Assembly: GCA_903887275.1 (NCBI GenBank)
Contig: CAISPD010000179.1
Coordinates: 16,912-80,911 of the forward strand
Direction of reading: 5' to 3'
Source: an uncultured Mucilaginibacter sp.
Lineage (GTDB): Bacteria; Bacteroidota; Bacteroidia; Sphingobacteriales; Sphingobacteriaceae
Length of the DNA stretch: 64,000 nt
In this document: positions 1-64,000 of the stretch, one piece after another
Layout of the letters: the number at the start of each line of letters is the position of its first letter
Position numbering within the stretch: the first letter of the stretch is position 1
Translations under genes and position numbers: made by a program
The notes under the pieces: generated by a model
Databases searched by the model: none
What the model was told of the DNA's origin: nothing
Seen by the model: only the letters and a program-made list of their open reading frames with translations

Positions 1-51
1 AAATAAATTAAAATATTCTACTATACCTATAGTAATTATAGAAATAACCTC

Positions 52-59
52 TATATTTG
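52..59 (+). promoter_or_regulatory. Bacteroidota -7 promoter element (TATATTTG)
   Basis: Exact TAnnTTTG match; no ORF follows before the terminator at 152-186. Confidence 0.6.
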
Positions 60-63
60 TATC

Positions 64-187
64 ATACAATTCGCCATTAGGGGCTTCGATGGTTCGACAC
101 CATGTTTTGTATCCTTTCTCTTCTCATAATTTAGGTTTTATAATTGGTTGCAAGAGCTCCTGCCCATCAGGAGCTCTTCTTTTTTTG
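64..187 (+). ncRNA. Candidate small RNA
   Basis: -7 element upstream; 5' stems ATACAA 64-69/TTGTAT 107-112 and ATGGT 89-93/ACCAT 99-103; U-rich open region 113-149; intrinsic terminator. Confidence 0.55.
152..186 (+). terminator. Intrinsic terminator
   Basis: AAGAGCTCCTG/CAGGAGCTCTT 11-bp stem followed by T-run. Confidence 0.85.
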
Positions 188-270
188 CCCTGATCTGGCT
201 TGCCGGTATTATTGAAAAGAAAATGATCAAGCCGATACCTGACGGTAATCAACAGGCGCAAAAGCAATTG

Positions 271-304
271 AAAAAAAAAGCGACCCCGGATCAGGAGTCG
301 CTTT
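271..304 (-). terminator. Intrinsic terminator of vWA gene
   Basis: Minus strand AAAGCGACTCCTGATCCGGGGTCGC followed by a T-run, ~45 nt after the stop. Confidence 0.85.
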
Positions 305-347
305 GAGATTCAGGTTATTATACAAACTTATTGATAATGTTCAGGTA

Positions 348-2378
348 TTAATAATTTGAAGTATATAGCCTATTCCCGGCAAGTGAGCGTGCAATTTCAG
401 CAAGTCGTACAAACTCTGAACGGTATCCATCTTCATCTTTTCCCCGGGCGTTTCGCGCAATGGTGATAACCTGTTCGTAATTGGCTGATTGTTTAAACGG
501 AGAATTTCGAAGCAGCATCCCGAATTCGGCCACTGCCGAGGCAAATCGGAAATCGCTTGAGCAACTGTTAAAGGAAGCGGGCATATCCTGAACAACGGCA
601 GTTGTCATTTTGCTATAACCCGAATCGGGTTCCTTATACCTGAATTTGATCGTCATTAACTCATTGGCATACGGTGAGGCCGGTTTATTTTTTGGATGCT
701 GGTATTTTAGCGGATCATCGTTATTGCTGTATTCATCATTATAACCCTGAGGTACGATTTCGTAAAGTGCCGTAACGGTATGTCCCGAACCCATATCTCC
801 TGCATCTTTCATGTCATTATTAAAATCCTCATTGTTCAACATCCGGTCTTCATAACCCAGCAATCTGTAGGACTGAACCCTTACCGGATTAAACTCCACC
901 TGCAGTTTAACGTCTTTGGCAACCAGGTACAAGGTACTGGCAAAACCGTCTATCAATGCTCTTTTTGCTTCGCTCAGGTTATCGATATAGGCATAATTAC
1001 CGTTGCCTTTATCTGCCAGTATCTCCATTTTACTATCCTTCAAATTACCCATACCAACGCCCAGGATCGTAATAGGGACGTTACTGTATCTTTCGTGGAT
1101 GATCAGGTTTTCCATATCCCCATCGCTTGATCGGCCAATATTAAAATCCCCATCCGTAGCCATAATTATGCGATTGTTGCCGCCGCTAATATAATTTTCA
1201 CGTGCAATGGCATAAGCCATTTTGATACCTTCGGCACCGGCAGTTGAACCACCCGCCTGTAAATGATCTATAGCACCAAAGATTAGATCGCGCATATCAC
1301 AAGGTGTCGATTCCAGTTGCACACCTGCCTGGCCCGAATAAGTAACTATTGCCACCCGGTCCTGGGGACGCAGCCGGGAAACCAGCATTTTCATTGCAGT
1401 TTTTACCAGTGGTAATTTTTTGGGCGCGGCCATCGAGCCAGAAACGTCAAGCAGAAATACCAGATTTGAAGCGGGTAGCTGACTGTTATCGATATCGCGG
1501 GCTTTAAGGCCAACACGTACCAGCCGGTGATTTGGATTCCAGGGTGCCGATGATACTTCGGTAGTTATGGCTACGGGTTGATTTTGATTTGGCGCTGCCA
1601 GATCGTATTTAAAATAGTTGATCATTTCTTCTACCCTTACCGCATTGGCCGGAGGTAATTTGCCGCTATTAATAAAGCGGCGAACATTACTATAGGATGC
1701 CGGGTCAACATCTATCCCAAATGTGGATAATGGCACTTCTTTGGGGTTGTTAAAGCTATTCTCAAAAATGGGCTGATAGCTCTCCATCGAATTACCGCCG
1801 CTATAAGGTTTTACTAAAAAGGGCCTTTTTTTTATCAGGTCGTACCTGTTACCGCTGTTTTTTTGGGCGCTAAGGTTTGGCACATGTGAATTGATGACCG
1901 GGGCCTGATTTTGATAATCATTCAGCGATTGCCCGGTTCCTGGCTTTTTTAAGTTGTAGGGCGGACTGGCAAGCTCCATCAGCTGATTGTTATTACCGGT
2001 ATCGCCAGCTGGTTTAGTTTTCTCATCGTGGGGTTTATTGATTTTAAACCGACCAGAATTTGCCTGCGTTAAGGTATTATCGTCAGGATCCAGAAAAATG
2101 TTTAGCGTGTCTGTTTTTCCAATGCTGATGCTTTTGCTTTTAAAGCCATTAAAACTAAAAACAAGTTTACTGTCTCTATCGGATATATCAATGGTGTAGA
2201 TGCCCCGCTTATCGGCAAATACTCCTTCCGTATTGCTTCCATTAATTTTTACCTGAGCCCCCGGAATGGGTAATTTATCATCGCTTCCAAATACAGCTCC
2301 TGTTATATGGCGGATATCGTTGCACTTGAATGCAGTAAAGGCTGCGACTACCAAAGTGATGAATAATAACTTTTTCAT
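348..2378 (-). CDS. YfbK-like vWA-domain protein (signal peptide, carboxypeptidase-regulatory-like domain, VWA, DUF3520-like C-terminus)
   Basis: LLDVSGSM MIDAS motif, TDGDFN, LSTFGIDVDPASY; start moved to MKKLLF (ATG 2378) within track ORF 348..2423. Confidence 0.85.
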   Translation of the reverse strand: MKKLLFITLVVAAFTAFKCNDIRHITGAVFGSDDKLPIPGAQVKINGSNTEGVFADKRGIYTIDISDRDSKLVFSFNGFKSKSISIGKTDTLNIFLDPDDNTLTQANSGRFKINKPHDEKTKPAGDTGNNNQLMELASPPYNLKKPGTGQSLNDYQNQAPVINSHVPNLSAQKNSGNRYDLIKKRPFLVKPYSGGNSMESYQPIFENSFNNPKEVPLSTFGIDVDPASYSNVRRFINSGKLPPANAVRVEEMINYFKYDLAAPNQNQPVAITTEVSSAPWNPNHRLVRVGLKARDIDNSQLPASNLVFLLDVSGSMAAPKKLPLVKTAMKMLVSRLRPQDRVAIVTYSGQAGVQLESTPCDMRDLIFGAIDHLQAGGSTAGAEGIKMAYAIARENYISGGNNRIIMATDGDFNIGRSSDGDMENLIIHERYSNVPITILGVGMGNLKDSKMEILADKGNGNYAYIDNLSEAKRALIDGFASTLYLVAKDVKLQVEFNPVRVQSYRLLGYEDRMLNNEDFNNDMKDAGDMGSGHTVTALYEIVPQGYNDEYSNNDDPLKYQHPKNKPASPYANELMTIKFRYKEPDSGYSKMTTAVVQDMPASFNSCSSDFRFASAVAEFGMLLRNSPFKQSANYEQVITIARNARGKDEDGYRSEFVRLAEIARSLAGNRLYTSNY

Positions 2379-2456
2379 TTTATTGTTTTTTATAGCAGGA
2401 TGCAGTTTGGTTTCGATTTCCATAAGCGGATGAAAAATTTTAATTTGTAACCCGCA

Positions 2457-3029
2457 ATGAAGTTTTTCAAAAGGTCGGGAAAACCGGAAAATAGGAGCGA
2501 CGAGGAGCTTTTGAACAGCTACCGCAACAGCGGTGATCTGGCTTTGCTGGGCCTGCTTTTTGAAAGATATATGCCGATGTTATATGGTGTATGCCTTAAA
2601 TACCTGAAGGATGAAGAAGCCGCGAAAGACGCAGTAATGGGTATATTTGAAGAGCTGATAAGCAAAGTAAAACAACATGAGGTAAAGCAGTTCAGAAGCT
2701 GGGTATACGTTTTGGGACGCAATTTTTGTCTGATGCAAATAAGGGCCGGCAAAAATAGGGAAGAACTTAGTTTAGACGAAGTTATGGAATCGCTGCCCTT
2801 TTTGCATCCTGAAGAAAACAACCAAAAAGAAGAGGCTTTAAGTACCCTGGAAAAATGTATGCAGAAGCTAAATGAAGCACAGCGCCAAAGTGTACAACTA
2901 TTTTACCTGGAAGAAAAGTGCTATAAGGAAGTGGTAGAACTTACCGGCTACAGCATGAATGATGTCAAAAGTTATTTGCAGAATGGTAGGCGAAACCTGA
3001 AAATTTGTTTGGAGAAAAATCGTGCGTAA
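2457..3029 (+). CDS. ECF sigma-70 factor
   Basis: 190 aa; region 2 (AAKDAVMGIF...FRSWVY..GRNFCL) and region 4 HTH (CYKEVVELTGYSMNDVKSYLQNGRRNLK). Confidence 0.9.
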   Translation: MKFFKRSGKPENRSDEELLNSYRNSGDLALLGLLFERYMPMLYGVCLKYLKDEEAAKDAVMGIFEELISKVKQHEVKQFRSWVYVLGRNFCLMQIRAGKNREELSLDEVMESLPFLHPEENNQKEEALSTLEKCMQKLNEAQRQSVQLFYLEEKCYKEVVELTGYSMNDVKSYLQNGRRNLKICLEKNRA

Positions 3030-4350
3030 AGACCACCAACATATAGCCCGGATAAAAAAATACAACAGCGGCCAGCTGGACGTGCGCGCCATGCATCAAC
3101 TTGAGAGGGAAGCACTGGATGATCCATTCCTTGCAGATGCGCTTGAAGGATATCAATCGGCAGTTCCCGGGCAGGAGGCAAACCTTGCAGAGCTGCAGCA
3201 GCGCCTGCAATTGAGGGTTGAACCCAAAGTGCGACAAATGATCGCCTGGCGACAGTTGGCTATAGCAGCATCGATCCTGATCTTTTTTGGTATTTGTACA
3301 TGGTATTTCCTTCCCACCAAAAAAGGGAATACCCTACAGCTGGTTGAAAATATAAAGCCTGCAGCACAGGATAAGCAATCCATAACGCAAACGCCGGCTG
3401 CATCAACTGATGCTACTGATGCAAAGCCTTCGGCCAGTCAGTCAATGCCCAATAACACGGCATTTGCTCCAGCCCTGAAAGCTGAAAAAGGTTTAGCAGG
3501 AGACAAAAATATATCAACTGCTTATTCAAATCCGGTGCAGGCAGATACAGCAGTTTTAGGAGCTAAATCTGCAAGCCCTTTAAATACCGACGAACAATTA
3601 AAAAGCCCATCTTTTGCTGGCGTCGCTAATGCAAAATCAATTGATAAACAACAATCCACTGCATCATTGAACGAAGTGGAGGTAGCTCAGGCTGATGCCA
3701 GCGCCCGGAAAAAGGCTGTACCACAGGTTGCTGCACAATCAAATAAAGCATCCCGTCAGGAAACGCTAATACAAAGCAAAGTTGATGGTGTTGTTGTAAC
3801 ACCTGCAAATAAAACGCTCAGCGGCACCGTTACCGGCTTGAATGGCATGCCCCTGCCCGGTGCAGTTGTAAAACTGGCGGGCAGTAATTTTGGCGTAATA
3901 ACTGATGAGAAGGGTAGGTTTGTGATGCACGACGTGCCCGAAAAGGATAATATTACGGTTGGATACATTGGGTATAGTCAGAAACAGATCAGGGTAAATG
4001 GCGAAGATTCGGTCAATGTATCCCTGTCGCCTGCTTCGCATGCTAACGACTTGCGCAATACTGGTTCTATGGACTCCCATAGTACTACGGATGCACATCC
4101 CAGCGCTGGCTGGAAAGCACTTGAAAATTACCTTGCAAAAAACGCCAGCTCAGCTGATGGCCAAACCGGAAAGGTTAATCTTTCATTCTCAGTTGATGCT
4201 CAGGGGAATCTCAGTAATTTTAAAATTCTCAAAAGCCTGAGCAATGCAGCAGATCAAAAAGCCATAGACCTGCTGGTTCATGGACCTGGTTGGATAGGTA
4301 ATGCCGATAGCAAGGTGCATGAAGTTAAGCTAACGGTAGAGTTCAGATAG
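3022..4350 (+). CDS. Putative anti-sigma factor (N-terminal helical domain, single TM, carboxypeptidase-regulatory-like domain, TonB C-terminal-like domain)
   Basis: GTG start overlaps sigma stop; LEREALDDPFLADALEG; TM LAIAASILIFFGICTWYF; LSGTVTG..PLPGAVV; C-terminal GKVNLSFSVDAQG. Confidence 0.7.
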   Translation: MRKDHQHIARIKKYNSGQLDVRAMHQLEREALDDPFLADALEGYQSAVPGQEANLAELQQRLQLRVEPKVRQMIAWRQLAIAASILIFFGICTWYFLPTKKGNTLQLVENIKPAAQDKQSITQTPAASTDATDAKPSASQSMPNNTAFAPALKAEKGLAGDKNISTAYSNPVQADTAVLGAKSASPLNTDEQLKSPSFAGVANAKSIDKQQSTASLNEVEVAQADASARKKAVPQVAAQSNKASRQETLIQSKVDGVVVTPANKTLSGTVTGLNGMPLPGAVVKLAGSNFGVITDEKGRFVMHDVPEKDNITVGYIGYSQKQIRVNGEDSVNVSLSPASHANDLRNTGSMDSHSTTDAHPSAGWKALENYLAKNASSADGQTGKVNLSFSVDAQGNLSNFKILKSLSNAADQKAIDLLVHGPGWIGNADSKVHEVKLTVEFR

Positions 4351-4415
4351 CGGAATCTGGTATTGTCTTAACCTGGCAACAGTTGTTAAAACCTTAAAAT
4401 GGTACAGCGATCTTA

Positions 4416-5423
4416 TTAAACCAGGCGCAATAGCGCGAAAACGCCAGCAGCTATTAATGCTGAAACCGGGATGGTTATTATCCATGCCCAGATCAGGTTA
4501 ACAGTAACACCCCAGCGTACTGCCGATAAGCGCTTGGTTAGCCCGACACCGATAATAGATCCAGTAATGGTATGTGTAGTAGATACCGGAATGCCAAAGT
4601 ATTGCGTAAAAAATAAGGTGATCGCACCGGCAGTTTCGGCACTAACACCTTCCAGCGGTGTTATTTTGGTAATTCGCGAGCCCATGGTTTTAACAATTTT
4701 CCAACCACCAGATAAAGTACCAAGGGCAATAGCTGAATAGCAGGCCAACGGTATCCAGTTAGGCATCATGGCACCAGAGCCAATCACTTTTGCAGCAATA
4801 AGAGCAACGTAAATAATACCCATTACTTTTTGAGCATCATTGCCACCGTGTGCGTAGCTAAGCAGGGCCGATGATACTAATTGCATGCGTTTAAACCATT
4901 TCTCGGCGGTTGCAGGTCGCGAGTTTTTACTGAGGTGAAGCACTATTATAGTAACGATATAAGCTACTATGAGCCCTATAAGCGGGGCCAATACGATATA
5001 GGCGATGGTGGTAAGCACTAGTTTTAAATTGATAGCCGTTATACCATTAGCGCCCATATAGATAGCGTTGGTGATACCTGCACCAGCAAAGCCACCAATA
5101 AGGGTATGTGACGAACTGGAAGGAATACCAAACCACCAGGTGATCAGATTCCAGGTAATTGCTGCTATTAATCCGGCTAATAGTACATGCAGGGTTACAA
5201 AATGCTCGTTAACGATTTTTGATACGGTTTTGGCTACATTATGCTCTTTAACAAAAAAGAAAACAATAAAGTTGAAGGTTGCAGCCCAAAGAACCGCCTG
5301 AAAAGGTGTAAGTACCTTAGTTGAAACAATGGTTGCTATAGAGTTTGCCGCATCATGAAAACCATTGGTATAATCAAACAATAGTGCCAGGCAAATTACG
5401 AGTACGAGGGTGCTTGTTACCAT
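4416..5423 (-). CDS. pit: PiT-family inorganic phosphate transporter
   Basis: Both PiT signatures GFHDAANS and GGNDAQK; PVSTTH. Confidence 0.93.
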   Translation of the reverse strand: MVTSTLVLVICLALLFDYTNGFHDAANSIATIVSTKVLTPFQAVLWAATFNFIVFFFVKEHNVAKTVSKIVNEHFVTLHVLLAGLIAAITWNLITWWFGIPSSSSHTLIGGFAGAGITNAIYMGANGITAINLKLVLTTIAYIVLAPLIGLIVAYIVTIIVLHLSKNSRPATAEKWFKRMQLVSSALLSYAHGGNDAQKVMGIIYVALIAAKVIGSGAMMPNWIPLACYSAIALGTLSGGWKIVKTMGSRITKITPLEGVSAETAGAITLFFTQYFGIPVSTTHTITGSIIGVGLTKRLSAVRWGVTVNLIWAWIITIPVSALIAAGVFALLRLV

Positions 5424-5432
5424 GAAATCAGA

Positions 5433-6083
5433 TCAGGCGTTTTTAACTAAAATTGACTCCATTACATTTGCTGCATCTTCGCAACGGTCGGTTGCAGTTT
5501 CAAGCGCGGCATAGATTTCTTTGTATTTGATCAGCCTGATGGCGTCCGTCTCATACAAAAACAAGTCGGCTACGGCACGATCAAAAACATAGTCGGCCTG
5601 GTTTTCTACGCTGTTGATGCGAATACATGAATCAGCGATAGCACGTACGTTTCTGATATCCTTTAGCTCGCGGATGGCTTTTTCCAGGTCGAGGCTGGCC
5701 TGTAATATCAATTCTGATAATTTGCGAATATGCTCGTTTAGGTCGTCGATGCGGTAAAGCAGCATGCGGTTGGCTGCGCCCTGAATATTATCTGCAACAT
5801 CATCAATAGCTGTTGCCAGTGCGTGAATATCTTCGCGGTCAAACGGAGTGATAAAATTTTTCCCAAGTTCAAGGTATATCTGATGGGTAATTTCGTCGCC
5901 TTTATTCTCCAGTTTGTCAATGTGTTTATAAAGCTCTTCACGCGTTCCGGCGTTAGTTGAATTAACGGCATCAACCAAGCTTGTGGCCATCACAACTACA
6001 TTGTTTGATGCTTGTTCAAACAAAGGAAAAAATATTTTTTTGTCCTTAGGTACAAAATACTGGAAGATGCTATTCAGTGACAT
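5433..6083 (-). CDS. DUF47 (PhoU-like) phosphate transport regulator
   Basis: LENKGDEITH, TPFDREDI, LETATDRCEDAANV; directly upstream of pit. Confidence 0.9.
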   Translation of the reverse strand: MSLNSIFQYFVPKDKKIFFPLFEQASNNVVVMATSLVDAVNSTNAGTREELYKHIDKLENKGDEITHQIYLELGKNFITPFDREDIHALATAIDDVADNIQGAANRMLLYRIDDLNEHIRKLSELILQASLDLEKAIRELKDIRNVRAIADSCIRINSVENQADYVFDRAVADLFLYETDAIRLIKYKEIYAALETATDRCEDAANVMESILVKNA

Positions 6084-6130
6084 AATTGAAAAATGGAAGG
6101 TCGGTTAATATTCCGTTTGTTAAATTTTTG

Positions 6131-6166
6131 CAAAGTTAATGTTTCCAATGTTAAGTTAATGTTAAC
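6131..6166 (-). promoter_or_regulatory. DUF47-pit promoter with tandem TTAACAT (11-bp period) box
   Basis: Minus strand GTTAACATTAACTTAACATTG (6166-6146), 7 nt gap, then -7 element TAACTTTG (6138-6131). Confidence 0.65.
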
Positions 6167-7226
6167 TCTTTAACACCGGAATAGGCGGGAATGGTATTCC
6201 TTGTTTAGCTTTTTGCAGCGTAAATCCGAAGGTTGAGCCCAGTCCCTCGGTGCTGCGTACATTAATAGTTTGCTGATGTGCTTCAATAATATGTTTAACG
6301 ATGGCAAGCCCAAGTCCGGAGCCGCCGATCTGTCTTGAACGGCTGGTGTCAGTTCTGAAAAAGCGTTCAAAAAGGCGGGGAAGGTATTTTTCTTCAATTC
6401 CGATACCATCATCCGTCACCTCTACTAAAACCTGATCATGCAGTTCAAACAAACTTACCGACGTATTGCCTTCTTCTTTTCCGTATTTGAACGAATTGTC
6501 GATCAGATTGACCAATACCTGCCGGATTTTTTCCCTGTCGGCATTTACCAGGATAGGTTCATCATATTTTTGTTTGAAAACCAATTTGATATGGTGGTCC
6601 GCTGCCTTCATTTCCAGCGATTCAAACACCTCTTTGATCAGGTCATTGATCTTAAATTTGGTATAGTTAACAGGGATCTCGCCGGTTTCCAGCTTCGATA
6701 TTTCATCCAGGTCTTTAATCAGGTAACTTAGCCTGTCAACGTTTTTAGATGCTTTATCCAAAAACTGCCTTGCCATATCGGTATCTTCAAAATCATCATC
6801 TACTATCGCATCGATATAGCCCTGAATAGCGAAGAGTGGCGTTTTAAATTCGTGGGAAATATTAGAAAGAAAATCCCGCCTGAATTTTTCCTGTTTGCGC
6901 AGATCGTCAATTTCTGTCTTTTTTTGTCTGGCCCATTCAGTTACTTCCTGCTGCACGTCATTAATTGGGTCGGCACTAACTTGCTCACCCAGGGCATCGC
7001 GCAGGTCGCGGCCCAGTTTAAGGTTATGGATCAACTTATAAATTATTTTGATCTTGGAGTAGATATACTTTTCGAGCAGCACATAAAAAGTAACAAAACT
7101 AATAGCGAGCGTTATAAAAAAGGTAACGCCAACATCATACCAGCTATGCTTAAAATAAAAATTTACTGCTGAAACCGTAATCGCTACGGCTGCCGCGTTT
7201 ATAAATACCAGGACCCGTAATTTCAT
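6162..7226 (-). CDS. PhoR-like sensor histidine kinase (no adjacent response regulator)
   Basis: Two N-terminal TMs, H-box SHEFKTP, N/G1/G2 boxes (NLIDN, DDGIGI, GSGLGL); ATG 7226 chosen within track ORF 6162..7253. Confidence 0.88.
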   Translation of the reverse strand: MKLRVLVFINAAAVAITVSAVNFYFKHSWYDVGVTFFITLAISFVTFYVLLEKYIYSKIKIIYKLIHNLKLGRDLRDALGEQVSADPINDVQQEVTEWARQKKTEIDDLRKQEKFRRDFLSNISHEFKTPLFAIQGYIDAIVDDDFEDTDMARQFLDKASKNVDRLSYLIKDLDEISKLETGEIPVNYTKFKINDLIKEVFESLEMKAADHHIKLVFKQKYDEPILVNADREKIRQVLVNLIDNSFKYGKEEGNTSVSLFELHDQVLVEVTDDGIGIEEKYLPRLFERFFRTDTSRSRQIGGSGLGLAIVKHIIEAHQQTINVRSTEGLGSTFGFTLQKAKQGIPFPPIPVLKS

Positions 7227-7326
7227 AACCGTAAAGTTACGATTTGCAGGCAATTACAGCTCAAACAAAGCCTTTGCTAATATTAAATTATGGTTAATTA
7301 TTTACAGGGCCGAACAGGCCTGACCC

Positions 7327-7864
7327 TCACCGGGTGGTTGTAAGGTCTATTGCAATGGTAACAGTGTTTGACATCACCAGGCTATGGCCCCCCAACCCCG
7401 TAATCGGTTCGTTCAATTTGAAATTCACCTTTAAACTCGCTGATCGAGCCGGTTTCAGTATAAGTAAAAGGTATAGTAACGGTATTGGTTTTGTCTTTGA
7501 TCGTCAGGCTGAAAGTGCCGGAGTACTTATTGCCACCAAGATGTTTGATCGCAATAGATTTTATGGAGATCGATGGATATTTGCTAACGTCAAAATAGCT
7601 ATCACTTTTCAGATGGTCGTTACGTGTACCATTATCGGTATCTATCGTATTGGTTTCAACCGATGCTGTTATTGTACTGCCTGCAAGATTAGTTGGATCG
7701 AATTTAATGTCGCCTTTAAATCCGGCAAGCGTACCATCAACGGTGATGCCCAGATTTTTTATATGAAACACTACAGATGATTTGGTTACCGCCTGAGATT
7801 TAACCTGCGCAAAGCAAAAAGCATTGAATAATACAAGAAGTAATACCGGCAATAACTTTTTCAT
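7327..7864 (-). pseudogene. yceI: YceI-family protein, frameshifted near the C-terminus (G6 tract 7388-7393)
   Basis: Track ORF ends DYGVGGP*; removing one G gives DYGVGGHSLVMSNTVTIAIDLTTTR* ending 7327, which looks like the expected final beta strand. Confidence 0.75.
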
Positions 7865-7973
7865 CAGCTAAATATAATTAAGCAATTTGGTAATATGACG
7901 AAAATGCGCCCGGATTATTACAAAATGCCCGGAAATTAAATTGTATTATAATTGAAAATAAAAAGCTTAAAAG

Positions 7974-9284
7974 TCAGAACTCCACGTGCGCCCGCAAACC
8001 AAATACATTTACTGGTCCACGGTCTGCATTATAAGCCGGATGAAGGATAAACTGGTAATCGGGAGAAAGCCAGATTTTTTTCTGGAAGGCGTTGATCTTG
8101 TAATAGAGCTCGGCTATAAGTTCCGTCGAGTAATTAAGCTGACCGTCGCCAATAATAAAACCATAGCCGCCTGCCGCCAGATAAGCTCTGTGATCTGCTG
8201 AAAGTCCGTTGGCTATAAATGCAAGTCCCAATTCGTCGTCCGCCCGTTTCCAGGAGTTGCCTTTAAGCACAGCGCCGAACGAAAAAGAACGGTCAATCTC
8301 GGTAAAAAACCAGGTTTCCGTATGTCCATCGTTATAACTTGCTTTTGCGAAAACACCGAAGTCTCTGCTGAGGTATTGCTCAGCATTTATTCCAAATCCA
8401 TATTTATGCCTGCCGTAGTGCTGCGTGCTGTCAATATCAGGTGCCGAAGGATTTTGCGCCAATGCCAATTTGTAATTACCAAACTTGCCATTGTTCAGAA
8501 AGGTAAGTATCCTGAAAGCGCCTTTATTGCCGCCTATAATATATCGCTTTTCAAACTCGAGTGTTTGGGTATTGGCATCGGCTATTTTGGCATCCCAAAC
8601 AGATTGATTGGCCTGGGTTGTAACGAGGGTTAGTGCAAAACGTAATGTCCAGTCGGGCTGTCCAAGTTCGGCGGTTGCGCCAAGAACGTAACCACGGGTA
8701 TTGGCAGGGTAGTCCCAGGCCCCATTGTCCATTAATGCCCAATTCATGAATTGGCTTCGCGGATCGTGACTCAGGCTATTGTTGTCGAAAAAGTCGGCCA
8801 TGCCAAACTTGCCGATCACGAGCGAGAAGTACCGTTTGCTTTTTAGCCCGGCGAGTTGATTGATATCATCCTCGATCGTGTCTTTTTCGGTACCCCATTC
8901 AAAGGTTTGTTTAAAGTAAAGACGTGCAATGTAGATCTTGTTCTGTACTCCGCCTACCCTGAAAGTTTCACCATTCGGAAATCCGGCTACACCCAGCGTT
9001 TGACTTAAACCTGCGCCGCCCGAGATCTCCGGATTAAAATAGGCTTCGGCACCTTTCCATAGTCGTGTGCCGCCAAAAAGTGTAGAAGTGATAGACGATT
9101 GTGTTTCATCTTTTACAGATAAGCTGTTTTTACCCGAATACGGAGCAATTATTGCAGGCTTATATTGGGTTATTATGGTTTGCTGAAAATGAAGGTTGCT
9201 GCGCTGGTGCTTTAAGGTATCCTGGGCAATTACGCAGTTCAATAAGGCAATCAGAAGTATAAATGTAAAAGTATATTTTTTCAT
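7974..9284 (-). CDS. OprB-like (carbohydrate porin family) outer-membrane beta-barrel
   Basis: Signal peptide; GAWDYPANTRGY; C-terminal NADRGPVNVFGLRAHVEF ending in Phe. Confidence 0.75.
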   Translation of the reverse strand: MKKYTFTFILLIALLNCVIAQDTLKHQRSNLHFQQTIITQYKPAIIAPYSGKNSLSVKDETQSSITSTLFGGTRLWKGAEAYFNPEISGGAGLSQTLGVAGFPNGETFRVGGVQNKIYIARLYFKQTFEWGTEKDTIEDDINQLAGLKSKRYFSLVIGKFGMADFFDNNSLSHDPRSQFMNWALMDNGAWDYPANTRGYVLGATAELGQPDWTLRFALTLVTTQANQSVWDAKIADANTQTLEFEKRYIIGGNKGAFRILTFLNNGKFGNYKLALAQNPSAPDIDSTQHYGRHKYGFGINAEQYLSRDFGVFAKASYNDGHTETWFFTEIDRSFSFGAVLKGNSWKRADDELGLAFIANGLSADHRAYLAAGGYGFIIGDGQLNYSTELIAELYYKINAFQKKIWLSPDYQFILHPAYNADRGPVNVFGLRAHVEF

Positions 9285-9293
9285 AAAACGATG

Positions 9294-9328
9294 TAAAAGT
9301 AGTCTGGCAACATTAAGTTGATGTTAAC
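9294..9328 (-). promoter_or_regulatory. Porin internal promoter with the same 21-bp box as DUF47-pit
   Basis: Minus GTTAACATCAACTTAATGTTG (9328-9308; 18/21 identical to the pit box), 6 nt gap, then TACTTTTA (-7-like). Confidence 0.5.
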
Positions 9329-9403
9329 GGGCAATAGGTAAGGTTGATGCCGGACCCGATGAACAGACTGCAAACTTACGGCTTGCCCGGGATTACGAAT
9401 GTC

Positions 9404-12121
9404 TTAAAGCCACTGATCAAATTTTTTAATGAACCACGTTTTAACTGCCTGTGTAAGCAAACAATAACACAGCAAAATACCTAGCAGCCAGGGGAAAAAA
9501 GCAAAAGGCAAGGCTTGCATTTTAAAGGCTGCAGCCAGCGGCGAAAACGGTATGAAAATGCCAATGGCCATAATTGCCGATGTTAAAGCAACTACGGGCG
9601 CCGTAGCCCAGCTTTGTATAAATGGTATTTTACGGGTGCGGATCATATGAACGATCAATGTTTGGGATAGCAAGCTTTCTACAAACCAGCCTGTTTGGAA
9701 AAAGGTTTGATGTTCGGGCGAATTTGCTTTGAATATGAACCACATCACTGCAAATGTTGCATAGTCAAATACCGAACTGATGGGGCCAACAAACATCATA
9801 AATTTGCTGATACCCCCTGCGTCCCATTTGCGGGGTGTAACAATATAATCCTCGTCCATAAAATCCCATGGGATGGATATCTGCGACACATCATATAAAA
9901 GGTTATTGATCAGGATCTGTATCGGAAGCATAGGTAAAAATGGCAGCAAAGCACTGGCCCCCAGCATACTGAACATATTGCCAAAATTACTGCTGGCGGT
10001 CATTTTGATGTATTTGATGATATTGCCGAATGTGCGGCGGCCATAGATCACTCCTTTACGCAGTACCATCAGATCTTTTTCAAGCAGAATTATATCAGCG
10101 CTTTCTTTGGCAATATCGACTGCTGTATCTACCGAAATACCCACGTCAGCATCCCGTAGCGCTGCCGCATCATTAATTCCATCGCCCATAAATCCTACGG
10201 TATGCCCTTTAGCCTGCAATACTTTTACAACCCGCGATTTTTGCAAGGGACTGAGTTTTGCCAGAATACTGATATCGTCTATCCGGCGGGCCAATTCTTC
10301 ATCACTCATGTCTTCCAGCTCCTTGCCCAGCAGGATATTGTTAATCGGTATGCCTACATCCTTGCATATCTTTTTGGTTACAACCTCGTTATCGCCGGTT
10401 AAAACTTTAATTGAAATGCCCAGGCGGCGCAATGCCTCAATGGAAGGTTTAGCAGAGGGCTTAGCCGGATCTAAAAAGCCAATAAAGCCAGTCAGGATCA
10501 TATTGCATTCATCAGCAACTGAATAGTTTAACGGGCGCTCTTCATATTCCTTAATAGCCACAATCAGCACCCGCAAACCTTCCTCATTTAATTTAGACGA
10601 TGTTTTCAAAATGGCCTGCCGCATCTTTTCATCCATCGGGATCACGTCGTCGGTGTCTATCTGCAAACTATTATCCTCGCCCGGATCAAAAGCAAAGCTG
10701 CATAGGTCCAGCATTTCTTCTACCGCACCTTTACAAATAAGCAGGTGTTTGTGATTTTTTTCTTCCAATATCACCGACATTCGCCTGCGTTGAAAATCGA
10801 AGGGGATCTCATCTACTTTTTTATAGGATTCGCCTTCCTTCAGGCAGGAGTGAAACTCGACATGCTCCAATACAGCAAGGTCAAGCAAATTTTTTAAGCC
10901 GGTTTGGTGATAGCTATTGAGGTAGGCCCATTTCATTACTTCGCTATCTTCCAGGCCATATACGTTCAAATGCCGTTCGAGTACAATTTTGTCCATCGTT
11001 AACGTGCCCGTTTTATCGGTACACAGTATGTCCATCGCACCGATATTCTGAATAGCATTCAGCCTTTTGACAACAACCTTGCGTTTCGACATGTTAACCG
11101 CTCCTTTAGCCAGGTTGGCGGTTACAATCATTGGCAACATTTCGGGAGTTAGTCCAACGGCGATGGAGATACCGAAAAGAAATGCCTCCAGCCAATTGTG
11201 TTTGGTAAGCCCGTTGATCAAAAACACCAGCGGCACCATAACCAGCATAAAGCGTATGAGTAACCAGCTTACACTATTAACGCCTTTATCAAAACTGGTT
11301 TCGGCCCGTTTGCCAACCAATGATTTGGAAAGAGAACCAAAATAGGTATCGCCACCAGTATTTACGACAATAGCCTGCGCTGTACCACTTACCACGTTGG
11401 TGCCCATAAAGCAAACATTATTGAGTTCAAGGGGCGATTTTTTGCTAGCGCCACGATCAGCAGAATCTGTTTTTTCAACCGGTAATGCTTCGCCGGTCAA
11501 TATTGCCTGGCTTACAAATAAGTCTTTTGACTGAAGGATACGGACATCCGCTGGGATCATATCTCCGGCCGACAATAAAATAAGGTCGCCGGAAACTAAT
11601 TTTTTGATATCGATCTCCTGTTTATCCTGCCCTTCCCTTACCACAGTAGCGGTAGTTTTAACCATCGACTTCAGCTTTTCTGCAGCCTGGTTACTCCTGA
11701 ATTCCTGGATAAAACGCAGCATGGCACTTAAGAACACCATGATGCTGATTACAATAACCGTAGTATAATCCCTATCGGCAGGTGCTTTAATAATGATTAC
11801 GTCAGTAATGGAAGAAATAACGGCCAGTACGATCAATACCCCAATAAAAGGGTTTAAAAAGGCTTCAAAAAACTGGATATACCATTTAGGTGCTTTTTCA
11901 TGGGCTACTTCATTGGGCCCATAGGTGCTCAATCTTTCCCTGACTTCATCTGCTGTAAGACCTTTATCGCTGGTTTCTAACTGTTGCAGAAAATCTGCTT
12001 TACTACTCGCTGATGCTCGTTTTATCTTTAACGTTGAAGCGCCGTCAGATTCATTGGATGAATTGCCGTTCTTTTTGGCCAGAGTTTTATAAACTGAATT
12101 GAAATTTTCTCTTTTAAGCAT
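9404..12121 (-). CDS. mgtA: Mg2+-importing P-type ATPase
   Basis: DKTGT, TGEA, PEMLP, GDGINDA; MTASSNFGNMFS and NLLYD typical of MgtA/B. Confidence 0.95.
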   Translation of the reverse strand: MLKRENFNSVYKTLAKKNGNSSNESDGASTLKIKRASASSKADFLQQLETSDKGLTADEVRERLSTYGPNEVAHEKAPKWYIQFFEAFLNPFIGVLIVLAVISSITDVIIIKAPADRDYTTVIVISIMVFLSAMLRFIQEFRSNQAAEKLKSMVKTTATVVREGQDKQEIDIKKLVSGDLILLSAGDMIPADVRILQSKDLFVSQAILTGEALPVEKTDSADRGASKKSPLELNNVCFMGTNVVSGTAQAIVVNTGGDTYFGSLSKSLVGKRAETSFDKGVNSVSWLLIRFMLVMVPLVFLINGLTKHNWLEAFLFGISIAVGLTPEMLPMIVTANLAKGAVNMSKRKVVVKRLNAIQNIGAMDILCTDKTGTLTMDKIVLERHLNVYGLEDSEVMKWAYLNSYHQTGLKNLLDLAVLEHVEFHSCLKEGESYKKVDEIPFDFQRRRMSVILEEKNHKHLLICKGAVEEMLDLCSFAFDPGEDNSLQIDTDDVIPMDEKMRQAILKTSSKLNEEGLRVLIVAIKEYEERPLNYSVADECNMILTGFIGFLDPAKPSAKPSIEALRRLGISIKVLTGDNEVVTKKICKDVGIPINNILLGKELEDMSDEELARRIDDISILAKLSPLQKSRVVKVLQAKGHTVGFMGDGINDAAALRDADVGISVDTAVDIAKESADIILLEKDLMVLRKGVIYGRRTFGNIIKYIKMTASSNFGNMFSMLGASALLPFLPMLPIQILINNLLYDVSQISIPWDFMDEDYIVTPRKWDAGGISKFMMFVGPISSVFDYATFAVMWFIFKANSPEHQTFFQTGWFVESLLSQTLIVHMIRTRKIPFIQSWATAPVVALTSAIMAIGIFIPFSPLAAAFKMQALPFAFFPWLLGILLCYCLLTQAVKTWFIKKFDQWL

Positions 12122-12173
12122 CGTAGTATGATTTGCCCTGTTTTACCAGGCGGCTTAAAAGCAGACGATCCGG

Positions 12174-12224
12174 TTAGCAGGAGGTTAGAAGTTCTTTTAA
12201 AGTGCTACTCGGACCGGTATCCAT
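12174..12224 (-). CDS. Candidate mgtA leader peptide MDTGPSSTLKELLTSC (16 aa)
   Basis: ATG 12224 after an A-rich context, TAA 12176-12174; lies between the promoter and mgtA ATG. Confidence 0.5.
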   Translation of the reverse strand: MDTGPSSTLKELLTSC

Positions 12225-12246
12225 TTTTTTAATTTTTAATTTGACG

Positions 12247-12284
12247 CAAAAATAAGATTTAATTTAATGCAATGGTATTGCATT
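12247..12284 (-). promoter_or_regulatory. mgtA promoter (-7 TATTTTTG 12254-12247) with overlapping perfect palindrome AATGCAAT-GGT-ATTGCATT (12266-12284)
   Basis: Directly visible 8-3-8 inverted repeat over the -33 region. Confidence 0.6.
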
Positions 12285-12716
12285 GATCCTGCATTTGTCA
12301 CATATTCCTTTTACCACCAATTTCATTTCGGCAGCAGAGAAACCGGCAGGTAATAAAACCTCCGGGATTCTTGAATTTGGCAGACAGAATGTCTCTTTGC
12401 AAGTGCCGCAATAAAAGTGTACATGCAGGTCGTGATGCTCCTTTTTATCGCATTCCTCAGGGCATAGCGCGTACTTGGGTACACCCGTTCCGTCTTCTAT
12501 GGTATGAATCAGGCCGTTTTGCTCAAAGGTCTTTAACGTGCGATAAATGGTTGTACGATCTGCAGGCAGTAATAATTTCTCCAGATCACTCAGGCTAAGA
12601 GCATGCTGATGTTTTAAAAGCTTGTCTAAAACCAAAACCCGCATTGCGGTAGGGTTAATTTTTTTGATGGCCAGCAATTGCGTCGTTTTACCGCTTATTT
12701 TTTCCGCTATGTCCAT
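12264..12716 (-). CDS. Fur-family transcriptional regulator
   Basis: DRTTIYRTLKTF HTH, HxHFYCxxC and CDKC metal sites; ATG 12716 (track GTG 12719). Confidence 0.88.
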   Translation of the reverse strand: MDIAEKISGKTTQLLAIKKINPTAMRVLVLDKLLKHQHALSLSDLEKLLLPADRTTIYRTLKTFEQNGLIHTIEDGTGVPKYALCPEECDKKEHHDLHVHFYCGTCKETFCLPNSRIPEVLLPAGFSAAEMKLVVKGICDKCRINAIPLH

Positions 12717-12717
12717 C

Positions 12718-12749
12718 ACCGTATTACCATTGCTTTCGGGGCAAATCTA
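12718..12749 (-). promoter_or_regulatory. Fur-like gene promoter (-7 TAGATTTG) with a degenerate copy of the palindrome
   Basis: Minus AAAGCAATGGTAATACGGT (12736-12718), 14/19 match to the mgtA palindrome, just downstream of the -7 element at 12749-12742. Confidence 0.5.
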
Positions 12750-13400
12750 GGGTAAATTATCTACTTCATCATAAAACTGCTTAAGATACAGTTCCATAAA
12801 ATGGTGCCGCTGTTCGGCAAGAATTTTGCCGGTTGGGGTATTCATCTTATCTTTTAATAAGAGTAATTTTTCATAAAAATGATTGATACTGGGCGCTTGA
12901 GATGATTTATACACCTCTTTGCTCATATTTAAATTAGGGCTGATCTCGGGGTTATAAATTTCGCGCCCTTTAAATCCTCCATAACTAAATGCCCTTGCTA
13001 TCCCAATAGCACCAATGGCATCCAGCCGGTCAGCATCCTGCACAATAGCTAATTCATTTGATTGAAAACTAATCTTATCAAAGCCCGATTTAAAAGATAT
13101 ATTTCTGATGATCTGCTGAACATGCTCAATGATCTCGGGTGCAATAGCCATTGATGTTAAAAATTCTCCAGCCAACGCCGGTCCCAGTGTTTCATCTCCA
13201 CCGTGAAACTTACTGTCGGCAATGTCGTGCAGTAAAGCAGCCAGTTCAACAACCAGTAGATCACAAGGCTCTGATTTGGCTATGTGCCGGGCATTGGTTA
13301 AAACCCGCTGTATGTGCCACCAATCATGCCCACCTTCGGCATGCTGTAATGTTGCCTTAACAAAAGAGACTGCTTTACTGATGATTTCGTTGTGTTCCAT
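12747..13400 (-). CDS. HD-domain phosphohydrolase (YedJ-like)
   Basis: GHDWWHI, ALLHDIAD, QDADRLDAIGAIGIAR, NHFYEKL. Confidence 0.9.
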   Translation of the reverse strand: MEHNEIISKAVSFVKATLQHAEGGHDWWHIQRVLTNARHIAKSEPCDLLVVELAALLHDIADSKFHGGDETLGPALAGEFLTSMAIAPEIIEHVQQIIRNISFKSGFDKISFQSNELAIVQDADRLDAIGAIGIARAFSYGGFKGREIYNPEISPNLNMSKEVYKSSQAPSINHFYEKLLLLKDKMNTPTGKILAEQRHHFMELYLKQFYDEVDNLP

Positions 13401-13445
13401 ACGGCTATAAAATTAGATGTATTATAGCTGTATTGCATAACTTCA

Positions 13446-13694
13446 TTACACTTTTTGCAGAACCTGCATCCGTTCAGCACCGATCAGCAGGACTGGATCA
13501 GTCTCGAGAATTTCTGCAATATGCAGTAGTCTTTCAACGGTTATGCGAGTATATCCCAATTCGATCTTACTATAGGCATTTTGCGATATGCGCAATTTGG
13601 CTGCCAGGTATTCCTGGGTATAATTCCGGTGTTCCCGGGTTTTTCTGATGTTAGCAGCTACTTGTTCGATCCTGGTATTAAGTGCATCCTTCAT
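13446..13694 (-). CDS. XRE-family HTH regulator
   Basis: YTQEYLAAKLRISQNAYSKIELG; ATG 13694 within track ORF. Confidence 0.85.
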   Translation of the reverse strand: MKDALNTRIEQVAANIRKTREHRNYTQEYLAAKLRISQNAYSKIELGYTRITVERLLHIAEILETDPVLLIGAERMQVLQKV

Positions 13695-13769
13695 AATTGA
13701 AATGTTTAACTGGGTATTTAAGATCAATTACGCAAGGAAGCGCTATACGGTTTGTTTTTGCAGTATTAT

Positions 13770-14264
13770 TTATGGTTCGTTGCTGTAAACTAAGGTTACT
13801 GCGGGCAATAAAGTGGCAAGGTTAAGCGGGATTTGATCAGTACCGGTAATAGGTTTGTGCTTTAAATAAAAGTTGTACAACGCCGCCTGATCGTCTTTGC
13901 TGTCAGCACCCTTGCCATGAAACCTGATCTGGAAAGGGATGACAAAATCGTGTAATTTTTCTTTATCAGGAATGATCCACTTATGATTGGTCTTTTTCAT
14001 GGCATCAATAACAGGTTGTACCAGGATGGCATCATCAGCGTAGTAGATCACCAGATTTTTCAGGCTACCCTGATCATCGGCAGAAAACTTGAATATTACC
14101 AGGCCATTTGCTTTACTAAGTATTATGCCCTGCGAAACCTTTAAGCTATCGCGAAAAAATTGAGTCATTGCTGTTTTGCCTCCCTGAAATGGGAAAGCAA
14201 GCTGCTGTTGAGCGACAGCATGGGTTGCCATAAAAAGTGTAGCTATTAATAAGATTTTTCTCAT
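13770..14264 (-). CDS. Exported hypothetical protein, TonB C-terminal-like
   Basis: Signal peptide MRKILLIATLFMATHAVA; FPFQGGKTAM...GLVIFKFSADDQG. Confidence 0.6.
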   Translation of the reverse strand: MRKILLIATLFMATHAVAQQQLAFPFQGGKTAMTQFFRDSLKVSQGIILSKANGLVIFKFSADDQGSLKNLVIYYADDAILVQPVIDAMKKTNHKWIIPDKEKLHDFVIPFQIRFHGKGADSKDDQAALYNFYLKHKPITGTDQIPLNLATLLPAVTLVYSNEP

Positions 14265-14274
14265 TACAATATCG

Positions 14275-15444
14275 TTATGCAAGGGGCGCCCTTTTAGTTC
14301 CCTCGTAAAGTTCGTATTCCAGCAAACGGCAATCTAATTTGCCATTATAAAACTCAACACGGCGATTGGCTGCCAGACCTATTTTTTTTGCCAGGTCGGG
14401 ATTGCCGGTAAATATATAGCCACGGTAACCCTTACACGTTTGTTTCATAAAATCACCAATGCGTTTGTAAGTTGCTTCCAGCTTGCTGTGCGTGCCTAAG
14501 CGTTCGCCATACTCCGGGTTAAACATTACAATGCCTTTTTCTTCCGGAACCAGTGTTTCGGCAAAATCACAAACGTTAAACTCGATCAAATGTTCTACAC
14601 CTGCTGTTTTTGCATTTTTTTGCGCAATGTCAACGGCATCAGCAGAAATATCGGTTGCAATGATCTTAAAGCCCAGCTGTCTCTTTGCCTGATCTTTCAG
14701 CTTTCGGCGTTCCGTAAAAAATACTTCCTCCTGATATCCGATGATATGCATAAAACCATAGTTCATGCGAAAGAAACCAGGGGTTTTATCGGTAGCAAGT
14801 AAGGCGGCTTCAATTGCCAGTGTGCCCGAACCACACATAGGGTTTACGAACGAACTGTTGCGGTCCCAGTTAGTTGCCAATATTGTTGCAGCGGCCAGCG
14901 CTTCCAGCATGGGGGCTTTACCGGGTATTTTTCTATAGCTGTGTTTAGCCAGAGTTTCGCCCGAAGTATCGATAAATATATCGGCTCTGTCGTCCTGCCA
15001 GTAAAGGTGAACAACGGTTTTGTTCTGGTCGGCACCTGAGTTTGGCCTGATACCCTTTTTTGATTTGATGCGGTCTACTATGGCATCTTTCACCTTCACA
15101 TTAGCAAAGAGCGGCGTAGTGATATGCTCATTATTTACGTTAGATGTGACCGAAAAATAACCGCTAAAATCAATCAGCTCTTCCCAGGCTATTTCTAACA
15201 GTTCGTCATATAGTTGTTTGGGGTCGGCGGCGGTAAAGCTTTTCAAAAGGTATATAACCTGACTTGCGCAACGCAGATTAAGGTTTAAGGCCACGCAGTC
15301 GTTTACTGTGCCTTTTAGCTCAACGCCAGTAGGGAATACCCTTGTGGGTTTAAAGCCAAGTTCTTCAACCTCTTTTTGCAAGTAGGGTGATAATCTCTTA
15401 TTGCAGGTTATAACTATCCTGCTTTCGGTGTGGAAAACTTCCAT
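14275..15444 (-). CDS. THUMP-domain SAM-dependent RNA methyltransferase (RlmL N-half-like)
   Basis: DTSGETLAKHSYR, NPMCGSGTLAIEAA, NPEYGERLG, FYNGKLDC. Confidence 0.9.
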   Translation of the reverse strand: MEVFHTESRIVITCNKRLSPYLQKEVEELGFKPTRVFPTGVELKGTVNDCVALNLNLRCASQVIYLLKSFTAADPKQLYDELLEIAWEELIDFSGYFSVTSNVNNEHITTPLFANVKVKDAIVDRIKSKKGIRPNSGADQNKTVVHLYWQDDRADIFIDTSGETLAKHSYRKIPGKAPMLEALAAATILATNWDRNSSFVNPMCGSGTLAIEAALLATDKTPGFFRMNYGFMHIIGYQEEVFFTERRKLKDQAKRQLGFKIIATDISADAVDIAQKNAKTAGVEHLIEFNVCDFAETLVPEEKGIVMFNPEYGERLGTHSKLEATYKRIGDFMKQTCKGYRGYIFTGNPDLAKKIGLAANRRVEFYNGKLDCRLLEYELYEGTKRAPLA

Positions 15445-15525
15445 AAATTGTTGGCGAATTTATGAATTTAACTCCCCGATTTTATGCCCTAACCATTAAC
15501 TTTACACTTTTAATTTTTAAAACAT

Positions 15526-15888
15526 ATGGAAATTAAGGGCAAAGTACATGAAGTTTCGCCAACCGTACAGGTAACCGACTCATTGAAGAAGCGGGAATTG
15601 ATCGTTGAATACGTAGAAAATCCGCAATACCCGGAATATTTAAAATTTGAAGCCATTCAGGATCGTTGTAATTTACTCGATAATGTTCGGGTAGGTGATG
15701 ATATTGAATTGTTTTTTAACCTGCGCGGCCGCCCATGGACCGACAAAACAGGCAAAAAAACCTATTTCAACTCGTTACAATTATGGAAGATCAACGTGTT
15801 GGCAGGTGCAAATAACAATACTGCACCCGAATATGCGCCACCGGTTGACCTAAGCGCAGCACCTGAAGAAGATGATCTGCCATTTTAA
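15526..15888 (+). CDS. DUF3127 (OB-fold, SSB-like) protein
   Basis: KKRELIVEY...FNLRGRPW...YFNSLQLWKI; acidic tail DDLPF. Confidence 0.85.
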   Translation: MEIKGKVHEVSPTVQVTDSLKKRELIVEYVENPQYPEYLKFEAIQDRCNLLDNVRVGDDIELFFNLRGRPWTDKTGKKTYFNSLQLWKINVLAGANNNTAPEYAPPVDLSAAPEEDDLPF

Positions 15889-15930
15889 AATGCTTCTACT
15901 CAATTAGGGTTAATTAATATGAAAACAAAG

Positions 15931-15957
15931 AGCCTCCAGTGTTGGGAGGCTTTTTTT
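15931..15957 (+). terminator. Intrinsic terminator (possibly bidirectional)
   Basis: AGCCTCC/GGAGGCT stem followed by T7. Confidence 0.85.
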
Positions 15958-16101
15958 ATGGATACTGATCGGGTAATTTAAAGTTGGCTTTTGATTCGGA
16001 TTTGTGATGAGTGTAATATCGAAATGCCGCCCGGGAAGTCTAAAAGCAATCACATTCAGCATCGCTCCCTTGTTGACCCTGGCATTATCAAGCTGTTTGG
16101 T

Positions 16102-16194
16102 CTAGCTCAAATACACAGCAGGTACCAGGAAGATGACGATGATAAATACCGCGAAAATTATCTCAAAGGCTGGTTTATCGAAAGCCTGTTCCAT
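16102..16194 (-). CDS. Candidate 30-aa single-TM protein MEQAFDKPAFEIIFAVFIIVIFLVPAVYLS
   Basis: Manual translation; own -7 element TAATTTTG (16225-16218); long hydrophobic stretch. Confidence 0.5.
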   Translation of the reverse strand: MEQAFDKPAFEIIFAVFIIVIFLVPAVYLS

Positions 16195-16217
16195 GGTAAT
16201 ACTTAAATTTGGTAGTT

Positions 16218-16319
16218 CAAAATTAACAAGCAATTCAATACCAAGTTGTTAAATGGATTTTGGCATTTGTTAAAAAGTGTTAAAAGCCCGTTGTTTTGAG
16301 CTTATTTGAAATATTTTTG
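16218..16319. promoter_or_regulatory. Divergent promoters with three TGTTAAA direct repeats (16247, 16268, 16278)
   Basis: -7 elements at 16218-16225 (minus) and 16312-16319 (plus); repeats spaced 21 and 10 bp. Confidence 0.55.
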
Positions 16320-16326
16320 TCTAAGC

Positions 16327-18153
16327 ATGAATAAAAAGAGTTTGTTTCTGATCATAGGATTGATGGGCTTTGCACTACTTGGTGTATTGGCCATGCAATT
16401 ATATTTTCTCCGGCAATCCTACCTTACCCAATCAGATATTTTCGACAGGTCTGTCAATGATGCGCTCAATACGGTGGTTTCTAAGCTTGCAAAGCAGGAT
16501 GCAAATAATTTTTTGCGTCGTAAAGCTCATCTGCTAGAGTTGCAGCAACAAAAAGCAAATGCCATTTACGCAAAAAATCAGGCCCTGCCCGAAGTGCAAA
16601 CTATTGAAGCAAGCAAGCCTAAAAAGCAGCTGACGTTAAGGGAGCGCAGGTTAAATGCCCTGCGTGATAGTTTACGGCAGGTAATAGCGGGCAATAAGCT
16701 GGATGAGGAGTTCTTCAATATGGCGCAATCGGGTCAGTTGATGCTGCACGTACGCTACGAGGAATACACTGATGAATTCGGGATCGTACATACCCGAATG
16801 ACAGACCCAAAGATAATCCGTGAGGCCGGCAGTAAAACAGTGATTAAAAAGCCTGCCAAAATCCATAAGTATGATACTGCTTACGTTGACTATATGGACC
16901 CTCAGTTTGGCAAACAAACCATACCGGTGGTGCAAATTGATCCTTTATGGCAGCGCGAACAGGACCGCAAGAAAAGCGAGCGTCAGTTTGTTGAAGTAAA
17001 AAAAATGCTTGAGGCCGATTCGATACAAAATCTTCAAAAAGGCATCAAATCTAACGTGATCGAAAACCTTGCATTCGAATATCAGAAATCAGACGAGCCT
17101 TTGGCAAAACGTTTAAACTTGTTTTGGATCGACTCGCTGCTTCAGTTTGAATTTCATAATAAGGGAATTTTTCTGCCCTATATATATCGGGTCAGTACCT
17201 TTAATTCCGATTCGTTATTATTTACCAATGTTAACTATTCAAATGGTGAAAAGCTGCGTGCCGAAGATGCCAGTGCTTACCAGGTGCCTATTTTTAGTAA
17301 GGAAGTGATCAATGATCCGGGTAAGATCAGGATCTATTTTCCGCAAAAAAATAAATTGATACTTACTAAAATGACTGCTTCAATGGCTACCTCGGCGGGG
17401 TTGTTGCTTATTTTACTGGTTAGTTTTGGCTATACCATATTTTCAATTCTGAGGCAGAAAAAAATATCGGAGATGAAAATGGATTTCATCAACAATATGA
17501 CCCACGAATTTAAAACCCCTGTTTCTACCATCATGATAGCCAGTGAGGCTTTGAAGGATAAAGAGATCATGGAGGATAAAAGCAGGGTAGAGCGGCTGGC
17601 CAACATTATTTTCGAAGAAAATCAAAGATTGGGAAGCCATATCGAACGGGTGTTAAATATCGCCAGGATAGAAAAGAATGATTTCAGGCTCGACATTAAG
17701 GAGATTGATGTTAATGAGATGGTTACGACAGTTTTGGATAGCATGGCACTCAAATTGCAAAAACATCAGGTTATCGCTAAACTAAACCTGGATGCAAAGC
17801 ATGCGATGATAGAGGCAGATGAACTGCATTTCTCCAATGTTTTATACAACCTGATAGATAATGCGATCAAATATAGCCCGGATACTCCCGAAATAACTAT
17901 TAGTACTTTTAACAGGGATGATCAATTGGTGATACGGGTGGCAGATAAAGGAATTGGCATGAACCGCGACCAGCAAGCGCGTATATTCGAACAGTTTTAC
18001 CGTATTCCCACTGGAAATCTGCACGACGTAAAAGGTTTTGGTTTGGGCTTAAGTTACGTTAATACCATCGTAAAAAAACTGAATGGTTCTATCAGCGTTA
18101 AGTCTGAAAGAGAAAAAGGCTCGGAATTTGAATTGAAATTCCACACCACATAA
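16327..18153 (+). CDS. rprX: Sensor histidine kinase, RprX-like
   Basis: Two TMs, large periplasmic loop, THEFKTP, NLIDNAIKYS, KGFGLGL; ATG 16327 within track ORF. Confidence 0.8.
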   Translation: MNKKSLFLIIGLMGFALLGVLAMQLYFLRQSYLTQSDIFDRSVNDALNTVVSKLAKQDANNFLRRKAHLLELQQQKANAIYAKNQALPEVQTIEASKPKKQLTLRERRLNALRDSLRQVIAGNKLDEEFFNMAQSGQLMLHVRYEEYTDEFGIVHTRMTDPKIIREAGSKTVIKKPAKIHKYDTAYVDYMDPQFGKQTIPVVQIDPLWQREQDRKKSERQFVEVKKMLEADSIQNLQKGIKSNVIENLAFEYQKSDEPLAKRLNLFWIDSLLQFEFHNKGIFLPYIYRVSTFNSDSLLFTNVNYSNGEKLRAEDASAYQVPIFSKEVINDPGKIRIYFPQKNKLILTKMTASMATSAGLLLILLVSFGYTIFSILRQKKISEMKMDFINNMTHEFKTPVSTIMIASEALKDKEIMEDKSRVERLANIIFEENQRLGSHIERVLNIARIEKNDFRLDIKEIDVNEMVTTVLDSMALKLQKHQVIAKLNLDAKHAMIEADELHFSNVLYNLIDNAIKYSPDTPEITISTFNRDDQLVIRVADKGIGMNRDQQARIFEQFYRIPTGNLHDVKGFGLGLSYVNTIVKKLNGSISVKSEREKGSEFELKFHTT

Positions 18154-18163
18154 ATTAAACAGA

Positions 18164-18856
18164 ATGAAGAAAATATTACTGGTGGAGGATGACCCAAACC
18201 TCGGGCTGCTTTTGCAGGATTACCTGCAGCTAAAGGGTAAGTTTGATGTAATTTTATGTAAGGATGGTGAAGAAGGTTTGCGCACGTTTACCAAACACAA
18301 TTTCGACTTGCTGATATTGGATGTAATGATGCCACGAAAAGATGGTTTTACCTTGGGTAAAGAAATCAGGCGCATCAATGAAAAAGTACCGATTATTTTT
18401 GCGACTGCCAAGGGAATGATTGAAGACAAAACCCAGGCCTTTAATCTTGGTGGCGATGACTATATAACCAAGCCTTTTCGCATCGAGGAGCTTTTGTTAC
18501 GCATTAACGCTTTACTGAAAAGGGTCAGTAATTCGGAGAAAAGTGAAGAAGAAAAGCAGACATTGTTTAAAATTGGGAATTACCAGTTCGATTATACAAC
18601 CCAACTGATAGCAATTGGCAATACCCAGCAAAAGTTGTCGACCAAGGAGGCAGAATTGTTGCGTTTGCTATGCCTGAGAAAAAATGATGTTCTTACCCGT
18701 GAAGAAGCATTACTAAATATCTGGCATGATGATAACTATTTCAATGGGCGCAGTATGGATGTTTTTTTGAGTAAGATCAGAAAATATTTAAAGGATGACC
18801 CCACTGTAGAGATCATCAATGTACACGGCAGAGGCTACAAACTGCTGATGAATTAG
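18164..18856 (+). CDS. rprY: OmpR-family response regulator, RprY-like
   Basis: EDDPNLG, LDVMMPRKDGF, KPF, NGRSMDVFLSKIRK winged helix. Confidence 0.85.
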   Translation: MKKILLVEDDPNLGLLLQDYLQLKGKFDVILCKDGEEGLRTFTKHNFDLLILDVMMPRKDGFTLGKEIRRINEKVPIIFATAKGMIEDKTQAFNLGGDDYITKPFRIEELLLRINALLKRVSNSEKSEEEKQTLFKIGNYQFDYTTQLIAIGNTQQKLSTKEAELLRLLCLRKNDVLTREEALLNIWHDDNYFNGRSMDVFLSKIRKYLKDDPTVEIINVHGRGYKLLMN

Positions 18857-18873
18857 CGAAATATTTCTGCCGA

Positions 18874-19257
18874 TTATTTAGTTGGAGTACGCACAAACAA
18901 AACACCGAATACAATACCAAAAATGGTATAGATAGCCGCCAATAACCAAAGTATACCGGGCTTTCCTGGGTCGTGTGCAAGGTATTTTAATAGGGCAAGG
19001 CCGCCTATCATAAAATGAGAAAGGTTGGCTGTAACCAGCGGTTTGTTATAGATACCGCCAATTGCGCCATCCTTTGCCATCCAATTCAACATAGCGAATC
19101 CGAAATATAAACCTCCCATTAATTGGAGCGTTATTACAATGAATTGCTGGAACCCCAAATTCAGGTAGTTTGATATTTCGATTGGAAAGAAAGTCAGTCC
19201 CAAACCTATTGTTGCAAGAAACAATACGCTTGCGGTCATTATAAATTTAGTATTCAT
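18874..19257 (-). CDS. Hypothetical 4-TM membrane protein
   Basis: 127 aa, hydrophobic, GGIYNKP loop. Confidence 0.75.
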   Translation of the reverse strand: MNTKFIMTASVLFLATIGLGLTFFPIEISNYLNLGFQQFIVITLQLMGGLYFGFAMLNWMAKDGAIGGIYNKPLVTANLSHFMIGGLALLKYLAHDPGKPGILWLLAAIYTIFGIVFGVLFVRTPTK

Positions 19258-19311
19258 GTTATTGGTCTGAGTTTCAAAAAAAGTGATGATTTGATCTGTA
19301 AAACCTTCTTG

Positions 19312-19659
19312 TTATTTGATCTCCTCGCCAAAGTTTATAATATTTCCATTATTGTCGAGCACACTAAATTGCTTCATGCGCCAGGGTTTTATACCTAGTT
19401 TTCCATTGGGATGAACGATACCAATAGGTTCGTATTGGGCATAGATATGGTCAATGCCGGTCACCCTGAGGAAACATCCGGTTGCTTTAGGAATTTCAGG
19501 GTCGTTGCAGGGCCACAAGTGAATTTGTATTTTGTCTTTTCCAAAGATGAGATAGCCATCCCAGTTAGCAACTAAGTTGAAACCCAGTTTTTCGGTGTAG
19601 AAATTTATAGTTTCATCTGCATTGAGCGAGGCTAAAATTGGGACTGCAGTTTCGATCAT
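19312..19659 (-). CDS. VOC / bleomycin-resistance-like protein
   Basis: AVPIL...FYTEKLGF...KPWRMKQFSVLDNNGNIINFG. Confidence 0.85.
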   Translation of the reverse strand: MIETAVPILASLNADETINFYTEKLGFNLVANWDGYLIFGKDKIQIHLWPCNDPEIPKATGCFLRVTGIDHIYAQYEPIGIVHPNGKLGIKPWRMKQFSVLDNNGNIINFGEEIK

Positions 19660-19705
19660 GACCGTTATATTTTTAACTAATTATAGATTTCAGGGGCAAA
19701 ACTTG

Positions 19706-19719
19706 TAACAAATTTGTTA
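19706..19719. promoter_or_regulatory. Perfect 14-bp palindrome TAACAAATTTGTTA between divergent genes
   Basis: Directly visible. Confidence 0.35.
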
Positions 19720-19790
19720 AATGGGTGCCCGGAAAATTAGCGCTAAAATAAATAAGTTTGTTTATTCATCAACGATTAACTGAACAAACC

Positions 19791-21344
19791 ATGAAACGAA
19801 AACTACTATTTTCTACCTTATTTGCTTTTGCCATAACGGGGTCTGTTTTTGCACAGCAGGAGGGTGACCCGGCAACGCTCCAAAAAATCCGGGACGAAGG
19901 ACTTAATCACTCCAAAGTGATGGAGACCGCATTTTATTTGACGGATGTTGCAGGGCCTCGCCTCGCGGGCTCGCCAGGATTAAAACGTGCACAGGATTGG
20001 GCAGTAGACCAGCTTAAAACCTGGGGACTGGTAAACGCAGCTCGCGAACCATGGGGTAAATTTGGTAAGGGTTGGGAAGTTCAGAAAAACTATGCAGCTA
20101 TCACCGTTCCCTATTATCATGCTATCATAGCAATTCCTAAAGCCTGGACGCCTGGAACCAACGGTGAAATCAAAGGCGACGTGGTACTGGTTAAAATCGA
20201 TACTACTGCCGATTTCGATAAATACAAAGGACAGCTGGCTGGCAAGATCGTTATATTCGACACAAAGTCAACTACCCTGGCAGGGGGAACGAAGCCAGAT
20301 CTGACACGTTATACAGATGACGAACTTGATAAAATGGAGAAGGCTGTTGCACCGCCGGCAACGCCTCGCCGTATCGCAGCGCCAAATCCTCAAATGTCGC
20401 AATTTATGCGTTTGCGAGCTTTGCGTACTGCAATAAGCGCTTTTTTACAAAAGGAAAATGTTGGCCTGATACTCAGCCAGGGTCGGGGCACACAAGGCAC
20501 CGTTTTTACCAGTAATGGCGCCTCATTTGCCGACACTGCTAAGGCTGTGGCACCAGAGTTGGAAACCAGCAGCGAAGATTATCTGCGCATTTTACGCCTT
20601 GTAAAAGCTGGCATCAAAGTGCAAATGGAAGCTGATATCAAAACACAATTTTTTACAGATGACTTGCAGGGATACGATGTAGTTGGTGAAATTCCGGGAA
20701 CAGATAAAAAATTGAAAGAACAATTGGTGATCATTGGTGGACACCTTGACTCATGGCACGCAGGAACCGGAGCTACCGATAATGGTGCCGGAAGTGCCGT
20801 GATGCTCGAAGCAATGCGGATACTTAAAGCCATTAATTTTAAACCAAGAAGGACGATCAGAATTTGTTTGTGGAGCTCGGAAGAACAAGGTCTGTTCGGT
20901 TCACGCTATTACGTACTCAACCATTTTGGTGATCCTAAAACGATGCAGCTTAAACCCGATCAGGCAAAGGTTTCGGCTTACTATAACCTGGATAATGGTA
21001 CAGGAAAAATTCGTGGTATTTATCTTCAGGGCGATTCGGCTGCCCGGCCTATATTTAAACAATGGTTGGAACAATTCAAGGACCTGGGCGCCGGTACTGT
21101 TACCATCAGCAATACCGGTGGTACTGACCACCTTTCATTTGCAGCAGTTGGTATACCCGGTTTCCAGTTTATTCAGGACCCAATGGATTATGGGACTCGT
21201 ACCCACCATTCAAACCAGGATACTTACGAACGCCTGGTTGAAGATGATCTGAAACAAGCAGCTACCATTGTTGCTACCTTCGTGTTTAACACTTCGCAGC
21301 GTGATGAACAGATCCCACGTTCCGAATTACCAAAAGCACAGTAA
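19791..21344 (+). CDS. M28-family peptidase (carboxypeptidase Q-like), secreted
   Basis: GGHLDSWH, GATDNGAG, SSEEQGL, GGTDH, THHSNQD; signal peptide from MKRKLL; -7 TAAGTTTG 19753-19760. Confidence 0.9.
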   Translation: MKRKLLFSTLFAFAITGSVFAQQEGDPATLQKIRDEGLNHSKVMETAFYLTDVAGPRLAGSPGLKRAQDWAVDQLKTWGLVNAAREPWGKFGKGWEVQKNYAAITVPYYHAIIAIPKAWTPGTNGEIKGDVVLVKIDTTADFDKYKGQLAGKIVIFDTKSTTLAGGTKPDLTRYTDDELDKMEKAVAPPATPRRIAAPNPQMSQFMRLRALRTAISAFLQKENVGLILSQGRGTQGTVFTSNGASFADTAKAVAPELETSSEDYLRILRLVKAGIKVQMEADIKTQFFTDDLQGYDVVGEIPGTDKKLKEQLVIIGGHLDSWHAGTGATDNGAGSAVMLEAMRILKAINFKPRRTIRICLWSSEEQGLFGSRYYVLNHFGDPKTMQLKPDQAKVSAYYNLDNGTGKIRGIYLQGDSAARPIFKQWLEQFKDLGAGTVTISNTGGTDHLSFAAVGIPGFQFIQDPMDYGTRTHHSNQDTYERLVEDDLKQAATIVATFVFNTSQRDEQIPRSELPKAQ

Positions 21345-21372
21345 GACATCAAAAAGTATCACTTGAAAATTT

Positions 21373-21402
21373 AAAAAACCTCCTGAAAATGGAGGTTTTT
21401 TT
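21373..21402 (+). terminator. Intrinsic terminator
   Basis: AAAAAACCTCC/GGAGGTTTTTT. Confidence 0.85.
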
Positions 21403-21413
21403 ATTTGCAGAAA

Positions 21414-21429
21414 AACTAAGGCATTAGTT
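21414..21429. promoter_or_regulatory. Candidate BlaI/MecI-type operator AACTAA-GGCA-TTAGTT
   Basis: Perfect 6-4-6 inverted repeat ~80 nt upstream of blaI-like ATG. Confidence 0.5.
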
Positions 21430-21506
21430 GCATCTTTAAAAATAAAGTTATAATTTAGATTAGCCTGCCTTTTTAATTGATTAAACCCCAAACGACAATA
21501 TAAGAA

Positions 21507-21878
21507 ATGGAAATAAAGGAGTTAACAAGGGCTGAGGAACAGATCATGCAAGTGCTATGGCAGCTTAAAAAGGGCTTTGTAAAGGACCTGATAGATGCTT
21601 TACCTGAACCGAAACCCGCTTATAATACGGTATCAACCTTTGTAAGGATACTTGAAACCAAGGGATTTGTTGACCATATTGCTTATGGCAAAAGCCATGA
21701 GTATTTCCCAATTATCAGTAAAGAACAATATCAGGGCTTTGCGACAGACAAGCTCCTGAACGGGTATTTCGATAATTCGGTAAAACGGATGTTCTCCTTT
21801 TTTGTGAAAAAAGAAAAGATAGATCTGAAAGAAGCAGATGAGATTTTAAAGTTGATAGAACAACTCAAAGATAAATAA
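21507..21878 (+). CDS. BlaI/MecI/CopY-family repressor
   Basis: LTRAEEQIMQVLW, PAYNTVSTFVRILETKGFV. Confidence 0.92.
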   Translation: MEIKELTRAEEQIMQVLWQLKKGFVKDLIDALPEPKPAYNTVSTFVRILETKGFVDHIAYGKSHEYFPIISKEQYQGFATDKLLNGYFDNSVKRMFSFFVKKEKIDLKEADEILKLIEQLKDK

Positions 21879-21888
21879 TACCAAAACC

Positions 21889-23577
21889 ATGATCTGGTGG
21901 CAATACTTGTTGTTGGTTAATATTTACCTCGTATTGTTTTACGGATTCTACGCCGTATTGCTACGTTCAGAAACTTTTTTTAATCTGAACAGGGGATATT
22001 TGGTAATCAGTTCGTTATTGTCATTTTTTATTCCCCTTATCCATTCCCAATGGATCAGCAGGTTATTTATTACCCAGAAAGTTCAGCAGACTATAAACGT
22101 TTACTCAAAGCCGATCTCGATTTATCAGCTCAAAACAATTGAAGAATATCATGTTTCGCCTGAGACTTTTTTGCTTATTGTTTACGGTTTAGTAGCTGGT
22201 ATATTGACGCTCAGGCTAGTTAGTCAGCTGATCTCTCTCCGCAGAATGATCGATCAACCCGAAGAAACAACTGCATTTTCATTTTTCAAAAGAATTAGCC
22301 TGGGCAGTAAGCTCGAAGGCCGGGATATTATTGTTGAGCACGAAAAAGTTCATGCAAGGCAATGGCACTCTGCCGATGTAATGCTGATCGAGTTAATAGC
22401 CATTGTTAACTGGTTTAATCCAATTGTTTATCTGTATAAACGCGGGATCAAGCATATCCACGAATATATCGCCGATTTGCAGGCTGTAAGAAATGGAACA
22501 ACCAAAGCTGAATACGCACTTCTTTTGTTAAGTCAGACGCTTAAAACACCAGCCAATCAACTCGTGACACCTTTTTATAATCAGAGTTTATTGAAAAGGC
22601 GTATCATGATGCTGGATAAAAATCGTTCAAAATATCGGGCTTTAGTTAAATATGGACTTTCGGCACCGCTGTTCATGCTGATGCTGGTCTTGTCTTCAGC
22701 TGCAGTTTTAAAATCGCATACGGTCAGGCTTTTTAACAGCAGTCCTGATGAATTGTTATTGTCGCCATCGTCTGGTATTACTACTAAAGTGAAGCAGCAT
22801 GAAACGCTTGTTTCCAGGTCGATCGAACGGCCGGCCAGTATATGGGTCACATCAACCGGGCACGGATTAACTGGTCTTAAGGGACATCAGACCCAGGGGC
22901 TGTTTGCTGATCCTATCTTCTTATCAGTTGAGCAAGAGCCCGAATTTAAAGGTGGAATGCGGAATTTTTACCAGTTTTTGGCTGCAAATCTGCAATACCC
23001 TGACGCAATGGTACGGCAGAATGTGCAGGGTAGGGTATTTATTACGATGACAGTTGAAAAAGATGGCTCGCTTTCGGGCATCAGGGCCTTGAAAGATATA
23101 GGTTTCGGGGCAGCGGAAGAAGCAATAAGGGTACTTAAATTATCGCCCAAATGGCAACCCGGATACCAAAATGGCCGCCCGGTTAGGGTACGCTATACCT
23201 TGCCTATCATTTTTAACCTGGTTAGTTTAAAAACCGAATCAGATACACTTACCAAAGTTACTTATGCCTACAAGGACATTGAACAACAACCTGTAAATAA
23301 TAAAAGCAACAATAACGTAGACAGTTTGAGCAAAACAACTAGCCTGGTTAGGGCTGATGATTTTGATTTTCAAACAAATGCGCTTTATTTGCTGGATGGC
23401 AAAGTAATAGATGGTTTAAATGCTATTACGGCCGATGATATACAGAGTGTAAAAGTTTTGCGTGCTATTACCAAGGAAAGCAACTATTTTACCCTTTATG
23501 GTACCAAAGCGCTAAATGGGGTTATACTGATAGAATCTAAAAAAGCTTTTAAAGCCAAAGCCGCTGCCAAACATTAA
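21889..23577 (+). CDS. BlaR1-like M56 metallopeptidase fused to TonB C-terminal and plug-like domains
   Basis: HEKVH zinc motif, HEYIAD, LLKRRIMML; PEFKGG...LQYP...QGRVF; C-terminal LYLLDGK...IQSVKVL...YG...NGVILI. Confidence 0.85.
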   Translation: MIWWQYLLLVNIYLVLFYGFYAVLLRSETFFNLNRGYLVISSLLSFFIPLIHSQWISRLFITQKVQQTINVYSKPISIYQLKTIEEYHVSPETFLLIVYGLVAGILTLRLVSQLISLRRMIDQPEETTAFSFFKRISLGSKLEGRDIIVEHEKVHARQWHSADVMLIELIAIVNWFNPIVYLYKRGIKHIHEYIADLQAVRNGTTKAEYALLLLSQTLKTPANQLVTPFYNQSLLKRRIMMLDKNRSKYRALVKYGLSAPLFMLMLVLSSAAVLKSHTVRLFNSSPDELLLSPSSGITTKVKQHETLVSRSIERPASIWVTSTGHGLTGLKGHQTQGLFADPIFLSVEQEPEFKGGMRNFYQFLAANLQYPDAMVRQNVQGRVFITMTVEKDGSLSGIRALKDIGFGAAEEAIRVLKLSPKWQPGYQNGRPVRVRYTLPIIFNLVSLKTESDTLTKVTYAYKDIEQQPVNNKSNNNVDSLSKTTSLVRADDFDFQTNALYLLDGKVIDGLNAITADDIQSVKVLRAITKESNYFTLYGTKALNGVILIESKKAFKAKAAAKH

Positions 23578-23601
23578 AATTTAAATAAAAGCATTGAAAG
23601 C

Positions 23602-24006
23602 ATGAACTGGAAACTAATTTTTCAATTGTCGGTTTTTGGCCTGATCATGGCTTTCGGCACTATTTCACTTATACCGCAGAATTTTGAGTTTTTATTTTGG
23701 CTGGTGATCTTTGCCTTTTGCGGTACCGTTATTGCCAAAGCAGCTGGTGGCCGGTATTTTTTGCATGGCTTTATTGTTAGTCTGGTCAATAGTGTTTGGA
23801 TCACATCGATACACGTTATATTTTACAGTACCTATACCGCACATCATCCTGATATAGCTAAAATGACCGAAAGTTTGCCTTTGAGTAATCATCCCAGGCT
23901 CTTGATGGTTTTAATGGCCCCAATTTATGGTGTGTTATTTGGTCTTATTTTAGGTTTATTTTCCTTTATTTCCGCTAAGATATTTAAAAGTAAGATAGCT
24001 GGATAA
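23602..24006 (+). CDS. Hypothetical membrane protein
   Basis: 134 aa, about 4 hydrophobic segments. Confidence 0.75.
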   Translation: MNWKLIFQLSVFGLIMAFGTISLIPQNFEFLFWLVIFAFCGTVIAKAAGGRYFLHGFIVSLVNSVWITSIHVIFYSTYTAHHPDIAKMTESLPLSNHPRLLMVLMAPIYGVLFGLILGLFSFISAKIFKSKIAG

Positions 24007-24034
24007 CTGTTTTAAGCTACTCCTAAGGTATTAT

Positions 24035-24063
24035 TTTACAAAGCGTATGAATTGCTTTGTAAA
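24035..24063. promoter_or_regulatory. Perfect 10-9-10 inverted repeat TTTACAAAGC/GCTTTGTAAA upstream of SPW gene
   Basis: Directly visible; no U-tail. Confidence 0.35.
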
Positions 24064-24108
24064 CATTCGGAATAAAACTTAATTTAGCGCCATTAAATTA
24101 AATAGCAT

Positions 24109-24537
24109 ATGAAGCCTTTCATCTCCACTAAAGTTTATGGGTTTTTTAACTACGCCCTGGCACTTACAATGATCTTTTCGCCATGGTTGTTTGGTTTTAA
24201 AGATCAACATGGAGCATCATTTTTATTGCCTTTGTATTTAGGCTGGCTGCAATTGATTATGGCCATATTCAGTAAACACGAGTGGGGTATTCTAAAAGTG
24301 TTCCCTGTTTCTATGCACGCTTTTATTGATGTTATCGTAGGTTCGTTTTTGTTTGCGACACCTTTTTTATATGCCTATACCGACGAAATTTTTGCACCAC
24401 AATTAATTTTTGGCGCTTTATTATTCCTGCTTGGGATCTTCGTAGATGGTTCGCCTTTAACAAGTACTCCTACCCATGTTTTTAAAGATGGTTTGGAAGA
24501 ACATACCAGCGATGTTAAAGAGCCAATGTCTCACTAA
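24109..24537 (+). CDS. SPW-repeat membrane protein
   Basis: FSPWLFGF and MHAFIDVIVGSFLFATP repeats. Confidence 0.75.
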   Translation: MKPFISTKVYGFFNYALALTMIFSPWLFGFKDQHGASFLLPLYLGWLQLIMAIFSKHEWGILKVFPVSMHAFIDVIVGSFLFATPFLYAYTDEIFAPQLIFGALLFLLGIFVDGSPLTSTPTHVFKDGLEEHTSDVKEPMSH

Positions 24538-24563
24538 GTAAACTGATTAAACCAGTATAAATT

Positions 24564-24591
24564 AAGAGCCCCGAATTTCGGGGCTCTTTTT
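24564..24591 (+). terminator. Intrinsic terminator
   Basis: AAGAGCCCCGAA/TTCGGGGCTCTT followed by T-run. Confidence 0.85.
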
Positions 24592-24634
24592 GTTTCGTAA
24601 TATTTCTGGCAGCAGCTTTTTGCTGATATAAAAT

Positions 24635-24665
24635 AAAAAAGCCCTACCCCAGAAAGGGGCAGGAC
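24635..24665 (-). terminator. Intrinsic terminator downstream of nrdJ
   Basis: Minus GTCCTGCCCC-TTTCT-GGGGTAGGGC-TTTTTT. Confidence 0.8.
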
Positions 24666-24744
24666 TCGCACACATTAACCATTATAAAACTGAACAGAAA
24701 CGTCAATCTATCGGTTAGTTATCTTCAAAGGACAAGCTTCTAGC

Positions 24745-24890
24745 CCTTTTCACCTTTCACTTTTCGCCTTTCACCTCCCCCATTCCGCAATTGGCATTCC
24801 GCACTCCGCATTACTTTCACCCTTCACCTTTAGCCTTTCACCTTTTACCTTTCACATTCCGCAATTGGCATTCCGCACTACCCATTCCTT
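24745..24890. repeat. Composite heptamer repeat (CCTTTCA-type and TTCCGCA-type) with exact 25-bp duplication
   Basis: CATTCCGCAATTGGCATTCCGCACT at 24781-24805 and 24855-24879. Confidence 0.85.
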
Positions 24891-24898
24891 TAACCTCA

Positions 24899-27800
24899 CT
24901 AGGAACATCCCATCGAGTTGCCGCAATTCAAACACTTATAGCAAGTGCCTGAGCGTACTGTAGTATGTCCGCAAACATTACATGAAGGAGCATCACTTTG
25001 CACACCCATGCTAAGGTCCAGACTCAGGCTCTTTTTGCTGCTGGTGCTGCCGGTATCTGCAGAAACAGTTTTTGCAGGCTGGTAAACATTGGTCTCATCA
25101 GTATTTACATCTTCGTCAACAAGCTGCGGATTGCCAGTAATAACATTTTGTTCGGTAATTACATGCACCAGGTCGCTACGGTCAAGGTATTCATAACCAA
25201 GCATCCTGAAAATATAGTCGATGATAGAGGTAGCGCTCTTAATATTAGCGTGACCGATCACCATACCAGCTGGTTCGAAACGAGTGAAAGTGAATTTCTC
25301 TACATATTCTTCCAGCGGAACACCATATTGCAAGCCTACTGAAACTGCAATTGCAAAGCAGTTCATCAATGAACGGAAAGTTGACCTTCTTTGTGCATAT
25401 CCACAAAGATCTCGCCCAAAGTTCCATCTTCGTATTCTCCCGTGCGAACGAATACCGTTTGTCCGTCGATACTTGCTTTTTGGGTATAACCGCGACGTTT
25501 GTATGGCAGGCTCTTTTTCTGAACCACGCGCGACAACTGACGCATGAAGTGCGTGTCTTTAGATTTCTCCATGATAGCTATCGCAGCTTCAAGCACTTGT
25601 TCTGGAGTAAGGTCGCTTAATTTTACGTTAGCGGCTTCGCCTAAAACTTCCTCAACAGTTTCCAGTTTTTCTTCTGCATCCTCTTTTTTGTCAGACTTGG
25701 TTGATAAAGGCTGCGATAATTTACAACCATCACGGTAAAGCGCATTGGCTTTCAAACCAAGTGTCCATGACAGTTCGTAGCAATCTTTTATTTCTTCAAC
25801 TTTAGCTTCGTTAGGTAAGTTGATGGTTTTTGAAATTGCGCCTGATAAGAAAGGCTGAGCAGCTGCCATCATTTTAATGTGGCCGTGTGCGTGAATATAA
25901 CGCTCGCCAATTGCACCGCATTTGTTTGCGCAATCAAAAATAGGATAGTGTTCTTTTTTCAGGAATGGTGCACCTTCTATTGTCATGGTACCACAAACAT
26001 ATTCATTAGCCTCTGCTATTTGCTTTCTGGTAAATCCTAGTCCGCGTAACAGGTTAAAGTCGGGCGCATTGTATTGCTCAGGTGTAAAACCAATGCGTTT
26101 CAATACGTCTTCTCCAAGTGTCCAAACGTTAAATGCAAAGCCGATCTCAAATGCTGAAACAACTGCTTTTTCTAATTTTTCAAGATCAGATTCAGTCAAA
26201 CCTTTAGCAATAAGGCTATCGATATTGATATGTGGAGCGTTATTTAAACTTGCAGCACCTTTGGCGTAGTTAACGATCGCAGTGATCTCATGCTCCTGAT
26301 AACCGAGGTTTTGTAAAGCTTCTGGTACAGCCTGGTTGATGATCTTAAAGTAACCACCACCCGAAAGTTTTTTGAATTTAACCAGTGCAAAATCAGGCTC
26401 AATACCGGTAGTATCGCAATCCATAACAAGACCAATTGTTCCTGTTGGTGCTATAACGGTAGTTTGTGCGTTGCGGTAGCCGTGCTGTTCGCCCATTTCA
26501 ACTGCTTTATCCCATGCGTTACATGCAGCAGATAACAAATAGTCAGGGCAATATTTTGGATCAATTCCCGGAGGCAATATTTCCAGGCCTTCATAATTCT
26601 CGATCGAGTTATAGGCAGCATAACGGTGGTTACGCATAACACGTAACATGTGTTTTTTATTGTCCTCATAACGGCGGAACGGACCCAGTTCGCGGGCCAT
26701 TTCAGCCGAAGTAGCATAAGCAGTACCGGTCATGATAGCAGTGATAGCACCACCGATGGCACGTGCTTTATCGCTATCATAAGGAATACCATTCACCATC
26801 AGCGCTGAGCCAAGGTTAGCATAACCTAAACCTAGTGTGCGGTAATCGTATGAAAGTTGTGCAACCTCTTTTGAAGGGAATTGTGCCATCAATACAGAAA
26901 TTTCCAATACGATGGTCCAGATCCGGCAGGCATGCTCAAAACCTTTTACATCAAATACGCGGGTCTCTTTATCAAAGAAGTGCGCCAGGTTGATAGAAGC
27001 AAGGTTACATGCCGTATTATCAAGGAACATATATTCCGAGCATGGGTTGGAAGCATTGATGCGACCGCCTTCAGGGCAGGTATGCCACTCGTTGATGGTG
27101 CTGTCATACTGCACGCCGGGATCGGCGCAGGCCCAGGCTGCAAATGCGATATCATCCCATAATTTCTGTGAAGAGATAGATTTTACAGTTTTACCGTTCA
27201 TCCGGCCTTTAAGTTCCCAGTCTTTCCCCGAATTCAGGGCATGGAAAAATTCGTTAGGGATACGAACAGAGTTATTGGAGTTTTGTCCGGATACCGTACG
27301 GTATGCTTCACCTTCATAATCGGATGAATAGCCAGCTGCGATCAAAGCAGCAACTTTCTTTTCTTCTTCAACTTTCCAGTTTACAAAACCTTCAATTTCG
27401 GGGTGGTCAAGGTCAAGACAAACCATTTTGGCTGCCCTGCGGGTAGTACCGCCTGATTTGATTGCGCCGGCTGCGCGGTCACCTATTTTCAGGAACGACA
27501 TCAGACCGGATGAATAGCCCCCGCCAGATAATTTTTCACTTTCTCCACGTATCCTTGAGAAGTTGGTGCCTACTCCCGAGCCATATTTAAAGATACGGGC
27601 TTCGCGAACCCAAAGGTCCATGATACCACCTTCGTTCACCAGGTCGTCCTCAACCGACAGGATGAAACAAGCATGCGGCTGCGGGCGTTCGTAAGCCGAG
27701 GTAGATTTGCTAAGCACTTCGGTAACCGGGTCAACATAATAATGCCCCTGCGGCTTTCCTGTAATGCCGTAGGAGGTATGAAGACCTGTATTGAACCATT

Positions 27801-28227
27801 GCGGCGAGTTTGGTGCGGCTAGTTGACCTACGATCGTATATACGATCTCGTCATAAAATATTTCTGCATCTTTTGCTGATGCGAAATAGCCATAGCGCAT
27901 ACCCCAGTCTTTCCAGCAATTGCCCATACGATGAGCTACCTGTTTAATGCTTTTTTCAGAACCCGTAGTGCCATCGGGTTGGGGAACCCCAGCCTTACGG
28001 AAATATTTTTGGGCGAGAATATCTGTAGCTACCTGCGACCATGACGCAGGCACTTCAACATCCTTCATTTCAAATACCGCATCACCCGAGGGGTTGCGTA
28101 TCACTGATGAACGTTTCTCATAATTAAAGAGATCGTAAACGTTCTTTCCGTCTTTGCTGAAGTGTCTCTGCACCTCCAGTCCTTTTCCGCCGGCACCGGC
28201 CATTTTTTTTGAGGAGTTCTTGCCCAT
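24899..28227 (-). CDS. nrdJ: Class II (adenosylcobalamin-dependent) ribonucleotide reductase, split by a 1-nt frameshift at ~25384
   Basis: [41 protein letters not shown]; C-terminal CxxC..CxxC..GCS in ORF 24899..25369; one added base restores HKEG(A/S)[14 protein letters not shown]. Confidence 0.92.
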
Positions 28228-28282
28228 TGTTATGTATCTAATATGTTATTATAGCGTTAAAAAATCCTTAGGGGTTTTTAAT

Positions 28283-28407
28283 CAAATTTATTATTCATTA
28301 TCACCCGATTCAATTTGCTTTTTTCCACACCCTGTGGAGTCAGTGCTCATTATTATTAGTTGTTTGCTTTAAATGACTGTTTAACAGTATATTGTAGCTG
28401 TGGAAAA
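28283..28407 (-). promoter_or_regulatory. nrdJ promoter with two perfect DnaA boxes
   Basis: -7 TAAATTTG (28290-28283), -33 ATTG (28314-28311); TTTTCCACA at 28321-28329 (+) and 28399-28407 (-) match TT(A/T)TNCACA. Confidence 0.6.
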
Positions 28408-28893
28408 CTAAAAAATGAAAAATTTAACCAAACTTTTCGCTTAATTTTGCTATGTTTTTGAGGATATACCGAAATGATATTTAAAACAGTAATTTCGACT
28501 TAAAAATTAACTTGTTAATTAAAAAGTTTAGAAATAATTAAACCATTGGTACGTTATAGACTCATATAATTAATAACCAAAAATTACGGATATGAAGTTA
28601 GTAGGAATTTATTGGGATTATTATTTTACCCGCCGCAGCCGTTTGATAAAAAAAGCTTGTAAGGCGAGGGTGTATTAGGGGGAGTTTTTGTTGCAGTAGT
28701 TATACTGGTTGTATTGGTTGTAGTATTAGTATTGGAAATGTTAGCCGGAATGATCTCAACTCGCTTTTTGAACCTGACAGGGACAGTATCCTCTACGCTC
28801 TTGATGGCTTGATACGCGATGCCAAAGCCCGTGAAAAAAGGGAGCATTTTCAGGATTTAACTGTGCAAGCTAAAAGCTGGCCGTGTACAAAAC

Positions 28894-28920
28894 CACGAGT
28901 TACGCTACGCTAAACTCGCG
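28894..28920. repeat. REP-like imperfect palindrome
   Basis: CACGAGTT...AACTCGCG. Confidence 0.5.
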
Positions 28921-28945
28921 GGAGCGTTGAGTAAAGTTAATGAAA

Positions 28946-28972
28946 TGTACTGTAGTTGCAAACTACAGTACA
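28946..28972. repeat. Perfect 12-bp palindrome TGTACTGTAGTT-GCA-AACTACAGTACA
   Basis: Directly visible. Confidence 0.8.
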
Positions 28973-29120
28973 AATATTCCCGACATACCTTACGTTTGAA
29001 TTCGTCACTGTACTTGCTTTGCCATTTACTCTTGTAGACCTTAGAATATCTCTCCATTTTTGTTTACTGACAACCAAAAAGCGGACAAGACCTTGTGTAA
29101 ACCTATTTCAGGACAAGACA
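28973..29120 (-). mobile_element. IS3-family left-end remnant with truncated OrfA
   Basis: Minus terminus TGTCTTGTCCTGAAATAGGTTTACAC (TG start, IS3-like), then ATG 29057 MERYSKVYKSKWQSKYSDEFKRKVCREYL (KYSxEFK OrfA-type start); similarity is lost at the palindrome. Confidence 0.65.
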
Positions 29121-29272
29121 GGTAGTTATCAATAGCGCATAACCTTAGAAAGAGGAAAGCCTGATAAAAAGGGCCTTTATGGGTTTTTTTTTAACGCAGG
29201 CTATAAAAACAACGATCCGAAACGGCTTGATGACATTTTTCCTCCAAACCTTCGTCGAAATCGTACACAAAT

Positions 29273-29306
29273 AAAAAAACCGCCCCATAATTAACTTATG
29301 AGACGG
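29273..29306 (-). terminator. pyk terminator
   Basis: Minus CCGTCTCATAA/TTATGGGGCGG followed by T-run. Confidence 0.75.
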
Positions 29307-29325
29307 CCTTTTAATTTGTCATTCA

Positions 29326-29370
29326 TGGAACCAACGTTCCAACATTTCAACGTTGCAACCTTCCAACCAA
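29326..29370. repeat. 8-nt periodic repeat (TTCCAAC-type)
   Basis: ccaacgtt ccaacatt tcaacgtt gcaacctt ccaacc. Confidence 0.7.
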
Positions 29371-30807
29371 TTACTCTACAACCGAAACCTTCAGCATATT
29401 GGTTTTGCCCTTTTTAGTAATCGGCACCGAAGCGGTATTGATCACAACATCACCTACTTCGATCAGGTTATTTGTTTTGAGTATATTATTAACGTCGGCT
29501 ATGGTTTGATCGGTGCTCTCCAGCTTGTCATAATAAAATGCTTTTACGCCCCAAACCAGGCTTAGCGCATTCAGCAGGTTTTTGTTTGATGTAAATATGT
29601 AAGTGCCTGCTTTAGGGCGGTGACTTGATATTTCAAAGGCAGTATATCCAGAAACTGTCATGGATACGATACCCACTGCATTGGTATGTTCAGCCAGGTA
29701 AACCGCCGAACCGCAAAGCGCATCGCTCAGGTAATTTGCCGGATCGGCCGGAAACTCAGGTTCGAGGGTTGTATTGAACGGATAACCCAGTTCTTCAACG
29801 TTCTTCACGATCTTAGCCATGGTCTCAATAACGATCAGCGGGAATTCGCCAACCGAAGTCTCACCGCTTAACATCACCGCATCAGCTCCGTCAAGAACCG
29901 AGTTGGCCACGTCGTTCACTTCCGCACGCGTAGGGCGGGGGGTAGTGATCATGGACTCGAGCATTTGTGTAGCTACAATAACAGGTTTTGAGGCAGCACG
30001 ACATTTACGCACGATCATTTTTTGTAATAATGGCACTTCTTCCAGGGGCATTTCAACACCCAGATCGCCGCGGGCAACCATTACACCATCAGTAGCAGCA
30101 ATAATGCCATCTATATTATCTATGGCTTCAGGCTTTTCTATTTTAGCTATTACACGTGCATTTTTATTGCTTTCGGCAATGATGCGTTTCAGGTCTATAA
30201 TATCTTCTGTGTTACGAACAAAAGAAAGTCCGATCCATTCCACATCATTTTTTAGCGCAAATTGCAGATTTACCAGGTCTTCTTCCGTTAAACTTGGGAT
30301 GGATACCTTGGTATTTGGCAGGTTAACACCTTTACGTGATGTAAGAATACCACCGTGAACTACTTCGCAAACAACAGTGTCTTTTCTGTTAGTTTCAATA
30401 ACACGCATCTGAATCTTGCCGTCATCCAGCAAAATAACTTCATCCGCCTGTACATCTTGTGGGAAGGTATCGTAGGTTATATAGATATTATTATCATCGC
30501 CAATACATTCGTGCGTTGTAATATTGATGCGTTTGCCGTTTACCAGGTGAATACCCCCGTCTTTTACCAATCCGATCCGGATCTTTGGGCCCTGTAAATC
30601 GGCCAGAATGCCCACATTTACTTTATATTGCTCGTTGATCTCGCGAATTGTATCAATAGTTGTTTGATGATCCTCGGGTCGGCCGTGCGAAAAATTGAGT
30701 CGGCAAACATTTACACCAGCCTTGATCATGGACCATAAAACGTCCTTATTGGTTGATGCCGGCCCCATTGTTGCTACAATTTTGGTACGGTTGTAAGATA
30801 ATTTCAT
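29371..30807 (-). CDS. pyk: Pyruvate kinase
   Basis: RLNFSHG, DLQGPKIR, AKIEK, MVARGDLGVE, ATQMLESM, MLSGET. Confidence 0.97.
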   Translation of the reverse strand: MKLSYNRTKIVATMGPASTNKDVLWSMIKAGVNVCRLNFSHGRPEDHQTTIDTIREINEQYKVNVGILADLQGPKIRIGLVKDGGIHLVNGKRINITTHECIGDDNNIYITYDTFPQDVQADEVILLDDGKIQMRVIETNRKDTVVCEVVHGGILTSRKGVNLPNTKVSIPSLTEEDLVNLQFALKNDVEWIGLSFVRNTEDIIDLKRIIAESNKNARVIAKIEKPEAIDNIDGIIAATDGVMVARGDLGVEMPLEEVPLLQKMIVRKCRAASKPVIVATQMLESMITTPRPTRAEVNDVANSVLDGADAVMLSGETSVGEFPLIVIETMAKIVKNVEELGYPFNTTLEPEFPADPANYLSDALCGSAVYLAEHTNAVGIVSMTVSGYTAFEISSHRPKAGTYIFTSNKNLLNALSLVWGVKAFYYDKLESTDQTIADVNNILKTNNLIEVGDVVINTASVPITKKGKTNMLKVSVVE

Positions 30808-30881
30808 ATATACTAGGTTAAAAAAAGGCTCTATATTAAAGTAACAAATTAGTGTTACAGATACACTTCTAAATTTCGGGG

Positions 30882-31307
30882 CTAAAATAACAGATTTTCC
30901 CGTGATTTAATTTTTTTTGGATCAATCTTTACGGCGGCAACAATTTCCTGGATCTTATTAAGCTCGGCCAGCACCTTTTCAAGTTCGTTATCGGTGATAT
31001 AATTTTTGATCATAATAAAAAAATCAACTTTGCGCATTTCCGGTATCAGGTAGCCGTCCGAGCCCTTGTTTGCAATAAAATAAAAGTCGGTTTCACTGGC
31101 TTCCCAATTGTATTCATATAACGAAAAATAGGCCGGCCCTGCGCCGTTAATAAGGTGTAATTCAAGGTCGGGGCTTTTAGTAAAACCGAAATTCAGGCGT
31201 TTATTGATATAATGGCAAGTGCGGTAATCGCGCAGTGAAGTTGTTATAGCGATTAGTACAAAATCGAGATCGATCTCAAACTTTAATGTTTTCCTGTTCA
31301 AAATCAC
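30882..31307 (-). CDS. IPExxxVDY-family protein
   Basis: LIPEMRKVDF motif. Confidence 0.85.
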   Translation of the reverse strand: MILNRKTLKFEIDLDFVLIAITTSLRDYRTCHYINKRLNFGFTKSPDLELHLINGAGPAYFSLYEYNWEASETDFYFIANKGSDGYLIPEMRKVDFFIMIKNYITDNELEKVLAELNKIQEIVAAVKIDPKKIKSRENLLF

Positions 31308-31451
31308 TAATTTTACCGCGTCAAAAATACGAATCGATCCTTCAGTAATAAAATATTGTTAGTTGTATTACAAAAGTTTTTAGATTTGATATTTGATAGA
31401 ATTTATCTTTCTTTGCACAGAATTTTTATTAATCATTAAACCATCAAAAGT

Positions 31452-31688
31452 ATGTCTGATATCGCTTCAAGAGTAAAAGCTATTATCGTAGAAAAATTGG
31501 GTGTTGACGAAAGTGAAGTTACACCTGAGGCTAGCTTCACCAATGATCTTGGTGCAGACTCGTTAGATACCGTGGAATTAATCATGGAATTTGAAAAAGA
31601 ATTTAACGTGGCTATACCTGACGATCAGGCAGAAACTATCGGTACTGTAGGCCAGGCTATCGCTTACCTTGAAAAAAACGTTAAATAA
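31452..31688 (+). CDS. acpP: Acyl carrier protein
   Basis: [14 protein letters not shown]. Confidence 0.98.
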
Positions 31689-31707
31689 GCTCCCCCATCT
31701 TTATTAA

Positions 31708-32961
31708 ATGGAGTTTAAAAGAGTTGTTGTAACCGGGCTTGGGGCACTTACTCCTATTGGAAACAGCATCCCCGAATATTGGGAGGGCCTGATCAATGGA
31801 GTGAGTGGCGCTGCCCCCATTAAAAGTTTTGATACCACAAATTTCAAGACCAAGTTTGCTTGTGAGGTAAAGAACTTTGACGCCGATGCATTTTTAGGCC
31901 GAAAAGATGCCCGCAAACTTGATCCGTTTGTGCAGTACGCCTTATTTTCGACCGAGGAAGCGGTAAAAGATGCCGGGCTTGATTTCAGCAAGCTCGATGT
32001 TAATCGTATCGGCGTAATTTGGGGTTCAGGTATCGGAGGTTTAAAAACCTTCCTGGATGAAGTAACTGCATTTGCCAAGGGAGACGGAACACCACGCTTC
32101 AATCCTTTTTTCATTCCCAAAATGATTGCGGATATTGCTCCCGGCCATATTTCTATTAAATATGGATTGCGCGGACCTAATTTTACAACCGTTTCTGCTT
32201 GCGCATCTTCTAATAATTCACTGATTGATTCCTTCAATTATATTCGCCTGGGTAAAGCCAACATGTTTATAACAGGTGGCTCCGAAGCGATTATCAATGA
32301 AGCTGGTATCGGTGGATTCAATGCAATGCATGCGTTGTCTACCCGTAATGATGATCCGGCCACGGCATCACGCCCATTTGATCTTGATCGCGATGGTTTC
32401 GTTGCAGGTGAAGGTGCTGGTACCATTATTCTTGAAGAATTAGAACACGCCAAAGCTCGCGGTGCAAAAATTTATGCCGAAATGATTGGCGGAGGCATGA
32501 GTGCCGATGCTTACCACATGACAGCTCCACACCCTGAAGGTTTGGGCGCGGCATTGGTAATGCGGGCTGCATTGCAGGATGCCGGTATCACTACTTCGGA
32601 AATTGATTATGTGAATGTACACGGTACATCTACCCCAATTGGTGACCCGCAGGAAGTGAAGGCTATACAAGATACCTTCGGCGACGATATTTATCGTATC
32701 AATATCAGCTCAACCAAATCAATGACTGGCCATTTACTTGGTGCAGCTGGTGCCGTTGAAGCTATAGCCGCAATTTTGGCTATAAAGAATGATATTATTC
32801 CGCCAACCATCAACCACTTTACGGATGATCCGGCTTTTGATCCTAAAATTAATTTTACGTTCAATAAAGCTCAAAAGCGGATAGTTAGAGTGGCTCAAAG
32901 CAATGGCTTTGGCTTTGGCGGTCATAATGCTTCAGTGATATTTAAGAAATACCAAGATTAA
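31708..32961 (+). CDS. fabF: Beta-ketoacyl-ACP synthase II
   Basis: VSACAS, NVHGTST, MTGHLLGAAG, SNGFGFGG. Confidence 0.97.
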   Translation: MEFKRVVVTGLGALTPIGNSIPEYWEGLINGVSGAAPIKSFDTTNFKTKFACEVKNFDADAFLGRKDARKLDPFVQYALFSTEEAVKDAGLDFSKLDVNRIGVIWGSGIGGLKTFLDEVTAFAKGDGTPRFNPFFIPKMIADIAPGHISIKYGLRGPNFTTVSACASSNNSLIDSFNYIRLGKANMFITGGSEAIINEAGIGGFNAMHALSTRNDDPATASRPFDLDRDGFVAGEGAGTIILEELEHAKARGAKIYAEMIGGGMSADAYHMTAPHPEGLGAALVMRAALQDAGITTSEIDYVNVHGTSTPIGDPQEVKAIQDTFGDDIYRINISSTKSMTGHLLGAAGAVEAIAAILAIKNDIIPPTINHFTDDPAFDPKINFTFNKAQKRIVRVAQSNGFGFGGHNASVIFKKYQD

Positions 32962-32970
32962 TTTCCCTGG

Positions 32971-33696
32971 ATGCCGATCAGTAGGTTCTATAAGCTATAT
33001 CTATCGCCTAATAGAAAATATGTTAAGTCGTTAAAGAATTTGCTTGGCTTTGTGCCAGGCAATTTGTCGTTATACCGGCTTGCATTCCGCCATAAATCTG
33101 TGGCACAAAGTCTTAAAAATGGTATTAAGAACAGCAACGAGCGGCTGGAATTTTTAGGCGATGCTGTGCTGGGCAGCGTAGTGGCCGAGGTGCTTTTTAA
33201 ATTATACCCATATGAAGACGAAGGGTTTTTGACCGAACTTCGTTCCAAGATAGTAAACCGGGTAAATTTAAACCAGCTTGCACGTAAGCTTGGTTTTGAA
33301 CAACTGATTCAGTACGATACCCGTATGGTTAACTCAACCCGGCAAAGTTCTCTGCTGGGCGATGCGTTTGAAGCGCTTGTGGGCGCCGTTTACCTTGATA
33401 AAGGTTATGATTTTACCCGCAACTTTCTCATCAATCATATCATTAAATCCCATATTGATATCCACAAACTCGAGCAAACCGAGACCAATTTTAAAAGCAA
33501 ATTGATTGAATGGTGCCAGCGACATGCCAGAGATATAACCTTTGAACTGGTTGAGAATAAGGAAGGTGAGAGTAACAAACTATTTACCGTACAGGTATTG
33601 ATCGATGGCGAAATTATGGGTTCAGGTAAAGAATTCAACAAGAAAAATGCAGAAAAATTGGCTGCTGAAAAGGCATGTGAAGCGCTTTCAATTTAA
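32971..33696 (+). CDS. rnc: Ribonuclease III
   Basis: NERLEFLGDAVL; dsRBD. Confidence 0.97.
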   Translation: MPISRFYKLYLSPNRKYVKSLKNLLGFVPGNLSLYRLAFRHKSVAQSLKNGIKNSNERLEFLGDAVLGSVVAEVLFKLYPYEDEGFLTELRSKIVNRVNLNQLARKLGFEQLIQYDTRMVNSTRQSSLLGDAFEALVGAVYLDKGYDFTRNFLINHIIKSHIDIHKLEQTETNFKSKLIEWCQRHARDITFELVENKEGESNKLFTVQVLIDGEIMGSGKEFNKKNAEKLAAEKACEALSI

Positions 33697-33744
33697 TTTC
33701 AATCTCTTCTGCTCCCAAATAAACCTCTTTTCCGGCAGGTGATC

Positions 33745-34491
33745 TTATTCAGTTTTACTGGTTGGCTGAAAAATTTGCTGCGAATGGCTTTTATTTCTTT
33801 TATAAAAAGATAGGTTTTTCTTGATATAACTAATCAATTGGTAATCGTTCCATTCCTCAATGTCCTGATAGGAGGGGGTATAGAGCAGCATAAATTTGGT
33901 TACTTCTTCGTCTGGCAATTTGGTAATGTTCTTTACCAGGTCTTTGGTATATCTTTTGTCAACGGCTGTATTTTGCAGTTCAGCTTTCGCATATTCAGCA
34001 AAATGTCTTTCGTCTCTTGGTCCTTTGCCAAATATGTTGTACAAGCCTGTTAACGGAGAATTAAGAAACTCCCAAACTGGCAATGAATTTCCCTGGTTAA
34101 AAATGCCTTTGCTGTTATATTGCTTCATTACCTCTTTCAGTTCCTGCTTTTTTGTTTGACCAACTATCTTTACTTCCTTCAAAGCAAGCATCGGTTGCAA
34201 ACCAATCATCAGGTCGGCTTTGCTATCTACTCTTATCTTAAAGGGTGCATATTCTTTTTTTGTGATCAATAAGGTATCACCTATAGCAGTAACAATACTG
34301 AACATGCCCAGATCGTCGCTCATCATCACATTTTTATTATTTAAATCGGTTATCAAAGCCTGAGATATCCTGCCATCAGAGCCCGTCCTGAAAATGTAGC
34401 CATTTATTTTCAGCCCCGGCTGAGCCAGGGCACTATCGCAGAAGCCGAAAACAACTACTGCTATGCATACAAATGATTGAATGAACCTCAT
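33745..34491 (-). CDS. Exported hypothetical protein (carboxypeptidase-regulatory-like N-domain)
   Basis: Signal peptide; SDDLGMFSI...GDTLLI; LKEVKIVG; ATG 34491 within track ORF. Confidence 0.7.
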   Translation of the reverse strand: MRFIQSFVCIAVVVFGFCDSALAQPGLKINGYIFRTGSDGRISQALITDLNNKNVMMSDDLGMFSIVTAIGDTLLITKKEYAPFKIRVDSKADLMIGLQPMLALKEVKIVGQTKKQELKEVMKQYNSKGIFNQGNSLPVWEFLNSPLTGLYNIFGKGPRDERHFAEYAKAELQNTAVDKRYTKDLVKNITKLPDEEVTKFMLLYTPSYQDIEEWNDYQLISYIKKNLSFYKRNKSHSQQIFQPTSKTE

Positions 34492-34559
34492 AATCAAGCA
34501 CAAAACTAACAAATATGTGTGGTTAGAATTGTGAAAAGATGTTAAAGATGTTTAAGCAC

Positions 34560-34627
34560 GGAAGCCCGGAAGTCGGAAAGACGGAAAGTTTTTCTTGCGG
34601 ACTTGCGGACTTACCGACTTTCCGACT
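34560..34627. repeat. 8-nt periodic inverted repeat element
   Basis: AGTCGGAAAGACGGAAAG 34571-34588 vs CTTACCGACTTTCCGACT 34610-34627 (16/18 complementary). Confidence 0.75.
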
Positions 34628-34645
34628 AAAGAACTATCTTTGCAC

Positions 34646-35521
34646 ATGTTAAAATCAATGACAGGGTACGGCATAGCCGTTTTTGATTCGGGAAATACCA
34701 AGTATACCGTTGAGATCAAATCCCTGAACAGTAAATTCCTTGAATTGGGATTACGCATACCCAAATCATTCTCAGAAAAGGAATTCCAGCTTCGTAACGA
34801 ATGTAATAAGCAAATTGAACGTGGGAAGGTTAACCTATCTATCAATGTCGAAAAAGCAGACTCGACAGTAAAAGCTGCGGGTATAGACAAGGAGTTGTTA
34901 AAACACTATTTTGAACAATTAAAAACGGTAAGTACCGAACTGAATGAACCGGTTGCAAACCTTTTTCAACTGGCACTTGGTTTACCTGAAGTTGTTAAAT
35001 ATGAAGAGGAAACCATTTCTGAAGATGAATGGAAGGTTGTTGAAAAGGCATTTCAACAAGCACTGACCAATTTTCAGCGTTTCAGAGCGGATGAAGGGAA
35101 TGTACTTGAACAAGATATTAAATACCGTATAGGCATCATCGTTAAAAACCTGGAATTGGTTGAAGTGGAAGAACCTAAAAGGGTGCCAGTGATCAGGGAG
35201 CGCCTTAACCAGTTTTTGATTGAAGCCGTTAACCGGGATGCTATTGACCAGAACAGGTTTGAACAGGAGTTGATCTACTATATTGATAAGCTGGACATTA
35301 CGGAAGAAAAAATTCGCCTTAAGACACATTGCGATTACTTTTTGGAAACCCTTAAAAACGCCGATGCCAATGGTAAAAAGCTGGGTTTCATTTCCCAGGA
35401 AATTGGCCGCGAGATCAATACTATAGGCTCAAAAGCCAATGATGCCAATATTCAGAAACTGGTTGTTGGCATGAAGGAAGAATTGGAAAAGATCAAAGAA
35501 CAATTATTGAACGTTTTGTAA
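34646..35521 (+). CDS. yicC: YicC/YloC-family endoribonuclease
   Basis: MLKSMTGYG, KLDITEEKIRL, GKKLGFISQEIGREINTIGSK. Confidence 0.95.
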   Translation: MLKSMTGYGIAVFDSGNTKYTVEIKSLNSKFLELGLRIPKSFSEKEFQLRNECNKQIERGKVNLSINVEKADSTVKAAGIDKELLKHYFEQLKTVSTELNEPVANLFQLALGLPEVVKYEEETISEDEWKVVEKAFQQALTNFQRFRADEGNVLEQDIKYRIGIIVKNLELVEVEEPKRVPVIRERLNQFLIEAVNRDAIDQNRFEQELIYYIDKLDITEEKIRLKTHCDYFLETLKNADANGKKLGFISQEIGREINTIGSKANDANIQKLVVGMKEELEKIKEQLLNVL

Positions 35522-35613
35522 AGTTGAAAGGTTGAAATGCTGTAAAGTTGGAATGTTACTGTAACGCCAATGATTTAGAACCTTTCAACCTTCCAACATT
35601 ACAACCTTGCAAC
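35522..35613. repeat. 8-nt periodic inverted repeat element between yicC and gmk
   Basis: GTTGAAAGGTT 35523-35533 / AACCTTTCAAC 35579-35589 perfect, plus further octamers. Confidence 0.75.
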
Positions 35614-35615
35614 AA

Positions 35616-36185
35616 ATGAAAGAAGGAAAACTCATCATATTCTCAGCCCCCTCGGGCGCAGGAAAGACAACTATTGTGCAACACCTGCTTAAAAAAATAC
35701 CTCAGCTTGAGTTTTCGATATCGGCGACTACCCGTAAGCCACGGGGCGACGAAAAGGATGGGTCAGATTATTATTTTATCTCGAAAGAAGAGTTTCTACA
35801 CCGAATTGCCAAAAAACATTTTGTTGAATTTGAAGAGGTTTACACCGGAACTTTTTACGGAACGCTGCGTACCGAAATAGAGCGTATCTGGCAGGAAGAT
35901 AAGGTGGTAATATTTGATATTGATGTGGAAGGTGGCCTGCACCTGAAAAGAAAGTACGACGGATCGGCATTGGCGATATTTGTTCAACCACCATCATTGG
36001 AGGTTTTGAAACAGCGTTTGGCGGGCAGGGGGACGGATAGTCCGGAAAAATTGCAGGAACGCTTTGAGAAAGCAGCAAAAGAAATGAATTATGCACCGCA
36101 ATTTGATATTATCCTAAAAAATAACGATCTTCAAACGGCATGTGCGGAGGCAGAAGAATTAGTGCTGAATTTTCTCAAAAATTGA
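35616..36185 (+). CDS. gmk: Guanylate kinase
   Basis: SAPSGAGKTT, SATTRKPR, FYGT. Confidence 0.97.
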   Translation: MKEGKLIIFSAPSGAGKTTIVQHLLKKIPQLEFSISATTRKPRGDEKDGSDYYFISKEEFLHRIAKKHFVEFEEVYTGTFYGTLRTEIERIWQEDKVVIFDIDVEGGLHLKRKYDGSALAIFVQPPSLEVLKQRLAGRGTDSPEKLQERFEKAAKEMNYAPQFDIILKNNDLQTACAEAEELVLNFLKN

Positions 36186-36284
36186 TTAAGCCCATAGTTG
36201 GTGGCTCATTCCCTTGAGCCATGAAAGGGGTTCTGTAGGCTTAGCAGATTACTATGATCTATGAACTATTAACCATGGACTGAA

Positions 36285-36863
36285 ATGAAAATTGGTCTCT
36301 TATTTGGGTCATTTAACCCCATCCACATCGGGCATTTAATTATTGCCAATTACATGGCCAACCATACCGACCTCGACAAAGTTTGGTTGGTGGTATCGCC
36401 TCAAAACCCGTTAAAAAAGTACGGCGACCTGATCAATACCTACGATAGGCTGGAGATGGCCAAACTGGCTACCGATAACTCAAATAATATCAAAGTAAGC
36501 GATGTGGAGTTGAGATTACCGCAGCCTTCCTATACCATTGATACGCTGACCCACCTGAAAGAAAAATATCCTGAACATGAATTTGCCATTATCATGGGCT
36601 CGGATAACCTGGGAACCCTCCATAAATGGAAAAATTATAAGCTGATTTTGCGCGATTACCGCATTTACGTTTACCCCCGACCAGGGTACGAAAATGCCGA
36701 GTTTGCTAACCATCCTTCGGTTACTATTACTATGACACCGTTGATGGAGCTTTCGGCTTCCTTTATCCGCAAATCGCTGGCGGAGAAGAAGAACATTCAA
36801 TATTTTGTACCCGATCCGGTGCTTGAATTCATACAGAGCAAAAATCTTTATGGAAAAGGTTAA
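36285..36863 (+). CDS. nadD: Nicotinate-nucleotide adenylyltransferase
   Basis: GSFNPIHIGH, IIMGSDN, ELSASFIR. Confidence 0.96.
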   Translation: MKIGLLFGSFNPIHIGHLIIANYMANHTDLDKVWLVVSPQNPLKKYGDLINTYDRLEMAKLATDNSNNIKVSDVELRLPQPSYTIDTLTHLKEKYPEHEFAIIMGSDNLGTLHKWKNYKLILRDYRIYVYPRPGYENAEFANHPSVTITMTPLMELSASFIRKSLAEKKNIQYFVPDPVLEFIQSKNLYGKG

Positions 36864-36932
36864 TTAACGGTAAAACCTATAACTTTTTTTGCAGCATACC
36901 GTACAATACCAATACTTAACCTGGCGGAATTT

Positions 36933-37112
36933 ATGCAGCTCTCAAAAGAAAGATTACAATATTTTGTAAACCAAATGCCCGAATATATCGATGTAGTAGA
37001 ACTGATCGATAAAGTATTGTTAATGGCCAAAATTGAGCAGGCCGATGAACATGTACTTAACCAATACATCCCCGCCGACGATCTGGAAAAAGAAATGGAC
37101 CTTTGGGGGTAG
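36933..37112 (+). CDS. 59-aa small protein, addiction-module antitoxin-like
   Basis: Manual translation MQLSKERLQYFVNQMPEYIDVVELIDKVLLMAKIEQADEHVLNQYIPADDLEKEMDLWG; below the track cut-off. Confidence 0.6.
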   Translation: MQLSKERLQYFVNQMPEYIDVVELIDKVLLMAKIEQADEHVLNQYIPADDLEKEMDLWG

Positions 37113-37170
37113 AATTAGCATTAGGCATTGGTCATCAGGGATAACTACAACTTGCCTTACCATTCCCCCC

Positions 37171-37226
37171 TTAACCTTTCGTCTTTAACCTTTATCCTTT
37201 CTCCTTTAACCTTTCTCCTTTCGCCT
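37171..37226. repeat. Heptamer tandem repeat, 8 units (TTnnCCT)
   Basis: ttaacct ttcgtct ttaacct ttatcct ttctcct ttaacct ttctcct ttcgcct. Confidence 0.85.
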
Positions 37227-37246
37227 AATTAGGCTATTTTTGCCTT

Positions 37247-37846
37247 GTGAGCGAAAGAACCATCCTTAAACTTCAATTACCTACCGACCCGCTTTGGGTA
37301 AAGAACGTGGTAGAAAGCAATATCGAAGAGATACTGACCGATCACGCTTTTTGTGAGCAGAAAGCTGCAAGTAATGCTATAACACTTATCGTACAAAACC
37401 CCAATCTTTCAGATCTGGTGCAGGAAATGACGGCACTGGTTCAGGAAGAGATGGATCATTTTAAAAGAGTACATGAAATTATCCTGGAACGTGGTTTTGT
37501 ACTTGGCCGCGAAAGGAAAGATGATTATGTGAACGAACTGCGTAAGTTTTTGCCAAATGGCGGCAGCCGCGAGACACAATTGGTAGACCGTTTGCTATTT
37601 TCGGCTATGATCGAAGCGCGCAGTTGTGAGCGTTTTAAAGTAATGTCTGAAAATATAAGCGATAAACAATTATCAGCTTTTTACCATGAATTGATGATCA
37701 GCGAGGCCGGGCACTACACAATGTTTATTCGCCTGGCAAAAAAATATGCCGGCTCGGTTGATGTGGATAAGCGCTGGAAAGAGTTTTTAGCTTATGAAGC
37801 TCAGGTGATTCAGAATTATGGTAAAAAAGAAACTATCCACGGTTAA
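37247..37846 (+). CDS. miaE: tRNA-(ms2io6A) hydroxylase
   Basis: DHAFCEQKAA, EEMDHF, IEARSCERF, SEAGHY; GTG start. Confidence 0.92.
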   Translation: MSERTILKLQLPTDPLWVKNVVESNIEEILTDHAFCEQKAASNAITLIVQNPNLSDLVQEMTALVQEEMDHFKRVHEIILERGFVLGRERKDDYVNELRKFLPNGGSRETQLVDRLLFSAMIEARSCERFKVMSENISDKQLSAFYHELMISEAGHYTMFIRLAKKYAGSVDVDKRWKEFLAYEAQVIQNYGKKETIHG

Positions 37847-37916
37847 AAAATTTAAGCCTTCGTGTCCTCGGTGTTTTTTTCTCTGCTTCCTCTGTGGTTA
37901 AATATACGACGCGCAA

Positions 37917-39509
37917 TCACAATAGCCCGGCAACGTTTTTTAAATAGTTGTCCAGCATACTGATACTCACCAAATCATTCATATAACCAATATGCATATC
38001 CGGCCTTACAATAATTGCCTTTTCGCGGTGTGGGTCGGTTTCAAAGGCATCAAAAACCGCTAAGTTTTTTCCGGAAGGTGGCAGGTAAAAGAAATTAAGC
38101 ATCCCGGCATACCGGGTTGTTATCCACTTAGCGATATTGAAGAGCAGCATATCGTCAAATCGCCCTAAAATGATCAGGGTAAAGCCAGGCTTACTGCACC
38201 AGACGTGCAGGTCGGTGTCTTCTTTCTTTTTTTCATCATAAATTTCAATGAACGGAATCCTGTCACCTGCCCTGATTTTTTCCGATTTTGCCAGATGAAG
38301 GTTTATCCTGCTATCGCGATAGCTGATATTAGTCTGTGAAAGCCTCCTGAAAAAGGCATTTTTGAAGTTTTGTTTTCCCCACAAAAAGTGAAGCCCTGCC
38401 GGTAAGATATGTTTTTTAAATTTCTCTATGATCCAATTATCCGATAAACCAATATGGAAAGCCCTGTCTGTAGTAGATAATAAAGTTCGTGCGACAGGCA
38501 TGCGTTCTTCTGCGTAACTATTCAGGATATTTTCATGCATGTTTCCATTGATAACGCCCGCCAGCTTCCATGCCAGATTATATCCATCCTGCAATCCTGT
38601 ATTCATCCCCTGACCGCCAATGGGGGAATGGATATGTGCCGCATCACCGATCAGAAAGCAGCGGTTTGCCCTGAAGCGATCAGCCATCCGGTGGTGCAAT
38701 CTATAAGTGGTGAACCAATTCTCTTTTACAATTTTCAGATTCGATCGGGTAATTGCACCGATGCGGGGAATCAATTCATCTACTGATATATTTTCTGTGG
38801 TGTTATCTGGCAGATTTCCTATGATCCGGTAAGAATGCTTGTCACGAAGCGGGAATATTCCCACAAAACGCTCTATATCCAGATAAATCTGTACATAGTC
38901 ATCACCCTGCGGATAATTGTCCAAAACGGCATCGATCAAATAAAATTGTTGAGCATAGGTGTCGCCTGAAAAAGGTATCTGCAATTGCTTTCGCACTGTG
39001 CTATGTGCACCGTCTGCGCCAATTACCCAATCGCAATTTATAGTCCGGATGCCACCCTGCTGGTTAAGCCTGGCTATAACGGTATTATTTTCGTAGTGCA
39101 AAGACTCCAGCGAGGTTGCCCAATAAACGGGGCAGGCATGCGAAGTCAGGTAATCCAGCAGCAGACGTTCGTTCTTGTTTTGTTCAAATAGCAAAACAAA
39201 AGGGAATGGTGTTTGCCCTTGCCCGGTATCTGTCAATTCAAGTGTCGCCGGTGTTTTGCCGTAAGCATAATACTGCAATCCCTTTGAACGTTTGCCTTCG
39301 GATACCGCTCTTTCAGCGATGCCCATTTGACGGTATATCTCAAGCGTGCGTGCCTGCACCGCCAAAGCCTGGGAATGTATTGTTGGTCCTTGTTTATGAT
39401 CGATGATCACCGGCTGAATACCATAACGTAGTAGTTGGGCTGCCATCATAAGCCCGGAGGGACCGGCTCCTACGATCAATACTTTGCTGTGTTTATCGGT
39501 AAGCTGCAT
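37917..39509 (-). CDS. FAD-dependent monooxygenase (PheA/TfdB family)
   Basis: GAGPSGL, DWVIGADGAHS, GDAAHIHSPIGGQGMNTGLQD. Confidence 0.9.
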   Translation of the reverse strand: MQLTDKHSKVLIVGAGPSGLMMAAQLLRYGIQPVIIDHKQGPTIHSQALAVQARTLEIYRQMGIAERAVSEGKRSKGLQYYAYGKTPATLELTDTGQGQTPFPFVLLFEQNKNERLLLDYLTSHACPVYWATSLESLHYENNTVIARLNQQGGIRTINCDWVIGADGAHSTVRKQLQIPFSGDTYAQQFYLIDAVLDNYPQGDDYVQIYLDIERFVGIFPLRDKHSYRIIGNLPDNTTENISVDELIPRIGAITRSNLKIVKENWFTTYRLHHRMADRFRANRCFLIGDAAHIHSPIGGQGMNTGLQDGYNLAWKLAGVINGNMHENILNSYAEERMPVARTLLSTTDRAFHIGLSDNWIIEKFKKHILPAGLHFLWGKQNFKNAFFRRLSQTNISYRDSRINLHLAKSEKIRAGDRIPFIEIYDEKKKEDTDLHVWCSKPGFTLIILGRFDDMLLFNIAKWITTRYAGMLNFFYLPPSGKNLAVFDAFETDPHREKAIIVRPDMHIGYMNDLVSISMLDNYLKNVAGLL

Positions 39510-40219
39510 CAGGAACGAAACAAAAGAAATATGGTTGGACGTTTATGCAGATCGGGAATTTTTTGTTTCCATTCGGCAATGGTTTTGGTTTGCACGAATT
39601 CATCTTCACCGGTAAGGTTGCAAGCGATACACAATTGCGTTTTGGCTGTGCAGCTTCTCAAAATTTCTTCTAACAATTGATTGTTTCGAAAAGGGGTCTC
39701 AATGAATAATTGCGTTTGGTTGAACCGTGAAGCAGCAGCCTCTAATTCCTTTATTTTTTTTGCCCGGTCGGCTTTATCAATTGGCAGATAGCCATGGAAA
39801 GTAAAGCTTTGACCGTTGAAACCTGAGGCCATTTGAGCCAGCAAAATAGAGCTTGGCCCTACCAGCGGTACAACCTTTATACCCCTGCGATGAGCTTCTG
39901 CCACAATTTCGGCACCGGGGTCGGCTACACCGGGGCATCCTGCTTCGCTCATCAAACCTACATCGTGCCCGGCTGTCAAACCGATAAAGAAACTTGCTAA
40001 ATTGATATCACGGTTGTGTTTTCCGTAGTCGTGCAAAGAAAGCTCACTTTGTGGTATTTTTAGTCCGGCTTCCCGCAGAAAGCGCCTTGCCGTTTTTTCA
40101 TTTTCGACAATATATTCTTTGATCTGGTTGATGGTATCCGAAAGAAATGGCGTGAATGATTTGGAAGCCGCCTCATCAGCAAGGGGTACAGGGATCAAAA
40201 ACAAGGTTCCGTAAGCCAT
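39509..40219 (-). CDS. RsmI-like tetrapyrrole-type SAM methyltransferase
   Basis: LFLIPVPL, SEAGCPGVADPG, GPSSILLA, FIETPFRN; ATG 40219 within track ORF. Confidence 0.88.
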   Translation of the reverse strand: MAYGTLFLIPVPLADEAASKSFTPFLSDTINQIKEYIVENEKTARRFLREAGLKIPQSELSLHDYGKHNRDINLASFFIGLTAGHDVGLMSEAGCPGVADPGAEIVAEAHRRGIKVVPLVGPSSILLAQMASGFNGQSFTFHGYLPIDKADRAKKIKELEAAASRFNQTQLFIETPFRNNQLLEEILRSCTAKTQLCIACNLTGEDEFVQTKTIAEWKQKIPDLHKRPTIFLLFRS

Positions 40220-40274
40220 GTTGCAATTTGGCATTTTTATTTTTAATTTAAGCTTGAGAAAAAACAGGTTTAAT

Positions 40275-40991
40275 ATGAAATCATTGGGCACTAACTGGTT
40301 TATTGAAGGCGCGATCGATTTTGAGCACAAAAAGTATATCCTGCTTGATTATTTACAGGAGATTAATCGCCATTTTGACCGTAGCAGGTTGTATCCCAAC
40401 CTAACGGATCTGATCTTTCACTACAACAATCTTCTGGATTTTAAACGTAATAAAAGCGTTTTACAGCAGGTATTTCCGCAAAGGCTAACTCAGGCAGATA
40501 TTGACGCCCTGAAACTCACTTACCAAAAAATGGTTGAAGATGATAGCACTATGCGGGAAATTGAAAGTATTATTTCATTTGCACTGTATAAGATGGACCC
40601 TGCGATACAAATGGGTAAAGAGATCTATGATTTTGTGGAGAGTCGTCTCAAAATTGACCCTATCGGACTGGTACCACTGGTGCCGTTTAATGGCTACTTT
40701 TCGCTTCGCAATGGTAACGAACGAACTACCTGGGTGTACGAGTATCAACTTACAATTTTTGAAAATAAAGAGGACAAATTCAGGGGGATAAATATTCAGT
40801 TTGTAGATACCTATACAAATAGCCTATGCAATACGCCTGAAGCTATCAAACTCGACCTTATCAACAAAAGAAAGCACTTACCCAATCCGGCACTTTACTA
40901 TGTAGTGAGTGATATCACCTTCCCGCTGGAACAGACTTTGCTCCCGGTTGCCAAGAGGACATTGGTAAAGTATATTTCAACTGCCGCTTAG
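40275..40991 (+). CDS. Conserved hypothetical protein
   Basis: 238 aa from MKSLGTNWF; IDFEHKKYILLDYLQ; ETLLP-like QTLLPVAKR end. Confidence 0.8.
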   Translation: MKSLGTNWFIEGAIDFEHKKYILLDYLQEINRHFDRSRLYPNLTDLIFHYNNLLDFKRNKSVLQQVFPQRLTQADIDALKLTYQKMVEDDSTMREIESIISFALYKMDPAIQMGKEIYDFVESRLKIDPIGLVPLVPFNGYFSLRNGNERTTWVYEYQLTIFENKEDKFRGINIQFVDTYTNSLCNTPEAIKLDLINKRKHLPNPALYYVVSDITFPLEQTLLPVAKRTLVKYISTAA

Positions 40992-41042
40992 CTGAGTGAT
41001 ACATATTACGTTTGACTTTGTACGTTTTCAGTGGGTTTATTA

Positions 41043-41693
41043 TTAATAGCCAGGACCGATCAGGTCAAATTTGATTCGGCTATTGCGCTTGAAAGTTATA
41101 TTGTTCAGTGTACTATCGAGCATACCATTACCTGTAACCAGTCTCAGCGTTTTTATTTTTCCGAACCGCATATCGGACGAAAGCTGATAACTATGAACGG
41201 AGCCACTTCGCATAAAAAATTCCTGAACTTTAAGTCGAACTTTCCCTGTATCATTAACGATCATATAGCACCGATTGGTCTTCAAAAACTCCATGGTAGC
41301 TAATTTTAATGCTACCAACGAATCCCTTTTCTTCTTGTAATCATTGCTGTCAATAGCTAGCGGCATAAAATAAGTGCTATTGGTATTAATGTTAAATTCC
41401 ATAATAAACCTTTCACTTATTTTTTGAAAGAATCCACCCACAGGTATTACAGGGAAAAAAAGAGGCCCCATTAAAAGAGGGTGCCCAAAGCCATTGCTGG
41501 TATTAATTGACCCGATGGTATCACCTGCCTTGCCGGGGATCGATACCTTATAGTAAATCATTTTGGCATCGGTATGGCTATACCGGTGTTTGATGGTTTG
41601 GTGTGTAACTGAAGGCTCGTAATAATACTGCTTGCTGATGATGGCACAGCCTGAAAGCCAAACCAATGCTAATAAAAACCCTAGGCATTTCAT
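41043..41693 (-). CDS. Hypothetical lipoprotein
   Basis: Lipobox LSGC at residue 16. Confidence 0.7.
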   Translation of the reverse strand: MKCLGFLLALVWLSGCAIISKQYYYEPSVTHQTIKHRYSHTDAKMIYYKVSIPGKAGDTIGSINTSNGFGHPLLMGPLFFPVIPVGGFFQKISERFIMEFNINTNSTYFMPLAIDSNDYKKKRDSLVALKLATMEFLKTNRCYMIVNDTGKVRLKVQEFFMRSGSVHSYQLSSDMRFGKIKTLRLVTGNGMLDSTLNNITFKRNSRIKFDLIGPGY

Positions 41694-41742
41694 CTACGAT
41701 GCAGGTTAAAATATTGCAGTATTAGTTAATCCGGATGGCCGT

Positions 41743-42306
41743 TTATTTACCGCCAGATTTTGTGTATTCGTCGTTCAGGCCGGTAACAACATCTTTAGTT
41801 ATGTCTAAACTGTCGTCGCCATAAAGCATCGAAGGGCTCGATTTGGAATAAGTAAGCACTATCTTGTACCCTTTTTCTTTGGTATAACCTTTAAGGAAGG
41901 TAGCTATTTTTTCGTAAAGAGTGGTGTTTTCTGCAGCTTCAATTTCCTGTAATTGTTTGCCGGTGTTCTGTTGAAGTTCCTGCAAAGTTTGTTGCTCGGT
42001 AGCCAGTTTCTTTTCAGTAGCAGCTTTTTGTGCTGGTGTCAAAGCATTTGCTGTTTTTTGGTAATTGCTTACTTTTTTTTGAAATGCCTGACCTTTGACA
42101 GTGATCTCATCCTGCGCCTTTTGCGTTAGCGTTTGCAGTTTGATCTTTACAGCTTTAAAATAGGCGTAGTTGTTTAATAGGGAATCTGAATTTACAAATA
42201 CGATAGTTGGTAATGTTGGCGCAGCAGGAACTGGTGCTGCGGCATTCTGTGCCTGTGCGGCAAAGGTTGCCAAAACTATAATGGTAGCTATAGCTAATAT
42301 TCTCAT
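41743..42306 (-). CDS. skp: OmpH/Skp-family chaperone
   Basis: IVFVNSDSLLNNY, coiled coil, KGYKIVL, LDITKDVVTGLN. Confidence 0.9.
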   Translation of the reverse strand: MRILAIATIIVLATFAAQAQNAAAPVPAAPTLPTIVFVNSDSLLNNYAYFKAVKIKLQTLTQKAQDEITVKGQAFQKKVSNYQKTANALTPAQKAATEKKLATEQQTLQELQQNTGKQLQEIEAAENTTLYEKIATFLKGYTKEKGYKIVLTYSKSSPSMLYGDDSLDITKDVVTGLNDEYTKSGGK

Positions 42307-42389
42307 AATTCGTAGTATTAAATTAGAAAGACGCGAAGTTAGGGAATTGGTATGAAAAGTGATCGGTTTACTTGTGATTTGTTAACCTG

Positions 42390-42430
42390 GCAGAGATTTA
42401 CGAAGTTTTACAAACTTCGTAAATCTCTGC
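42390..42430. repeat. Perfect 19-bp palindrome (REP-like)
   Basis: GCAGAGATTTACGAAGTTT-TAC-AAACTTCGTAAATCTCTGC; no U-tail on either strand. Confidence 0.85.
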
Positions 42431-42466
42431 TATTACCCTAATCACAAATCACTGATTAACTAATCA

Positions 42467-43723
42467 CTAAACCAGCTTCAACAACGCTTCCCTTACCCTT
42501 GGCACTATCTCTTCTATGTCCTGCAAAGTGCTTGCACCAACGGATGCCCTGAACCAAAGTACATCTTCCTGCGCGCCGAAAGCAGAGAATGGCACCAGCG
42601 CCAGTTTAGCCTCTTTGATAAGGAAGAAGTTGATATCAGTAGCTGTTTTCAGCAACTTGCCATCAGGCGTGGTTTTGCCCGCATAATCAAATTTGATGGT
42701 CAGGTAAATAGCGCCCATTGGTTCGATGGAATCTACCTTAAATCCTTCTGTCTTTAATTGCTGGATGCCCTGGTGCAGGGTATTTAAACTGGCCTGAATA
42801 CGGTCTTTGAAATGAGACAGGTAGGCGTTTACTTCATTTTCATGTTTAAGAAATTTAGCAGTAGCCACCTGTTCAGCCTTCGGTGCCCACGCTCCCATAT
42901 GACCAACGATAGCTTTCATATGATTAATGACATCTGCAGGGCCAAAGCCCCAGCCAACACGAACACCTGTTGCAGCGAAGCATTTCGACCCACCGTCAAC
43001 AAAAACCGTCACTGGTTTTAACTCGGGACGAAGGGTTACGGGGTTAAAATGCTCATGCTTGCCAAAAGTAAGCTGGGAGTAAATTTGGTCGTACAATATA
43101 TACAAGGGCTTTTCACCGGCTTTGCGGCTTTTATTTTCTTGGATCACCAGGTCGCATATTTCTTCCAGGTTCTGTTTGGTGAACATGGTGCCAGTAGGAT
43201 TCAATGGCGAACAAAGAGCCAGCAGCGTTGCTCCTTTTAAATGTGGGCGCAACTCATCTGCGGTAGGCATAAAGTTATTTTCTGACTTTACCGGGATGAT
43301 CACAGCCTCAGCACGTGTCAGGTCGCAATAGTGGTTATTGTTCCAGGATGGTGCGGGAAAAACCACTTTATCGCCCGGATCAACCAGAGCCAGGTAGGTA
43401 GAGTATATCAGTGGACGTGAACCACCCGAAATTAGTATCTGGTTAGCGGCATATTCCAAACCAAAACGACTTTTCAAAAAGTCAGATACACTTTCGCGCA
43501 GGGCTAAAATACCATCTGCAGGCGGGTAATTGGTTTGATTGTCGCTATAGGCATCAACAATACCCTGCATTAAAGCAGCCGGGATTGGATAGATATTTGA
43601 ATCAAAATCGCCGATGGTTAGGTTGGCAATATTTTGCCCCTGCCTTTTTAATTCGTTGATCTCGCCTGCGATCTTGATAATTTCAGAGCCTCTTAAATTT
43701 TGGGCCAGTACCGATACACTCAT
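42467..43723 (-). CDS. PLP-dependent aminotransferase class I/II
   Basis: SPLNPTG, YDQIY, GGSKCFAATGVRVGW. Confidence 0.92.
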   Translation of the reverse strand: MSVSVLAQNLRGSEIIKIAGEINELKRQGQNIANLTIGDFDSNIYPIPAALMQGIVDAYSDNQTNYPPADGILALRESVSDFLKSRFGLEYAANQILISGGSRPLIYSTYLALVDPGDKVVFPAPSWNNNHYCDLTRAEAVIIPVKSENNFMPTADELRPHLKGATLLALCSPLNPTGTMFTKQNLEEICDLVIQENKSRKAGEKPLYILYDQIYSQLTFGKHEHFNPVTLRPELKPVTVFVDGGSKCFAATGVRVGWGFGPADVINHMKAIVGHMGAWAPKAEQVATAKFLKHENEVNAYLSHFKDRIQASLNTLHQGIQQLKTEGFKVDSIEPMGAIYLTIKFDYAGKTTPDGKLLKTATDINFFLIKEAKLALVPFSAFGAQEDVLWFRASVGASTLQDIEEIVPRVREALLKLV

Positions 43724-43753
43724 TTTTTTTGGAATAATGTGGCAAATATAGCA

Positions 43754-43844
43754 AAAGGAGAAAGGATAAAGGAGAAAGGAGAAAGGATAAAGGGGAAAGG
43801 TGAAAGGATAAACGAGTACGGATAAAGGATAAAGGAAAAAGGGG
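43754..43844. repeat. Heptamer tandem repeat, 13 in-phase units (AAAGGAG/T)
   Basis: Directly visible. Confidence 0.9.
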
Positions 43845-43964
43845 AAAGGGTGAAAAGTTGAGGGTGAAAGGAGAGTGGAGAATGGTGTGGTGTTTTAGAG
43901 GTATTATTTAATTGAGCGTTGCCACACTTTGTGCGCTTAGTGAAAATCTTGGTGCCCTCTGTGG

Positions 43965-44996
43965 TTAAATTGGCGAATTAAAGGCATGTGGCAAAAACTC
44001 GTCCGCCAGCAACCGGTAAGATTCCAACCTTTCCTCAAAATCTTCGGTAATGGTTGCGGCTATGATCTCATCCACTTGATATTCTTCAGCCAATTGACTT
44101 AGCTTTTGCTTCATTTCAACTGGCGTACCGGTAAGCACGCGCTTGCGGTTATGCCGGATACGCTCCAGTTCTTGCGTGTTGTAAGTTTTATCTTTAATGT
44201 CTTCATACCCCACCGGTACTATACCCTTACCCTGCTCAAACTGGTTGAATCTGTAATCCATCAGCGCCTGGTGCCGCCTGATCTTTTCTTCATCCTCCGA
44301 ACAATAAACAAAAATTGCCACACTGGCAGCAGGTTCGGCCTGCTCTTCGGATGGTTTGAAGCGTTGGCGGTAGGCTGCAATGGCTTGCGGACCACCAATA
44401 GGGTTTATAAAGTGCGCAAAAGTCATACCCATACCAAAGTGCGCAGCAAATAAACCGCTTTCACCACTGGAGCTCAAAAGCCACATCTCTGGGATAGTTT
44501 TTACTTGCGGGATGGCCCTTATTTTCGATTGCGGGGTACCCGGTTCTCCGCGATCATGGAAATAGTTAAGCAGATCATAAAGCTGATTGATAAATTCCTG
44601 CTCACTGAATTGGTTTGAGGGATTTAAAATAGATGCCGTCAACCTGTCGGTTCCTGGCGCGCGACCCATGCCCAGGTCGACCCTGCCGGGGAACAAAGCT
44701 TCCAGCATCCTGAAGTTCTCAGCAACCTTTAGGGTACTATGGTTTGGCATCATTACCCCGCCCGAACCTATCCTGATAGTGCTGGTTTGGCTGCCAAGGT
44801 AAGCGAGTAATACCTCCGGCGTTGAACCGGCAAGGGCGCCAGTATTATGGTGTTCAGAGATCCAAAAGCGGGTATAGCCTAATTGCTCGGTATATTTTGC
44901 AAGCTGAACGGTCTCCTGTATCGCCTTTGCAGCAGTGAGGCCTTTGCGGATGGGAGATTGGTCGAGAACGCTGAGTTTTATTTTACCTGTATTCAT
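43965..44996 (-). CDS. LLM-class (luciferase-like) flavin-dependent oxidoreductase
   Basis: LSVLDQSPI, WISEHH, GSGGVMMPNH, GRAPG. Confidence 0.92.
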   Translation of the reverse strand: MNTGKIKLSVLDQSPIRKGLTAAKAIQETVQLAKYTEQLGYTRFWISEHHNTGALAGSTPEVLLAYLGSQTSTIRIGSGGVMMPNHSTLKVAENFRMLEALFPGRVDLGMGRAPGTDRLTASILNPSNQFSEQEFINQLYDLLNYFHDRGEPGTPQSKIRAIPQVKTIPEMWLLSSSGESGLFAAHFGMGMTFAHFINPIGGPQAIAAYRQRFKPSEEQAEPAASVAIFVYCSEDEEKIRRHQALMDYRFNQFEQGKGIVPVGYEDIKDKTYNTQELERIRHNRKRVLTGTPVEMKQKLSQLAEEYQVDEIIAATITEDFEERLESYRLLADEFLPHAFNSPI

Positions 44997-45212
44997 TAAT
45001 CTATTAAACTACAAAGGTAGACAAGCACTTGTTTTTCATTTGTCAAGTTTTGAATGTCTAAGACTGATTTTTTGATCGTTTTTACCGATTTGCTTTTAGC
45101 TATCGATTTTAGAAATAACCCCAGTGTTAGCCATTCTTTTTTTGTTGAAATGAGTATTACATCAAAACGTCTTCCACCTTCAATTTTACCCAAATTAGCG
45201 TTAAGGATTGAA

Positions 45213-45290
45213 ATGGATACCGGCCTGCGCCTAATGCCTGCGGCCGTATGAATGGAAAGCCTGACCCGAGGTACGAGGGGAACGCCCTGA
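45213..45290. repeat. Degenerate REP-like elements
   Basis: GGATACCGGCCTGCGCC...GTATGA and ATGGAAAGCCTGACC...GGAACGCCC resemble recurrent Bacteroidota intergenic motifs (from recall, not searched). Confidence 0.35.
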
Positions 45291-45300
45291 TTGTCTGGAT

Positions 45301-45412
45301 CGGAATTTACAGAATTTAAGAATTTTCAGAATTTCTGAACTGGGATTTATCGAATTAAAGAATTTTTATAATTCAGGTAATTCTTTAATTCTGAAAATTC
45401 TGATTCTCACAA
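45301..45412. repeat. 9-nt periodic inverted repeat element (AGAATTT-type)
   Basis: Perfect AGAATTTTCAGAATT 45319-45333 / AATTCTGAAAATTCT 45387-45401. Confidence 0.8.
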
Positions 45413-45546
45413 AATACGAAAGCCAAACCGTCAAAAAAACCAACCTTCACCACCCAAAAATCTTTCTGACTTACGCGGACTTTCCGACTTCCGGACTTCC
45501 GAAGAAACTAATCTAAATTTCTATTTGTAAATAATACCAAAACACC

Positions 45547-45608
45547 TATCTTTGCAGTCCCGAAATTACGGGGTATAATAAACGTTTTATTAATTTAATT
45601 TTAAGCAA
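45547..45608 (+). promoter_or_regulatory. rplM promoter (-7 TATCTTTG) and 5' leader with hairpin
   Basis: TCCCG-AAATTA-CGGGG hairpin at 45558-45573. Confidence 0.55.
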
Positions 45609-46046
45609 GTGAATACGTTAAGTTACAAAACTGTCTCAGCCAATAAAAAGACCGTTAACAAAGAATGGGTTGTTGTTGACGCTCAGGGCGAGATTTTGGG
45701 GCGCTTGACTTCCAGGATCGCAGCGATCATCAGAGGAAAGCACAAGCCAGGGTTCACCCCAAACGTAGACTGCGGTGATAACGTTATTGTTATCAATGCA
45801 GACAAGGTAAAGTTGACCGGAAACAAATTCAGCGACAAGCAGTATGTTTCGTACACTGGTTATCCAGGTGGTCAGCGTTTCATTTCTCCTAAGGAGTTAA
45901 TGGCAAAACATCCTACAAGAGTGGTTGAAAAAGCCGTTCGTGGTATGTTACCTAAAAATCGTTTGGGCCGCGCCTTATTCGGAAACCTGCATGTATATGC
46001 CGGAGCCGAGCACCCGCATCAAGCTCAAAACCCTAAAGCCATTTAA
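45609..46046 (+). CDS. rplM: 50S ribosomal protein L13
   Basis: ILGRL, RGKHKPGFTPNVDCGD, VRGMLPKN. Confidence 0.98.
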   Translation: MNTLSYKTVSANKKTVNKEWVVVDAQGEILGRLTSRIAAIIRGKHKPGFTPNVDCGDNVIVINADKVKLTGNKFSDKQYVSYTGYPGGQRFISPKELMAKHPTRVVEKAVRGMLPKNRLGRALFGNLHVYAGAEHPHQAQNPKAI

Positions 46047-46070
46047 TTAATTATTTAAAGGAGAAAGAAA

Positions 46071-46457
46071 ATGCCAACAACTAACACTTCAGGCAGAAGA
46101 AAAACAGCAGTTGCCCGCATCTATTTGACCGACGGCAACGGCGCTATTACCGTTAACGGTAAAGATTACAAAGAGTATTTCCCAACACTGCCATTGCAGT
46201 ACATCGTTACCCAATCAACCGAAGTATCTGGTTCTACAGGTAAATTTGATGTTCAGGTAAATGTAGCAGGTGGTGGAGTTAAAGGACAGGCAGAAGCTGT
46301 TCGCTTAGCAATTGCTAAGGCTATTGTTGAACTTGATGCTGAAAAGAAACCTGCATTACGTGCCAAGGGTTTAATGACCCGCGACGACCGTATGGTTGAG
46401 CGTAAAAAACCAGGACGCAAGAAAGCACGCAAGAGATTCCAGTTCAGTAAACGTTAA
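46071..46457 (+). CDS. rpsI: 30S ribosomal protein S9
   Basis: SGRRKTAVAR, RFQFSKR. Confidence 0.98.
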   Translation: MPTTNTSGRRKTAVARIYLTDGNGAITVNGKDYKEYFPTLPLQYIVTQSTEVSGSTGKFDVQVNVAGGGVKGQAEAVRLAIAKAIVELDAEKKPALRAKGLMTRDDRMVERKKPGRKKARKRFQFSKR

Positions 46458-46475
46458 TTTAAGGAGGAAACAACA

Positions 46476-47339
46476 ATGGCAAGAACAACATATCAGGATC
46501 TGCTGGATGCAGGTGTACACTTTGGTCACCTTACCCGTAAATGGGACCCGAAAATGTCACAGTACATTTTCATGGAGCGCAATGGCATCCACATTATCGA
46601 TTTAAACAAAACTTTAAATAAAGTTGAAGAAGCTGCTTCAGCTATCAAACAAATTGTAAAATCAGGACGTAAGGTATTATTCGTAGCTACTAAAAAGCAA
46701 GCGAAAGATATCGTAGCTGATTATGCAAAATCAGTGAACATGCCTTTTGTAACCGAACGTTGGTTAGGTGGTATGTTAACTAACTTTGCTACCGTTCGTA
46801 AGTCGATCAAAAAGATGTCTAACATCGATAAATTGACCAAAGACGGTACTTACAGCAACCTTTCGAAAAAAGAAAGACTGATGATACAGCGCGAGCGTAT
46901 CAAATTGGAAGCCTTATTGGGCGGTATTGCCGACCTGAACCGCTTACCTGCAGCCTTGTTTTTGATCGACGTAAAGAAAGAGCATATCGCTGTTTCGGAA
47001 GCATTAAAGTTGAACATCCCTACTTTCGCTATGGTGGATACTAACTCTGATCCTTCTAATATCGATTTCCCGATCCCGGCGAATGATGACGCAACCAAAT
47101 CGATCTCTCTGATCACTGGTATCATCATCAAAGCCATTGAAGAAGGTTTGGATGAACGCAAACGCGAAAAAGAAGAAGAAGCAGAAAAAGAAGCAATAGC
47201 TGCAAAAGCAAAAGCTGATGCCAAAGTTGAAGCTCCTGCTGCAACCGCATCTGCTCCGGCTGAAGGCGGCAAACGCAAAAGAGTAGCCGAGGCTGAAGCC
47301 CCTGCTGCCGCTGCTGCTCCTGAAAAAACAGAAGAATAA
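46476..47339 (+). CDS. rpsB: 30S ribosomal protein S2
   Basis: AGVHFGH, RWLGGMLTN, PANDD. Confidence 0.98.
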   Translation: MARTTYQDLLDAGVHFGHLTRKWDPKMSQYIFMERNGIHIIDLNKTLNKVEEAASAIKQIVKSGRKVLFVATKKQAKDIVADYAKSVNMPFVTERWLGGMLTNFATVRKSIKKMSNIDKLTKDGTYSNLSKKERLMIQRERIKLEALLGGIADLNRLPAALFLIDVKKEHIAVSEALKLNIPTFAMVDTNSDPSNIDFPIPANDDATKSISLITGIIIKAIEEGLDERKREKEEEAEKEAIAAKAKADAKVEAPAATASAPAEGGKRKRVAEAEAPAAAAAPEKTEE

Positions 47340-47343
47340 TTAA

Positions 47344-47422
47344 ATTGTTGTAGTGGTTGTAAGGGTTGTACTGGTTATTTACTAGCGCAACTTTTGCAAC
47401 CATTACATCTTATACAACATTT
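47344..47422. repeat. 9-nt periodic GGTTGTA / TACAAC inverted element between rpsB and tsf
   Basis: gtggttgta agggttgta ctggtt ... gcaaccattaca ... tacaac. Confidence 0.6.
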
Positions 47423-47436
47423 TAAACTTTAAAAGA

Positions 47437-48276
47437 ATGTCTACAGTACAAATAACAGCATCTGATGTTAACAAATTACGTCAGCAAACAGGTGCAGGTA
47501 TGATGGATTGCAAAAAAGCTTTGACTGAAACCAATGGCGATTTTGAAGCTGCAATTGACTATTTAAGGAAAAAAGGCGCTAAAGTTGCGGCCAGCCGTCA
47601 GGATCGTGAGTCGAATGAAGGTGTGGTTATTGCACGTACTTCTGCCGATGGCAAACGTGGTGTGATCATTGAACTGAACTGCGAGACTGATTTCGTTGCT
47701 AAAAATGCTGAGTTTGTGGCATTCGCAGGCGCTATCGCTGAAGCAGCAGTTGAAAACAACCCAGCCACCCTGGAAGCATTAGCTGAACTGTCTGTTGACG
47801 GTCAGAAAATTGGCGAAGCGGTGATTGACAAAACTGGCAAGATCGGCGAGAAGATCGGCGTATCTAAATATGAAGTTGTAAGCGGTGAGAAAGTGATCGC
47901 CTATATCCACGGTAACTACCGTTTGGGTGTTTTGGTTGCTTTAAGTGCTGATGCAGCTGGTGCAGAAGAAGCAGGTAAAGATGTGGCAATGCAAATTGCA
48001 GCAATGAACCCGGTTGCTATTGATAAAGATGGCGTTGATTCTACTACCATCCAACGCGAATTGGAAATTGCTAAAGAGCAGATCCGTGCAGAAGGCAAAC
48101 CTGAAGAAATGGTTGAAAAGATCGCTGCAGGTAAACTGAATAAATTCTACAAAGATTCAACGTTGTTGAATCAGGAGTTTGTAAAAGACTCATCAAAAAA
48201 CGTTGCCCAGTTCCTGGCCAGCGTTGAAAAGGGACTCACGGTTACCGCATTTAAACGGGTAGCTTTAGGAGCTTAA
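47437..48276 (+). CDS. tsf: Elongation factor Ts
   Basis: TGAGMMDCKKAL, NCETDFVA. Confidence 0.98.
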   Translation: MSTVQITASDVNKLRQQTGAGMMDCKKALTETNGDFEAAIDYLRKKGAKVAASRQDRESNEGVVIARTSADGKRGVIIELNCETDFVAKNAEFVAFAGAIAEAAVENNPATLEALAELSVDGQKIGEAVIDKTGKIGEKIGVSKYEVVSGEKVIAYIHGNYRLGVLVALSADAAGAEEAGKDVAMQIAAMNPVAIDKDGVDSTTIQRELEIAKEQIRAEGKPEEMVEKIAAGKLNKFYKDSTLLNQEFVKDSSKNVAQFLASVEKGLTVTAFKRVALGA

Positions 48277-48280
48277 TATT

Positions 48281-48318
48281 AAAATCCCCCTCAGCAAAAT
48301 GAGGGGGATTTTTTTTGC
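48281..48318 (+). terminator. Intrinsic terminator
   Basis: AAAATCCCCCTCA/TGAGGGGGATTTT followed by T-run. Confidence 0.9.
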
Positions 48319-48329
48319 AATAAAATTTC

Positions 48330-48356
48330 GTAGAGACGAATTGCTTTGCGTCTCTT
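48330..48356. repeat. REP-like palindrome GTAGAGACG...CGTCTCT
   Basis: AGAGACG 48332-48338 / CGTCTCT 48349-48355. Confidence 0.5.
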
Positions 48357-48415
48357 TGCAGATACGACTAAATTTGATAGTCACGAGTTAACGTGCCTGT
48401 GTAATTGATGCAAAC

Positions 48416-49546
48416 ATGATTACTGCCCTTTTCAATTTCCGGTTAATTTCCGCAAGCTCCCTTACCGGTGCGGAAGAAATAATTAAAAGTGGTTTTGCCG
48501 TATTGTTAGAAGGCAAATTGATCAAAGCCATTGTTGATGAATCGGCCATACCGACCGATGCAGAACGAATAGATCTTCATGGACATTTCCTTGCTCCCGG
48601 CTTTATCGACCTGCAATTGTATGGTAGTGGCGGGCGGTTATTGAGTATCGATACTGACGAGGAAACTCTACTGCAAATGGAAACCGATCTGCTGGCGCAG
48701 GGTACTACGGGTTTCTTCCCAACTATTTCTACTAATTCTGACGAGGTGATTGAACAGACAATCAGGGTTGGCAAAAGCTATCGCGAAAAGCGTATAGGTA
48801 ATTATCTGGGTGTTCATCTGGAAGGTCCTTTTTTGAACCCGATCCGACGTGGTGCCCATAATGCCGATTTTATTAAAAAAGCCTCGCTTGATCAGGTGAA
48901 ACAATGGCTTGAATTGGGTGATGGTACCATTAAAATGATCACCATAGCACCTGAGCTACAGGATCAGGAAGTGATAGATTACCTGCATAATGAAGGAATA
49001 ATCCTTTCATCAGGTCATAGCAATGCTACCTATGCCCAGGGTAGGGCGTTTTTAAATAAGCCTATCCCGGCGGTAACGCATATTTACAATGCAATGCCGC
49101 AAATGCACCACCGCGATCCGGGGTATATTCCGGCAATATTTGAGGAGCGTCCTTATACCAGTATAGTACCGGATGGTATCCATGTTGATTTTGTGATGGC
49201 AAGGTTGGCCAAGCGCGAGCTTGGCGATAAGTTGTTTTTCATTACAGATGCTGTTACCGAGACTTTTAAAGGCCCATACCAACACCGGTTCAAAGGCGAC
49301 AGGTATACATTGCCTGATGGGACTTTATCGGGTTCGTGTTTAACGATGTTAAAATGCGTCGAAAATGGAGTGAAGCACTTTAAAGTAAGTCTGGTTGAAG
49401 CTGTAAAAATGGCGTCAACGTATCCGGCACAATTGGCTAAGCTTAATAAAGGTGTGATAGCAGCAGGTTATGATGCTGATTTTACAGTGTTTGATGATGA
49501 TTTTGTACTCCGGGGAACGTTTCTTGCAGGGGAGCGTATAAACTAA
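48416..49546 (+). CDS. nagA: N-acetylglucosamine-6-phosphate deacetylase
   Basis: PGFIDLQ, HLEGPF, RGAH, THIYNAM, PDGIH, ITDA. Confidence 0.93.
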   Translation: MITALFNFRLISASSLTGAEEIIKSGFAVLLEGKLIKAIVDESAIPTDAERIDLHGHFLAPGFIDLQLYGSGGRLLSIDTDEETLLQMETDLLAQGTTGFFPTISTNSDEVIEQTIRVGKSYREKRIGNYLGVHLEGPFLNPIRRGAHNADFIKKASLDQVKQWLELGDGTIKMITIAPELQDQEVIDYLHNEGIILSSGHSNATYAQGRAFLNKPIPAVTHIYNAMPQMHHRDPGYIPAIFEERPYTSIVPDGIHVDFVMARLAKRELGDKLFFITDAVTETFKGPYQHRFKGDRYTLPDGTLSGSCLTMLKCVENGVKHFKVSLVEAVKMASTYPAQLAKLNKGVIAAGYDADFTVFDDDFVLRGTFLAGERIN

Positions 49547-49601
49547 GCGAATATTATTTTAACACTGAATTTAAATTGATAATTTTGACAAACTCACCCT
49601 T

Positions 49602-50306
49602 ATGAAATATAAACGCATCCTTCTCAAACTTAGTGGCGAATCGCTGATGGGCGACAGACAATATGGTATTGATAATAACCAGGTATTGCAATATGCCAAT
49701 GATATCAAAAGTGTTTATGATAAAGGTATCGAAATAGCAGTTGTAGTTGGTGGAGGTAATATTTTCAGAGGGTTAAGTGCCGAAAAATCGGGCATGGACC
49801 GCGCTCAGGCTGATTATATGGGAATGCTGGCCACCGTCATTAACTGCATGGCATTGCAAAATGCGCTTGAAACCGTTGGTGTTGAAACCCGTTTGCAATC
49901 GGCTATCAAAATGGAGCAGATATGCGAGCCTTATATCAGGCGCCGTGCTATGCGCCATTTGGAACTGAATAAGATCGTGATTTTTGGAGCAGGCACCGGA
50001 AATCCATACTTTACTACGGATACTGCTGCTTCCTTGCGCGCCATTGAAATTAAGGCCGATGTGGTTTTGAAAGGCACCCGTGTTGATGGTATTTATACTG
50101 CCGACCCCGAGAAAGATCCAACGGCTACGCGTTATGACGAGATATCGTTCCAGGAAGTATATGACAAAGGCTTGAATGTAATGGATATGACCGCATTTAC
50201 ATTATGCCACGAGAATAAGCTACCAATCATCGTTTTTGATATGAATAAGCCAGGTAATTTTATGAAGATTGCTTTGGGCGAGAAGATTGGTACGCTGGTA
50301 AGGTAA
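49602..50306 (+). CDS. pyrH: Uridylate kinase
   Basis: [25 protein letters not shown]. Confidence 0.98.
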
Positions 50307-50408
50307 AAATGGGGAGTACTGCTCGCACAAATTCCCGATTCTTTATTCTTGCCTCTTTGATTTTGATTCTGTTTTATTTTCTATTTTTGCCAGCAAAATT
50401 TTAATACA

Positions 50409-50972
50409 ATGAGCGAACTCATTAAAAAGCAAGTTAGCGATGCCCGCGCCCAAATGGATAAAGCGGTAGATCATTGCGAAAGCGAATTACAGAAGATACG
50501 TGCCGGTAAGGCAAATCCAAGCATGCTTGATGATATTGTTGTTGAGTATTACGGCACTCCTACACCATTGAACCAGGTAGGAAGTGTTAACACTCCTGAC
50601 GCACGTACTATTGTTATTCAACCGTGGGAAAAATCGTTGCTTAGCCCCATCGAAAAAGCGATCATGGAAGCAAATCTTGGCGTAAATCCGCAGAATGATG
50701 GTGTCATCATCCGTATTAATGTACCACCGTTGACGGAAGAACGCCGTCGCGATCTGGTTAAAAAAGCCAAAGCTGAAGCAGAAACAGGCAAAATTGCTAT
50801 CCGTAATGTGCGTAAAGACGCTAACGAAAAGATAAGGAAACTAAAAACTGAAGGTGTTTCTGAAGACGAAATGAAAGTGGGTGAAGCAGAAGTACAAAAG
50901 CTTACTGACAGCTATATCATCAAGGTCGACCATTTGTCGGAAGCTAAAGAAAAAGATATCATGACCGTTTAA
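50409..50972 (+). CDS. frr: Ribosome recycling factor
   Basis: IRAGKAN, PPLTEERR. Confidence 0.98.
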   Translation: MSELIKKQVSDARAQMDKAVDHCESELQKIRAGKANPSMLDDIVVEYYGTPTPLNQVGSVNTPDARTIVIQPWEKSLLSPIEKAIMEANLGVNPQNDGVIIRINVPPLTEERRRDLVKKAKAEAETGKIAIRNVRKDANEKIRKLKTEGVSEDEMKVGEAEVQKLTDSYIIKVDHLSEAKEKDIMTV

Positions 50973-51043
50973 GTAACAAAATAGTGTCAAAATCAAGGGA
51001 ATACGCTGTGAAGCTGTTCCCTTTTTTTATTTTTACAATAATC

Positions 51044-52807
51044 ATGAAAGTACTTTTATCCTACCTGAAGGAGCATCGCTGGATAGTTGCTCTGGCACTT
51101 TTACTTGCGGCGTTCAATATTGGGTTTTCTCTTTGCGATCCCCTGATCACCCGAAACATCGTAGATCATTATATGGTGCCCGTAGATCATAAGATATATA
51201 GTTACGACGATAAGGTGCATGGTGTCTTAAAATGGATTGGACTGGCCATTGGGGCAGCTATGGTATCTCGCATCGCCAAAAATTTTCAGGATTATTTTAC
51301 CAATATCATTACGCAAAAAGTTGGGGCAAAAATGTATGCCGATGGCTTAAAACACTCTTTGCAATTACCCTTCCAGGTATTTGAGGATCAGCGCAGCGGC
51401 GAAACCCTGGGGATTTTGCAAAAAGTAAGGATTGATTGCGAGAAGTTTATCACCTCATTTATCGGAGTGCTTTTTGTTAGTCTGGTAGGGATGATATTTG
51501 TGATGGTACTTGCAGTTGTAGTGAGTTACAAAGTTGCGCTGGTATATCTGGGTGCAATACCGGTGATCATGTTTGTAAGCATGGCCCTCAGCAAACGAAT
51601 TAAAACTATTCAGAAAAAGATAGTTTCCCAAACCACGGCCCTTGCCGGTGCAACGACTGAATCCTTGCGTAATATCGAATTAGTGAAGAGCCTGGGCCTG
51701 GTTAAGCAGGAAATTGCGCATTTGAATAAAACAACTTATAAAATTCTCGATCTTGAACTGACCAAGGTAAAATATGTTAGAAGTATGAGCTTCATACAGG
51801 GCACTACGGTGAATCTTGTACGCAGTACGATGATGGTTTTGCTGTTGATGCTCATCTTCAGAGGGCAATTGACACCGGGTAGTTATTTTATGTTTTTATT
51901 CTATTCATTTTTCTTATTTAATCCTCTTCAGGAGTTAGGTACGGTTATACAATCGTGGCGGGAAGCAGAAGTTTCTCTGGCGAATTTCAAAGGCATATTA
52001 AGTACCCCGATAGAAGCTAAACCTGATAATCCGATCTTGTTGGAATCAGTGACAAAACTTAGGTTTAAAGACGTAAGTTTCAAACACCTTACAGCTAATA
52101 GAAATGCGTTAAACAATATCAGTTTTGAAGTTGGGACCGGCGAAACTATAGCTTTTGTTGGACCATCGGGTTCCGGTAAAACAACGTTGGTTAAATTATT
52201 GGTGGGGCTTTACCAACCACTTGAGGGAGATATTTTATATAATGAGATACCGGGCAAAAGGATAGATCTGGATGAACTGCGCGAAAGGGTTGGTTTTGTA
52301 ACCCAGGACACGCAGCTTTTCTCGGGTTCAATTCGCGAAAACCTGTTGTTCGTACGACCTAATGCAACTGATGCTGAGTGTATGCAGGCTTTACAGCGCG
52401 CTGCTTGCCAAACGCTGTTGGCGCGTGCGTCTAATGGGCTGGATACCGTAATTGGCGAAGGTGGAGTAAAAGTATCCGGCGGCGAAAAGCAACGCCTTTC
52501 CATTGCGCGGGCATTGCTGCGTAAACCGGATCTATTGGTTTTTGATGAAGCAACCTCTTCCCTGGATTCAATAACTGAAGAAGAAATAACCGAAACAATA
52601 CGCGATGTTTCGGTATTAAAAGATCATATCACCATACTGATCGCGCACCGCCTATCTACCATTATGCACGCTGATACCATTTATGTGCTTGAAAAAGGTA
52701 AGATCGTAGAATCCGGCAGGCATATTGATCTTATTTCGCAAAAGGGATTGTATTATGCCATGTGGCGTCAGCAGATCGGTGAAAAAGACACAGCTGATTT
52801 TGTTTAA
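51044..52807 (+). CDS. ABC exporter, permease plus ATPase fusion
   Basis: GPSGSGKT, VSGGEKQR, FDEATSSLD, AHRLS; ATG 51044 within track ORF. Confidence 0.93.
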   Translation: MKVLLSYLKEHRWIVALALLLAAFNIGFSLCDPLITRNIVDHYMVPVDHKIYSYDDKVHGVLKWIGLAIGAAMVSRIAKNFQDYFTNIITQKVGAKMYADGLKHSLQLPFQVFEDQRSGETLGILQKVRIDCEKFITSFIGVLFVSLVGMIFVMVLAVVVSYKVALVYLGAIPVIMFVSMALSKRIKTIQKKIVSQTTALAGATTESLRNIELVKSLGLVKQEIAHLNKTTYKILDLELTKVKYVRSMSFIQGTTVNLVRSTMMVLLLMLIFRGQLTPGSYFMFLFYSFFLFNPLQELGTVIQSWREAEVSLANFKGILSTPIEAKPDNPILLESVTKLRFKDVSFKHLTANRNALNNISFEVGTGETIAFVGPSGSGKTTLVKLLVGLYQPLEGDILYNEIPGKRIDLDELRERVGFVTQDTQLFSGSIRENLLFVRPNATDAECMQALQRAACQTLLARASNGLDTVIGEGGVKVSGGEKQRLSIARALLRKPDLLVFDEATSSLDSITEEEITETIRDVSVLKDHITILIAHRLSTIMHADTIYVLEKGKIVESGRHIDLISQKGLYYAMWRQQIGEKDTADFV

Positions 52808-52824
52808 CCTTAAAATATTCAAAT

Positions 52825-53034
52825 ATGTACCTCATAACTTCTGTATTTGGCGGCACACTTGGTTTGATCTTCTTGATCATCTGGGGACTTTTAAGTCTGT
52901 ATGCAATTATCAATGTGCTTAGAAATACGAGCGTTATAGGCTTTGGAAAAGCTGTTTGGATAGCTATTATACTGTTTATACCGATTGTGGGTGCAGTATT
53001 TTACCTTTTTTGGCGCAATGTAAAAGCGCTTTAA
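52825..53034 (+). CDS. PLDc N-terminal-like small membrane protein
   Basis: Two TMs, KAVWIAIILFIPIVGAVFY. Confidence 0.8.
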   Translation: MYLITSVFGGTLGLIFLIIWGLLSLYAIINVLRNTSVIGFGKAVWIAIILFIPIVGAVFYLFWRNVKAL

Positions 53035-54329
53035 AGTGTTTCGCCTTTGTCGGGGTCGATGTTGTGTATATCTGATAATGACAATGGCAGGAATCTTCGC
53101 GTTTTAAAATAAGTTACGATAACCACCAGCATCGTTATACTACCACCAAACAACACCGCAGGTATGGTGCCCAATAGCTGCGCAGCCAGGCCCGATTCAA
53201 AATCGCCGATCTCATTGGAGGAGCCGATAAACATAGAATTTACTGCCGAAACCCTGCCACGCATATGATCAGGCGTTAGCAGTTGCACCAGTGTTCCGCG
53301 TATGATCACGCTGACACTGTCAAATGCACCCTGCCCGAAAAGAAATAATAGTGTGAGTATAAAGCTTCGTGATAAACCGAAGCCGATGATACACAAGCCA
53401 AAACCAGTCACTGCTATCAAAAGGTTACGCCAGGGTTTATTTAATGGGGAGAAGCGCACCATGATCACCATCGTCAATGCTGCCCCCAGCGATGAAGCCA
53501 TTTTCATCAGTCCGAAACCCTGGGCGCCAACATGAAGAATATCCTGGGCAAAAACTGGTAATAATGCTACTACGCCCCCGAAGAATACGGAAAACAGATC
53601 AAGGCTTAATGCACTTACCAGCATACGGTTGCCAAATACAAAATTGATTCCTGCCTTAAGGCTTTTAGAGATACTTTCTTTGGGTACAAAAACAGGGGGG
53701 TATTTTCTTAACCTGATGGCTAATACCAATGTTACCAGCAAAAAAGTTAAGATCACTACAAAATTTGCAGTAATACCACCAGCCAGTGCGTAGATAAAGC
53801 CTCCGGAAAACGGACCGAGGATCGATGCGATCTGCCAGCTGGTGCTGCTCCAGGTGCTCGCGTTAGGATATAACTCACGGGGTATGCTATGAGCATAAAC
53901 CGTGAATGTTGCCGGACCATAAAATGCTCTGGATATACCATTACAAAATATCATACCGTATAAAATGGGCACGATCCAACCAACAGGTATATAAGGTGAG
54001 GTTGATTTTAATGTGGCAATAAACATAATCAGCGATGAAAAAGCAACGCCGGTAAACACCAGTATCAACATCTTTCGCTTTTCGTATTTATCCGCTATAT
54101 AGCCGCCGTATAAGGCCAGTCCTACTGCTGGTACAGCTTCGCTCAGGCCAATAAAAGCCAAAGACATTTTGCTATGGGTGAGTGCGTAAATATAGTAACC
54201 CAGTACTGCAGTTTGCATCTGATAGGCGAACGTGAAAAAGAAACGCATACCCAGATAGGAGCGAAAATCTTTGTATCGCAGGGCAGCAAAAGAGTCTTTT
54301 TTCGGTCGACTGTTTTCTTCGTCGGTCAC
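53031..54329 (-). CDS. MFS transporter
   Basis: About 12 TMs; GGYIADKYEKRK; TPDHMRGRVSAVN. Confidence 0.9.
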   Translation of the reverse strand: MTDEENSRPKKDSFAALRYKDFRSYLGMRFFFTFAYQMQTAVLGYYIYALTHSKMSLAFIGLSEAVPAVGLALYGGYIADKYEKRKMLILVFTGVAFSSLIMFIATLKSTSPYIPVGWIVPILYGMIFCNGISRAFYGPATFTVYAHSIPRELYPNASTWSSTSWQIASILGPFSGGFIYALAGGITANFVVILTFLLVTLVLAIRLRKYPPVFVPKESISKSLKAGINFVFGNRMLVSALSLDLFSVFFGGVVALLPVFAQDILHVGAQGFGLMKMASSLGAALTMVIMVRFSPLNKPWRNLLIAVTGFGLCIIGFGLSRSFILTLLFLFGQGAFDSVSVIIRGTLVQLLTPDHMRGRVSAVNSMFIGSSNEIGDFESGLAAQLLGTIPAVLFGGSITMLVVIVTYFKTRRFLPLSLSDIHNIDPDKGETL

Positions 54330-54444
54330 TTGGAGTTTAAGTATTGATGCAGCGGCAATTTACAATTTCAACAGGATAAAACAGGGCCAGTCTGTTTCTT
54401 TACAAACATATGATCCTGAATTGACAGAAACGGCGGTCTTGAAT

Positions 54445-55824
54445 TTAGTTGAATCCGTGCTGGTCTATCAGGTAAATGAGCGATGCCATTGATGCCGAAC
54501 CTAACTCTAATTCGCGTTTGTTTACATTTTCAAATACGTCATTAGGGGTATGATGGACATCAAAATAGCGTTGTGAATCGGGCAGAAAACCTATCAGGAT
54601 CACACCGGGCGCTTTTTCTTTTAGCGGTCCGATATCGCTTCCGCCGCCACCCGCAACCAATTTTTCCGAACCATAAGGCTCAAATAGATTTTTCCAGGCT
54701 GCCAGATTCTTCAGTTGTGCGTTTGTTAAGCCGGTAAACCCAAATCCGCGGGGAGTGAATCCGCCAAAGTCGGTTTCAATGGCAGCAATATGTTGTTCTT
54801 TGTTATTTGCAGCAAGTTCAGCGTATTTCAACCCACCCTTGTCGCCGTTTTCCTCATTCATGAAAAATACCACACGAATTGTGTTTTTAGGTTTATAACC
54901 AAGGGTTTTTAAAATTCGTACTGCTTCCAGTGCTCCGGTTACGCCCGTACCGTCATCATGCGCTCCTTCGGCCAGATCCCATGAATCAAGGTGCCCGCCA
55001 ACAGTAATAAACTTGTTTGGATTTTCTGTTCCGGTCAATTCACCAACAACGTTATAGGATAGCGTATCCGGTAAATGGTGTGAGCTTTGTTTGAAAAAGA
55101 ATTTGATACCGGCTCCTTTTTGTTTTAGCAAGGCACTCAGTTGGTTTGCGCCAAGTGTAGATATTGCAGCGGCTGGAATATTATTTCCTTTTGGGTTATA
55201 AAGTGTAGCACCGGTGTGTGGGAAATTATCCAGGCTTTCTGTGAGTGAGCGCACAATAACACCTACAGCGCCATATTTGGCCGCTGCCGATGGTCCCATA
55301 AACCGTTGATCGCCGGCAGTGCCGTATGCTATCATTGTCTCAATAAAACGAGGATCAAATGGCCGGTTAAAGAAAACAATTTTTCCTTTTATAGCGGCTT
55401 CGCCAAGGGTATCCAGCTGTTTCAGACTATGAACTTCTATAACCTCTGCGGTCAGGCCATCCGCCGGTGTTGAAACTGACATGCCCAGTGCGGCAACCGG
55501 TACCTTTATTTTATTACTCCCGTCTATGATAAATGCTTCTTCTTTTGCTCCTCTAACCCAATGAGGTACCATTACCTCCTGTAAAAAAACATGGTCAAAG
55601 CCGTAGCTTTCCATTACTTTTTTGCCCCATTCAACGGCCTTCTGCGCATTAGCCGAACCGCTTAGCCTTGCGCCAATGTTCTTGCACAGATAGTGAAGAT
55701 TTTCATAACTCTTACCGTTAACCAGCGCTTCATCATAAATCTTTCTGATGGTTAGCGAGTCCTGGGCCATGGCTGCTGTTGCCAGGCATATGAAAGATAC
55801 AAGGAGGGTCGATTTTAATTTCAT
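54445..55824 (-). CDS. M28-family peptidase (carboxypeptidase Q-like)
   Basis: GGHLDSWD, GAHDDGTG, MNEENG, GGSDIGP, HHTPND; ATG 55824. Confidence 0.9.
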   Translation of the reverse strand: MKLKSTLLVSFICLATAAMAQDSLTIRKIYDEALVNGKSYENLHYLCKNIGARLSGSANAQKAVEWGKKVMESYGFDHVFLQEVMVPHWVRGAKEEAFIIDGSNKIKVPVAALGMSVSTPADGLTAEVIEVHSLKQLDTLGEAAIKGKIVFFNRPFDPRFIETMIAYGTAGDQRFMGPSAAAKYGAVGVIVRSLTESLDNFPHTGATLYNPKGNNIPAAAISTLGANQLSALLKQKGAGIKFFFKQSSHHLPDTLSYNVVGELTGTENPNKFITVGGHLDSWDLAEGAHDDGTGVTGALEAVRILKTLGYKPKNTIRVVFFMNEENGDKGGLKYAELAANNKEQHIAAIETDFGGFTPRGFGFTGLTNAQLKNLAAWKNLFEPYGSEKLVAGGGGSDIGPLKEKAPGVILIGFLPDSQRYFDVHHTPNDVFENVNKRELELGSASMASLIYLIDQHGFN

Positions 55825-55906
55825 GGTAGTAATTAGCTCTATAAACAAAGGTAGTATTTTGATAAATATTATTCTGTCGTCTTTAATAATAGAAGACGAT
55901 GCATTT

Positions 55907-58012
55907 TCAGGATATTTTCTCCCAGCTTAAGCCGGTATTTTTCGACTGAAGTGCAATTTGCAATACCTGATTTTTTGGCAAAGCCAATTGCGGGTCGTGT
56001 GCAAATATCTCTTCAACACACTGGCGAGCCTGTATCAACAGCTGCTGATCGGCAACAAGATCGGCAACTTTCAGGTCGGTGATGCCACTTTGTTGGGTCC
56101 CTTCAATATTTCCCGGGCCACGCAGCTGAAGGTCGATCTCGGATATCTCAAAACCATTATTAGTTCTAACCATCGTGTCAAGACGTATCTTACCATCGTA
56201 ACTCAGCTTTTGCGAACTCATGAGGATGCAATATGATTGCTCGGCGCCGCGCCCTACACGCCCCCTTAGCTGGTGCAATTGCGATAAGCCAAAGCGTTCG
56301 GCATTCTCTATGATCATCACTGAGGCATTCGGTATGTTGACACCAACTTCTATAACGGTAGTTGCCACCATTATCTGCGTTTCATGCTTCACAAATCTTT
56401 GCATTTCAAACTCTTTGTCCTTTGCAGACATTTTACCATGAACAATGCTTACCTGGTAGTCGGGCATCGGAAATTCGCGGCGCATTACTTCTATACCTTC
56501 CTCCAGATTTTTCAGGTCAAGCTTTTCGCTCTCCTGTATTAAGGGGTAAACCACATAAACCTGCCGCCCTTTGGCTATTTCCTGCTTCATAAACCCAAAC
56601 ATCCGGAGGCGTTGATTTTCGAAATAATGGAAGGTTTGAATCGGTTTACGTCCTACAGGCAATTCGTCAATAACTGATATGTCCAGATCGCCATATAGCG
56701 TCATAGCAAGCGTGCGGGGGATTGGTGTAGCGGTCATGACCAGTATATGCGGAGGTATGCTGTTTTTTCGCCAGAGTTTTGCACGTTGTTCTACCCCGAA
56801 ACGGTGTTGCTCGTCTATTACTACAAAGCCCAGATTTTGAAACTGCACTGCATCTTCAATCAGTGCATGGGTACCAACCAGTATTTTTAATTCGCCGTTT
56901 TGCAACTGTTCATGCAATACTTTGCGGTTTTTTTTTGGGGTTGACCCGGTAAGTAAATCAACGGTTACAAAGTCGTTACCGACAAGATTTTTAATGGTTT
57001 GGAAGTGTTGGTTTGCTAATATTTCTGTAGGGGCCATCAGGCAGGTTTGAAAGCCGTTGTCTATGGCAATCAGCATGCTCATCAGCGCAACAACCGTTTT
57101 GCCGCTGCCAACATCGCCTTGCAGCAGGCGGTTCATTTGAACACCACGCTGCGAGTCCTGCCGGATTTCTTTTAATACTTTTTTTTGAGATCCGGTAAGT
57201 TCGAAAGGGAGTTTTTCCTGATAAAAAGTATTGAAATAATAACCAACCGTTTCGAAAATATGTCCTTTAAATTTTTGTACCCGTAGCAGTTTGTTTTTCA
57301 AAAGCTTCAATTGCAACAGAAATAGCTCTTCAAATTTTAGCCTTTTTTCTGCTTCATTTAACCTGGTGGCGTCCTCGGGGAAATGGATGTTACGATAGGC
57401 ATCGGCTCGTCCCATTAAAATAAACTGTTTTAAGACATAAGCCGGAAGATTTTCTTCTATCTGTGAAGCATGCTGATCAAGCATTGCAGCCATCAGTTTT
57501 TGTATTCCTTTGCTGTCGAGCGCAAACTGTTTCAGCTTTTCGGTCGAACTGTATACCGGCTGTAAGGATAAATTGCCCCGCTGATTTAAAGCGGCCGGGT
57601 TGTAAAGTTCCAATTCAGGGTGGGCCATTTGGGGCTTACCATTAAATATCCCCGGCTTCCCGAACAGTACATAAACTTTGCCAACTGACAGGTATTTTTC
57701 TATCCATTTAACGCCCTGAAACCATACCAGCTCAATAACACCGGTATCATCTTTTGCTTGCGCTATCAGTCGTCGGGTGTGTTTTTCACCAGCAATTTCA
57801 AAATGTGTTAAACGGGCAAGTACCTGCACATACGGCAGGTCGGGTTGAATATCGCATACCTTGTAAAAGCGGGTGCGATCAATATGCCTGAACGGGAAAT
57901 GTTTTAGAAGATCCTGGAATGTAGCTATTCCTAATTCCTTTTTCAATACTTCGGCGCGCGTAGTGCCCACGCCCTTTAAATATTCAATCGGAGTTTGGAA
58001 TACCTGGTTCAA
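55907..58012 (-). CDS. recG: ATP-dependent DNA helicase RecG
   Basis: QGDVGSGKT, DEQHRFG, TATPIPRT, HQLRGRVGRG; TTG start. Confidence 0.97.
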   Translation of the reverse strand: MNQVFQTPIEYLKGVGTTRAEVLKKELGIATFQDLLKHFPFRHIDRTRFYKVCDIQPDLPYVQVLARLTHFEIAGEKHTRRLIAQAKDDTGVIELVWFQGVKWIEKYLSVGKVYVLFGKPGIFNGKPQMAHPELELYNPAALNQRGNLSLQPVYSSTEKLKQFALDSKGIQKLMAAMLDQHASQIEENLPAYVLKQFILMGRADAYRNIHFPEDATRLNEAEKRLKFEELFLLQLKLLKNKLLRVQKFKGHIFETVGYYFNTFYQEKLPFELTGSQKKVLKEIRQDSQRGVQMNRLLQGDVGSGKTVVALMSMLIAIDNGFQTCLMAPTEILANQHFQTIKNLVGNDFVTVDLLTGSTPKKNRKVLHEQLQNGELKILVGTHALIEDAVQFQNLGFVVIDEQHRFGVEQRAKLWRKNSIPPHILVMTATPIPRTLAMTLYGDLDISVIDELPVGRKPIQTFHYFENQRLRMFGFMKQEIAKGRQVYVVYPLIQESEKLDLKNLEEGIEVMRREFPMPDYQVSIVHGKMSAKDKEFEMQRFVKHETQIMVATTVIEVGVNIPNASVMIIENAERFGLSQLHQLRGRVGRGAEQSYCILMSSQKLSYDGKIRLDTMVRTNNGFEISEIDLQLRGPGNIEGTQQSGITDLKVADLVADQQLLIQARQCVEEIFAHDPQLALPKNQVLQIALQSKNTGLSWEKIS

Positions 58013-58021
58013 AGATGTTTT

Positions 58022-58402
58022 TCAGGATTTAATAGCGATGACTGATATCTCAACGTTAACATTTTTCGGGAGCGCTGCTACCTGAACGGTTTCGCGTGCT
58101 GGAAATGCTGTAGTAAAATAGCTGCCGTAAATTTCATTGACCTGTGCAAATGTCTGCATATCGGTTAGGAAAATAGTAGACTTTATTATCTGATCAAACC
58201 CAATACCGGCTTCTATCAATATGCCTTTCAGGTTTTCCATAACCTGACGGGCTTCGTCTCTGATACCAGAGGTTACAATTTCGCCACTTGAGGGATCAGC
58301 AGGAATTTGTCCTGAAATAAATAAAAAACCATTAGCCTCTACGGCCTGGCTGTAGGGCCCAATGGGTGCTGGAGCATCTTTGGTAACTATAATTTTTTTC
58401 AT
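58022..58402 (-). CDS. ridA: RidA/Rid-family deaminase
   Basis: APAPIGPYSQA, PARETVQVAALP. Confidence 0.92.
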   Translation of the reverse strand: MKKIIVTKDAPAPIGPYSQAVEANGFLFISGQIPADPSSGEIVTSGIRDEARQVMENLKGILIEAGIGFDQIIKSTIFLTDMQTFAQVNEIYGSYFTTAFPARETVQVAALPKNVNVEISVIAIKS

Positions 58403-58482
58403 TGTATTCTTTTCGGTTCAGGCAGGCAAGCTGCCAGATATTCATCACAATTTTGGCCGGCAATGGTCAAATTAAAAGTGTT

Positions 58483-58626
58483 TTACTTTTTTAACACCAG
58501 TGTTTTAATCAGGTAAAAGATTATGCCGGCAACAAACATAATAATAGCCGTTGCATTGATGGTGTGCATGACCCTCAGATTAAAGCTCGTTGGCCTGTTA
58601 GGGTCTTTTTTTCTGAAAAAGTACAT
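58483..58626 (-). CDS. Small conserved membrane protein (DUF6728-like)
   Basis: MYFFRKKDPNRPTSFNLRVMHTINA plus TM; ATG 58626 lies after the ompA terminator. Confidence 0.7.
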   Translation of the reverse strand: MYFFRKKDPNRPTSFNLRVMHTINATAIIMFVAGIIFYLIKTLVLKK

Positions 58627-58639
58627 AAGCAAATTTAGT

Positions 58640-58675
58640 AAAAAAAAGAAGGCTTCCCGAAATCGGAAAGCCTTC
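58640..58675 (-). terminator. ompA terminator
   Basis: Minus GAAGGCTTTCCGA/TCGGGAAGCCTTC followed by T8. Confidence 0.85.
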
Positions 58676-58696
58676 AAAATATTTGTTTGGTTGAAA

Positions 58697-60103
58697 TTAT
58701 TTTTGTTTGAACTCAACGCGACGGTTTAATACACGTCCTTCTTCAGTTGAGTTATCAGCAATTGGATGAGTTTCACCGAATGCTTTTACTTTCAAACGTT
58801 TTGCGTCAACACCAGAGTTAACCAGGTAAGTTTTAACTGAGTTAGCACGGTCTTTAGATAAACGTAAGTTGTGAGCAGCAGTACCTTCAGATGAAGCGTA
58901 ACCATCTAATTCAAGTTTCTTAGCAGCATTTGAGCGCAGATCAGCTGAAGTAGCGTCCAAAGCTGGGTAAGATGAAGTTCTAAGAACTGAGCTATCAAAT
59001 TCAAACTGGATATTAGAGAAAGGTTTAGCAACCGGAACCAGGTCAGCTTTCTTAACAAATAATGAAGTATCGATCTTAGGGAAATTGATAGGGCAACCTG
59101 AGCCATCAACAACTGTTCCAGCCGGGGTGTTAGGACATTTGTCGAATTGATCAGCAACACCGTCACCGTCAGAATCTTTCTTCAAATCGTTGATCGAGTT
59201 TTCAACGTTTCCAACGCGGCCTTTAAGAGCCTCTACTTCCTGACGAAGAGCAGCATCATATAATTCATCATACAATAAAGCTACTGGGTTTACCCACTCC
59301 AAAGCAGGTTTTGATTTTGTACCGAAAGTATATTCTAAACCAGCATATGCATAAGAGAATTTGTTTTCTGCCGGGTATTTAGCATGAACGCCAGTAACAT
59401 TGAAGCCGTCAACAAAATTTTCGGTATAACCTAAATTCAGTGATAATGGATCGCTTAACCTGAATTTAACACCGGCGCCTACAGGAATGTAGAATTCTTT
59501 GGCGTAGGTAGCATCGTGGTTAGATCCTGCTTTGCCTTTGTAATCAAGTAATAGGTTTGCCTGAGCATTGTCAGTATAAATTTTTGGAGAATACCATAAT
59601 AAACCACCACCAGCAGTCAGGTAGAAGTTAACGGCATCCTTGCGATGTAGATAACTGATTGTTGCAACGTCGATAAGGCCGCTGAATGAAGCAGAAAGGA
59701 AAGGAGTTTTGAAACTTCCGGCAGCTAAACCATTGTTGATATCAGTAACGGTTGTGCTACCTGCATTACCTTCAATTGTTCCGCCATGGAAATCAAACTG
59801 AAGTCCGAATGAATGCGATAATTGATCTTTCACGCTAACGCCCCAACCGAAAGCTGGTTGAGCGTGATTAAATACGTTGACACCACCAGTTGCTACTAAA
59901 GGTGAGGTTAAACCTAAGTTTACGCCTACACTCCAGGTGCTGTATTGGCCCGCACCACCAAATACCTTGGGGGTAGCTGCTGAATCTGATTTGGATATGG
60001 CAGACGCTTTTTTACTGGAGTCAGATTGCGCATATACCATCCCAACAGCCAGCAGGGAAATTAATGTGAGGGCGACTGTTTTTTTTAATGTAGAATAGTT
60101 CAT
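58697..60103 (-). CDS. ompA: OmpA-family outer-membrane protein with thrombospondin type-3-like repeat
   Basis: Beta-barrel N-domain; DSDGDGVADQFDKCP; NLRLSKDRA..V, NRRVEF. Confidence 0.92.
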   Translation of the reverse strand: MNYSTLKKTVALTLISLLAVGMVYAQSDSSKKASAISKSDSAATPKVFGGAGQYSTWSVGVNLGLTSPLVATGGVNVFNHAQPAFGWGVSVKDQLSHSFGLQFDFHGGTIEGNAGSTTVTDINNGLAAGSFKTPFLSASFSGLIDVATISYLHRKDAVNFYLTAGGGLLWYSPKIYTDNAQANLLLDYKGKAGSNHDATYAKEFYIPVGAGVKFRLSDPLSLNLGYTENFVDGFNVTGVHAKYPAENKFSYAYAGLEYTFGTKSKPALEWVNPVALLYDELYDAALRQEVEALKGRVGNVENSINDLKKDSDGDGVADQFDKCPNTPAGTVVDGSGCPINFPKIDTSLFVKKADLVPVAKPFSNIQFEFDSSVLRTSSYPALDATSADLRSNAAKKLELDGYASSEGTAAHNLRLSKDRANSVKTYLVNSGVDAKRLKVKAFGETHPIADNSTEEGRVLNRRVEFKQK

Positions 60104-60140
60104 AGTTTTAAGATTAACAATTTAATTGTGATTTTTTTTC

Positions 60141-60178
60141 CAAAAATAGTAATTATGTTTGGATTGATTACCAAACAT
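60141..60178 (-). promoter_or_regulatory. ompA promoter (-7 TATTTTTG) with perfect 8-8-8 inverted repeat ATGTTTGG/CCAAACAT
   Basis: IR at 60155-60178 over the -33 region. Confidence 0.45.
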
Positions 60179-60253
60179 TGTTCCAAAATTTACTTTAGAT
60201 AATACAAATAAATGAAAAAAATTGTTTTGGAAAAATAAATAACCTACTATTTC

Positions 60254-61543
60254 ATGAAATATCTGCCAATTCAAAATATTTTATTTACTAATAATAGAAA
60301 AAATTTCTCAGAACGAATAATTGCTAATTCTCTGGCTATCTTTCATTCAAATGATGAATTCCCCAGAAATGGAGACCAAACCTTCCCATTTAAGCAAAAT
60401 GCCGATTTTTTCTACCTGACCGGAATTGATCAGGAGCAAAGTGTACTTATTTTGTATCCAGACTGTCCTAATCCTTTGTACAGAGAAGTACTTTTTTTAA
60501 GACAGACGGATGAACATATTGCAGTGTGGGAAGGACACAAGTACACCAAAGAAGAAGCAAAACAAGCATCCGGGATACAAAGCATTTACTGGTTACAGGA
60601 TTTTGATGCCATTTTGCATAGTATCATCAATTACGCCGATAATATCTATATCAATACCAACGAAAACGACCGTTACAGTTACCAGGTACCTTATCGTGAT
60701 GTGCGGATGTTCGAGCAATTGCGCAACCGGTATCCCTTGCATCATTTTGAAAGGTCGGCCGTTATTCTTCGCGACCTGCGCGCGGTTAAATCGGATATTG
60801 AGATTGAACTTACCCGCAAAGCTTGTGAAATAACGAGGGATGGATTTGTAAGGGTTTTGAAATTTGTAAAACCTGGCGTTGCTGAATATGAGGTTGAAGC
60901 TGAATTCTCGCATGAGTTTTTAAGGCAAAGGGCTACTGGTCATGCATATAATCCAATTATTGCTTCGGGTGCCAATGCTAATGTTTTGCACTATATCGAC
61001 AATAATCAGTTGTGTAAAGACGGAGACATGCTGCTTTTGGATGTTGGTGCCGAATATGCCAATTACAATGCGGATATGACCCGGACCATCCCTGTCAACG
61101 GTAGATTTAGTAAGCGACAGCGCGACGTTTATGAAGCGGTGCTCCGGGTTATGCGGGCAGCTGCTAACCTGATAGGTCCGGGTGTTATTTTATCAGAATA
61201 TCAGGAGGAAGTAGGCAAAGTAATGACCGGCGAGCTCATTGGTTTAAAACTGTTGGAAAAGCATGCCGTGGAAAAGCAGGATCCTAAAATGCCATTGTAT
61301 AAAAAGTATTTTATGCATGGTACATCGCACCATTTAGGTTTGGATGTGCACGATTTTGCTAACCGCTATAAGGCCTTTGAAGTTGGGAATATACTTACCT
61401 GCGAACCAGGTATTTACATTCCTGAAGAGGGTTTTGGCATAAGACTCGAAAACGATATTCTGATCACTGAAAATGGCAACGTAGATCTGATGGCAGATAT
61501 CCCGCTGGAGGCGGATCATATCGAGGATATCATGAATAGTTGA
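60254..61543 (+). CDS. pepP: Xaa-Pro aminopeptidase (M24B)
   Basis: FKQNADFFYLTGI, LHY, DMTRT, HHLGLDVHD, EPGIY, IRLEND. Confidence 0.93.
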   Translation: MKYLPIQNILFTNNRKNFSERIIANSLAIFHSNDEFPRNGDQTFPFKQNADFFYLTGIDQEQSVLILYPDCPNPLYREVLFLRQTDEHIAVWEGHKYTKEEAKQASGIQSIYWLQDFDAILHSIINYADNIYINTNENDRYSYQVPYRDVRMFEQLRNRYPLHHFERSAVILRDLRAVKSDIEIELTRKACEITRDGFVRVLKFVKPGVAEYEVEAEFSHEFLRQRATGHAYNPIIASGANANVLHYIDNNQLCKDGDMLLLDVGAEYANYNADMTRTIPVNGRFSKRQRDVYEAVLRVMRAAANLIGPGVILSEYQEEVGKVMTGELIGLKLLEKHAVEKQDPKMPLYKKYFMHGTSHHLGLDVHDFANRYKAFEVGNILTCEPGIYIPEEGFGIRLENDILITENGNVDLMADIPLEADHIEDIMNS

Positions 61544-61596
61544 GCGTGCAGTTATTGAATTTTTCAATTTCAGCGCAGCTGCAATTATTATTATTA

Positions 61597-62493
61597 TTAT
61601 TGGCTCAGTTTGTCGAGTGTTTGATCAACAAAACCATAAAGATTGAAAGAGTCATCAGCAATTGCTGATTTGATAGAAACTAACAAGGCAACTTTGTCAA
61701 CGCCGATCATTCGTTTTTGCTGTATTAACTTATACGCCTTTTCAGCTAACAACATTGATCTCCGATCATTTTTTTGCTCAGGATGCGATATTATAAAATC
61801 CATCACTTCTGTAATGCCATTGCCCTGCGAAGCAATAGTTTTGAAAACTGGTATCTCCACTTCTTTTTGCTGTACCATCTTTTTCAGATTATTGGCGAAA
61901 AGATCCGCTCCTTCCCGGTCGGCTTTGTTCACAATAAACGCATCAGCGATTTCCATTAATCCGGATTTAATGTGCTGTATCTCGTCGCCACCCTCGGGTA
62001 CCAGAACAACCATTGTAATATCGGCCAGGCCTGCAATTTCTATTTCCGACTGGCCAACGCCTACAGTCTCTACCAAAACATAATCAAAGCCTGAGGCGCG
62101 TAATACATCGGTCATTTCAATTGTCTTCGCCGATAGTCCTCCCAAAGACCCACGTGTTGCAAGTGAGCGGATAAAAACATCAGGGTGGTTAAAATGACCG
62201 GCCATGCGTATCCTGTCGCCCAGCAACGAGCCAAAGTTGAAAGGTGAAGTTGGGTCGATAGCTAACACAGCAACCTTACTGCCTTTACCTGTGAATGCTG
62301 AAATGATATCGTTTACGAGGGTGCTTTTGCCCGCCCCGGGAGGGCCTGTAATGCCGATAACCGGCACGTTTTTTGGAAACTGTAAAGACCGCAGCATCTC
62401 TTCTGACCCTTTCAGGTCGTTCTCAACAAGTGTGAGTTTTCGGGCAATTGCCCGAAAATCGATGTCGTGTAAATTATGCCTGGGAGCTGTCAT
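61597..62493 (-). CDS. meaB: MeaB/ArgK methylmalonyl-CoA mutase-associated GTPase
   Basis: GPPGAGKST, LLGDRIRM, ETVGVGQSE, NKAD. Confidence 0.93.
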   Translation of the reverse strand: MTAPRHNLHDIDFRAIARKLTLVENDLKGSEEMLRSLQFPKNVPVIGITGPPGAGKSTLVNDIISAFTGKGSKVAVLAIDPTSPFNFGSLLGDRIRMAGHFNHPDVFIRSLATRGSLGGLSAKTIEMTDVLRASGFDYVLVETVGVGQSEIEIAGLADITMVVLVPEGGDEIQHIKSGLMEIADAFIVNKADREGADLFANNLKKMVQQKEVEIPVFKTIASQGNGITEVMDFIISHPEQKNDRRSMLLAEKAYKLIQQKRMIGVDKVALLVSIKSAIADDSFNLYGFVDQTLDKLSQ

Positions 62494-62629
62494 GTTTACC
62501 GGGGACTAAAGTAACAAAAAATAAAGCAGCTAAAGATGAATCCAGCTTTCAGTCGCGATGGTTCAACCACCAAAACTCAAAACAGGAAAGCTATATTTGC
62601 GAAGTTTTTTTGAGAATTTGATTATGCCT

Positions 62630-63511
62630 ATGAAGGTAGCTGGTTTTACATTTATACGGAACGCTGTAAGAAACGACTACCCAATAGTTGAGGCCATCAC
62701 TTCTATTTTGCCTTTGTGCGATGAGTTTGTGGTAGCATTGGGTAATTCGGATGATAGCACTGATCAACTGATCGAGGGGATAAACTCACCAAAGATCAGG
62801 ATCATCAGGACCGTTTGGGATGAAAGTCTTCGTGAGGGTGGGTCTGTTTTCGCTAAAGAGACGGATAAAGCCTTTGAAGCAATATCAGCTGATGCCGACT
62901 GGGCCTTTTACATTCAGGGGGATGAATGTGTACATGAAAAATACCTGCCCCTGATCAGAAAGGAAATGGAAGATAATATGAACGACGAGCACATTGAGGG
63001 CCTGTTGTTCAAATACATTCATTTTTACGGATCGTATGATTATTATGGTCATTCGCGGCGCTGGTACAGGCGCGAGATCAGGATTTTACGAAATAAAAAA
63101 GGGGTTCATTCTTACCGGGATGCCCAGGGCTTCAGGATCGATGGGCGCAAGATCAATGTTAAACTCATCGACGCTTATATTTACCATTATGGCTGGGTAA
63201 AACCACCTTCCGGACTAAAAAATAAGTTGCTCAATTTCAACCAGTTTTATCATGATGATGCCTGGATAAACCAAAATTTGCCAGAGACATTTGAGTTTGA
63301 TTATAAAAATGCGGATCGGCTCTTGCTTTTCACCGATTCGCACCCTGAGGTTATGCAAAAACGTATTGAGTCAACCAACTGGAAGCTTAATATTGATTTA
63401 GGCAATCTGGCAAAAAAAATGACGCTAAGAAGGCGTATCCTGCAAAAAATTGAAGATATAACGGGCTGGCGCGTAGCGGAATACCGGAATTATAAGATCG
63501 TAAAAAAATAG
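62630..63511 (+). CDS. GT2-like glycosyltransferase
   Basis: MKVAGFTFIRNA, YIQGDE, YHYGWVK; -7 TATATTTG 62592-62599; start could be 62624. Confidence 0.8.
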   Translation: MKVAGFTFIRNAVRNDYPIVEAITSILPLCDEFVVALGNSDDSTDQLIEGINSPKIRIIRTVWDESLREGGSVFAKETDKAFEAISADADWAFYIQGDECVHEKYLPLIRKEMEDNMNDEHIEGLLFKYIHFYGSYDYYGHSRRWYRREIRILRNKKGVHSYRDAQGFRIDGRKINVKLIDAYIYHYGWVKPPSGLKNKLLNFNQFYHDDAWINQNLPETFEFDYKNADRLLLFTDSHPEVMQKRIESTNWKLNIDLGNLAKKMTLRRRILQKIEDITGWRVAEYRNYKIVKK

Positions 63512-63514
63512 TCT

Positions 63515-64000
63515 TTGAATAAGAAAAGTATATCAGTCGTTATTCCGAATTACAACGGTAAACACCTGCTCGAAACTTATTTGCCCTTCACCTTTGCAGC
63601 ACTTGCCGAAGCAAATGTGTCGTATGAAGTGATCCTAGTGGATGATGGCTCAAAAGATGACTCCGTTGAGTTTATCAGGATGCGATACCCGGATGTCATA
63701 CTTATCAGCAATCCCGAAAACCGGGGCTTTTCATATACCTGTAATACAGGCATCGCTGCGGCGCATTACGAGTTGATCTTTTTACTGAATTCTGATGTAA
63801 AACTTGAGCCGGGCTACTTCGACCGTCAGTGGAAATATTTTGAAACCGATGATACCTTTGGTGTGATGGGTCGAATTATTGATATGGAGGGTGAACGAAT
63901 TCAGGATGCTGCCCGTATGCCCAAATTCAATGGTTTTAAACTGAAAACCGACTATTTCTTTTACAAGGAAACGCCGGGCGACTGGCTGTACACCTTTTAC
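63515..64000 (+). CDS. GT2 glycosyltransferase, 5' part (runs off window)
   Basis: TTG start; SVVIPNYNG, VDDGSKD, NRGFS..CN.G, LLNSDV; not in the ORF track. Confidence 0.88.
   Translation, partial: MNKKSISVVIPNYNGKHLLETYLPFTFAALAEANVSYEVILVDDGSKDDSVEFIRMRYPDVILISNPENRGFSYTCNTGIAAAHYELIFLLNSDVKLEPGYFDRQWKYFETDDTFGVMGRIIDMEGERIQDAARMPKFNGFKLKTDYFFYKETPGDWLYTFY

What the first reader, a model, noticed from the sequence alone, without database searches (positions are those of the whole stretch)
4416..12749. Co-oriented Mg2+/phosphate homeostasis cluster with layered control
Seen: seven consecutive minus-strand genes, Fur-like - mgtA - OprB-like porin - yceI - PhoR-like kinase - DUF47 - pit, carrying three distinct cis-signals (palindrome, uORF, tandem box). 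Known: PiT proteins move metal-phosphate complexes, and Mg2+ limitation triggers phosphate-starvation signalling in enterobacteria. Inference: a coordinated Mg-Pi module with a dedicated outer-membrane channel; I do not know of this being described for Bacteroidota.
Basis: partly seen in the sequence, partly recalled or inferred. Interest (0 to 1): 0.65.

Follow-up and report, generated by a model that had tools for sequence, protein, structure and literature searches.

The report
Mosaic metal and phosphate transport gene array
The seven genes are real, but they form a lineage-specific line-up of separately controlled units (magnesium pump, cation porin, phosphate sensor and transporter) rather than one magnesium-phosphate operon; the only predicted link is a phosphate-starvation control site in front of the porin.

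Summary
The window is from a Mucilaginibacter genome assembled from a metagenome. All seven genes and all three cis-signals are real, and the signals are conserved.

**Not one module.**
- Among 76 distinct related porin loci, 46 read HD-porin with no mgtA and no Fur-like gene.
- Nine read Fur-porin; four loci lacking an intact mgtA keep remnants of its leader or 5' end.
- Seven carry Fur-mgtA-porin, and only three carry the whole array.

**Four separate control systems are predicted.**
- A Fur-family regulator with a TGCAAT-N3-ATTGCA operator. In Pedobacter the same cassette precedes a Zn/Cd-type efflux ATPase.
- A 15-17-codon uORF leader that travels with mgtA.
- A TTAACAT-N4-TTAACAT direct repeat: perfect before DUF47-pit, also before an orphan PhoB-like regulator and the pst operon. 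It is probably the Pho box.
- In relatives, but not here, an MntR-type operator before the porin.

**What links the halves.**
- The OprB-family porin sits next to mgtA in 3 of 5 other Bacteroidia genomes with an mgtA ortholog, each from a different family. This suggests a divalent-cation channel like MnoP.
- A Pho-like box sits in promoter position before the porin here and in 11 relatives. This is the only predicted metal-phosphate cross-talk.

All regulation is inferred; there are no expression data. First readers of this scan had already noted mgtA-porin arrays in other genomes.

The parts
12747..13400 (-). HD-domain phosphohydrolase. It is the conserved upstream anchor of the locus, and its stop codon overlaps a -7-type box TAGATTTG (12742-12749) that could drive the Fur-like gene.
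   Evidence: Pfam HD and NCBIfam PRK10119-like. HD is directly upstream of the porin in 46 of 76 related loci. Sequence read.
12264..12719 (-). Fur-family regulator gene. It has an HHDxH motif and two CxxC pairs. In this genome the frame runs through its own downstream operator, because the stop codon used in relatives is absent.
   Evidence: Pfam FUR 31.9 bits against a cut-off of 23.1. Translation. Relatives end 6 codons earlier, with the palindrome non-coding. 596 homologues, named 'Fur family' where a source names them.
12266..12284 (-). Inverted repeat with core TGCAAT-N3-ATTGCA (12268-12282): the probable operator of the Fur-like protein. It lies just upstream of the mgtA -7 box TATTTTTG (12247-12254).
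   Evidence: Conserved 0-6 nt after the Fur-like stop in 17/17 loci. Also present before a Zn/Cd-type P1B ATPase in Pedobacter ginsengisoli and in a JGI contig. Only three exact copies in the 3.9-Mb genome.
12174..12224 (-). 16-codon upstream ORF (MDTGPS...) in the mgtA leader. Its GGTCCG segment can pair with CCGGA just after the uORF stop.
   Evidence: 14 distinct leaders all start MDTGPS, are 15-17 codons long, and vary synonymously at codon 3. Single-sequence folds give two alternative pairings. RNAalifold found no clean consensus. No Rfam match.
9404..12121 (-). mgtA, a magnesium-importing P-type ATPase (type IIIB).
   Evidence: TIGR01524 1288 bits and NF011702 1351 bits, both above their cut-offs. 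DKTGT, TGD and GDGIND motifs present.
9294..9327 (-). Porin promoter P2. It consists of a Pho-like box TTAACATCAACTTAATGT (9310-9327), 8 nt, then a -7-like TACTTTTA (9294-9301). A second -7 box, TAAGTTTG, lies at 9371-9378 just after the mgtA stop.
   Evidence: The geometry matches the DUF47-pit promoter. A box with at most 2 mismatches sits at -40 to -60 in 12 of 76 related loci, while the flanks have diverged.
7974..9284 (-). OprB-family outer-membrane porin: candidate divalent-cation channel.
   Evidence: Pfam OprB 141 bits. The AlphaFold model (pLDDT 67, pTM 0.71) best matches P. putida OprB 4GEY, E 4e-17. Neighbours in relatives are mgtA, an MntR-type operator, or Czc-like RND pumps.
7327..7864 (-). 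yceI-family gene, broken by a frameshift in the G-run at 7388-7393. The annotated frame stops at 7382; the conserved tail continues in another frame to 7327.
   Evidence: Pfam YceI 103 bits. The tail in the other frame aligns with the C-termini of eight relatives.
6162..7253 (-). Orphan PhoR-like histidine kinase (probable ATG at 7226). It has two transmembrane helices joined by a ~6-residue loop and no PAS domain. A weak half-conserved box lies at 7280-7297.
   Evidence: It is the best match in its genome to the Bacteroides PhoR model core. 80-94% identical across the genus. Adjacent to DUF47-pit in Sphingobacteriaceae only. Box.
6131..6165 (-). Perfect TTAACAT-N4-TTAACAT box (6148-6165, overlapping the kinase stop codon), 9 nt, then a -7 box TAACTTTG (6131-6138): the promoter of DUF47-pit.
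   Evidence: 20/20 genus loci are perfect. 15 of 18 loci from other genera and families have 0-1 mismatch.
5433..6083 (-). DUF47/PhoU_div protein (PitR-like accessory protein of Pit).
   Evidence: Pfam PF01865 90 bits. Paired with pit in 30/30 class-wide loci.
4416..5423 (-). Pit (PiT/PHO4 family) phosphate transporter; the only PHO4 gene in the genome.
   Evidence: Pfam PHO4 300 bits. Single copy. Both signature motifs present (GFHDAAN and GGNDAQK).

Best explanation
The array is a lineage-specific juxtaposition of independently promoted units. It lies on a Mucilaginibacter backbone that normally reads HD-porin-yceI-kinase-DUF47-pit.

**Unit 1: Fur-like gene and mgtA.**
- A metal-sensing Fur-family protein binds the 15-bp palindrome at the mgtA promoter.
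- A short leader ORF beginning MDTGPS adds translation-coupled control.
- This cassette was inserted between HD and the porin in one subclade, and mgtA was later lost repeatedly.

**Unit 2: the OprB-family porin.**
- It is a divalent-cation channel that serves inner-membrane importers such as MgtA.
- In relatives it has two promoters: P1 under an MntR-type operator and P2 under a Pho-like box.
- In this genome only P2 remains, together with possible read-through from mgtA.

**Unit 3: the Sphingobacteriaceae phosphate module.**
- A PAS-less PhoR-like kinase signals to an unlinked orphan PhoB-like regulator.
- That regulator binds TTAACAT-N4-TTAACAT at DUF47-pit, at the pst operon, at its own gene and at porin P2.
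- Phosphate starvation would therefore raise the cation porin together with Pit, a metal-phosphate symporter.
- mgtA would answer to metal status alone.

**Shown:** gene identities, synteny patterns, and conservation and position of the motifs.
**Inferred:** which protein binds which motif, the direction of regulation, and the porin's substrate.
For: **Synteny.**
- Of 76 distinct genus loci, 46 read HD-porin, 9 Fur-porin, 7 Fur-mgtA-porin and 4 mgtA-porin elsewhere. Only 3 hold the full array.
- Remnants of the mgtA leader or 5' end persist in loci lacking an intact mgtA: L101, L116, L119 and L135.
- In the porin tree, the Fur/mgtA-bearing loci form one derived subclade.

**Porin and mgtA.**
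- 3 of 5 class-level mgtA orthologs have the porin adjacent, in three different families.
- The pairing also occurs in Hanamia L177 and in second loci of the genus.

**MntR-type operator.**
- TTTAGAC-N2-GTCTAAA lies about 22 nt before mntR-mntH in the own genome and in 4 of 5 complete relatives.
- The same palindrome lies before the porin in 23 of 76 loci.

**Pho box.**
- Perfect at DUF47-pit in 20/20 genus loci.
- At a conserved position before the orphan PhoB-like regulator in 29 genomes, and in tandem before the 454-aa-ORF-pstSCAB-phoU operon.
- The porin box shows the same box-to-(-7) geometry in 12 loci.

**Kinase and regulator.** They are the best PhoR-like and PhoB-like genes in the genome, and both are orphans.

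**Fur cassette.** It is shared with a Zn/Cd-type P1B ATPase in Pedobacter.

**Precedent.** The C-terminal domain of the manganese channel MnoP is OprB-type (PMC4827864). OprB-domain porins of Anabaena affect manganese and zinc tolerance (PMC9705863).
Against:
- The porin box has 2 mismatches. Sites of that quality are no more frequent genome-wide than control patterns: 83 against 47-113. Its weight therefore rests on position and on conservation among loci that are related by descent.
- The box was not found near pstS or canonical phoB in the few loci from other families that were examined. Its assignment to PhoB is firm only within the genus.
- The porin also sits beside unrelated genes in many Bacteroidota.
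- The metal sensed by the Fur-like protein is unknown.
Confidence: 0.62

Rival explanations
1. The seven genes form one coordinated Mg-Pi regulon that responds jointly to magnesium and phosphate status. The porin is its dedicated channel for magnesium-phosphate, and the three cis-signals are layers of a single control scheme.
For: - The genes are co-oriented, and no strong terminators were found between mgtA and the porin.
- The same box type occurs before the porin, the kinase (weakly) and DUF47-pit.
- Pit family proteins carry metal-phosphate complexes (established knowledge).
- The full array recurs in L051 and L107.
Against: - The full array occurs in only 3 of 76 loci.
- mgtA and the Fur-like gene are absent from most loci, and mgtA has been lost repeatedly.
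- Fur-mgtA-porin occurs without kinase-DUF47-pit in L081, L112, L122 and L145.
- mgtA has no Pho-like box: the best match has 4 mismatches.
- There is no Fur-type or MntR-type palindrome near the kinase or pit.
- DUF47-pit carries its box class-wide, irrespective of mgtA or the porin.
Confidence: 0.13
2. The arrangement is pure neighbourhood inheritance with no functional coupling. The porin is a general or sugar porin, its Pho-like box is a chance AT-rich match, and the closeness of mgtA and pit is an accident of one insertion.
For: - Two-mismatch matches to the box are as common as matches to control patterns.
- The 12 loci that share the porin box belong to one subclade.
- Pfam names the family 'carbohydrate-selective', and the best structural match is the glucose porin OprB.
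- Most distant porin homologues have unrelated neighbours.
Against: - mgtA-porin adjacency recurs in at least four separate lineages.
- An MntR-type operator is conserved before the porin in 23 loci and also appears in distant orders: L153, L170 and L162.
- The porin box keeps its distance to the -7 element while the flanking sequence diverges.
- Czc-like metal efflux pumps lie next to the porin in 5-7 distant loci.
Confidence: 0.2

Closest known systems
Enterobacterial mgtA control (PhoP box plus the mgtL leader peptide)
   Same: - A P-type Mg2+ importer is preceded by a short leader ORF containing an acidic residue and a proline.
- The leader has alternative RNA pairings.
- Transcription is also controlled at the promoter.
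- In sister loci of the genus the promoter even carries direct repeats next to a kinase gene.
   Different: - In this window the promoter element is a Fur-family palindrome, not a PhoP box.
- The peptide (MDTGPS...) shares no sequence with MgtL and has one proline.
- No ribosome-stalling or attenuation mechanism has been tested.
MnoP of Bradyrhizobium japonicum, the outer-membrane Mn2+ channel co-regulated with mntH
   Same: - Both are OprB-type beta-barrels (PMC4827864).
- Both are genetically tied to an inner-membrane divalent-cation importer.
- In relatives the porin lies behind the same operator as mntR-mntH.
   Different: - MnoP is a 675-residue fusion with an N-terminal BRP domain and is controlled by Mur.
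- This protein is a 436-residue single domain and has lost the MntR-type operator in this genome.
- It sits after mgtA with a Pho-like box.
- Its substrate is untested.
PhoR-PhoB with PstSCAB-PhoU, and the PitR(DUF47)-Pit pair
   Same: - The kinase core resembles PhoR.
- The regulator is an OmpR/PhoB family member.
- The box is a 7+4+7 direct repeat at the -33 position, like the E. coli Pho box.
- DUF47 precedes pit, as in Bacillus, Staphylococcus and Sinorhizobium.
   Different: - The kinase and regulator genes are unlinked from each other and from pst.
- The kinase lacks the PAS domain through which E. coli PhoR is thought to read PhoU.
- The kinase is glued to DUF47-pit in Sphingobacteriaceae only.
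- The half-site is TTAACAT rather than CTGTCAT.
Fur/Zur-family regulators placed next to metal-transport ATPases
   Same: - The winged-helix and metal-site residues are present.
- The operator is a 15-bp palindrome of the 7-1-7 kind overlapping a promoter.
- The same regulator-operator cassette precedes a Zn/Cd P1B ATPase in Pedobacter.
   Different: - Here the downstream pump is an importer of the MgtA type.
- No Fur-family protein is known to me that controls mgtA or senses magnesium.
- The metal and the direction of control are unknown.

Membership tests
MgtA (P-type ATPase IIIB, magnesium import) | Score above the curated equivalog cut-off, plus the phosphorylation motif DKTGT and the TGD and GDGxND motifs | tested here: met
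   TIGR01524 scores 1287.6 against 610.75. DKTGT at 369, TGD at 575, GDGIND at 646.
OprB porin family (PF04966) | Pfam gathering score and an OprB-like 16-stranded barrel | tested here: met
   141 bits against 22.9. The model's best PDB match is OprB 4GEY, E 4e-17, TM 0.64-0.66. The model is only moderate (pLDDT 67).
OprB porin family (PF04966) | Carbohydrate selectivity | not testable with these tools
MnoP-like divalent-cation channel | Co-regulation with an inner-membrane divalent-cation importer | tested here: inconclusive
   It is adjacent to mgtA here and in four other lineages. In 23 relatives it shares an operator with mntR-mntH, but not in this genome. These are predictions only.
PhoR (phosphate regulon sensor kinase) | Score above the PhoR equivalog cut-offs and a TM-TM-PAS-DHp-CA architecture | tested here: not met
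   TIGR02966 scores 233 against 334. The Bacteroides PhoR model scores 167 against 500, matching only its core. No PAS domain. It may still work like PhoR: it is the best such kinase in the genome.
PhoR (phosphate regulon sensor kinase) | Genetic linkage to phosphate transport and to a PhoB partner | tested here: inconclusive
   It is adjacent to DUF47-pit in 4 Sphingobacteriaceae genera. The partner is inferred to be the orphan PhoB-like regulator on contig C62.
PitR/DUF47-Pit pair | A PF01865 gene immediately upstream of a PF01384 gene on the same strand | tested here: met
   The gap is 9 nt. Both pass the Pfam cut-offs. The pair is conserved in 30/30 loci.
Fur family (PF01475) | Pfam gathering score, an HHDxH-type metal site and CxxC pairs | tested here: met
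   31.9 bits against 23.1. EHHDLH, CGTC and CDKC are seen. No NCBIfam equivalog (Fur, Zur, PerR) is reached, so the metal specificity is open.
Pho box (PhoB binding site) | Direct 7-nt repeats at 11-bp phasing in place of the upstream promoter element of Pho-regulon genes | tested here: inconclusive
   The architecture and position are met before pst, the PhoB-like gene and DUF47-pit in the genus. There is no genome-wide enrichment. It was not seen near pstS or phoB in a few loci from other families. Binding is untested.

The most novel reading that the evidence does not exclude
The OprB-family porin is a regulated outer-membrane gate for divalent cations in Bacteroidota. It integrates two inputs at tandem promoters: metal limitation through an MntR-type operator or mgtA co-transcription, and phosphate limitation through a PhoB-type box. 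It thereby supplies both MgtA and the metal-phosphate symporter Pit. Alongside it, a Fur-family regulator has been recruited from a Zn/Cd efflux pump to control a magnesium importer, which may make it the first Fur-type sensor acting on mgtA.
Probability: 0.3. Interest if true: 0.65.

Novelty: new variant of a known kind. Interest (0 to 1): 0.45.

Why it matters
How Gram-negative bacteria move magnesium and other divalent cations across the outer membrane is poorly defined outside one rhizobial manganese channel. In Bacteroidota the control of mgtA and the Pho regulon signals are largely uncharted. This locus and its relatives offer three things:
- a testable candidate cation porin;
- a candidate Pho box for Sphingobacteriaceae that is widely conserved before DUF47-pit in Bacteroidia;
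- a natural experiment in which the same mgtA leader is combined with either a two-component promoter or a Fur-family promoter.

It also shows that the attractive idea of a hard-wired Mg-Pi operon does not hold as stated.

Tried and rejected
- **Rfam scan of 4000-14000 at E<=1:** no match, so no known riboswitch or leader family.
- **Sigma-70 and terminator scan:** at background level and not suited to Bacteroidota promoters. I read TAnnTTTG boxes by eye instead.
- **RNAalifold on 12 mgtA leaders:** only a weak consensus, because indels break the alignment. Single-sequence folds suggest alternative pairings but prove nothing.
- **Genome-wide count of the box:** no enrichment over reversed, re-spaced or shuffled patterns. 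I therefore do not count the hits before a phosphoesterase and a CHAD gene as evidence.
- **The claimed 14/19 second copy of the palindrome before the Fur-like gene (12718-12736):** not conserved in relatives, so it is probably chance.
- **Class-level check of the box near pstS and near Bacteroidales-type phoB:** nothing found, but there were few loci and the flanks were short.
- **PDB sequence search with the porin:** no match.
- **Sequencing-run look-up for expression data:** tool unavailable.
- **Second MgtA-like ATPase on contig C201:** 42% identical, and it has no such leader.

Full report
**What is there**

The window lies in a 3.9-Mb, 99%-complete genome assembled from a metagenome. Named relatives place it in Mucilaginibacter, family Sphingobacteriaceae. 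The seven minus-strand ORFs exist as described, and family scans support the names.
- Pit: PHO4, 300 bits.
- DUF47/PhoU_div: 90 bits.
- A HisKA-HATPase kinase.
- YceI.
- An OprB-family porin: 141 bits.
- MgtA: TIGR01524 scores 1288 bits against a cut-off of 611, with DKTGT at residue 369.
- A weak but valid Fur-family protein: 31.9 bits against 23.1.

The kinase scores best against PnpS and PhoR models but stays below every cut-off. It has two transmembrane helices joined by about six residues and no PAS domain.

Three corrections apply.
- The co-oriented run continues through an HD phosphohydrolase, an XRE-type gene and two more genes to 15444, so seven is not a natural boundary.
- yceI is frameshifted in a G-run at 7388-7393. 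The conserved C-terminus continues in another frame.
- The gaps between genes are 78-142 nt, apart from the 9-nt gap between DUF47 and pit.

**Synteny**

I fetched 20-kb stretches around the porin gene from 36 places in related genomes. I fetched a further 80 loci from the species-level genome collection, then mapped the window's proteins onto all of them.

Among 76 distinct loci with a porin at least 65% identical:
- 46 read HD-porin directly;
- 9 read Fur-porin without mgtA;
- 7 read HD-Fur-mgtA-porin;
- 4 hold an mgtA-porin pair at a different place;
- 10 are cut off or different upstream.

Only the window, L051 and L107 carry the whole seven-gene array. Four Fur-mgtA-porin loci (L081, L112, L122, L145) have no kinase-DUF47-pit within 7-10 kb downstream.

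Four loci that lack an intact mgtA keep recognisable remnants of the mgtA leader or of its first codons (L101, L116, L119, L135). mgtA was therefore lost repeatedly.

In a porin tree, the basal Mucilaginibacter clades have the plain HD-porin-...-pit form. All loci with the Fur-like gene, mgtA or the operators fall in one derived subclade. The tree is from FastTree, midpoint-rooted, with no topology test.

Outside Sphingobacteriaceae the roughly 50%-identical porin homologues mostly have other neighbours.
- Seven loci hold an AcrB-type RND pump, five of them together with a CusB-type fusion protein.
- About five loci hold two-component systems.
- A few hold mgtA.

In two Pedobacter species the porin stands alone.

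**The two pairs that hold up**

*DUF47-pit.* The pair is universal in 30 of 30 loci sampled across class Bacteroidia. The kinase precedes it only in the own family: 3 of 3 other genera, and none of 26 loci from other families.

*mgtA and the porin.* MgtA orthologs are rare in the class: 5 of 150 sampled genomes. Three of those five, each in a different family, have an OprB-family gene directly beside mgtA. So do Hanamia (L177) and second loci of several Mucilaginibacter genomes. This recurrence supports a functional tie between pump and porin. First readers of this scan had noted similar arrays in other genomes; I treat those notes as leads only.

**Cis-signal 1: the palindrome**

The core TGCAAT-N3-ATTGCA follows the Fur-like stop codon within 0-6 nt in all 17 loci that have the gene. 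It is non-coding there. Only in the window does the reading frame run through it, so its conservation is not a coding constraint.

It lies a dozen or so bases upstream of a -7-type box. It has the 15-bp span of Fur-family operators. It occurs exactly only three times in the genome.

Homologues 64% identical, in Pedobacter ginsengisoli and in a JGI contig, are followed by the same palindrome and promoter. There the downstream gene is a Zn/Cd-type P1B ATPase (TIGR01512, 486-492 bits), in one case next to a Czc-like pump.

The regulator-operator cassette is thus portable, and it is older than its association with mgtA.

**Cis-signal 2: the uORF**

Fourteen distinct mgtA leaders from both locus types begin with the same ATG and encode MDTGPS. 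A variable tail follows, giving 15-17 codons in all. Codon 3 varies synonymously.

A GGTCCG segment inside the uORF can pair with a CCGGA-like segment just past its stop. Alternatively, that downstream segment pairs further on. RNAalifold gave no clean consensus, and Rfam has no match.

In the other locus type the same leader sits behind four TTCTAAT direct repeats that follow a kinase gene. The leader therefore travels with mgtA, while the promoter-level regulator was exchanged.

An earlier follow-up note of this scan describes a similar short acidic, proline-containing leader peptide before magnesium transporters in other phyla. I did not test that link.

**Cis-signal 3: the tandem box**

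TTAACAT-N4-TTAACAT is perfect before DUF47-pit in 20 of 20 genus loci. It has 0-1 mismatch in 15 of 18 loci from other genera and families. It always lies a few bases upstream of a TAnnTTTG box.

Within the genus a related array sits at a fixed position before an orphan OmpR-family regulator in 29 genomes. That regulator's best family matches are PhoB models, 233 and 221 bits, both below their cut-offs. Tandem copies also lie before an operon made of a 454-residue unknown protein followed by pstSCAB-phoU.

That regulator and the window's kinase are the best PhoB-like and PhoR-like genes in the genome, and both lack a partner next door. I therefore read the box as the Pho box of this lineage.

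Caveats:
- Two-mismatch matches are no more frequent than control patterns genome-wide.
- I found no box near pstS or canonical phoB in the few loci from other families that I examined.

**The porin promoter**

In the derived subclade the region before the porin has two parts.

*The upstream part (P1).* It is the palindrome TTTAGAC-N2-GTCTAAA next to a TAGATTTG box.
- The same palindrome lies about 22 nt before a DtxR/MntR-family gene followed by an Nramp gene.
- This holds in the own genome and in four of five complete relatives.
- It is therefore most likely the MntR operator.
- It precedes the porin in 23 of 76 loci, and it appears before porin homologues in three distant Bacteroidota.

*The downstream part (P2).* It is a Pho-like box followed by a -7-like element, at -40 to -60 from the start codon. 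It has at most two mismatches in 12 loci, including the window.

The window lacks the MntR-type part. It keeps P2 (9294-9327) and a further -7 box just after mgtA.

**What the porin probably is**

The modelled fold matches the glucose porin OprB best. The gene context, however, points to divalent cations: mgtA, an MntR-type operator, and Czc-like pumps.

There is precedent.
- The C-terminal domain of the manganese channel MnoP is OprB-type (PMC4827864).
- Mutants of OprB-domain porins in Anabaena change manganese and zinc tolerance (PMC9705863).
- I found no paper in the searched library describing an mgtA-linked porin in Bacteroidota.

**Verdict**

- There is a recurrent outer-membrane partner for mgtA.
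- That porin shares a phosphate-type control element with Pit.
- The seven genes are nonetheless not one module. mgtA and its Fur-type regulator are an optional insert. The kinase-DUF47-pit trio is a family-specific phosphate unit. Each unit has its own predicted regulator.

All regulatory assignments are inferences from conserved position. No expression data could be consulted.

Noticed in passing
window 7327-7864: yceI is interrupted by a frameshift in a run of six G (7388-7393). The last ~20 residues, conserved in eight relatives, continue in another frame. This could be a homopolymer assembly error in the metagenome-assembled genome or a true pseudogene.
   Followed up: partly
window 12264-12284: The Fur-like ORF is 6 codons longer than in relatives because the usual stop codon is missing, so the conserved operator is translated here.
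   Followed up: yes
L052 about 8880-8960; also L053, L054, L070, L180: In the second type of mgtA-porin locus, a small ORF for a hydrophobic peptide of about 25 residues lies between mgtA and the porin. This recalls small membrane regulators of Mg2+ pumps such as MgtS or MgtR. It is absent from the window.
   Followed up: no
L052-L054, L070, L180, upstream of the mgtA leader: Four TTCTAA(T/G) direct repeats at about 10-11-bp phasing lie directly after a histidine-kinase gene and before the mgtA promoter. This is PhoP-box-like, two-component control of the paralogous mgtA.
   Followed up: partly
G000 contig C105:14952-17240 (loci L187, L218): The pst operon is led by a 454-residue ORF with no Pfam or NCBIfam match (possibly an outer-membrane protein). 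It is transcribed divergently from a second DUF47 paralog (41% identical). The shared intergenic region holds Pho-like boxes.
   Followed up: partly
G000 contig C193:3747-6292 (locus L232): An mntR (DtxR family with a FeoA domain) is followed by an Nramp transporter fused to a universal-stress-protein domain (632 residues). It lies behind the TTTAGA(C/T)-N2-GTCTAAA palindrome and is divergent from an Lrp/AsnC regulator.
   Followed up: partly
L250-L277 (class Bacteroidia DUF47-pit loci): The TTAACAT-N4-TTAACAT box before DUF47-pit is kept with 0-1 mismatch in 15 of 18 loci from many families. That is unusually strong conservation for a regulatory site across a class.
   Followed up: partly
L281:1311-9515: A 1455-residue fusion of an RND pump (ACR_tran) with an outer-membrane factor (OEP) domain, plus a CzcB-like gene, precedes the Fur-like gene and a Zn/Cd-type P1B ATPase.
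   Followed up: no
L112 and L145, upstream of the Fur-like gene: Here the MntR-type palindrome and promoter lie before the Fur-like gene, and mgtA and the porin are only 23 nt apart. The whole Fur-mgtA-porin unit may therefore be under manganese-type control.
   Followed up: no
window 13446-13727: A small XRE-family helix-turn-helix gene lies upstream of the HD gene on the same strand.
   Followed up: no

Follow-up and report, generated by a model that had tools for sequence, protein, structure and literature searches.

Probable Pho operators built of TTAACAT direct repeats ahead of a DUF47-pit operon and an OprB-type porin gene in Mucilaginibacter

The stretch of DNA analysed here (the window, 64,000 nucleotides from an uncultured Mucilaginibacter sp.) carries the following genes at the locus of interest:

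9404-12121, minus strand: mgtA-type P-type ATPase gene, upstream of the porin gene and outside the element under study
7974-9284, minus strand: OprB-family outer-membrane porin gene (Pfam PF04966), whose signal peptide begins at the first ATG
7382-7864, minus strand: YceI-like gene (Pfam PF04264), between the porin and kinase genes
6162-7226, minus strand: PhoR-like histidine kinase gene (HisKA and HATPase_c), with no adjoining response regulator
5433-6083, minus strand: DUF47 (PhoU_div) gene (Pfam PF01865, 90 bits), the first gene of the putatively regulated operon
4416-5423, minus strand: Pit-type inorganic phosphate transporter gene (Pfam PF01384 PHO4, 300 bits)

The porin aligned with the OprB family over residues 59-436 at 141 bits (PF04966 cut-off, 22.9), and the phosphate-selective OprO/P family (PF07396) matched neither this porin nor the 454-aa protein encoded ahead of pstS elsewhere in the genome. 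The order porin-YceI-kinase is kept in many relatives; only the two nearest relatives have mgtA at this position ahead of the porin gene. Scanning for terminators gave nothing in the stretch from mgtA to the porin gene, nor in that from the kinase to the DUF47 gene; read-through from mgtA into the porin gene is thus possible as well.

Two similar 21-mers, a third box and three candidate -7 elements are distributed among these genes:

9308-9328, minus strand: candidate Pho box 2 (box 2), core 18-mer at 9310-9327, TTAACAT-N4-TTAATGT
9294-9301, minus strand: -7-like element TACTTTTA of the predicted porin promoter, agreeing with TAnnTTTG at five of its six specified positions
7280-7297, minus strand: third box, TTAACCA-N4-TTAATAT; the kinase -7 box follows some 40 nt downstream
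7232-7239, upstream of the kinase gene: kinase -7 box TAACTTTA
6146-6166, minus strand: candidate Pho box 1 (box 1), core 18-mer at 6148-6165, TTAACAT perfectly repeated at an interval of 11 bp
6131-6138, minus strand: predicted -7 element TAACTTTG of the DUF47-pit operon, an exact TAnnTTTG, 9 nt past the second repeat

An earlier note on this DNA had described the two 21-mers as 18/21 identical and as lying 7 and 6 nt before -7 elements. Read on the minus strand, boxes 1 and 2 indeed differ at three of 21 positions and are followed, counting from the ends of the 21-mers, by TAACTTTG after 7 nt and by TACTTTTA after 6 nt. The overlap of box 1 with the end of the kinase gene and the 11-bp period, both remarked upon in the same note, were likewise recovered: the kinase TAA stop (6164-6162) falls within the first half-site, and the core, TTAACAT-N4-TTAACAT, consists of direct repeats spaced by one 11-bp period. 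At the porin gene, TACTTTTA lies 8 nt past the core of box 2 and 9 nt ahead of the ATG, which predicts a transcription start at about 9286-9289. TAnnTTTG is the -7 element of primary-sigma promoters in Bacteroidetes, placed a few nt ahead of the transcription start. The box 1 promoter yielded no TTG-type -33 element.

With up to three mismatches allowed, the degenerate 21-mer pattern occurred at two sites in the window, boxes 1 and 2, as opposed to 0.04 expected from shuffling, and these are also its two best matches in the 3.9-Mb genome, the next best carrying three mismatches. Used as a genome-wide query, the full 21-mer returned further matches with three to four mismatches, mostly intragenic; since no more close copies exist, the 18-bp core was used for scanning. 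By weight matrix, box 1 scores 25.9 bits, the genome maximum, and box 2, in which a perfect first repeat precedes a weak second one (TTAATGT), scores 16.9 bits. The box at 7280-7297, which had been taken for a weaker version, is present with three mismatches to the 14 core positions, yet its supposed weakness did not stand: at 18.6 bits it ranks 12th of 7.8 million positions. It is conserved ahead of the kinase gene in most Mucilaginibacter relatives and, unlike boxes 1 and 2, is not promoter-proximal. Two other sequence features were considered and discarded. An inverted-repeat reading of box 2 (AACAT-N7-ATGTT) is not kept by relatives, and the palindrome pair TTAGACnnGTCTAA, found ahead of the porin gene in relatives, is absent from the window.

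Conservation was assessed for box 1 in 80 related loci from Mucilaginibacter, Pedobacter, Daejeonella and Hufsiella, in which the kinase is 69-97% identical. The box was found at the same place in 78 of these, and a TAnnTTT(G/A) element 8-9 nt from it is conserved as well. In Pedobacter, Daejeonella and Hufsiella the box is wholly intergenic, so its conservation cannot be attributed to the coding constraint of the kinase. A search of positions 4000-14000 against Rfam gave no matches; no known riboswitch or sRNA therefore accounts for the conservation. Taken by sequence, spacing and persistence, box 1 is very probably a functional Pho operator.

The footprint of box 2 is narrower. Of 14 related genomes, 12 keep TTAAYA-N5-TTAA with the -7 box at a distance of exactly 8 nt. 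In the alignment of porin promoters the box columns and the 8-nt spacing persist while the flanks do not, with a -7 consensus of tAttTTtgC at that fixed distance. The alignment includes relatives that have no mgtA upstream, which supports the proposal, made in the earlier note, that the porin gene has a promoter of its own separate from mgtA. Other candidate members of the regulon show footprints of varied breadth. Upstream of ppk, box and geometry are conserved in about 20 genera, and three 11-bp repeats upstream of the PhoB-like regulator gene in 30. A broad footprint for the pst promoter was sought and set aside: in a family-wide search of 40 sampled genomes, the type of pstS found here, together with the outer-membrane protein encoded upstream of it, occurs in one other genome only, and that single relative also keeps the pst box.

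To see where such boxes fall across the genome, we used a weight matrix trained solely on the relatives' DUF47, ppk and regulator sites, the consensus of which is TTAA(C/T)A(T/A) twice. Among 2143 upstream regions, DUF47-pit ranked first, followed by the PhoB-like regulator (2), ppk (3), a phosphoesterase (5), the PhoR-like kinase (7), an OlsF-like lipid synthase (8), pstSCAB-phoU (9), the OprB porin (11) and a second DUF47 gene (14). Phosphorus-related promoters thus make up eight of the top 14, and five of the eight (phosphoesterase, kinase, OlsF-like, pst-phoU and second DUF47) lie outside the training set. The enrichment at phosphate genes that had been anticipated was accordingly found, with polyphosphate and pst genes, as foreseen, among the targets. 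Searches for the phoA, phoD and phoX families gave no match in this 99%-complete genome.

Counting intergenic composites of a box and a -7 element at 8-9 nt, we found five against 0.47 ± 0.69 expected from 60 Markov simulations, an approximately tenfold excess; four of them precede pit, pst, ppk and the porin gene, and the fifth belongs to an orphan promoter. In the four assigned promoters the 8-9 nt spacing occurs without a TTG at -33. Boxes of the kinase and regulator genes stand farther upstream. Repeats may number from two to four or more in arrays, for instance at the phosphoesterase and regulator genes, and a TonB-dependent-type barrel gene carries a box too.

From these data we consider it probable that the boxes are Pho operators of a PhoB/PhoP-type response regulator, resembling the Bacillus PhoP box in sequence. 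The case for box 2 itself is good if less firm than that for box 1, and we regard it as probably functional. The porin's place in the phosphate regulon, which the earlier note had proposed for this promoter, is likely by sequence, its upstream region standing within the top 0.5% of all upstream regions, but as a lineage-specific trait, for the box is restricted to one subclade.

An alternative we consider unlikely accepts box 1 as a true Pho operator and places box 2 outside the regulon, either as the site of another OmpR-family regulator or as an AT-rich look-alike that is decaying or arose fortuitously. Transcription of the porin gene would in that case come mostly from read-through out of mgtA or, in relatives, out of HD or Fur-like genes. 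In box 2 the second repeat is degenerate, relatives retain no more of it than TTAA, and the box scores anywhere between 3.9 and 19.8 bits in them. The motif is rich in A and T, and promoters of unrelated, non-phosphate genes (an SNF2 helicase, an alpha/beta hydrolase and an ECF sigma factor) score level with that of the porin. The conserved neighbours of the porin gene are metal-related (HD, Fur-like and mgtA, with a VIT1-family gene in L019), and in more distant Mucilaginibacter the porin gene sits directly behind an HD-domain gene, and boxes matching at least 12 of the 14 core positions do not occur consistently at those loci. Nothing resembling a terminator follows mgtA, and the genome encodes seven OmpR-type regulators. 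Set against this are the near-identity of box 2 to box 1, with its perfect first repeat; a distance of 8 nt to the -7 element, as at the pst and ppk promoters; the high genomic rank of the region; the retention of box and spacing amid diverging flanks, also where mgtA is missing; and a porin promoter devoid of a -33 element from which activator-independent initiation might proceed.

Direction of control is a separate concern. The boxes could be genuine PhoB-type operators with a repressing effect on DUF47-pit, and perhaps on the porin gene, such that the low-affinity Pit is off under phosphate limitation. The orfA-pit operon of Sinorhizobium meliloti offers a precedent, Pit there reportedly being shut down under such conditions. 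The box overlaps the core promoter between -40 and -23, box 1 has an additional, degenerate third repeat reaching the -7 box, and Bacteroidetes promoters can function with a weak -33 element and so would not strictly need an activator. We nevertheless judge repression improbable. The geometry at pit, porin and ppk is that of the pst-phoU operon, which to our knowledge is PhoB-activated wherever it has been studied, and the third repeat of box 1 is not conserved in relatives. Moreover, given the rarity of the pstS type (one of 40 sampled family genomes), Pit probably serves as the chief importer of phosphate and is hence unlikely to be off during starvation; the majority of the family probably depends on DUF47-Pit under Pho control rather than on Pst. 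We are fairly confident that the boxes activate.

Lastly, that the 21-mers resemble one another by chance in AT-rich intergenic DNA, without regulatory meaning, is hardly credible: half-site pairs with three mismatches do occur in the window at the chance rate (18 observed, 16.5 expected) and the motif is AT-rich, but the 21-mer pattern exceeds its shuffled expectation, box 1 is conserved family-wide, and the enriched composite architecture falls at phosphate genes.

If the boxes are activating Pho operators, their mechanism may be sketched as follows. Each box comprises two, sometimes more, 7-bp repeats of TTAA(C/T)A(T/A), which their 11-bp spacing puts on the same helical face. An 18-bp box ending 8-9 nt before the -7 box occupies about -40 to -23, and at DUF47-pit, porin, ppk and pst it would thereby substitute for the missing -33 element, an arrangement that E. 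coli promoters activated by PhoB also have. Under phosphate scarcity the PhoR-like kinase of the window would phosphorylate a PhoB-like regulator encoded on contig C62, a head-to-tail dimer of which would then settle on the box and recruit RNA polymerase. DUF47-pit would be switched on and, in this lineage, so would the internal OprB-type porin promoter, independently of mgtA. Boxes at the kinase and regulator genes imply autoregulation.

The proposed partners are the best candidates the genome offers. The regulator on C62, unlinked to the kinase and highly conserved, has the two PhoB models as its top matches and is the best PhoB-like protein in the genome, although it scores below their equivalog cut-offs (232.6 versus 296.2 for TIGR02154; 221.3 versus 270 for the Bacteroides-type NF053854), for which reason we call it PhoB-like. 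The kinase is the genome's best PhoR-like match; its best NCBIfam matches, PnpS and PhoR, are both below cut-off (for PhoR, 232.9 versus 334.2 in TIGR02966 and 167.2 versus 500 in the Bacteroides-type NF053855). The PhoR alignment covers the catalytic core alone, at residues about 105-337, and Pfam assigns HisKA and HATPase_c only. As both proteins score below cut-off and their genes are not adjacent, we infer their pairing.

Comparison with established phosphate regulons places these boxes in familiar territory. The Pho box of Escherichia coli PhoB, CTGTCAT-N4-CTGTCAT, ends some 10 bp ahead of the -10 hexamer; as there, the box described here is an 18-bp element at the -35 position in which an AT-rich spacer of 4 bp separates two direct repeats of 7 bp, and the predicted regulon is autoregulated and includes pst-phoU and a porin, which in E. 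coli is PhoE. It differs in its half-site (TTAACAT rather than CTGTCAT), in the unlinked kinase and regulator genes, in a regulator below PhoB cut-offs, and in a porin of OprB type rather than of PhoE or OprP type. Pseudomonas OprP and OprO are phosphate-starvation porins, and porins have been predicted in cyanobacterial Pho regulons (PMC1906773). With these the window shares an outer-membrane channel gene under a Pho-type operator beside phosphate-uptake genes; its porin, unlike OprP and OprO, belongs to PF04966 and not PF07396, and its regulon membership is confined to a subclade. Closest in sequence are the PhoP boxes of Bacillus subtilis, given in PMC11870197, citing Eder et al. 1999, as TT(A/T/C)ACA repeats with 11-bp periodicity. 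The consensus found here equals that one; the TTAACA half-site, direct repeats, 11-bp period, arrays and service to the pst operon and other phosphorus genes are held in common. In contrast to Bacillus, the host is a member of the Bacteroidota, the context is a -7 TAnnTTTG with the box in place of the -33 element, and two repeats suffice at most promoters where four are typical.

As the kind of system is textbook, the surprise is modest. The searchable literature yielded no account of a Bacteroidota Pho operator, and with a defined box the phosphate regulons of Sphingobacteriaceae from soil and plants can be inferred straight from genomes and MAGs. In the present genome the predicted members are the Pit and Pst transporters, polyphosphate kinase, a phosphoesterase, the OlsF-like synthase of phosphorus-free lipid, a TonB-type barrel and the OprB porin, the probable recruitment of the last in one subclade being a concrete and easily testable case. 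More speculatively, and with considerable doubt, the TTAACA-type box may be a general phosphate operator of the Bacteroidota with unlinked kinase and regulator, which in this lineage has captured an OprB-type porin beside mgtA and so coordinates (metal-)phosphate entry across the outer membrane, Pit metal-phosphate symport and Mg2+ import from one cluster.

Within the phylum, Lidbury et al. 2021 (PMC8115612) described a PHO regulon in Flavobacterium johnsoniae that includes TonB-dependent transporters of the outer membrane as well as lipid remodelling; a term search of their paper gave no mention of a Pho box or promoter. They report pstS in only 26 of 102 Flavobacterium strains. The genome analysed here shares with F. 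johnsoniae a Bacteroidota phosphate response, its boxed genes including a TonB-dependent-type barrel and the OlsF-like gene, and differs from it in that phoB and phoR, adjacent there, have unlinked counterparts here.

The two 21-mers that the earlier note placed at 6166-6146 (site 1, ahead of DUF47-pit) and 9328-9308 (site 2, ahead of the OprB porin) are present in the sequence and identical at 18/21 positions. As claimed, the kinase stop codon (TAA, 6164-6162) falls within the first of site 1's two repeats, and a match to the Bacteroidetes -7 element (TAnnTTTG) follows after 7 nt at site 1 (TAACTTTG, 6138-6131) and after 6 nt at site 2 (TACTTTTA, 9301-9294). Allowing three mismatches, the 21-mer pattern occurs only at these sites in the window (0.04 expected), and they are its two best matches in the whole genome (3.9 Mb, 277 contigs, 99% complete), which among public genomes is closest to MAGs and isolates of Mucilaginibacter. 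The window spans 16912-80911 of its contig C179. Loose half-site pairs with three mismatches are not enriched by themselves in the window (18 found vs 16.5 expected); the signal resides in good copies and their context.

Genes around the two sites, in transcription order
13446-13727, minus: XRE-type HTH gene
12747-13400, minus: HD-domain protein
12264-12719, minus: Fur-family protein
9404-12121, minus: mgtA-type P-type ATPase
7974-9284, minus: OprB-family porin
7382-7864, minus: YceI-like protein
6162-7226, minus: histidine kinase
5433-6083, minus: DUF47/PhoU_div protein
4416-5423, minus: Pit phosphate transporter

Eighty loci with kinase orthologues (identity 69-97%) were fetched, nearly all of which retain the order kinase-DUF47-pit. 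The 18-bp core TTAACAT-N4-TTAACAT (the box) occupies the same position in 78 of these 80 non-independent samples, with at least 13/14 positions matched in every case and a TAnnTTT(G/A) element 8-9 nt downstream; the exceptions are a locus cut off by a contig end and one without a DUF47 gene. Coding constraint may be dismissed as the cause, since the box stays perfect in Pedobacter, Daejeonella, Hufsiella and unnamed Sphingobacteriaceae, where the kinase stops some 20 nt sooner and the flanks are unrelated. Site 1 is, on this comparative evidence, a deeply conserved putative promoter element.

A genome-wide consensus scan (at least 12/14 core matches, a -7 box of at least 5/6 within 5-10 nt, intergenic) returned five sites, all with 8-9 nt spacing; 60 first-order Markov simulations of intergenic DNA gave 0.47 +/- 0.69 such composites by chance (maximum 3).

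Sites returned by the consensus scan, by downstream feature (genes outside the window are crude ORF calls)
DUF47-pit
454-aa outer-membrane protein, then pstS-pstC-pstA-pstB-phoU (contig C105)
ppk (contig C262)
OprB porin
Orphan promoter (contig C89)

We also trained a weight matrix on relatives' DUF47, ppk and regulator sites only, with every porin site and the genome of the window left out, and ranked the 120 nt upstream of 2143 genes with their own upstream gap.

Weight-matrix ranks
1: DUF47-pit
2: PhoB-like regulator
3: ppk
4: TonB-dependent-type barrel
5: PF04185 phosphoesterase (4-5 tandem repeats ahead of it)
6: alpha/beta hydrolase
7: histidine kinase of the window
8: OlsF-like aminolipid synthase, adjoining the pst operon
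9: pst-phoU operon
10: SNF2 helicase
11: OprB porin
14: second DUF47 gene, divergent from the pst operon

Five phosphorus-related promoters among the top ranks had no counterpart among the training sites. The motif is AT-rich, and some high-scoring sites lie at unrelated genes. The ppk box is kept ahead of that gene in some 20 genera of the family. The earlier note had expected such a scan to recover pstS, phoA and polyphosphate genes: pst and ppk were recovered, and phoA, like phoD and phoX, was not found in this genome. Boxes at pst-phoU, ppk, DUF47-pit and the regulator and kinase genes support its phosphate-regulon interpretation, and the motif as a mark of that regulon.

Of all proteins in the genome, the window's kinase is the best match to PhoR, and the best match to PhoB is encoded by an unlinked gene on contig C62, flanked by a thioredoxin-like gene and by what we take, from its translation, to be a pseudouridine synthase-like gene. 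Their top NCBIfam matches are PnpS/PhoR and PhoB, respectively, both under the equivalog cut-offs. The regulator gene is single-copy in each of 41 sampled genomes (identity 65-92%, at least 82% in 37/40 relatives), and it is preceded by three conserved 11-bp repeats. That the two proteins pair we infer from their co-conservation and from what the regulon contains. At the kinase gene some 40 nt separate the box from the -7 box downstream, and the presence of boxes at both genes suggests autoregulation. The conserved kinase -7 box (TAACTTTA, within 7224-7239) ends 5 nt before the ATG; the kinase mRNA would be leaderless or nearly so.

Site 2 has a perfect first repeat and the second repeat TTAATGT (16.9 bits). 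Across 14 porin promoters (porin identity 74-84%) only TTAAcAt, cTTAA and tAttTTtgC are conserved, 12/14 keep exactly 8 nt between box and -7 element, and flanks upstream of the box are unrelated. The proposal that this promoter is separate from mgtA agrees with the presence of the box in relatives without mgtA ahead of the porin. Only the two nearest relatives have mgtA there, the remainder having a Fur-like gene or other DNA, which argues that the predicted porin promoter is older than the mgtA insertion and independent of it. No terminator-like site was found between mgtA and the porin, so that read-through may contribute some of the porin's expression. Among the more distant Mucilaginibacter, the porin follows immediately on the HD-domain gene, and no match at 12/14 or more core positions recurs upstream; the predicted Pho control is therefore confined to one subclade, and the porin is a probable lineage-specific regulon member. 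Its -7 box (9284-9301 region) lies 9 nt from the ATG at which the signal peptide begins, which would make the mRNA almost leaderless.

The order in other Mucilaginibacter is HD, Fur-like, porin; mgtA (9404-12121, compared with L019:1293-3943) appears insertion-like between the last two, and only the two nearest MAGs share it. Relatives carry a 14-bp palindrome (TTAGACnnGTCTAA type) twice, just ahead of the porin box (60-110 nt upstream of the porin start; loci L015, L017-L024, L027, L066); the pair is frequent where mgtA does not precede the porin, and the window lacks it. It resembles an operator for a second regulator, a dimeric one, which may be the adjacent Fur-family protein.

With 8-9 nt from box end to -7 octamer, the box covers about -40 to -23, the expected -33 place, where no TTG is present in these promoters; the E. 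coli Pho box holds the same promoter position. The half-site and its 11-bp period equal the B. subtilis PhoP consensus TT(A/T/C)ACA and its 11-bp periodicity, as given in PMC11870197. The element is best read as a Pho operator of the familiar direct-repeat type, defined here for the first time in Sphingobacteriaceae. No account of a Pho box in Bacteroidota turned up in the literature searched, nor is one mentioned in the Flavobacterium johnsoniae PHO-regulon paper (PMC8115612).

The sign of regulation admits two readings. To our knowledge, the pst operon is PhoB-activated wherever studied. Its box geometry is as at DUF47-pit, and pstS of this type occurs in only 1/40 sampled family members; activation of DUF47-pit under phosphate limitation is on these grounds the more likely. 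The rival reading is repression under phosphate limitation, as reportedly seen at orfA-pit of Sinorhizobium.

Several further observations concern individual loci. The pst-phoU operon (C105:14949-17483, locus L094) is headed by the 454-aa outer-membrane-like protein, which has no Pfam or NCBIfam family match; half-sites point both ways in the control region that the operon shares with the divergent second DUF47 gene. No box array in the genome is larger than the one ahead of an 899-aa beta-propeller plus PF04185 phosphoesterase, with four to five tandem repeats of 11-bp period (C140:4630-4776, L168). At C192:8541-8684 (L093), both strands carry high-scoring boxes (19.4 and 20.4 bits) between a divergent 1109-aa TonB-dependent-type barrel and a dihydrolipoyl-dehydrogenase-like gene. 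In the ppk leaders (L104-L121), about 20-60 nt upstream of the start, many genera share a GC-rich hairpin (GTCCCGG...CCGGGAC type) that comes right behind the -7 box and leads into a T-run, and that looks like a terminator or attenuator. The orphan promoter (C89:15330-15480, minus; L099:1320-1490) combines ATAACAT-N4-TTTACAT, a 9-nt spacer and an exact TACCTTTG with about 100 nt of non-coding DNA, which lies between convergent genes and closes with a strong hairpin and T-run. Its transcript is a candidate phosphate-responsive small RNA; the region has no Rfam match, and similar DNA occurs in only 3/15 same-genus genomes. In a phylum-wide sample, other families gave nothing clear except for one in Bacteroidota (L186-L191), whose DUF47 genes have TTAACAATGGCTTAACAT some 18 nt ahead of a TAATTTTG box; in Sphingobacteriaceae the distance to the -7 box is one helical turn shorter.

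Follow-up and report, generated by a model that had tools for sequence, protein, structure and literature searches.

A conserved mgtA leader in Mucilaginibacter with a short upstream ORF and two mutually exclusive RNA folds: a candidate translational attenuator

Results

The mgtA locus and its leader

The DNA analysed here, called the window throughout, is a 64,000-nt stretch from an uncultured Mucilaginibacter sp., a soil bacterium (GCA_903887275.1, contig CAISPD010000179.1, positions 16,912-80,911 of the forward strand). The element under study is the 5′ leader of the magnesium-pump gene mgtA, which lies entirely on the minus strand and forms a module of ~110 nt to which the first codons of mgtA (MLKRE..) also belong (Table 1). 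A sequence-only reading of the window had described a promoter, a 16-aa upstream ORF (uORF) and a gap of 52 nt between the uORF stop and the mgtA ATG (12121), and all three were found on the minus strand where that reading had placed them. A TAnnTTTG-like box stands at the equivalent place in related leaders when these are compared, and transcription would be expected to start a few nucleotides 3′ of the -7 box, ~15 nt before the uORF ATG. A U-tailed terminator had been described as missing, and no such intrinsic terminator-like site was found in the leader. The 19-bp palindrome farther upstream, in the -33 region of the promoter, is likely an operator, and would belong to the context of the leader and not to the switch discussed below.

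Table 1. Features of the mgtA leader and neighbouring genes (window coordinates)
Feature	Position	Strand	Basis or remark
Fur-like gene (Fur family match)	12264-12719	-	upstream neighbour of the leader
19-bp palindrome, AATGCAAT-ACC-ATTGCATT, over the last codons of the Fur-family gene	12266..12284	-	read from sequence
-7 promoter element, Bacteroidota type, TATTTTTG (consensus TAnnTTTG)	12247..12254	-	read from sequence
uORF, 16 codons + TAA, MDTGPSSTLKELLTSC	12174..12224	-	ATG at 12224, TAA 12176-12174; A-rich tract ahead
P1 5′ strand (S1), CGGUCCG, within uORF codons 3-5	12210..12216	-	minimum-energy fold and alignment A6
Alternative helix 5′ strand, UCCUG-CUA-ACCGG (uORF tail, stop codon, post-stop bases)	12170..12182	-	RNAduplex and covariation
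P1 3′ strand (S2), CGGAUCG, 1 nt after the uORF stop; shared with the alternative helix	12166..12172	-	fold and alignment
P2 5′ strand (anti-start), UCUGCUUUUAAGC	12153..12165	-	fold and covariation
P3 hairpin, CCUG-GUAAAA-CAGG	12137..12150	-	fold and covariation
Alternative helix 3′ strand, CUGGU-AAAA-CAGGG (P3 5′ arm, loop, 3′ arm)	12136..12149	-	RNAduplex and covariation
P2 3′ strand, GCUUAAAAGAGA (G of the mgtA AUG and next 11 nt)	12108..12119	-	fold and covariation
mgtA, Mg2+-translocating P-type ATPase, 905 aa	9404..12121	-	TIGR01524 1287.6 bits, NF011702 1350.6 bits (NCBIfam), Pfam domains
OprB-family porin gene	7974-9284	-	directly 3′ of mgtA

A closed fold covers the mgtA start

The 141-nt leader of the window folds at -32 kcal/mol (z = -3.1), a value that none of 200 shuffled sequences equalled, and the single-sequence folds of 24 leaders mostly have the same architecture. 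The pairing of TCCGAGTAGCA with TGCTAACCGGA (9 of 11 positions) that had been noticed at the outset is present and forms part of helix P1 in the minimum-energy fold, and the CCTG-GTAAAA-CAGG hairpin seen before the start (12150-12137) is helix P3. Conservation was measured on a covariance-model-based alignment of 31 leaders (A6), which leans towards this closed, or OFF, structure. On A6 the OFF fold pairs 81.6% of cells, versus 29-47% with partners slid by 1-3 columns, and 20 of its 28 pairs change on both sides; none of 500 shuffles reached the observed values, a significance that is overstated because the leaders are related.

All nine core pairs of P2 change on both sides, with 87.7% of cells paired, and three of the four pairs of P3 covary, with 94.2% of cells paired. 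The covariation extends into the coding sequence: codon 2 of the downstream ORF reads CUU, CGU, CGC or CAU, and the facing bases of the anti-start strand change with it to AAG, ACG, GCG or AUG; pair 93:139 reads CG 17 times, AU 6, GU 3, UG 2 and UA once. The pairs of P1 (18:77 to 23:71) are 74-100% paired, and across leaders the P1 3′ strand begins 0-4 nt after the uORF stop, the outer P2 pairs following ~9 nt after it. A comparison of cognate with non-cognate strands gave p = 0.57 for P1, a test left uninformative by the invariance of the 5′ strand. As in attenuators of the erm/cat kind, the initiation region is sequestered in the default fold, here by P2.

Another pairing proposed from the window had a different fate. 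TTAAAAG (12200-12194) and CTTTTAA (12161-12155) are indeed complementary in the window, but this complementarity is not conserved (cognate -2.34 versus non-cognate -2.49 kcal/mol, p = 0.71), and the pair was rejected as a conserved anti-sequestor; conserved pairing joins CTTTTAAGC to the mgtA start, GCTTAAAAG (12119-12111). RNAalifold run on a plain MAFFT alignment, in which indels were misplaced, returned only an invariant 4-bp hairpin (GGAU/GUCC), and that alignment was replaced by the covariance-model alignment.

Intergenic DNA rich in A+T often contains short ORFs and small hairpins, and the unconserved TTAAAAG/CTTTTAA pairing would suit the view that the leader is an ordinary A+T-rich 5′ UTR whose ORF and hairpins arose by chance. 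Across the 31 aligned leaders, the conservation of the uORF and of the helices, with covariation, exceeds chance. The same view is contradicted by the conservation of the leader in 25 genomes of the genus and beyond, by two covarying helices, by the z-score of -3.1 and by a strict link to mgtA and mgtC, and we find it scarcely credible.

A second helix excludes the closed fold

Alternative pairings in the leader had been predicted from the sequence of the window, and they exist and covary, but the main one had been missed: the whole of P3, 5′ arm, loop and 3′ arm alike, can pair with a strand made up of the uORF tail, the stop codon and the bases after it. The duplex has an energy of -12.2 kcal/mol in the window (RNAduplex) and of -11.5 to -30 kcal/mol in 31 of 31 leaders, and cognate strands pair better than non-cognate ones (mean -18.5 versus -15.2 kcal/mol, permutation p < 0.0002), as is also the case for P2, the positive control. 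The alignment A6 was built without fitting to this helix; on it, 78.2% of cells pair, versus 29-64% when slid, and 10 of the 14 pairs covary. One post-stop column holds A or G and covaries with the column opposite it in the P3 5′ arm, which holds U or C; in P1 the post-stop column faces an invariant U that tolerates both bases.

Formation of the alternative helix is incompatible with P1 and P3 and leaves the anti-start strand within a short loop. Two further properties of erm/cat attenuators are found here: the leader ORF overlaps the first segment of a set of mutually exclusive helices, the P1 5′ strand lying in codons 3-5, and a conserved alternative helix is incompatible with the sequestering fold. 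When a ribosome was masked over Gly4/Pro5, the nascent RNA of the window folded into exactly this alternative helix. In masked folding at equilibrium the start region did not open clearly: its mean unpaired probability was 0.44 for free RNA, 0.51 for a stall at Pro5 and 0.38 for a ribosome at the stop codon, with P2 of the window formed in all three cases. Because the alternative helix of the window (-12.2 kcal/mol) is weaker than P2 and P3 together, a model in which it acts as a switch needs co-transcriptional kinetics.

The uORF is conserved as a reading frame

The uORFs of related leaders consist of MD(T/A/S)GPS and a variable part, for a total of 15, 16 or 17 codons, and the restriction to these lengths implies that indels come in threes. 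In 25 distinct uORFs of the kind found in the window (type A), the variable part contains no in-frame stop, against 12 and 8 stops in the other two frames, and its residues are not conserved. The stop codon is fixed in position and varies in identity (TAA, TAG or TGA). The first six codons undergo only synonymous changes except at codon 3 (Thr, Ala or Ser), the variants seen including all four Thr codons, GAT/GAC, GGT/GGC and, once, CCG to CCA. Conservation of the leader peptide had been suggested as a check on the initial reading, and it was borne out: position, frame, length and the first six residues of the uORF are kept before orthologous mgtA genes and also before mgtC. The lack of conservation in the variable part is typical of regulatory leader peptides, in which translation itself matters and the product does not. 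The tract 5′ of the uORF is A-rich, and A-rich upstream tracts promote initiation in Bacteroidia, the class that is blind to Shine-Dalgarno sequences (PMC6847099). Judging from these sequence features, the uORF is presumably translated in the cell.

At the Pro and Ser codons, CCG and AGT, the third base hardly varies despite even codon usage, and the conservation of MDTGPS is therefore at least partly an RNA constraint. Such a constraint would be expected if the RNA itself were the sensor, as a riboswitch or a Mg2+-dependent fold in which high Mg2+ stabilises P1, P2 and P3 and hides the start, the uORF being incidental or a helper. A change from Pro to Ser in the one distant leader, with pairing nevertheless kept by a G-U wobble, fits the same explanation, for which the M-box and the enterobacterial mgtA leader provide precedents. 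It accords poorly with a frame that is open in 25 of 25 distinct variable regions, with indels in threes and a stop of fixed position; moreover, the variable loop of ~27 nt has no conserved core resembling a ligand pocket, and no match to the M-box or Mg_sensor models was obtained. We consider direct sensing by the RNA unlikely.

Distribution of the leader

Orthologous mgtA genes of relatives were picked by protein similarity alone and their upstream regions were then read. Six of eight such loci carry a small uORF starting MDTGPS or MDAGPS, in which the Thr codon varies synonymously. For a wider search, a covariance model (R1) was seeded from the window sequence alone, to avoid pattern bias, relatives were aligned, the model was rebuilt as R2, and whole genomes were searched. 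R2 matches 25 of 151 Mucilaginibacter genomes; the genome of the window has one copy, a second was not found in it, and its mgtC gene is without such a leader. Culturable carriers include Mucilaginibacter frigoritolerans ATCC BAA-1854, M. dorajii JCM 16601 and M. achroorhodeus MJ1a. Variants out of reach of a fixed 18-mer pattern were recovered by the model, with Ser in place of Thr, CCA for the Pro codon CCG, TAG or TGA as the stop, and uORF lengths of 15 and 17 codons. A sample of 150 further genomes from across the class gave one match, G031, from a different family, and the other nine genomes of that family gave no R2 match, so that the distribution is patchy. The G031 leader (L190 = G031:C23:13923-17046) has a divergent uORF, MDPGSSCKKLLI, with Pro at codon 3 and UCG (Ser) at codon 5, where pairing is kept by the G-U wobble; it is followed by an OprB-like porin gene, with mgtA further downstream. 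An all-genome scan with an 18-mer pattern gave many additional cases, and also many matches in unrelated high-G+C phyla, which had neither the short ORF nor mgtA and were set aside as chance.

Gene context and the link to Mg2+

Thirty-three of the 34 distinct type-A uORFs precede mgtA and/or mgtC, and the sole exception has only a short mgtA-like fragment downstream. Because the leader is tied to Mg2+ genes, Mg2+ is named here as its putative signal. In 12 of the 34 distinct type-A leaders, the window included, mgtA itself is fused to the leader. The remaining ones have a second ORF (ORF2) of 52-67 codons, which opens with the conserved start AUG CGU AAA AGA GAA AA and is followed by mgtA or mgtC, and in many relatives the distance from leader to mgtA is 200-1700 nt, with a short second ORF. 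The N-terminus of MgtA in the window (MLKRENFNS..) resembles that of ORF2 (MHKRKNTNS..).

Gene orders in related loci include a Fur-like gene, leader, ORF2, MgtC, OprB porin and YceI, and, in another example, a histidine kinase, leader, ORF2, MgtC, a MntP-like gene, MgtA and a response regulator. The palindrome co-occurs with a Fur-like gene in 13 related loci, before both mgtA-type and mgtC-type leaders. Loci that have neither the palindrome nor the Fur-like gene have a histidine kinase upstream instead. The OprB porin stands after mgtC in one relative (L059) and between leader and mgtA in another (G031); its placement suggests an outer-membrane partner in the same Mg2+ regulon.

ORF2 was seen at L007, L008, L032, L042, L043, L059, L094, L104:6102-6305(-) and other loci, none of them in the window. 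Its N-terminus, MRKREK, is conserved, a G-x-x-S/T-F-A/S-F/L motif occurs ~40 residues in, and the ORF often overlaps the mgtC start (ATGA). A search of Pfam gave no match to ORF2, and its relatives in the databases number only six, the single source-named one being a hypothetical protein.

Discussion

A proposed ribosome-dependent switch

We propose that the leader is a ribosome-dependent translational attenuator of mgtA, an erm-like leader-peptide switch with two mutually exclusive folds, in which a pausing ribosome frees the start codon; we hold this to be the probable reading, with modest confidence. In the OFF state, P1 (uORF codons 3-5, GGUCCG, with post-stop bases) and P3 would form together with P2 over the mgtA start codon and the next 11 nt. 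Shine-Dalgarno sequences are ignored by the ribosomes of Bacteroidota, which rely on start regions that are A-rich and free of structure. Because initiation in Bacteroidia proceeds without Shine-Dalgarno pairing and depends on such an open start region, mgtA translation should be blocked by P2. In the ON state, the uORF tail, stop and post-stop bases would capture the whole of P3, leaving the anti-start strand in a loop and the mgtA start free.

The position of the ribosome on the uORF would determine which of these states is reached. With no ribosome present, P1 and then P3 and P2 would form, giving OFF. A ribosome at the stop codon would cover the 5′ strand of the alternative helix and allow P3 and P2 to re-form, again giving OFF. 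A ribosome lingering on the first 6-8 codons, the conserved MDTGPS part, would instead cover the P1 5′ strand, and the uORF tail left free would capture P3 during transcription, opening the start codon and turning mgtA ON. Most likely, a shortage of Mg2+ would be the signal, making the ribosome slow or unstable over the early codons of the uORF. In this model, Mg2+ sensing, translation of the uORF, the pause and the direction of switching are the parts that we infer.

Conserved folds next to a uORF could also serve another end, in which the uORF provides constitutive translational coupling, ribosomes that finish it unfold P2, and control by Mg2+ is purely transcriptional, exerted here by the Fur-like repressor with its palindrome and, in other species, by two-component systems. 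The distances from the stop to the P1 3′ strand (0-4 nt) and to the outer P2 pairs (~9 nt) are as such coupling would have it, and a conserved operator-like palindrome and a regulator gene lie directly upstream. Nevertheless, the uORF ends 52 nt short of the mgtA ATG, the P2 core stays closed when folding is simulated with a ribosome at the uORF stop, and coupling of this kind leaves no role for the covarying alternative helix or the conserved first six codons. This arrangement appears improbable to us.

As to the output of the switch, the sequence-only reading had left a choice between Rho-dependent and translational control, and of the two it is the translational one that is directly supported, the start codon lying in a covarying helix and an intrinsic terminator being absent. 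That absence would also be in keeping with Rho-dependent transcription attenuation as the main output, in which the folds expose or hide a Rho loading site and sequestration of the start is secondary. An untranslated mgtA 5′ region would be accessible to Rho, and the 200-1700 nt with a short second ORF between leader and mgtA in many relatives could accommodate such a mechanism. On the other hand, the 52-nt spacer has no apparent C-rich, G-poor loading tract, pairing of the downstream start codon is the one feature common to all leaders, and Rho could coexist with the translational attenuator rather than displace it. We judge it quite unlikely that Rho provides the main output.

An early pause in the uORF would have a parallel in MgtL of E. 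coli, whose translation aborts within the first six residues, MEPDPT, more so at low Mg2+ (10.1101/2021.02.02.429294). A survey of intrinsic ribosome destabilisation (IRD) sequences took four D, E or P residues in an N-terminal window of six as its criterion (10.1101/2021.02.02.429294); MDTGPS contains one D and one P and falls below this number. The uORF has its Pro codon at position 5, after Gly. In extension of the attenuator model, MD(T/A/S)GPS might be a new, very short N-terminal module for ribosome pausing or drop-off that reads cytoplasmic Mg2+ at the Gly-Pro step, a portable sensor used on at least two platforms, the 110-nt type-A switch and a leader of ~440 nt with a uORF of 39-45 codons. 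We offer this idea tentatively and regard it as rather doubtful; if it is true, the MgtL principle would have been invented independently in a phylum that initiates without Shine-Dalgarno pairing. Against the attenuator model itself, the distant G031 leader swaps the codon-5 Pro for Ser with pairing kept, though it has Pro at codon 3.

Comparison with known leaders

Control of Mg2+ transport by leader peptides is a textbook example whose known cases come essentially from enterobacteria, and few cis-acting translational switches are known in Bacteroidota. In enterobacteria, mgtA is controlled by the progress of ribosomes through the mgtL uORF, and the Salmonella/enterobacterial mgtA leader acts mainly via Rho-dependent termination. 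The Mucilaginibacter leader resembles the MgtL system (RF01056, Mg_sensor) in having a short ORF (16 aa here, 17 aa in MgtL) in the 5′ leader of a gene for a Mg2+-importing P-type ATPase, in the enclosure of this ORF by a stem, in its alternative RNA folds and in the critical first six residues. It differs in that its uORF has one Pro and one Asp, whereas MgtL has EPDP and four Pro; in its conserved output helix, which sequesters the start codon where the enterobacterial leader is mainly Rho-dependent; and in the host class, which makes no use of Shine-Dalgarno sequences.

A scan of positions 11000-13500 against Rfam (E up to 10) gave no family match, Mg_sensor and M-box included. The initial reading had regarded the leader as an independently evolved switch analogous to MgtL, and the comparison sustains that view: because the leader has neither similarity to MgtL nor a match to the Mg_sensor or M-box model, an independent origin is the simplest reading. 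The leader is thus likely an independent counterpart of the E. coli/Salmonella magnesium switch.

The mgtCBR leader of Salmonella, with its uORFs mgtM and mgtP, offers a second parallel, as the leader in relatives precedes mgtC, or mgtC and then mgtA, often with a second short ORF behind it, which makes two leader ORFs ahead of the Mg2+ genes. The peptides, however, are unrelated, the leader here has no Pro-Pro-Pro run and no known ATP-sensing adenine tract, and the window is without a second ORF, the ORF2 start being fused to mgtA.

Mechanistically, the proposed switch comes close to ermC/cat attenuation, with which it shares four segments, segment 1 inside the leader ORF, that pair as 1:2 and 3:4 or instead as 2:3, and a regulated start region that is hidden by default and would be exposed by an early stall in the leader ORF, here a presumed one. 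Unlike in ermC/cat, the start codon with downstream bases takes the place of a Shine-Dalgarno site as the hidden element, segments 2 and 3 flank the sequestering strand, and the inducer would be a physiological state (Mg2+) and not an antibiotic.

The M-box (ykoK, RF00380) is likewise a cis-acting RNA upstream of Mg2+ transport genes, and in Mycobacterium tuberculosis it controls a small uORF that belongs to its expression platform (PMC12810186). The leader described here is much smaller (~110 nt) and has no conserved metal-binding core. Neither the window region nor the genome as a whole matched the M-box model, which did match the controls from B. subtilis and L. lactis.

Full-text literature searches returned no paper containing MDTGPS and none describing a Bacteroidota mgtA leader, so that a conserved control element before mgtA, able to hide or expose its start codon, has apparently gone undescribed. 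The element is small (~110 nt) and sharply defined, both of its folds are supported by covariation, and the genes with which it is associated are mgtA, mgtC and that of an OprB-type porin. The element offers a directly testable example of convergent evolution of translation-based Mg2+ sensing, a natural model for gene regulation by start-codon sequestration alone in Bacteroidia, and a marker of a Mg2+-limitation regulon in Mucilaginibacter and its relatives.

Further leaders and mgtA copies in related genomes

At locus L072 (MAG Mucilaginibacter sp. RYN_329) the type-A leader is intact, the downstream ORF ends after 46 codons and a short mgtA-like fragment follows, mgtA being probably disrupted there. 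A second type of leader was observed in other Mucilaginibacter genomes (L004, L005, L037, L039, L054, L116, L124, L134 and L155). It shares the first six codons (MDAGPS, GGC-CCG-AGU) and has a uORF of 39-45 codons, MDAGPSYSYQHD...LLFCTSxS; the whole leader measures ~440 nt, with a conserved box, CAGCGGUCCGGGCUGA, ~250 nt downstream, before mgtA. Genome G010 carries both leader types, before two mgtA copies. The second of these copies (G010:C23:89526-92165, leader in L182) is 77% identical to the mgtA of the window, lies ~950 nt downstream of a 15-codon type-A uORF and has one in-frame TAG, which may mark a pseudogene or a sequencing error.

What the first reader, a model, noticed from the sequence alone, without database searches (positions are those of the whole stretch)
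12247..12749. Fur-like gene encodes its probable operator in its own last codons, over the mgtA promoter
Seen: the codons for N-A-I-P-L-H form the perfect palindrome AATGCAAT-GGT-ATTGCATT (12266-12284) across the -33 region of the mgtA promoter. A 14/19 copy (12718-12736) lies right after the Fur-like gene's own -7 element. Known: Fur-family repressors bind 19-bp palindromes and often autoregulate. Inference: a Fur-family protein represses an Mg2+ ATPase, which would be unusual. Alternatively the site is a relic of a former heavy-metal ATPase at this position.
Basis: partly seen in the sequence, partly recalled or inferred. Interest (0 to 1): 0.7.

Follow-up and report, generated by a model that had tools for sequence, protein, structure and literature searches.

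The report
Fur-like operator at the mgtA promoter
A 15-19 bp DNA palindrome at the end of a divergent Fur-family regulator gene is almost certainly that regulator's conserved binding site. It sits at a fixed place in the promoter of the next gene, which is a Mg2+ importer (mgtA) here and a Zn/Cd exporter in most relatives, pointing to an unstudied branch of Fur regulators.

Summary
The perfect palindrome AATGCAAT-GGT-ATTGCATT (12266-12284) is real. Alone it is not unusual, since perfect 8-3-8 palindromes occur about 2.2 times per 64 kb in this genome. Comparison with relatives makes it significant.

- **Conservation:** In 77 of 80 related loci (Mucilaginibacter, Pedobacter, Chitinophagaceae, Hymenobacteraceae) the core TGCAAT-N3-ATTGCA lies beside the Fur-like gene, usually right after its stop codon. 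It sits 12-13 nt upstream of a Bacteroidota -7 box, so it is centred on about -33.
- **DNA, not peptide:** The arms are invariant, while the spacer and the peptide tail are not. The overlap with codons here comes from a frameshifted C-terminus.
- **Phyletic link:** In 81 genomes of the genus, the palindrome-plus-box pattern occurs in 18, and 17 of these carry the regulator.
- **Trans site:** One genome has the operator, promoter, uORF and mgtA unit unlinked from its regulator.
- **Ancestry:** Most relatives precede Zn/Cd P1B ATPases. A Mucilaginibacter clade switched to mgtA, mgtC or an OprB porin and kept all candidate Cys/His ligands.

The "14/19 second copy" exists, but it is weak and absent in 22 relatives, so autoregulation is unsupported. 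Binding, the metal sensed and the direction of regulation remain untested. An unchecked earlier scan note (e1-3099724) reports a Fur-like-P1B gene pair in another genome.

The parts
12264..12716 (-). Divergent Fur-family regulator gene (150 aa from the ATG; a GTG lies at 12719). Its last 7 codons (I-N-A-I-P-L-H) are a lineage-specific extension that reads through the operator.
   Evidence: Pfam FUR scores 31.9 bits against a cut-off of 23.1. All NCBIfam Fur, Zur and PerR equivalogs score far below their cut-offs. The AF2 model (pLDDT 86) hits only Fur, PerR, Zur and Mur structures. Orthologues end at C-x2-C-x-x-stop. The identical 150-aa protein is on record.
12266..12284 (.). Operator-like palindrome AATGCAAT-N3-ATTGCATT. 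The conserved core TGCAAT-N3-ATTGCA is 12268-12282.
   Evidence: locate it. The core is present beside the regulator gene in 77 of 80 related loci, with invariant arms and a variable spacer. It resembles the Nur box tTGCaa-N5-ttGCAA.
12247..12254 (-). -7 box TATTTTTG (TAnnTTTG type) of the mgtA promoter, 13 nt downstream of the operator core.
   Evidence: Read from the sequence. The same 12-13 nt spacing occurs in 68 of the 71 loci with the palindrome close to the stop codon. The composite pattern occurs 20 times in 81 genus genomes and 0 times in the reversed control.
12174..12224 (-). 16-codon uORF (MDTGPS...) in the mgtA leader.
Evidence: Read from the sequence. The ATGGATACnGGTCCGAG start is conserved in 10 mgtA leaders of the genus, 4 of them without the operator.
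9404..12121 (-). mgtA, a Mg2+-importing P-type ATPase (905 aa) and the gene driven by the operator-promoter.
   Evidence: NCBIfam NF011702 scores 1350 bits and TIGR01524 scores 1288 bits, both far above their cut-offs.
7974..9284 (-). OprB-family porin gene, next downstream. In mgtA-less relatives it directly follows the operator-promoter.
   Evidence: Pfam OprB, E = 8e-41. Synteny. A clean indel of leader plus mgtA separates L094 from L096.
12742..12749 (-). -7 box TAGATTTG, the regulator gene's own promoter, overlapping the stop of the upstream HD gene.
   Evidence: Read from the sequence. Orthologues each have a TAnnTTTG-like box shortly before their ATG.
12718..12736 (.). Weak operator-like sequence (14/19; arms 11/16) in the regulator's 5' UTR and start codon.
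   Evidence: chance about 0.004-0.04 per 60 nt. Not conserved in 22 clade members. Probably not functional.
12747..13400 (-). HD-domain phosphohydrolase gene, syntenic with the regulator throughout the Mucilaginibacter clade.
   Evidence: Pfam HD and NCBIfam PRK10119, the latter below its cut-off. Synteny.

Best explanation
The palindrome is the cognate operator of the adjacent divergent Fur-family regulator. It forms part of a fixed promoter module made of three elements:
- the 15-bp core TGCAAT-N3-ATTGCA;
- 13 nt of variable sequence;
- a Bacteroidota -7 box.

The dimer site is therefore centred at about -33, where sigma normally contacts DNA. In this genome the module drives the uORF leader, mgtA and probably the OprB porin.

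**Origin of the codon overlap (shown).** In most relatives the gene stops one base before the core. Here, and in the sister MAG, a changed reading frame after the last C-x2-C removes that stop, and translation runs 7 codons through the operator. The codon overlap is thus a by-product, and the selected object is the DNA.

**Mechanism (inferred).**
- The protein binds as a dimer and blocks RNA polymerase, acting as a repressor. I put the odds at about 2:1 over activator.
- Its signal is a thiophilic transition metal such as Zn, Cd or Co. The evidence is the invariant set of His and Cys residues, and the fact that most family members precede Zn/Cd exporters.
- The promoter architecture and ligand residues are identical in the exporter-linked and mgtA-linked clades, so the response should have the same sign in both. 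I favour release or induction at metal excess (about 50%). That would raise Mg2+ import when Zn or Co poisons Mg2+ sites.
- The alternative is classical metal-loaded repression of an entry route (about 30%).

**Shown versus inferred.**
- Shown: conservation, spacing, co-occurrence, fold and ancestry.
- Inferred: binding, repression, the metal and the sign.
For: **Conservation as DNA**
- The core lies next to the regulator gene in 77 of 80 loci from several Bacteroidota families.
- The arm positions are invariant in 71 aligned sites, while the spacer, the flanks and the overlapping peptide vary.

**Fixed geometry**
- There are 12-13 nt to TAnnTTTG or TTnnTTTG in 68 of 71 loci, whatever the downstream gene.

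**Phyletic co-occurrence**
- The composite pattern occurs in 18 of 81 Mucilaginibacter genomes and 0 times in the reversed control.
- 17 of those 18 genomes have the regulator orthologue. Only 1 of 62 genomes without the orthologue has the pattern.

**A trans site**
- G033 carries operator, -7 box, uORF and mgtA on contig 10 with no adjacent regulator. Its orthologue is on contig 7.
- mgtA genes with the same uORF in genomes that lack the orthologue have no palindrome.

**Family membership and precedent**
- Pfam, AF2 and Foldseek place the protein in the Fur family.
- The recognition-helix residues Y58-R59 are invariant.
- The operator matches the 6-5-6 Nur box at 5+5 of 6+6 positions.

**Not an RNA stem**
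- There are no compensatory changes. Position 5 changes A to C nine times while its partner stays an invariant T.
- Folding gives z = -0.97, and no terminator is called.

**A Mg2+ module**
- Clade members put mgtA, mgtC or OprB after the operator.
Against: - No binding or expression data exist.
- The palindrome alone is within chance for this genome.
- A repressor of exporters that must leave DNA when metal rises would be atypical for the Fur family, whose members usually bind DNA when metal-loaded. The inferred sign is therefore uncertain.
- In P. putida, loss of mgtA improves fitness in cobalt. This fits metal-loaded repression better than induction.
- In 13 clade members mgtA is absent and the operator-promoter faces the OprB promoter. 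The target is therefore not strictly mgtA.
- Related genomes are not independent, which inflates the co-occurrence counts.
Confidence: 0.68

Rival explanations
1. The operator assignment is the same but the logic is the classical Fur one. The metal-loaded protein binds and shuts off mgtA and the porin when Zn, Co or Ni is high, closing entry routes for toxic cations.
For: Fur-family proteins are normally metal-activated repressors. MgtA-type pumps carry or are inhibited by Co, Zn and Ni, and mgtA mutants of P. putida gain fitness in cobalt.
Against: The same ligand set and the same promoter geometry precede Zn/Cd exporters in about 50 of 80 relatives. There, repression at high metal would make no sense.
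Confidence: 0.2
2. The protein is an activator. The promoter lacks a -33 element at the canonical distance, and the dimer bound there recruits RNA polymerase, as Zur does at exporter promoters.
For: No TTTG lies 19-21 nt upstream of the -7 box. Zur acts as an activator of exporter genes in Streptomyces and Xanthomonas, according to the titles and abstracts listed. Zur-DNA structures are among the fold hits.
Against: A site centred at about -33 overlaps the sigma contact region. Many of the -7 boxes are perfect consensus, so the promoters may fire without help. Nothing is known about activation in Bacteroidota at this position.
Confidence: 0.15
3. The palindrome is bound by some other factor, or is simply a promoter or 3'-end RNA hairpin element. 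Its adjacency to the Fur-like gene would then be synteny without a regulatory link.
For: No binding data exist. The element always lies at the gene's 3' end, where terminators occur. An 8-bp stem can form.
Against: - The stem is A/U-rich, has no U tract and is no more stable than shuffles.
- The sequence is conserved without covariation.
- It occurs without an upstream gene end in G033 and G072.
- It is present almost only in genomes that have the regulator.
- It matches a Fur-family box type.
Confidence: 0.08
4. The site is a functionless relic of a former heavy-metal ATPase promoter, or a chance palindrome created by the codons N-A-I-x-L-H.
For: The family's ancestral neighbours are P1B ATPases. 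A 1-mismatch copy elsewhere in the genome is purely coding and encodes SNAIVLH. Perfect 8-3-8 palindromes are common.
Against: The core is perfect in all 25 members of the mgtA/OprB clade, while the flanks and the peptide diverge. The spacing to the -7 box is kept, and the unit was moved together with mgtA in G033.
Confidence: 0.04

Closest known systems
Nur of Streptomyces coelicolor and its Nur box (tTGCaa-N5-ttGCAA; PMC2691836)
   Same: Both are Fur-family dimers with an operator of conserved outer half-sites. The core here, TGCAA-N5-TTGCA, matches 5+5 of the 6+6 Nur-box positions. A Tyr-Arg pair sits in the recognition helix of both.
   Different: - The sequence relation is only distant; the profile hit to the chain 3eyy has E = 3.6e-7, no closer than to Fur, Zur or PerR.
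- This family has extra invariant Cys residues (C85, C89, C111).
- The targets here are exporters or mgtA, whereas Nur controls Ni uptake and sodF.
- The phylum differs.
Zur proteins that also control exporters (S. coelicolor zitB; Xanthomonas XC2976; PMC11077047, PMC2490734)
   Same: A Fur-family metal sensor is linked to a Zn exporter gene.
   Different: Those Zur proteins are primarily uptake repressors with AT-rich Zur boxes, and they activate exporters from other sites. This regulator scores far below the NCBIfam Zur cut-off (27 against 167 bits). In this genome it has a single local operator.
PerR/Fur control of the P1B ATPase PfeT (ZosA) in Bacillus subtilis (from my own knowledge, not checked here)
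   Same: Fur-family proteins regulate a P1B efflux ATPase.
   Different: The operators are a different type (7-1-7), the signals are different (H2O2, Fe), and those regulators are global rather than neighbouring genes.
Enterobacterial mgtA control (PhoPQ plus the Mg2+-sensing leader and the MgtL uORF; from my own knowledge)
   Same: mgtA has a leader with a short uORF, so control is layered.
   Different: Initiation there is controlled by a two-component system that responds to Mg2+. Here a Fur-family protein with Cys/His ligands sits at the promoter. No Rfam leader family matched.

Membership tests
Fur family (PF01475) | Sequence match above the curated threshold | tested here: met
   Pfam FUR scores 31.9 bits against a cut-off of 23.1, over residues 24-117. 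Profile hits cover the full length of Fur, Zur, PerR and Nur chains.
Fur family (PF01475) | Fold: an N-terminal winged helix plus a C-terminal alpha/beta dimerisation domain | tested here: met
   The AF2 model has pLDDT 86 and pTM 0.78. The top 50 Foldseek PDB hits are all Fur, PerR, Zur or Mur, with TM up to 0.65.
Fur family (PF01475) | Structural Zn site made of two C-x2-C motifs | tested here: met
   C103, C106, C139 and C142 are invariant in 81 sequences. This is sequence evidence only; no metal was observed.
Fur family (PF01475) | Regulatory metal site of the H-H-D-H type between the domains | tested here: inconclusive
   H94, H95, D96, H98, H100 and H71 are invariant. However, the motif carries a 3-residue insertion, and there are extra invariant C85, C89 and C111. 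The geometry was not examined.
Fur family (PF01475) | Metal-dependent binding to an inverted repeat at a target promoter | not testable with these tools
   Only in-silico support is available: the conserved palindrome, its spacing and its co-occurrence with the regulator.
Named Fur-family equivalogs (Fur, Zur, PerR) in NCBIfam | Score above the equivalog cut-off | tested here: not met
   The best scores are 28 bits (Fur, cut-off 220), 27 bits (Zur, cut-off 167) and 26 bits (PerRA, cut-off 200). The protein is not a member of any defined subfamily.
Nur-type regulators | 6-5-6 operator tTGCaa-N5-ttGCAA | tested here: inconclusive
   The operator is similar (5+5 of 12 positions, plus the extended T/A). 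The protein is no closer to Nur than to other family members. The Ni-site residues were not examined.
MgtA (P3B Mg2+ ATPase) | Equivalog score | tested here: met
   TIGR01524 scores 1288 bits against a cut-off of 611. NF011702 scores 1351 bits against a cut-off of 975.
Bacteroidota sigma-A-type promoter | -7 box TAnnTTTG | tested here: met
   TATTTTTG lies at 12254-12247. An exact box occurs 12-13 nt after the core in 44 of 71 loci, and a one-off variant in a further 24.
Bacteroidota sigma-A-type promoter | -33 TTTG about 19-21 nt upstream of the -7 box (spacing from my own knowledge) | tested here: not met
   That position falls in the palindrome's spacer and inner arm. The only TTG there lies 15 nt from the box.

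The most novel reading that the evidence does not exclude
A Cys/His-rich branch of the Fur family works with inverted logic. It sits on a -33 operator and leaves DNA when Zn, Cd or Co rises, switching on exporters. One Mucilaginibacter lineage rewired the same sensor to a Mg2+ acquisition module (mgtA, mgtC, OprB porin), so that transition-metal stress raises Mg2+ import.
Probability: 0.35. Interest if true: 0.8.

Novelty: new variant of a known kind. Interest (0 to 1): 0.6.

Why it matters
Fur-family proteins are textbook metal-loaded repressors of uptake genes. Exporters are usually assigned to MerR, ArsR or CsoR sensors, and mgtA to PhoPQ and RNA leaders.

This analysis defines a large, so far only generically annotated Bacteroidota Fur subfamily (596 proteins with E <= 1e-10; at least 536 genomic loci). 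For that subfamily it provides:
- a precise operator;
- a fixed promoter architecture;
- two unexpected target classes, Zn/Cd exporters and Mg2+ importers.

The result is a directly testable system for two questions: how a Fur scaffold can control efflux, and how transition-metal stress is coupled to Mg2+ supply in soil Bacteroidota. It is also a clean example of a gene's reading frame drifting over a neighbouring operator.

Tried and rejected
- **Rfam.** Scanning 11900-12900 at E <= 1 found no known riboswitch or leader.
- **Other targets in the genome.** Copies with up to 2 mismatches of the 19-mer, and up to 1 mismatch of the core, are almost all inside long ORFs. The 1-mismatch copy on contig C95 is coding (SNAIVLH). 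I conclude there is no wider regulon in this genome.
- **A second operator upstream of the regulator.** None was found in 22 clade members, nor upstream of the RND operons in 25 loci.
- **Terminator or RNA hairpin reading.** Rejected.
- **Apparent fusion in G065 and G079.** A 544-aa open frame suggested a fusion of the regulator to a larger protein. It resolved into two genes, the Fur-like gene and an M50 peptidase.
- **Distant paralogues (38-41% identity).** Most lack the motif, and only 4 of 18 have GCAA-N5-TTGC after the stop. The operator is therefore specific to this subfamily.
- **Literature.** Searches found no paper on this family or this motif apart from the Nur box.
- **Tools.** One malformed findings look-up failed.

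Full report
**What is in the sequence**

All the genes below are on the minus strand, in this order:
- An HD-domain phosphohydrolase gene lies at 12747-13400.
- A 150-aa gene follows at 12264-12716. Pfam places it in the Fur family at 31.9 bits against a cut-off of 23.1. NCBIfam's Fur, Zur and PerR equivalogs score far below their cut-offs.
- Next comes a 142-nt spacer.
- Then comes mgtA at 9404-12121. TIGR01524 scores 1288 bits and NF011702 scores 1351 bits.
- Last is an OprB-family porin gene at 7974-9284.

The perfect palindrome AATGCAAT-GGT-ATTGCATT is at 12266-12284. On the coding strand it reads AAT GCA ATA CCA TTG CAT T(AA), which encodes N-A-I-P-L-H and the stop. Thirteen nucleotides beyond the 15-bp core lies TATTTTTG (12254-12247), a Bacteroidota TAnnTTTG '-7' box. 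It is followed by a 16-codon uORF (12224-12174) and then mgtA.

**Chance**

The 19-mer is unique in the 3.9-Mb genome. Perfect 8-3-8 palindromes of any sequence, however, occur 137 times in the genome, or about 2.2 per 64 kb, and there are five in this window. Nearly all other 0-1-mismatch copies of the core lie inside long ORFs. One of them encodes SNAIVLH, which shows that the codons N-A-I-x-L-H create the motif on their own. The palindrome by itself therefore proves nothing. The case rests on comparison with relatives.

**Comparison with relatives**

The genus is Mucilaginibacter, according to the record titles.
- In orthologues of 54-75% identity, the protein ends at C-x2-C-x-x-stop. TGCAAT-NCC-ATTGCA then starts directly after the stop codon.
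- In 80 loci from Sphingobacteriaceae, Chitinophagaceae and Hymenobacteraceae, the core (up to 2 mismatches, mostly 0-1) lies within -45 to +60 of the stop in 71 loci. It lies slightly further away in 6 more.
- Across the 71 aligned sites the arms are invariant: T, G, C, A, A/C, T ... A/G, T, T, G, C, A. The 3-nt spacer and the flanks vary.
- The two variable arm positions are not compensated. For example, A changes to C nine times while its partner stays an invariant T. This argues against an RNA stem.
- The hairpin is also no more stable than shuffled sequence (z = -0.97), and no terminator is called.
- In 68 of the 71 loci a TAnnTTTG or TTnnTTTG box follows at 12-13 nt, whatever the downstream gene.
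- The palindrome is therefore a fixed component of a promoter, centred at about -33.
- In roughly 18 loci the regulator's ORF runs into or through the palindrome, in different reading frames. The tails include NAIPLH, IAIALH, SIPLQ, NTIAAH and NAIQLH.
- In G000 and its sister MAG the usual stop is out of frame. The reading frame after the last Cys codon differs from the orthologues by one base.
- The DNA is therefore the conserved object, and the peptide overlap is incidental.

**Link between regulator and site**

- In 81 Mucilaginibacter genomes, the composite pattern (core, 13 nt, T[AT]nnTTTG) occurs 20 times in 18 genomes. It never occurs in the reversed control.
- Nineteen genomes have an orthologue at E <= 1e-40, and 17 of the 18 pattern-bearing genomes are among them. 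Only 1 of the 62 genomes without the orthologue has the pattern. Related genomes are not independent, so this is descriptive.
- Two detached copies are informative.
  - G033 has the operator, -7 box, MDTGPS uORF and mgtA on contig 10 with no regulator nearby. Its regulator orthologue sits on contig 7 next to OprB.
  - G072 has operator-promoters on both sides of its regulator gene.
- mgtA genes with the same uORF in genomes lacking the orthologue (G018, G019, G030, G064) have no palindrome within 900 nt.
- G000 has only one other Fur-family gene, a canonical one on contig C6.

**Operator type**

The Nur box of the Fur-family protein Nur is tTGCaa-N5-ttGCAA, a 6-5-6 motif contacted through a Tyr-Arg pair of the recognition helix (PMC2691836). 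The core here contains TGCAA-N5-TTGCA, and Y58-R59 are invariant. The protein is nevertheless no closer to Nur than to Fur, Zur or PerR. An AF2 model built from 35 sequences (pLDDT 86) retrieves only Fur-family structures.

**What the family regulates**

- Of the 80 loci, 50 have a P1B ATPase downstream. Three representatives pass the Zn/Cd-type model TIGR01512 at about 500 bits, while the Cu model stays below its cut-off. These loci usually have a CzcA-family RND pump and a membrane-fusion protein upstream in the same orientation.
- The regulators followed by mgtA (10) or directly by OprB (13) form one supported clade (97/89; 25 rows, all Mucilaginibacter). This clade is nested among the P1B-linked ones. 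The root is at the midpoint only, so the ancestry is a parsimony inference.
- Within that clade mgtA presence is interspersed. L094 and L096 differ by a clean indel of leader plus mgtA between the operator-promoter and the OprB promoter.
- In G072 the operator is followed by a 102-aa ORF, an MgtC-family gene and OprB.
- The clade thus controls a Mg2+-related module, and the palindrome is perfect in all its members.

**Mechanism**

Every candidate ligand is invariant in both the exporter-linked and the mgtA/OprB-linked groups: H71, C85, C89, H94, H95, D96, H98, H100, C103, C106, C111, C139 and C142. The only consistent switch between the groups is I57/L57.
- With identical operators and spacing, both groups should respond to the same signal with the same sign.
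- Cys/His ligands point to Zn, Cd or Co, and argue against Mg2+.
- A site centred at -33 suggests occlusion of sigma, which means repression.
- For exporters that implies release at high metal, which is unusual for Fur proteins. It would make mgtA metal-induced.
- The opposite, classical logic fits mgtA well, because MgtA-type pumps admit or are inhibited by Co and Zn, and mgtA loss helps P. putida in cobalt. It does not fit exporters.

I cannot decide between these with the tools available, and both are listed with odds.

**The second site**

ACCGTATTACCATTGCTTT (12718-12736) matches 14/19 overall and 11/16 in the arms. The frequency of such matches gives about 0.004 per 60 nt, or about 0.04 counting arms only. 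None of 22 clade members has anything similar before its start codon. No operator precedes the RND operons that end with the regulator in 25 loci. Autoregulation is therefore not supported as a family trait, and it is at best weak in this genome.

**Novelty**

Public sources name these proteins only 'Fur family transcriptional regulator' or 'transcriptional repressor'. Full-text searches found no study of the family or of the motif. The scan had noted a Fur-like-P1B-2 gene pair in another genome (e1-3099724). I read this as a new variant of a known kind.

Noticed in passing
window 12174-12224 (-); loci L056-L060, L069, L071-L074: The mgtA leader uORF beginning MDTGPS (ATGGATACnGGTCCGAG) is conserved in 10 mgtA leaders of the genus, including 4 without the Fur-like operator. 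It is therefore an independent control layer. This was already a separate first-reader note.
   Followed up: partly
L061-L068, upstream of mgtA orthologues: A second, different mgtA leader type shares a motif like GCGGTCCCGGCTGA and has no uORF of the MDTGPS type. It may be an unrecognised Mg2+-responsive leader. No Rfam family matched the window's own leader.
   Followed up: no
L089, L090, L094-L096, L104 (upstream of OprB); compare window 9285-9403: Relatives carry a conserved TTTAGAC-N2-GTCTAAA palindrome next to a TTAGATTTG box at the OprB promoter. G000 lacks it and has a different upstream region.
   Followed up: no
L187 (G072:C31) 3413-5419: The regulator is flanked by two perfect operator-promoters. 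The upstream one is followed by about 480 nt with two short hydrophobic ORFs. The downstream one is followed by a 102-aa ORF, an MgtC-family gene and OprB.
   Followed up: partly
L186 (G065:C13) 1115-5061; also G079: An M50 (RseP-like, PDZ-containing) peptidase gene sits between the Fur-like gene and the operator-P1B ATPase unit.
   Followed up: partly
L092, L094, L096, L102, L108, L118, L134, at -137 from the stop: A 1-mismatch operator-like sequence TGCAyTTnnATTGCA lies inside the regulator's own coding region, at the codons for H-F-N-C-I. It is absent in G000, which has HFYCG. It is probably a codon coincidence.
   Followed up: no
G000:C188:23837-23855 (L006 about 4838): A 2-mismatch copy of the palindrome lies in an intergenic region about 290 nt upstream of a 1048-aa ORF. 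It is the only other intergenic near-match with a downstream gene.
   Followed up: no
window 24567, 28950, 42401, 48154: Four other perfect 8-3-8 palindromes occur in the window. The GC-rich one at 24567 looks like a hairpin.
   Followed up: no
G000:C201:712-3183: A second P-type ATPase with 42% identity to MgtA is present in the same genome and in many relatives.
   Followed up: no
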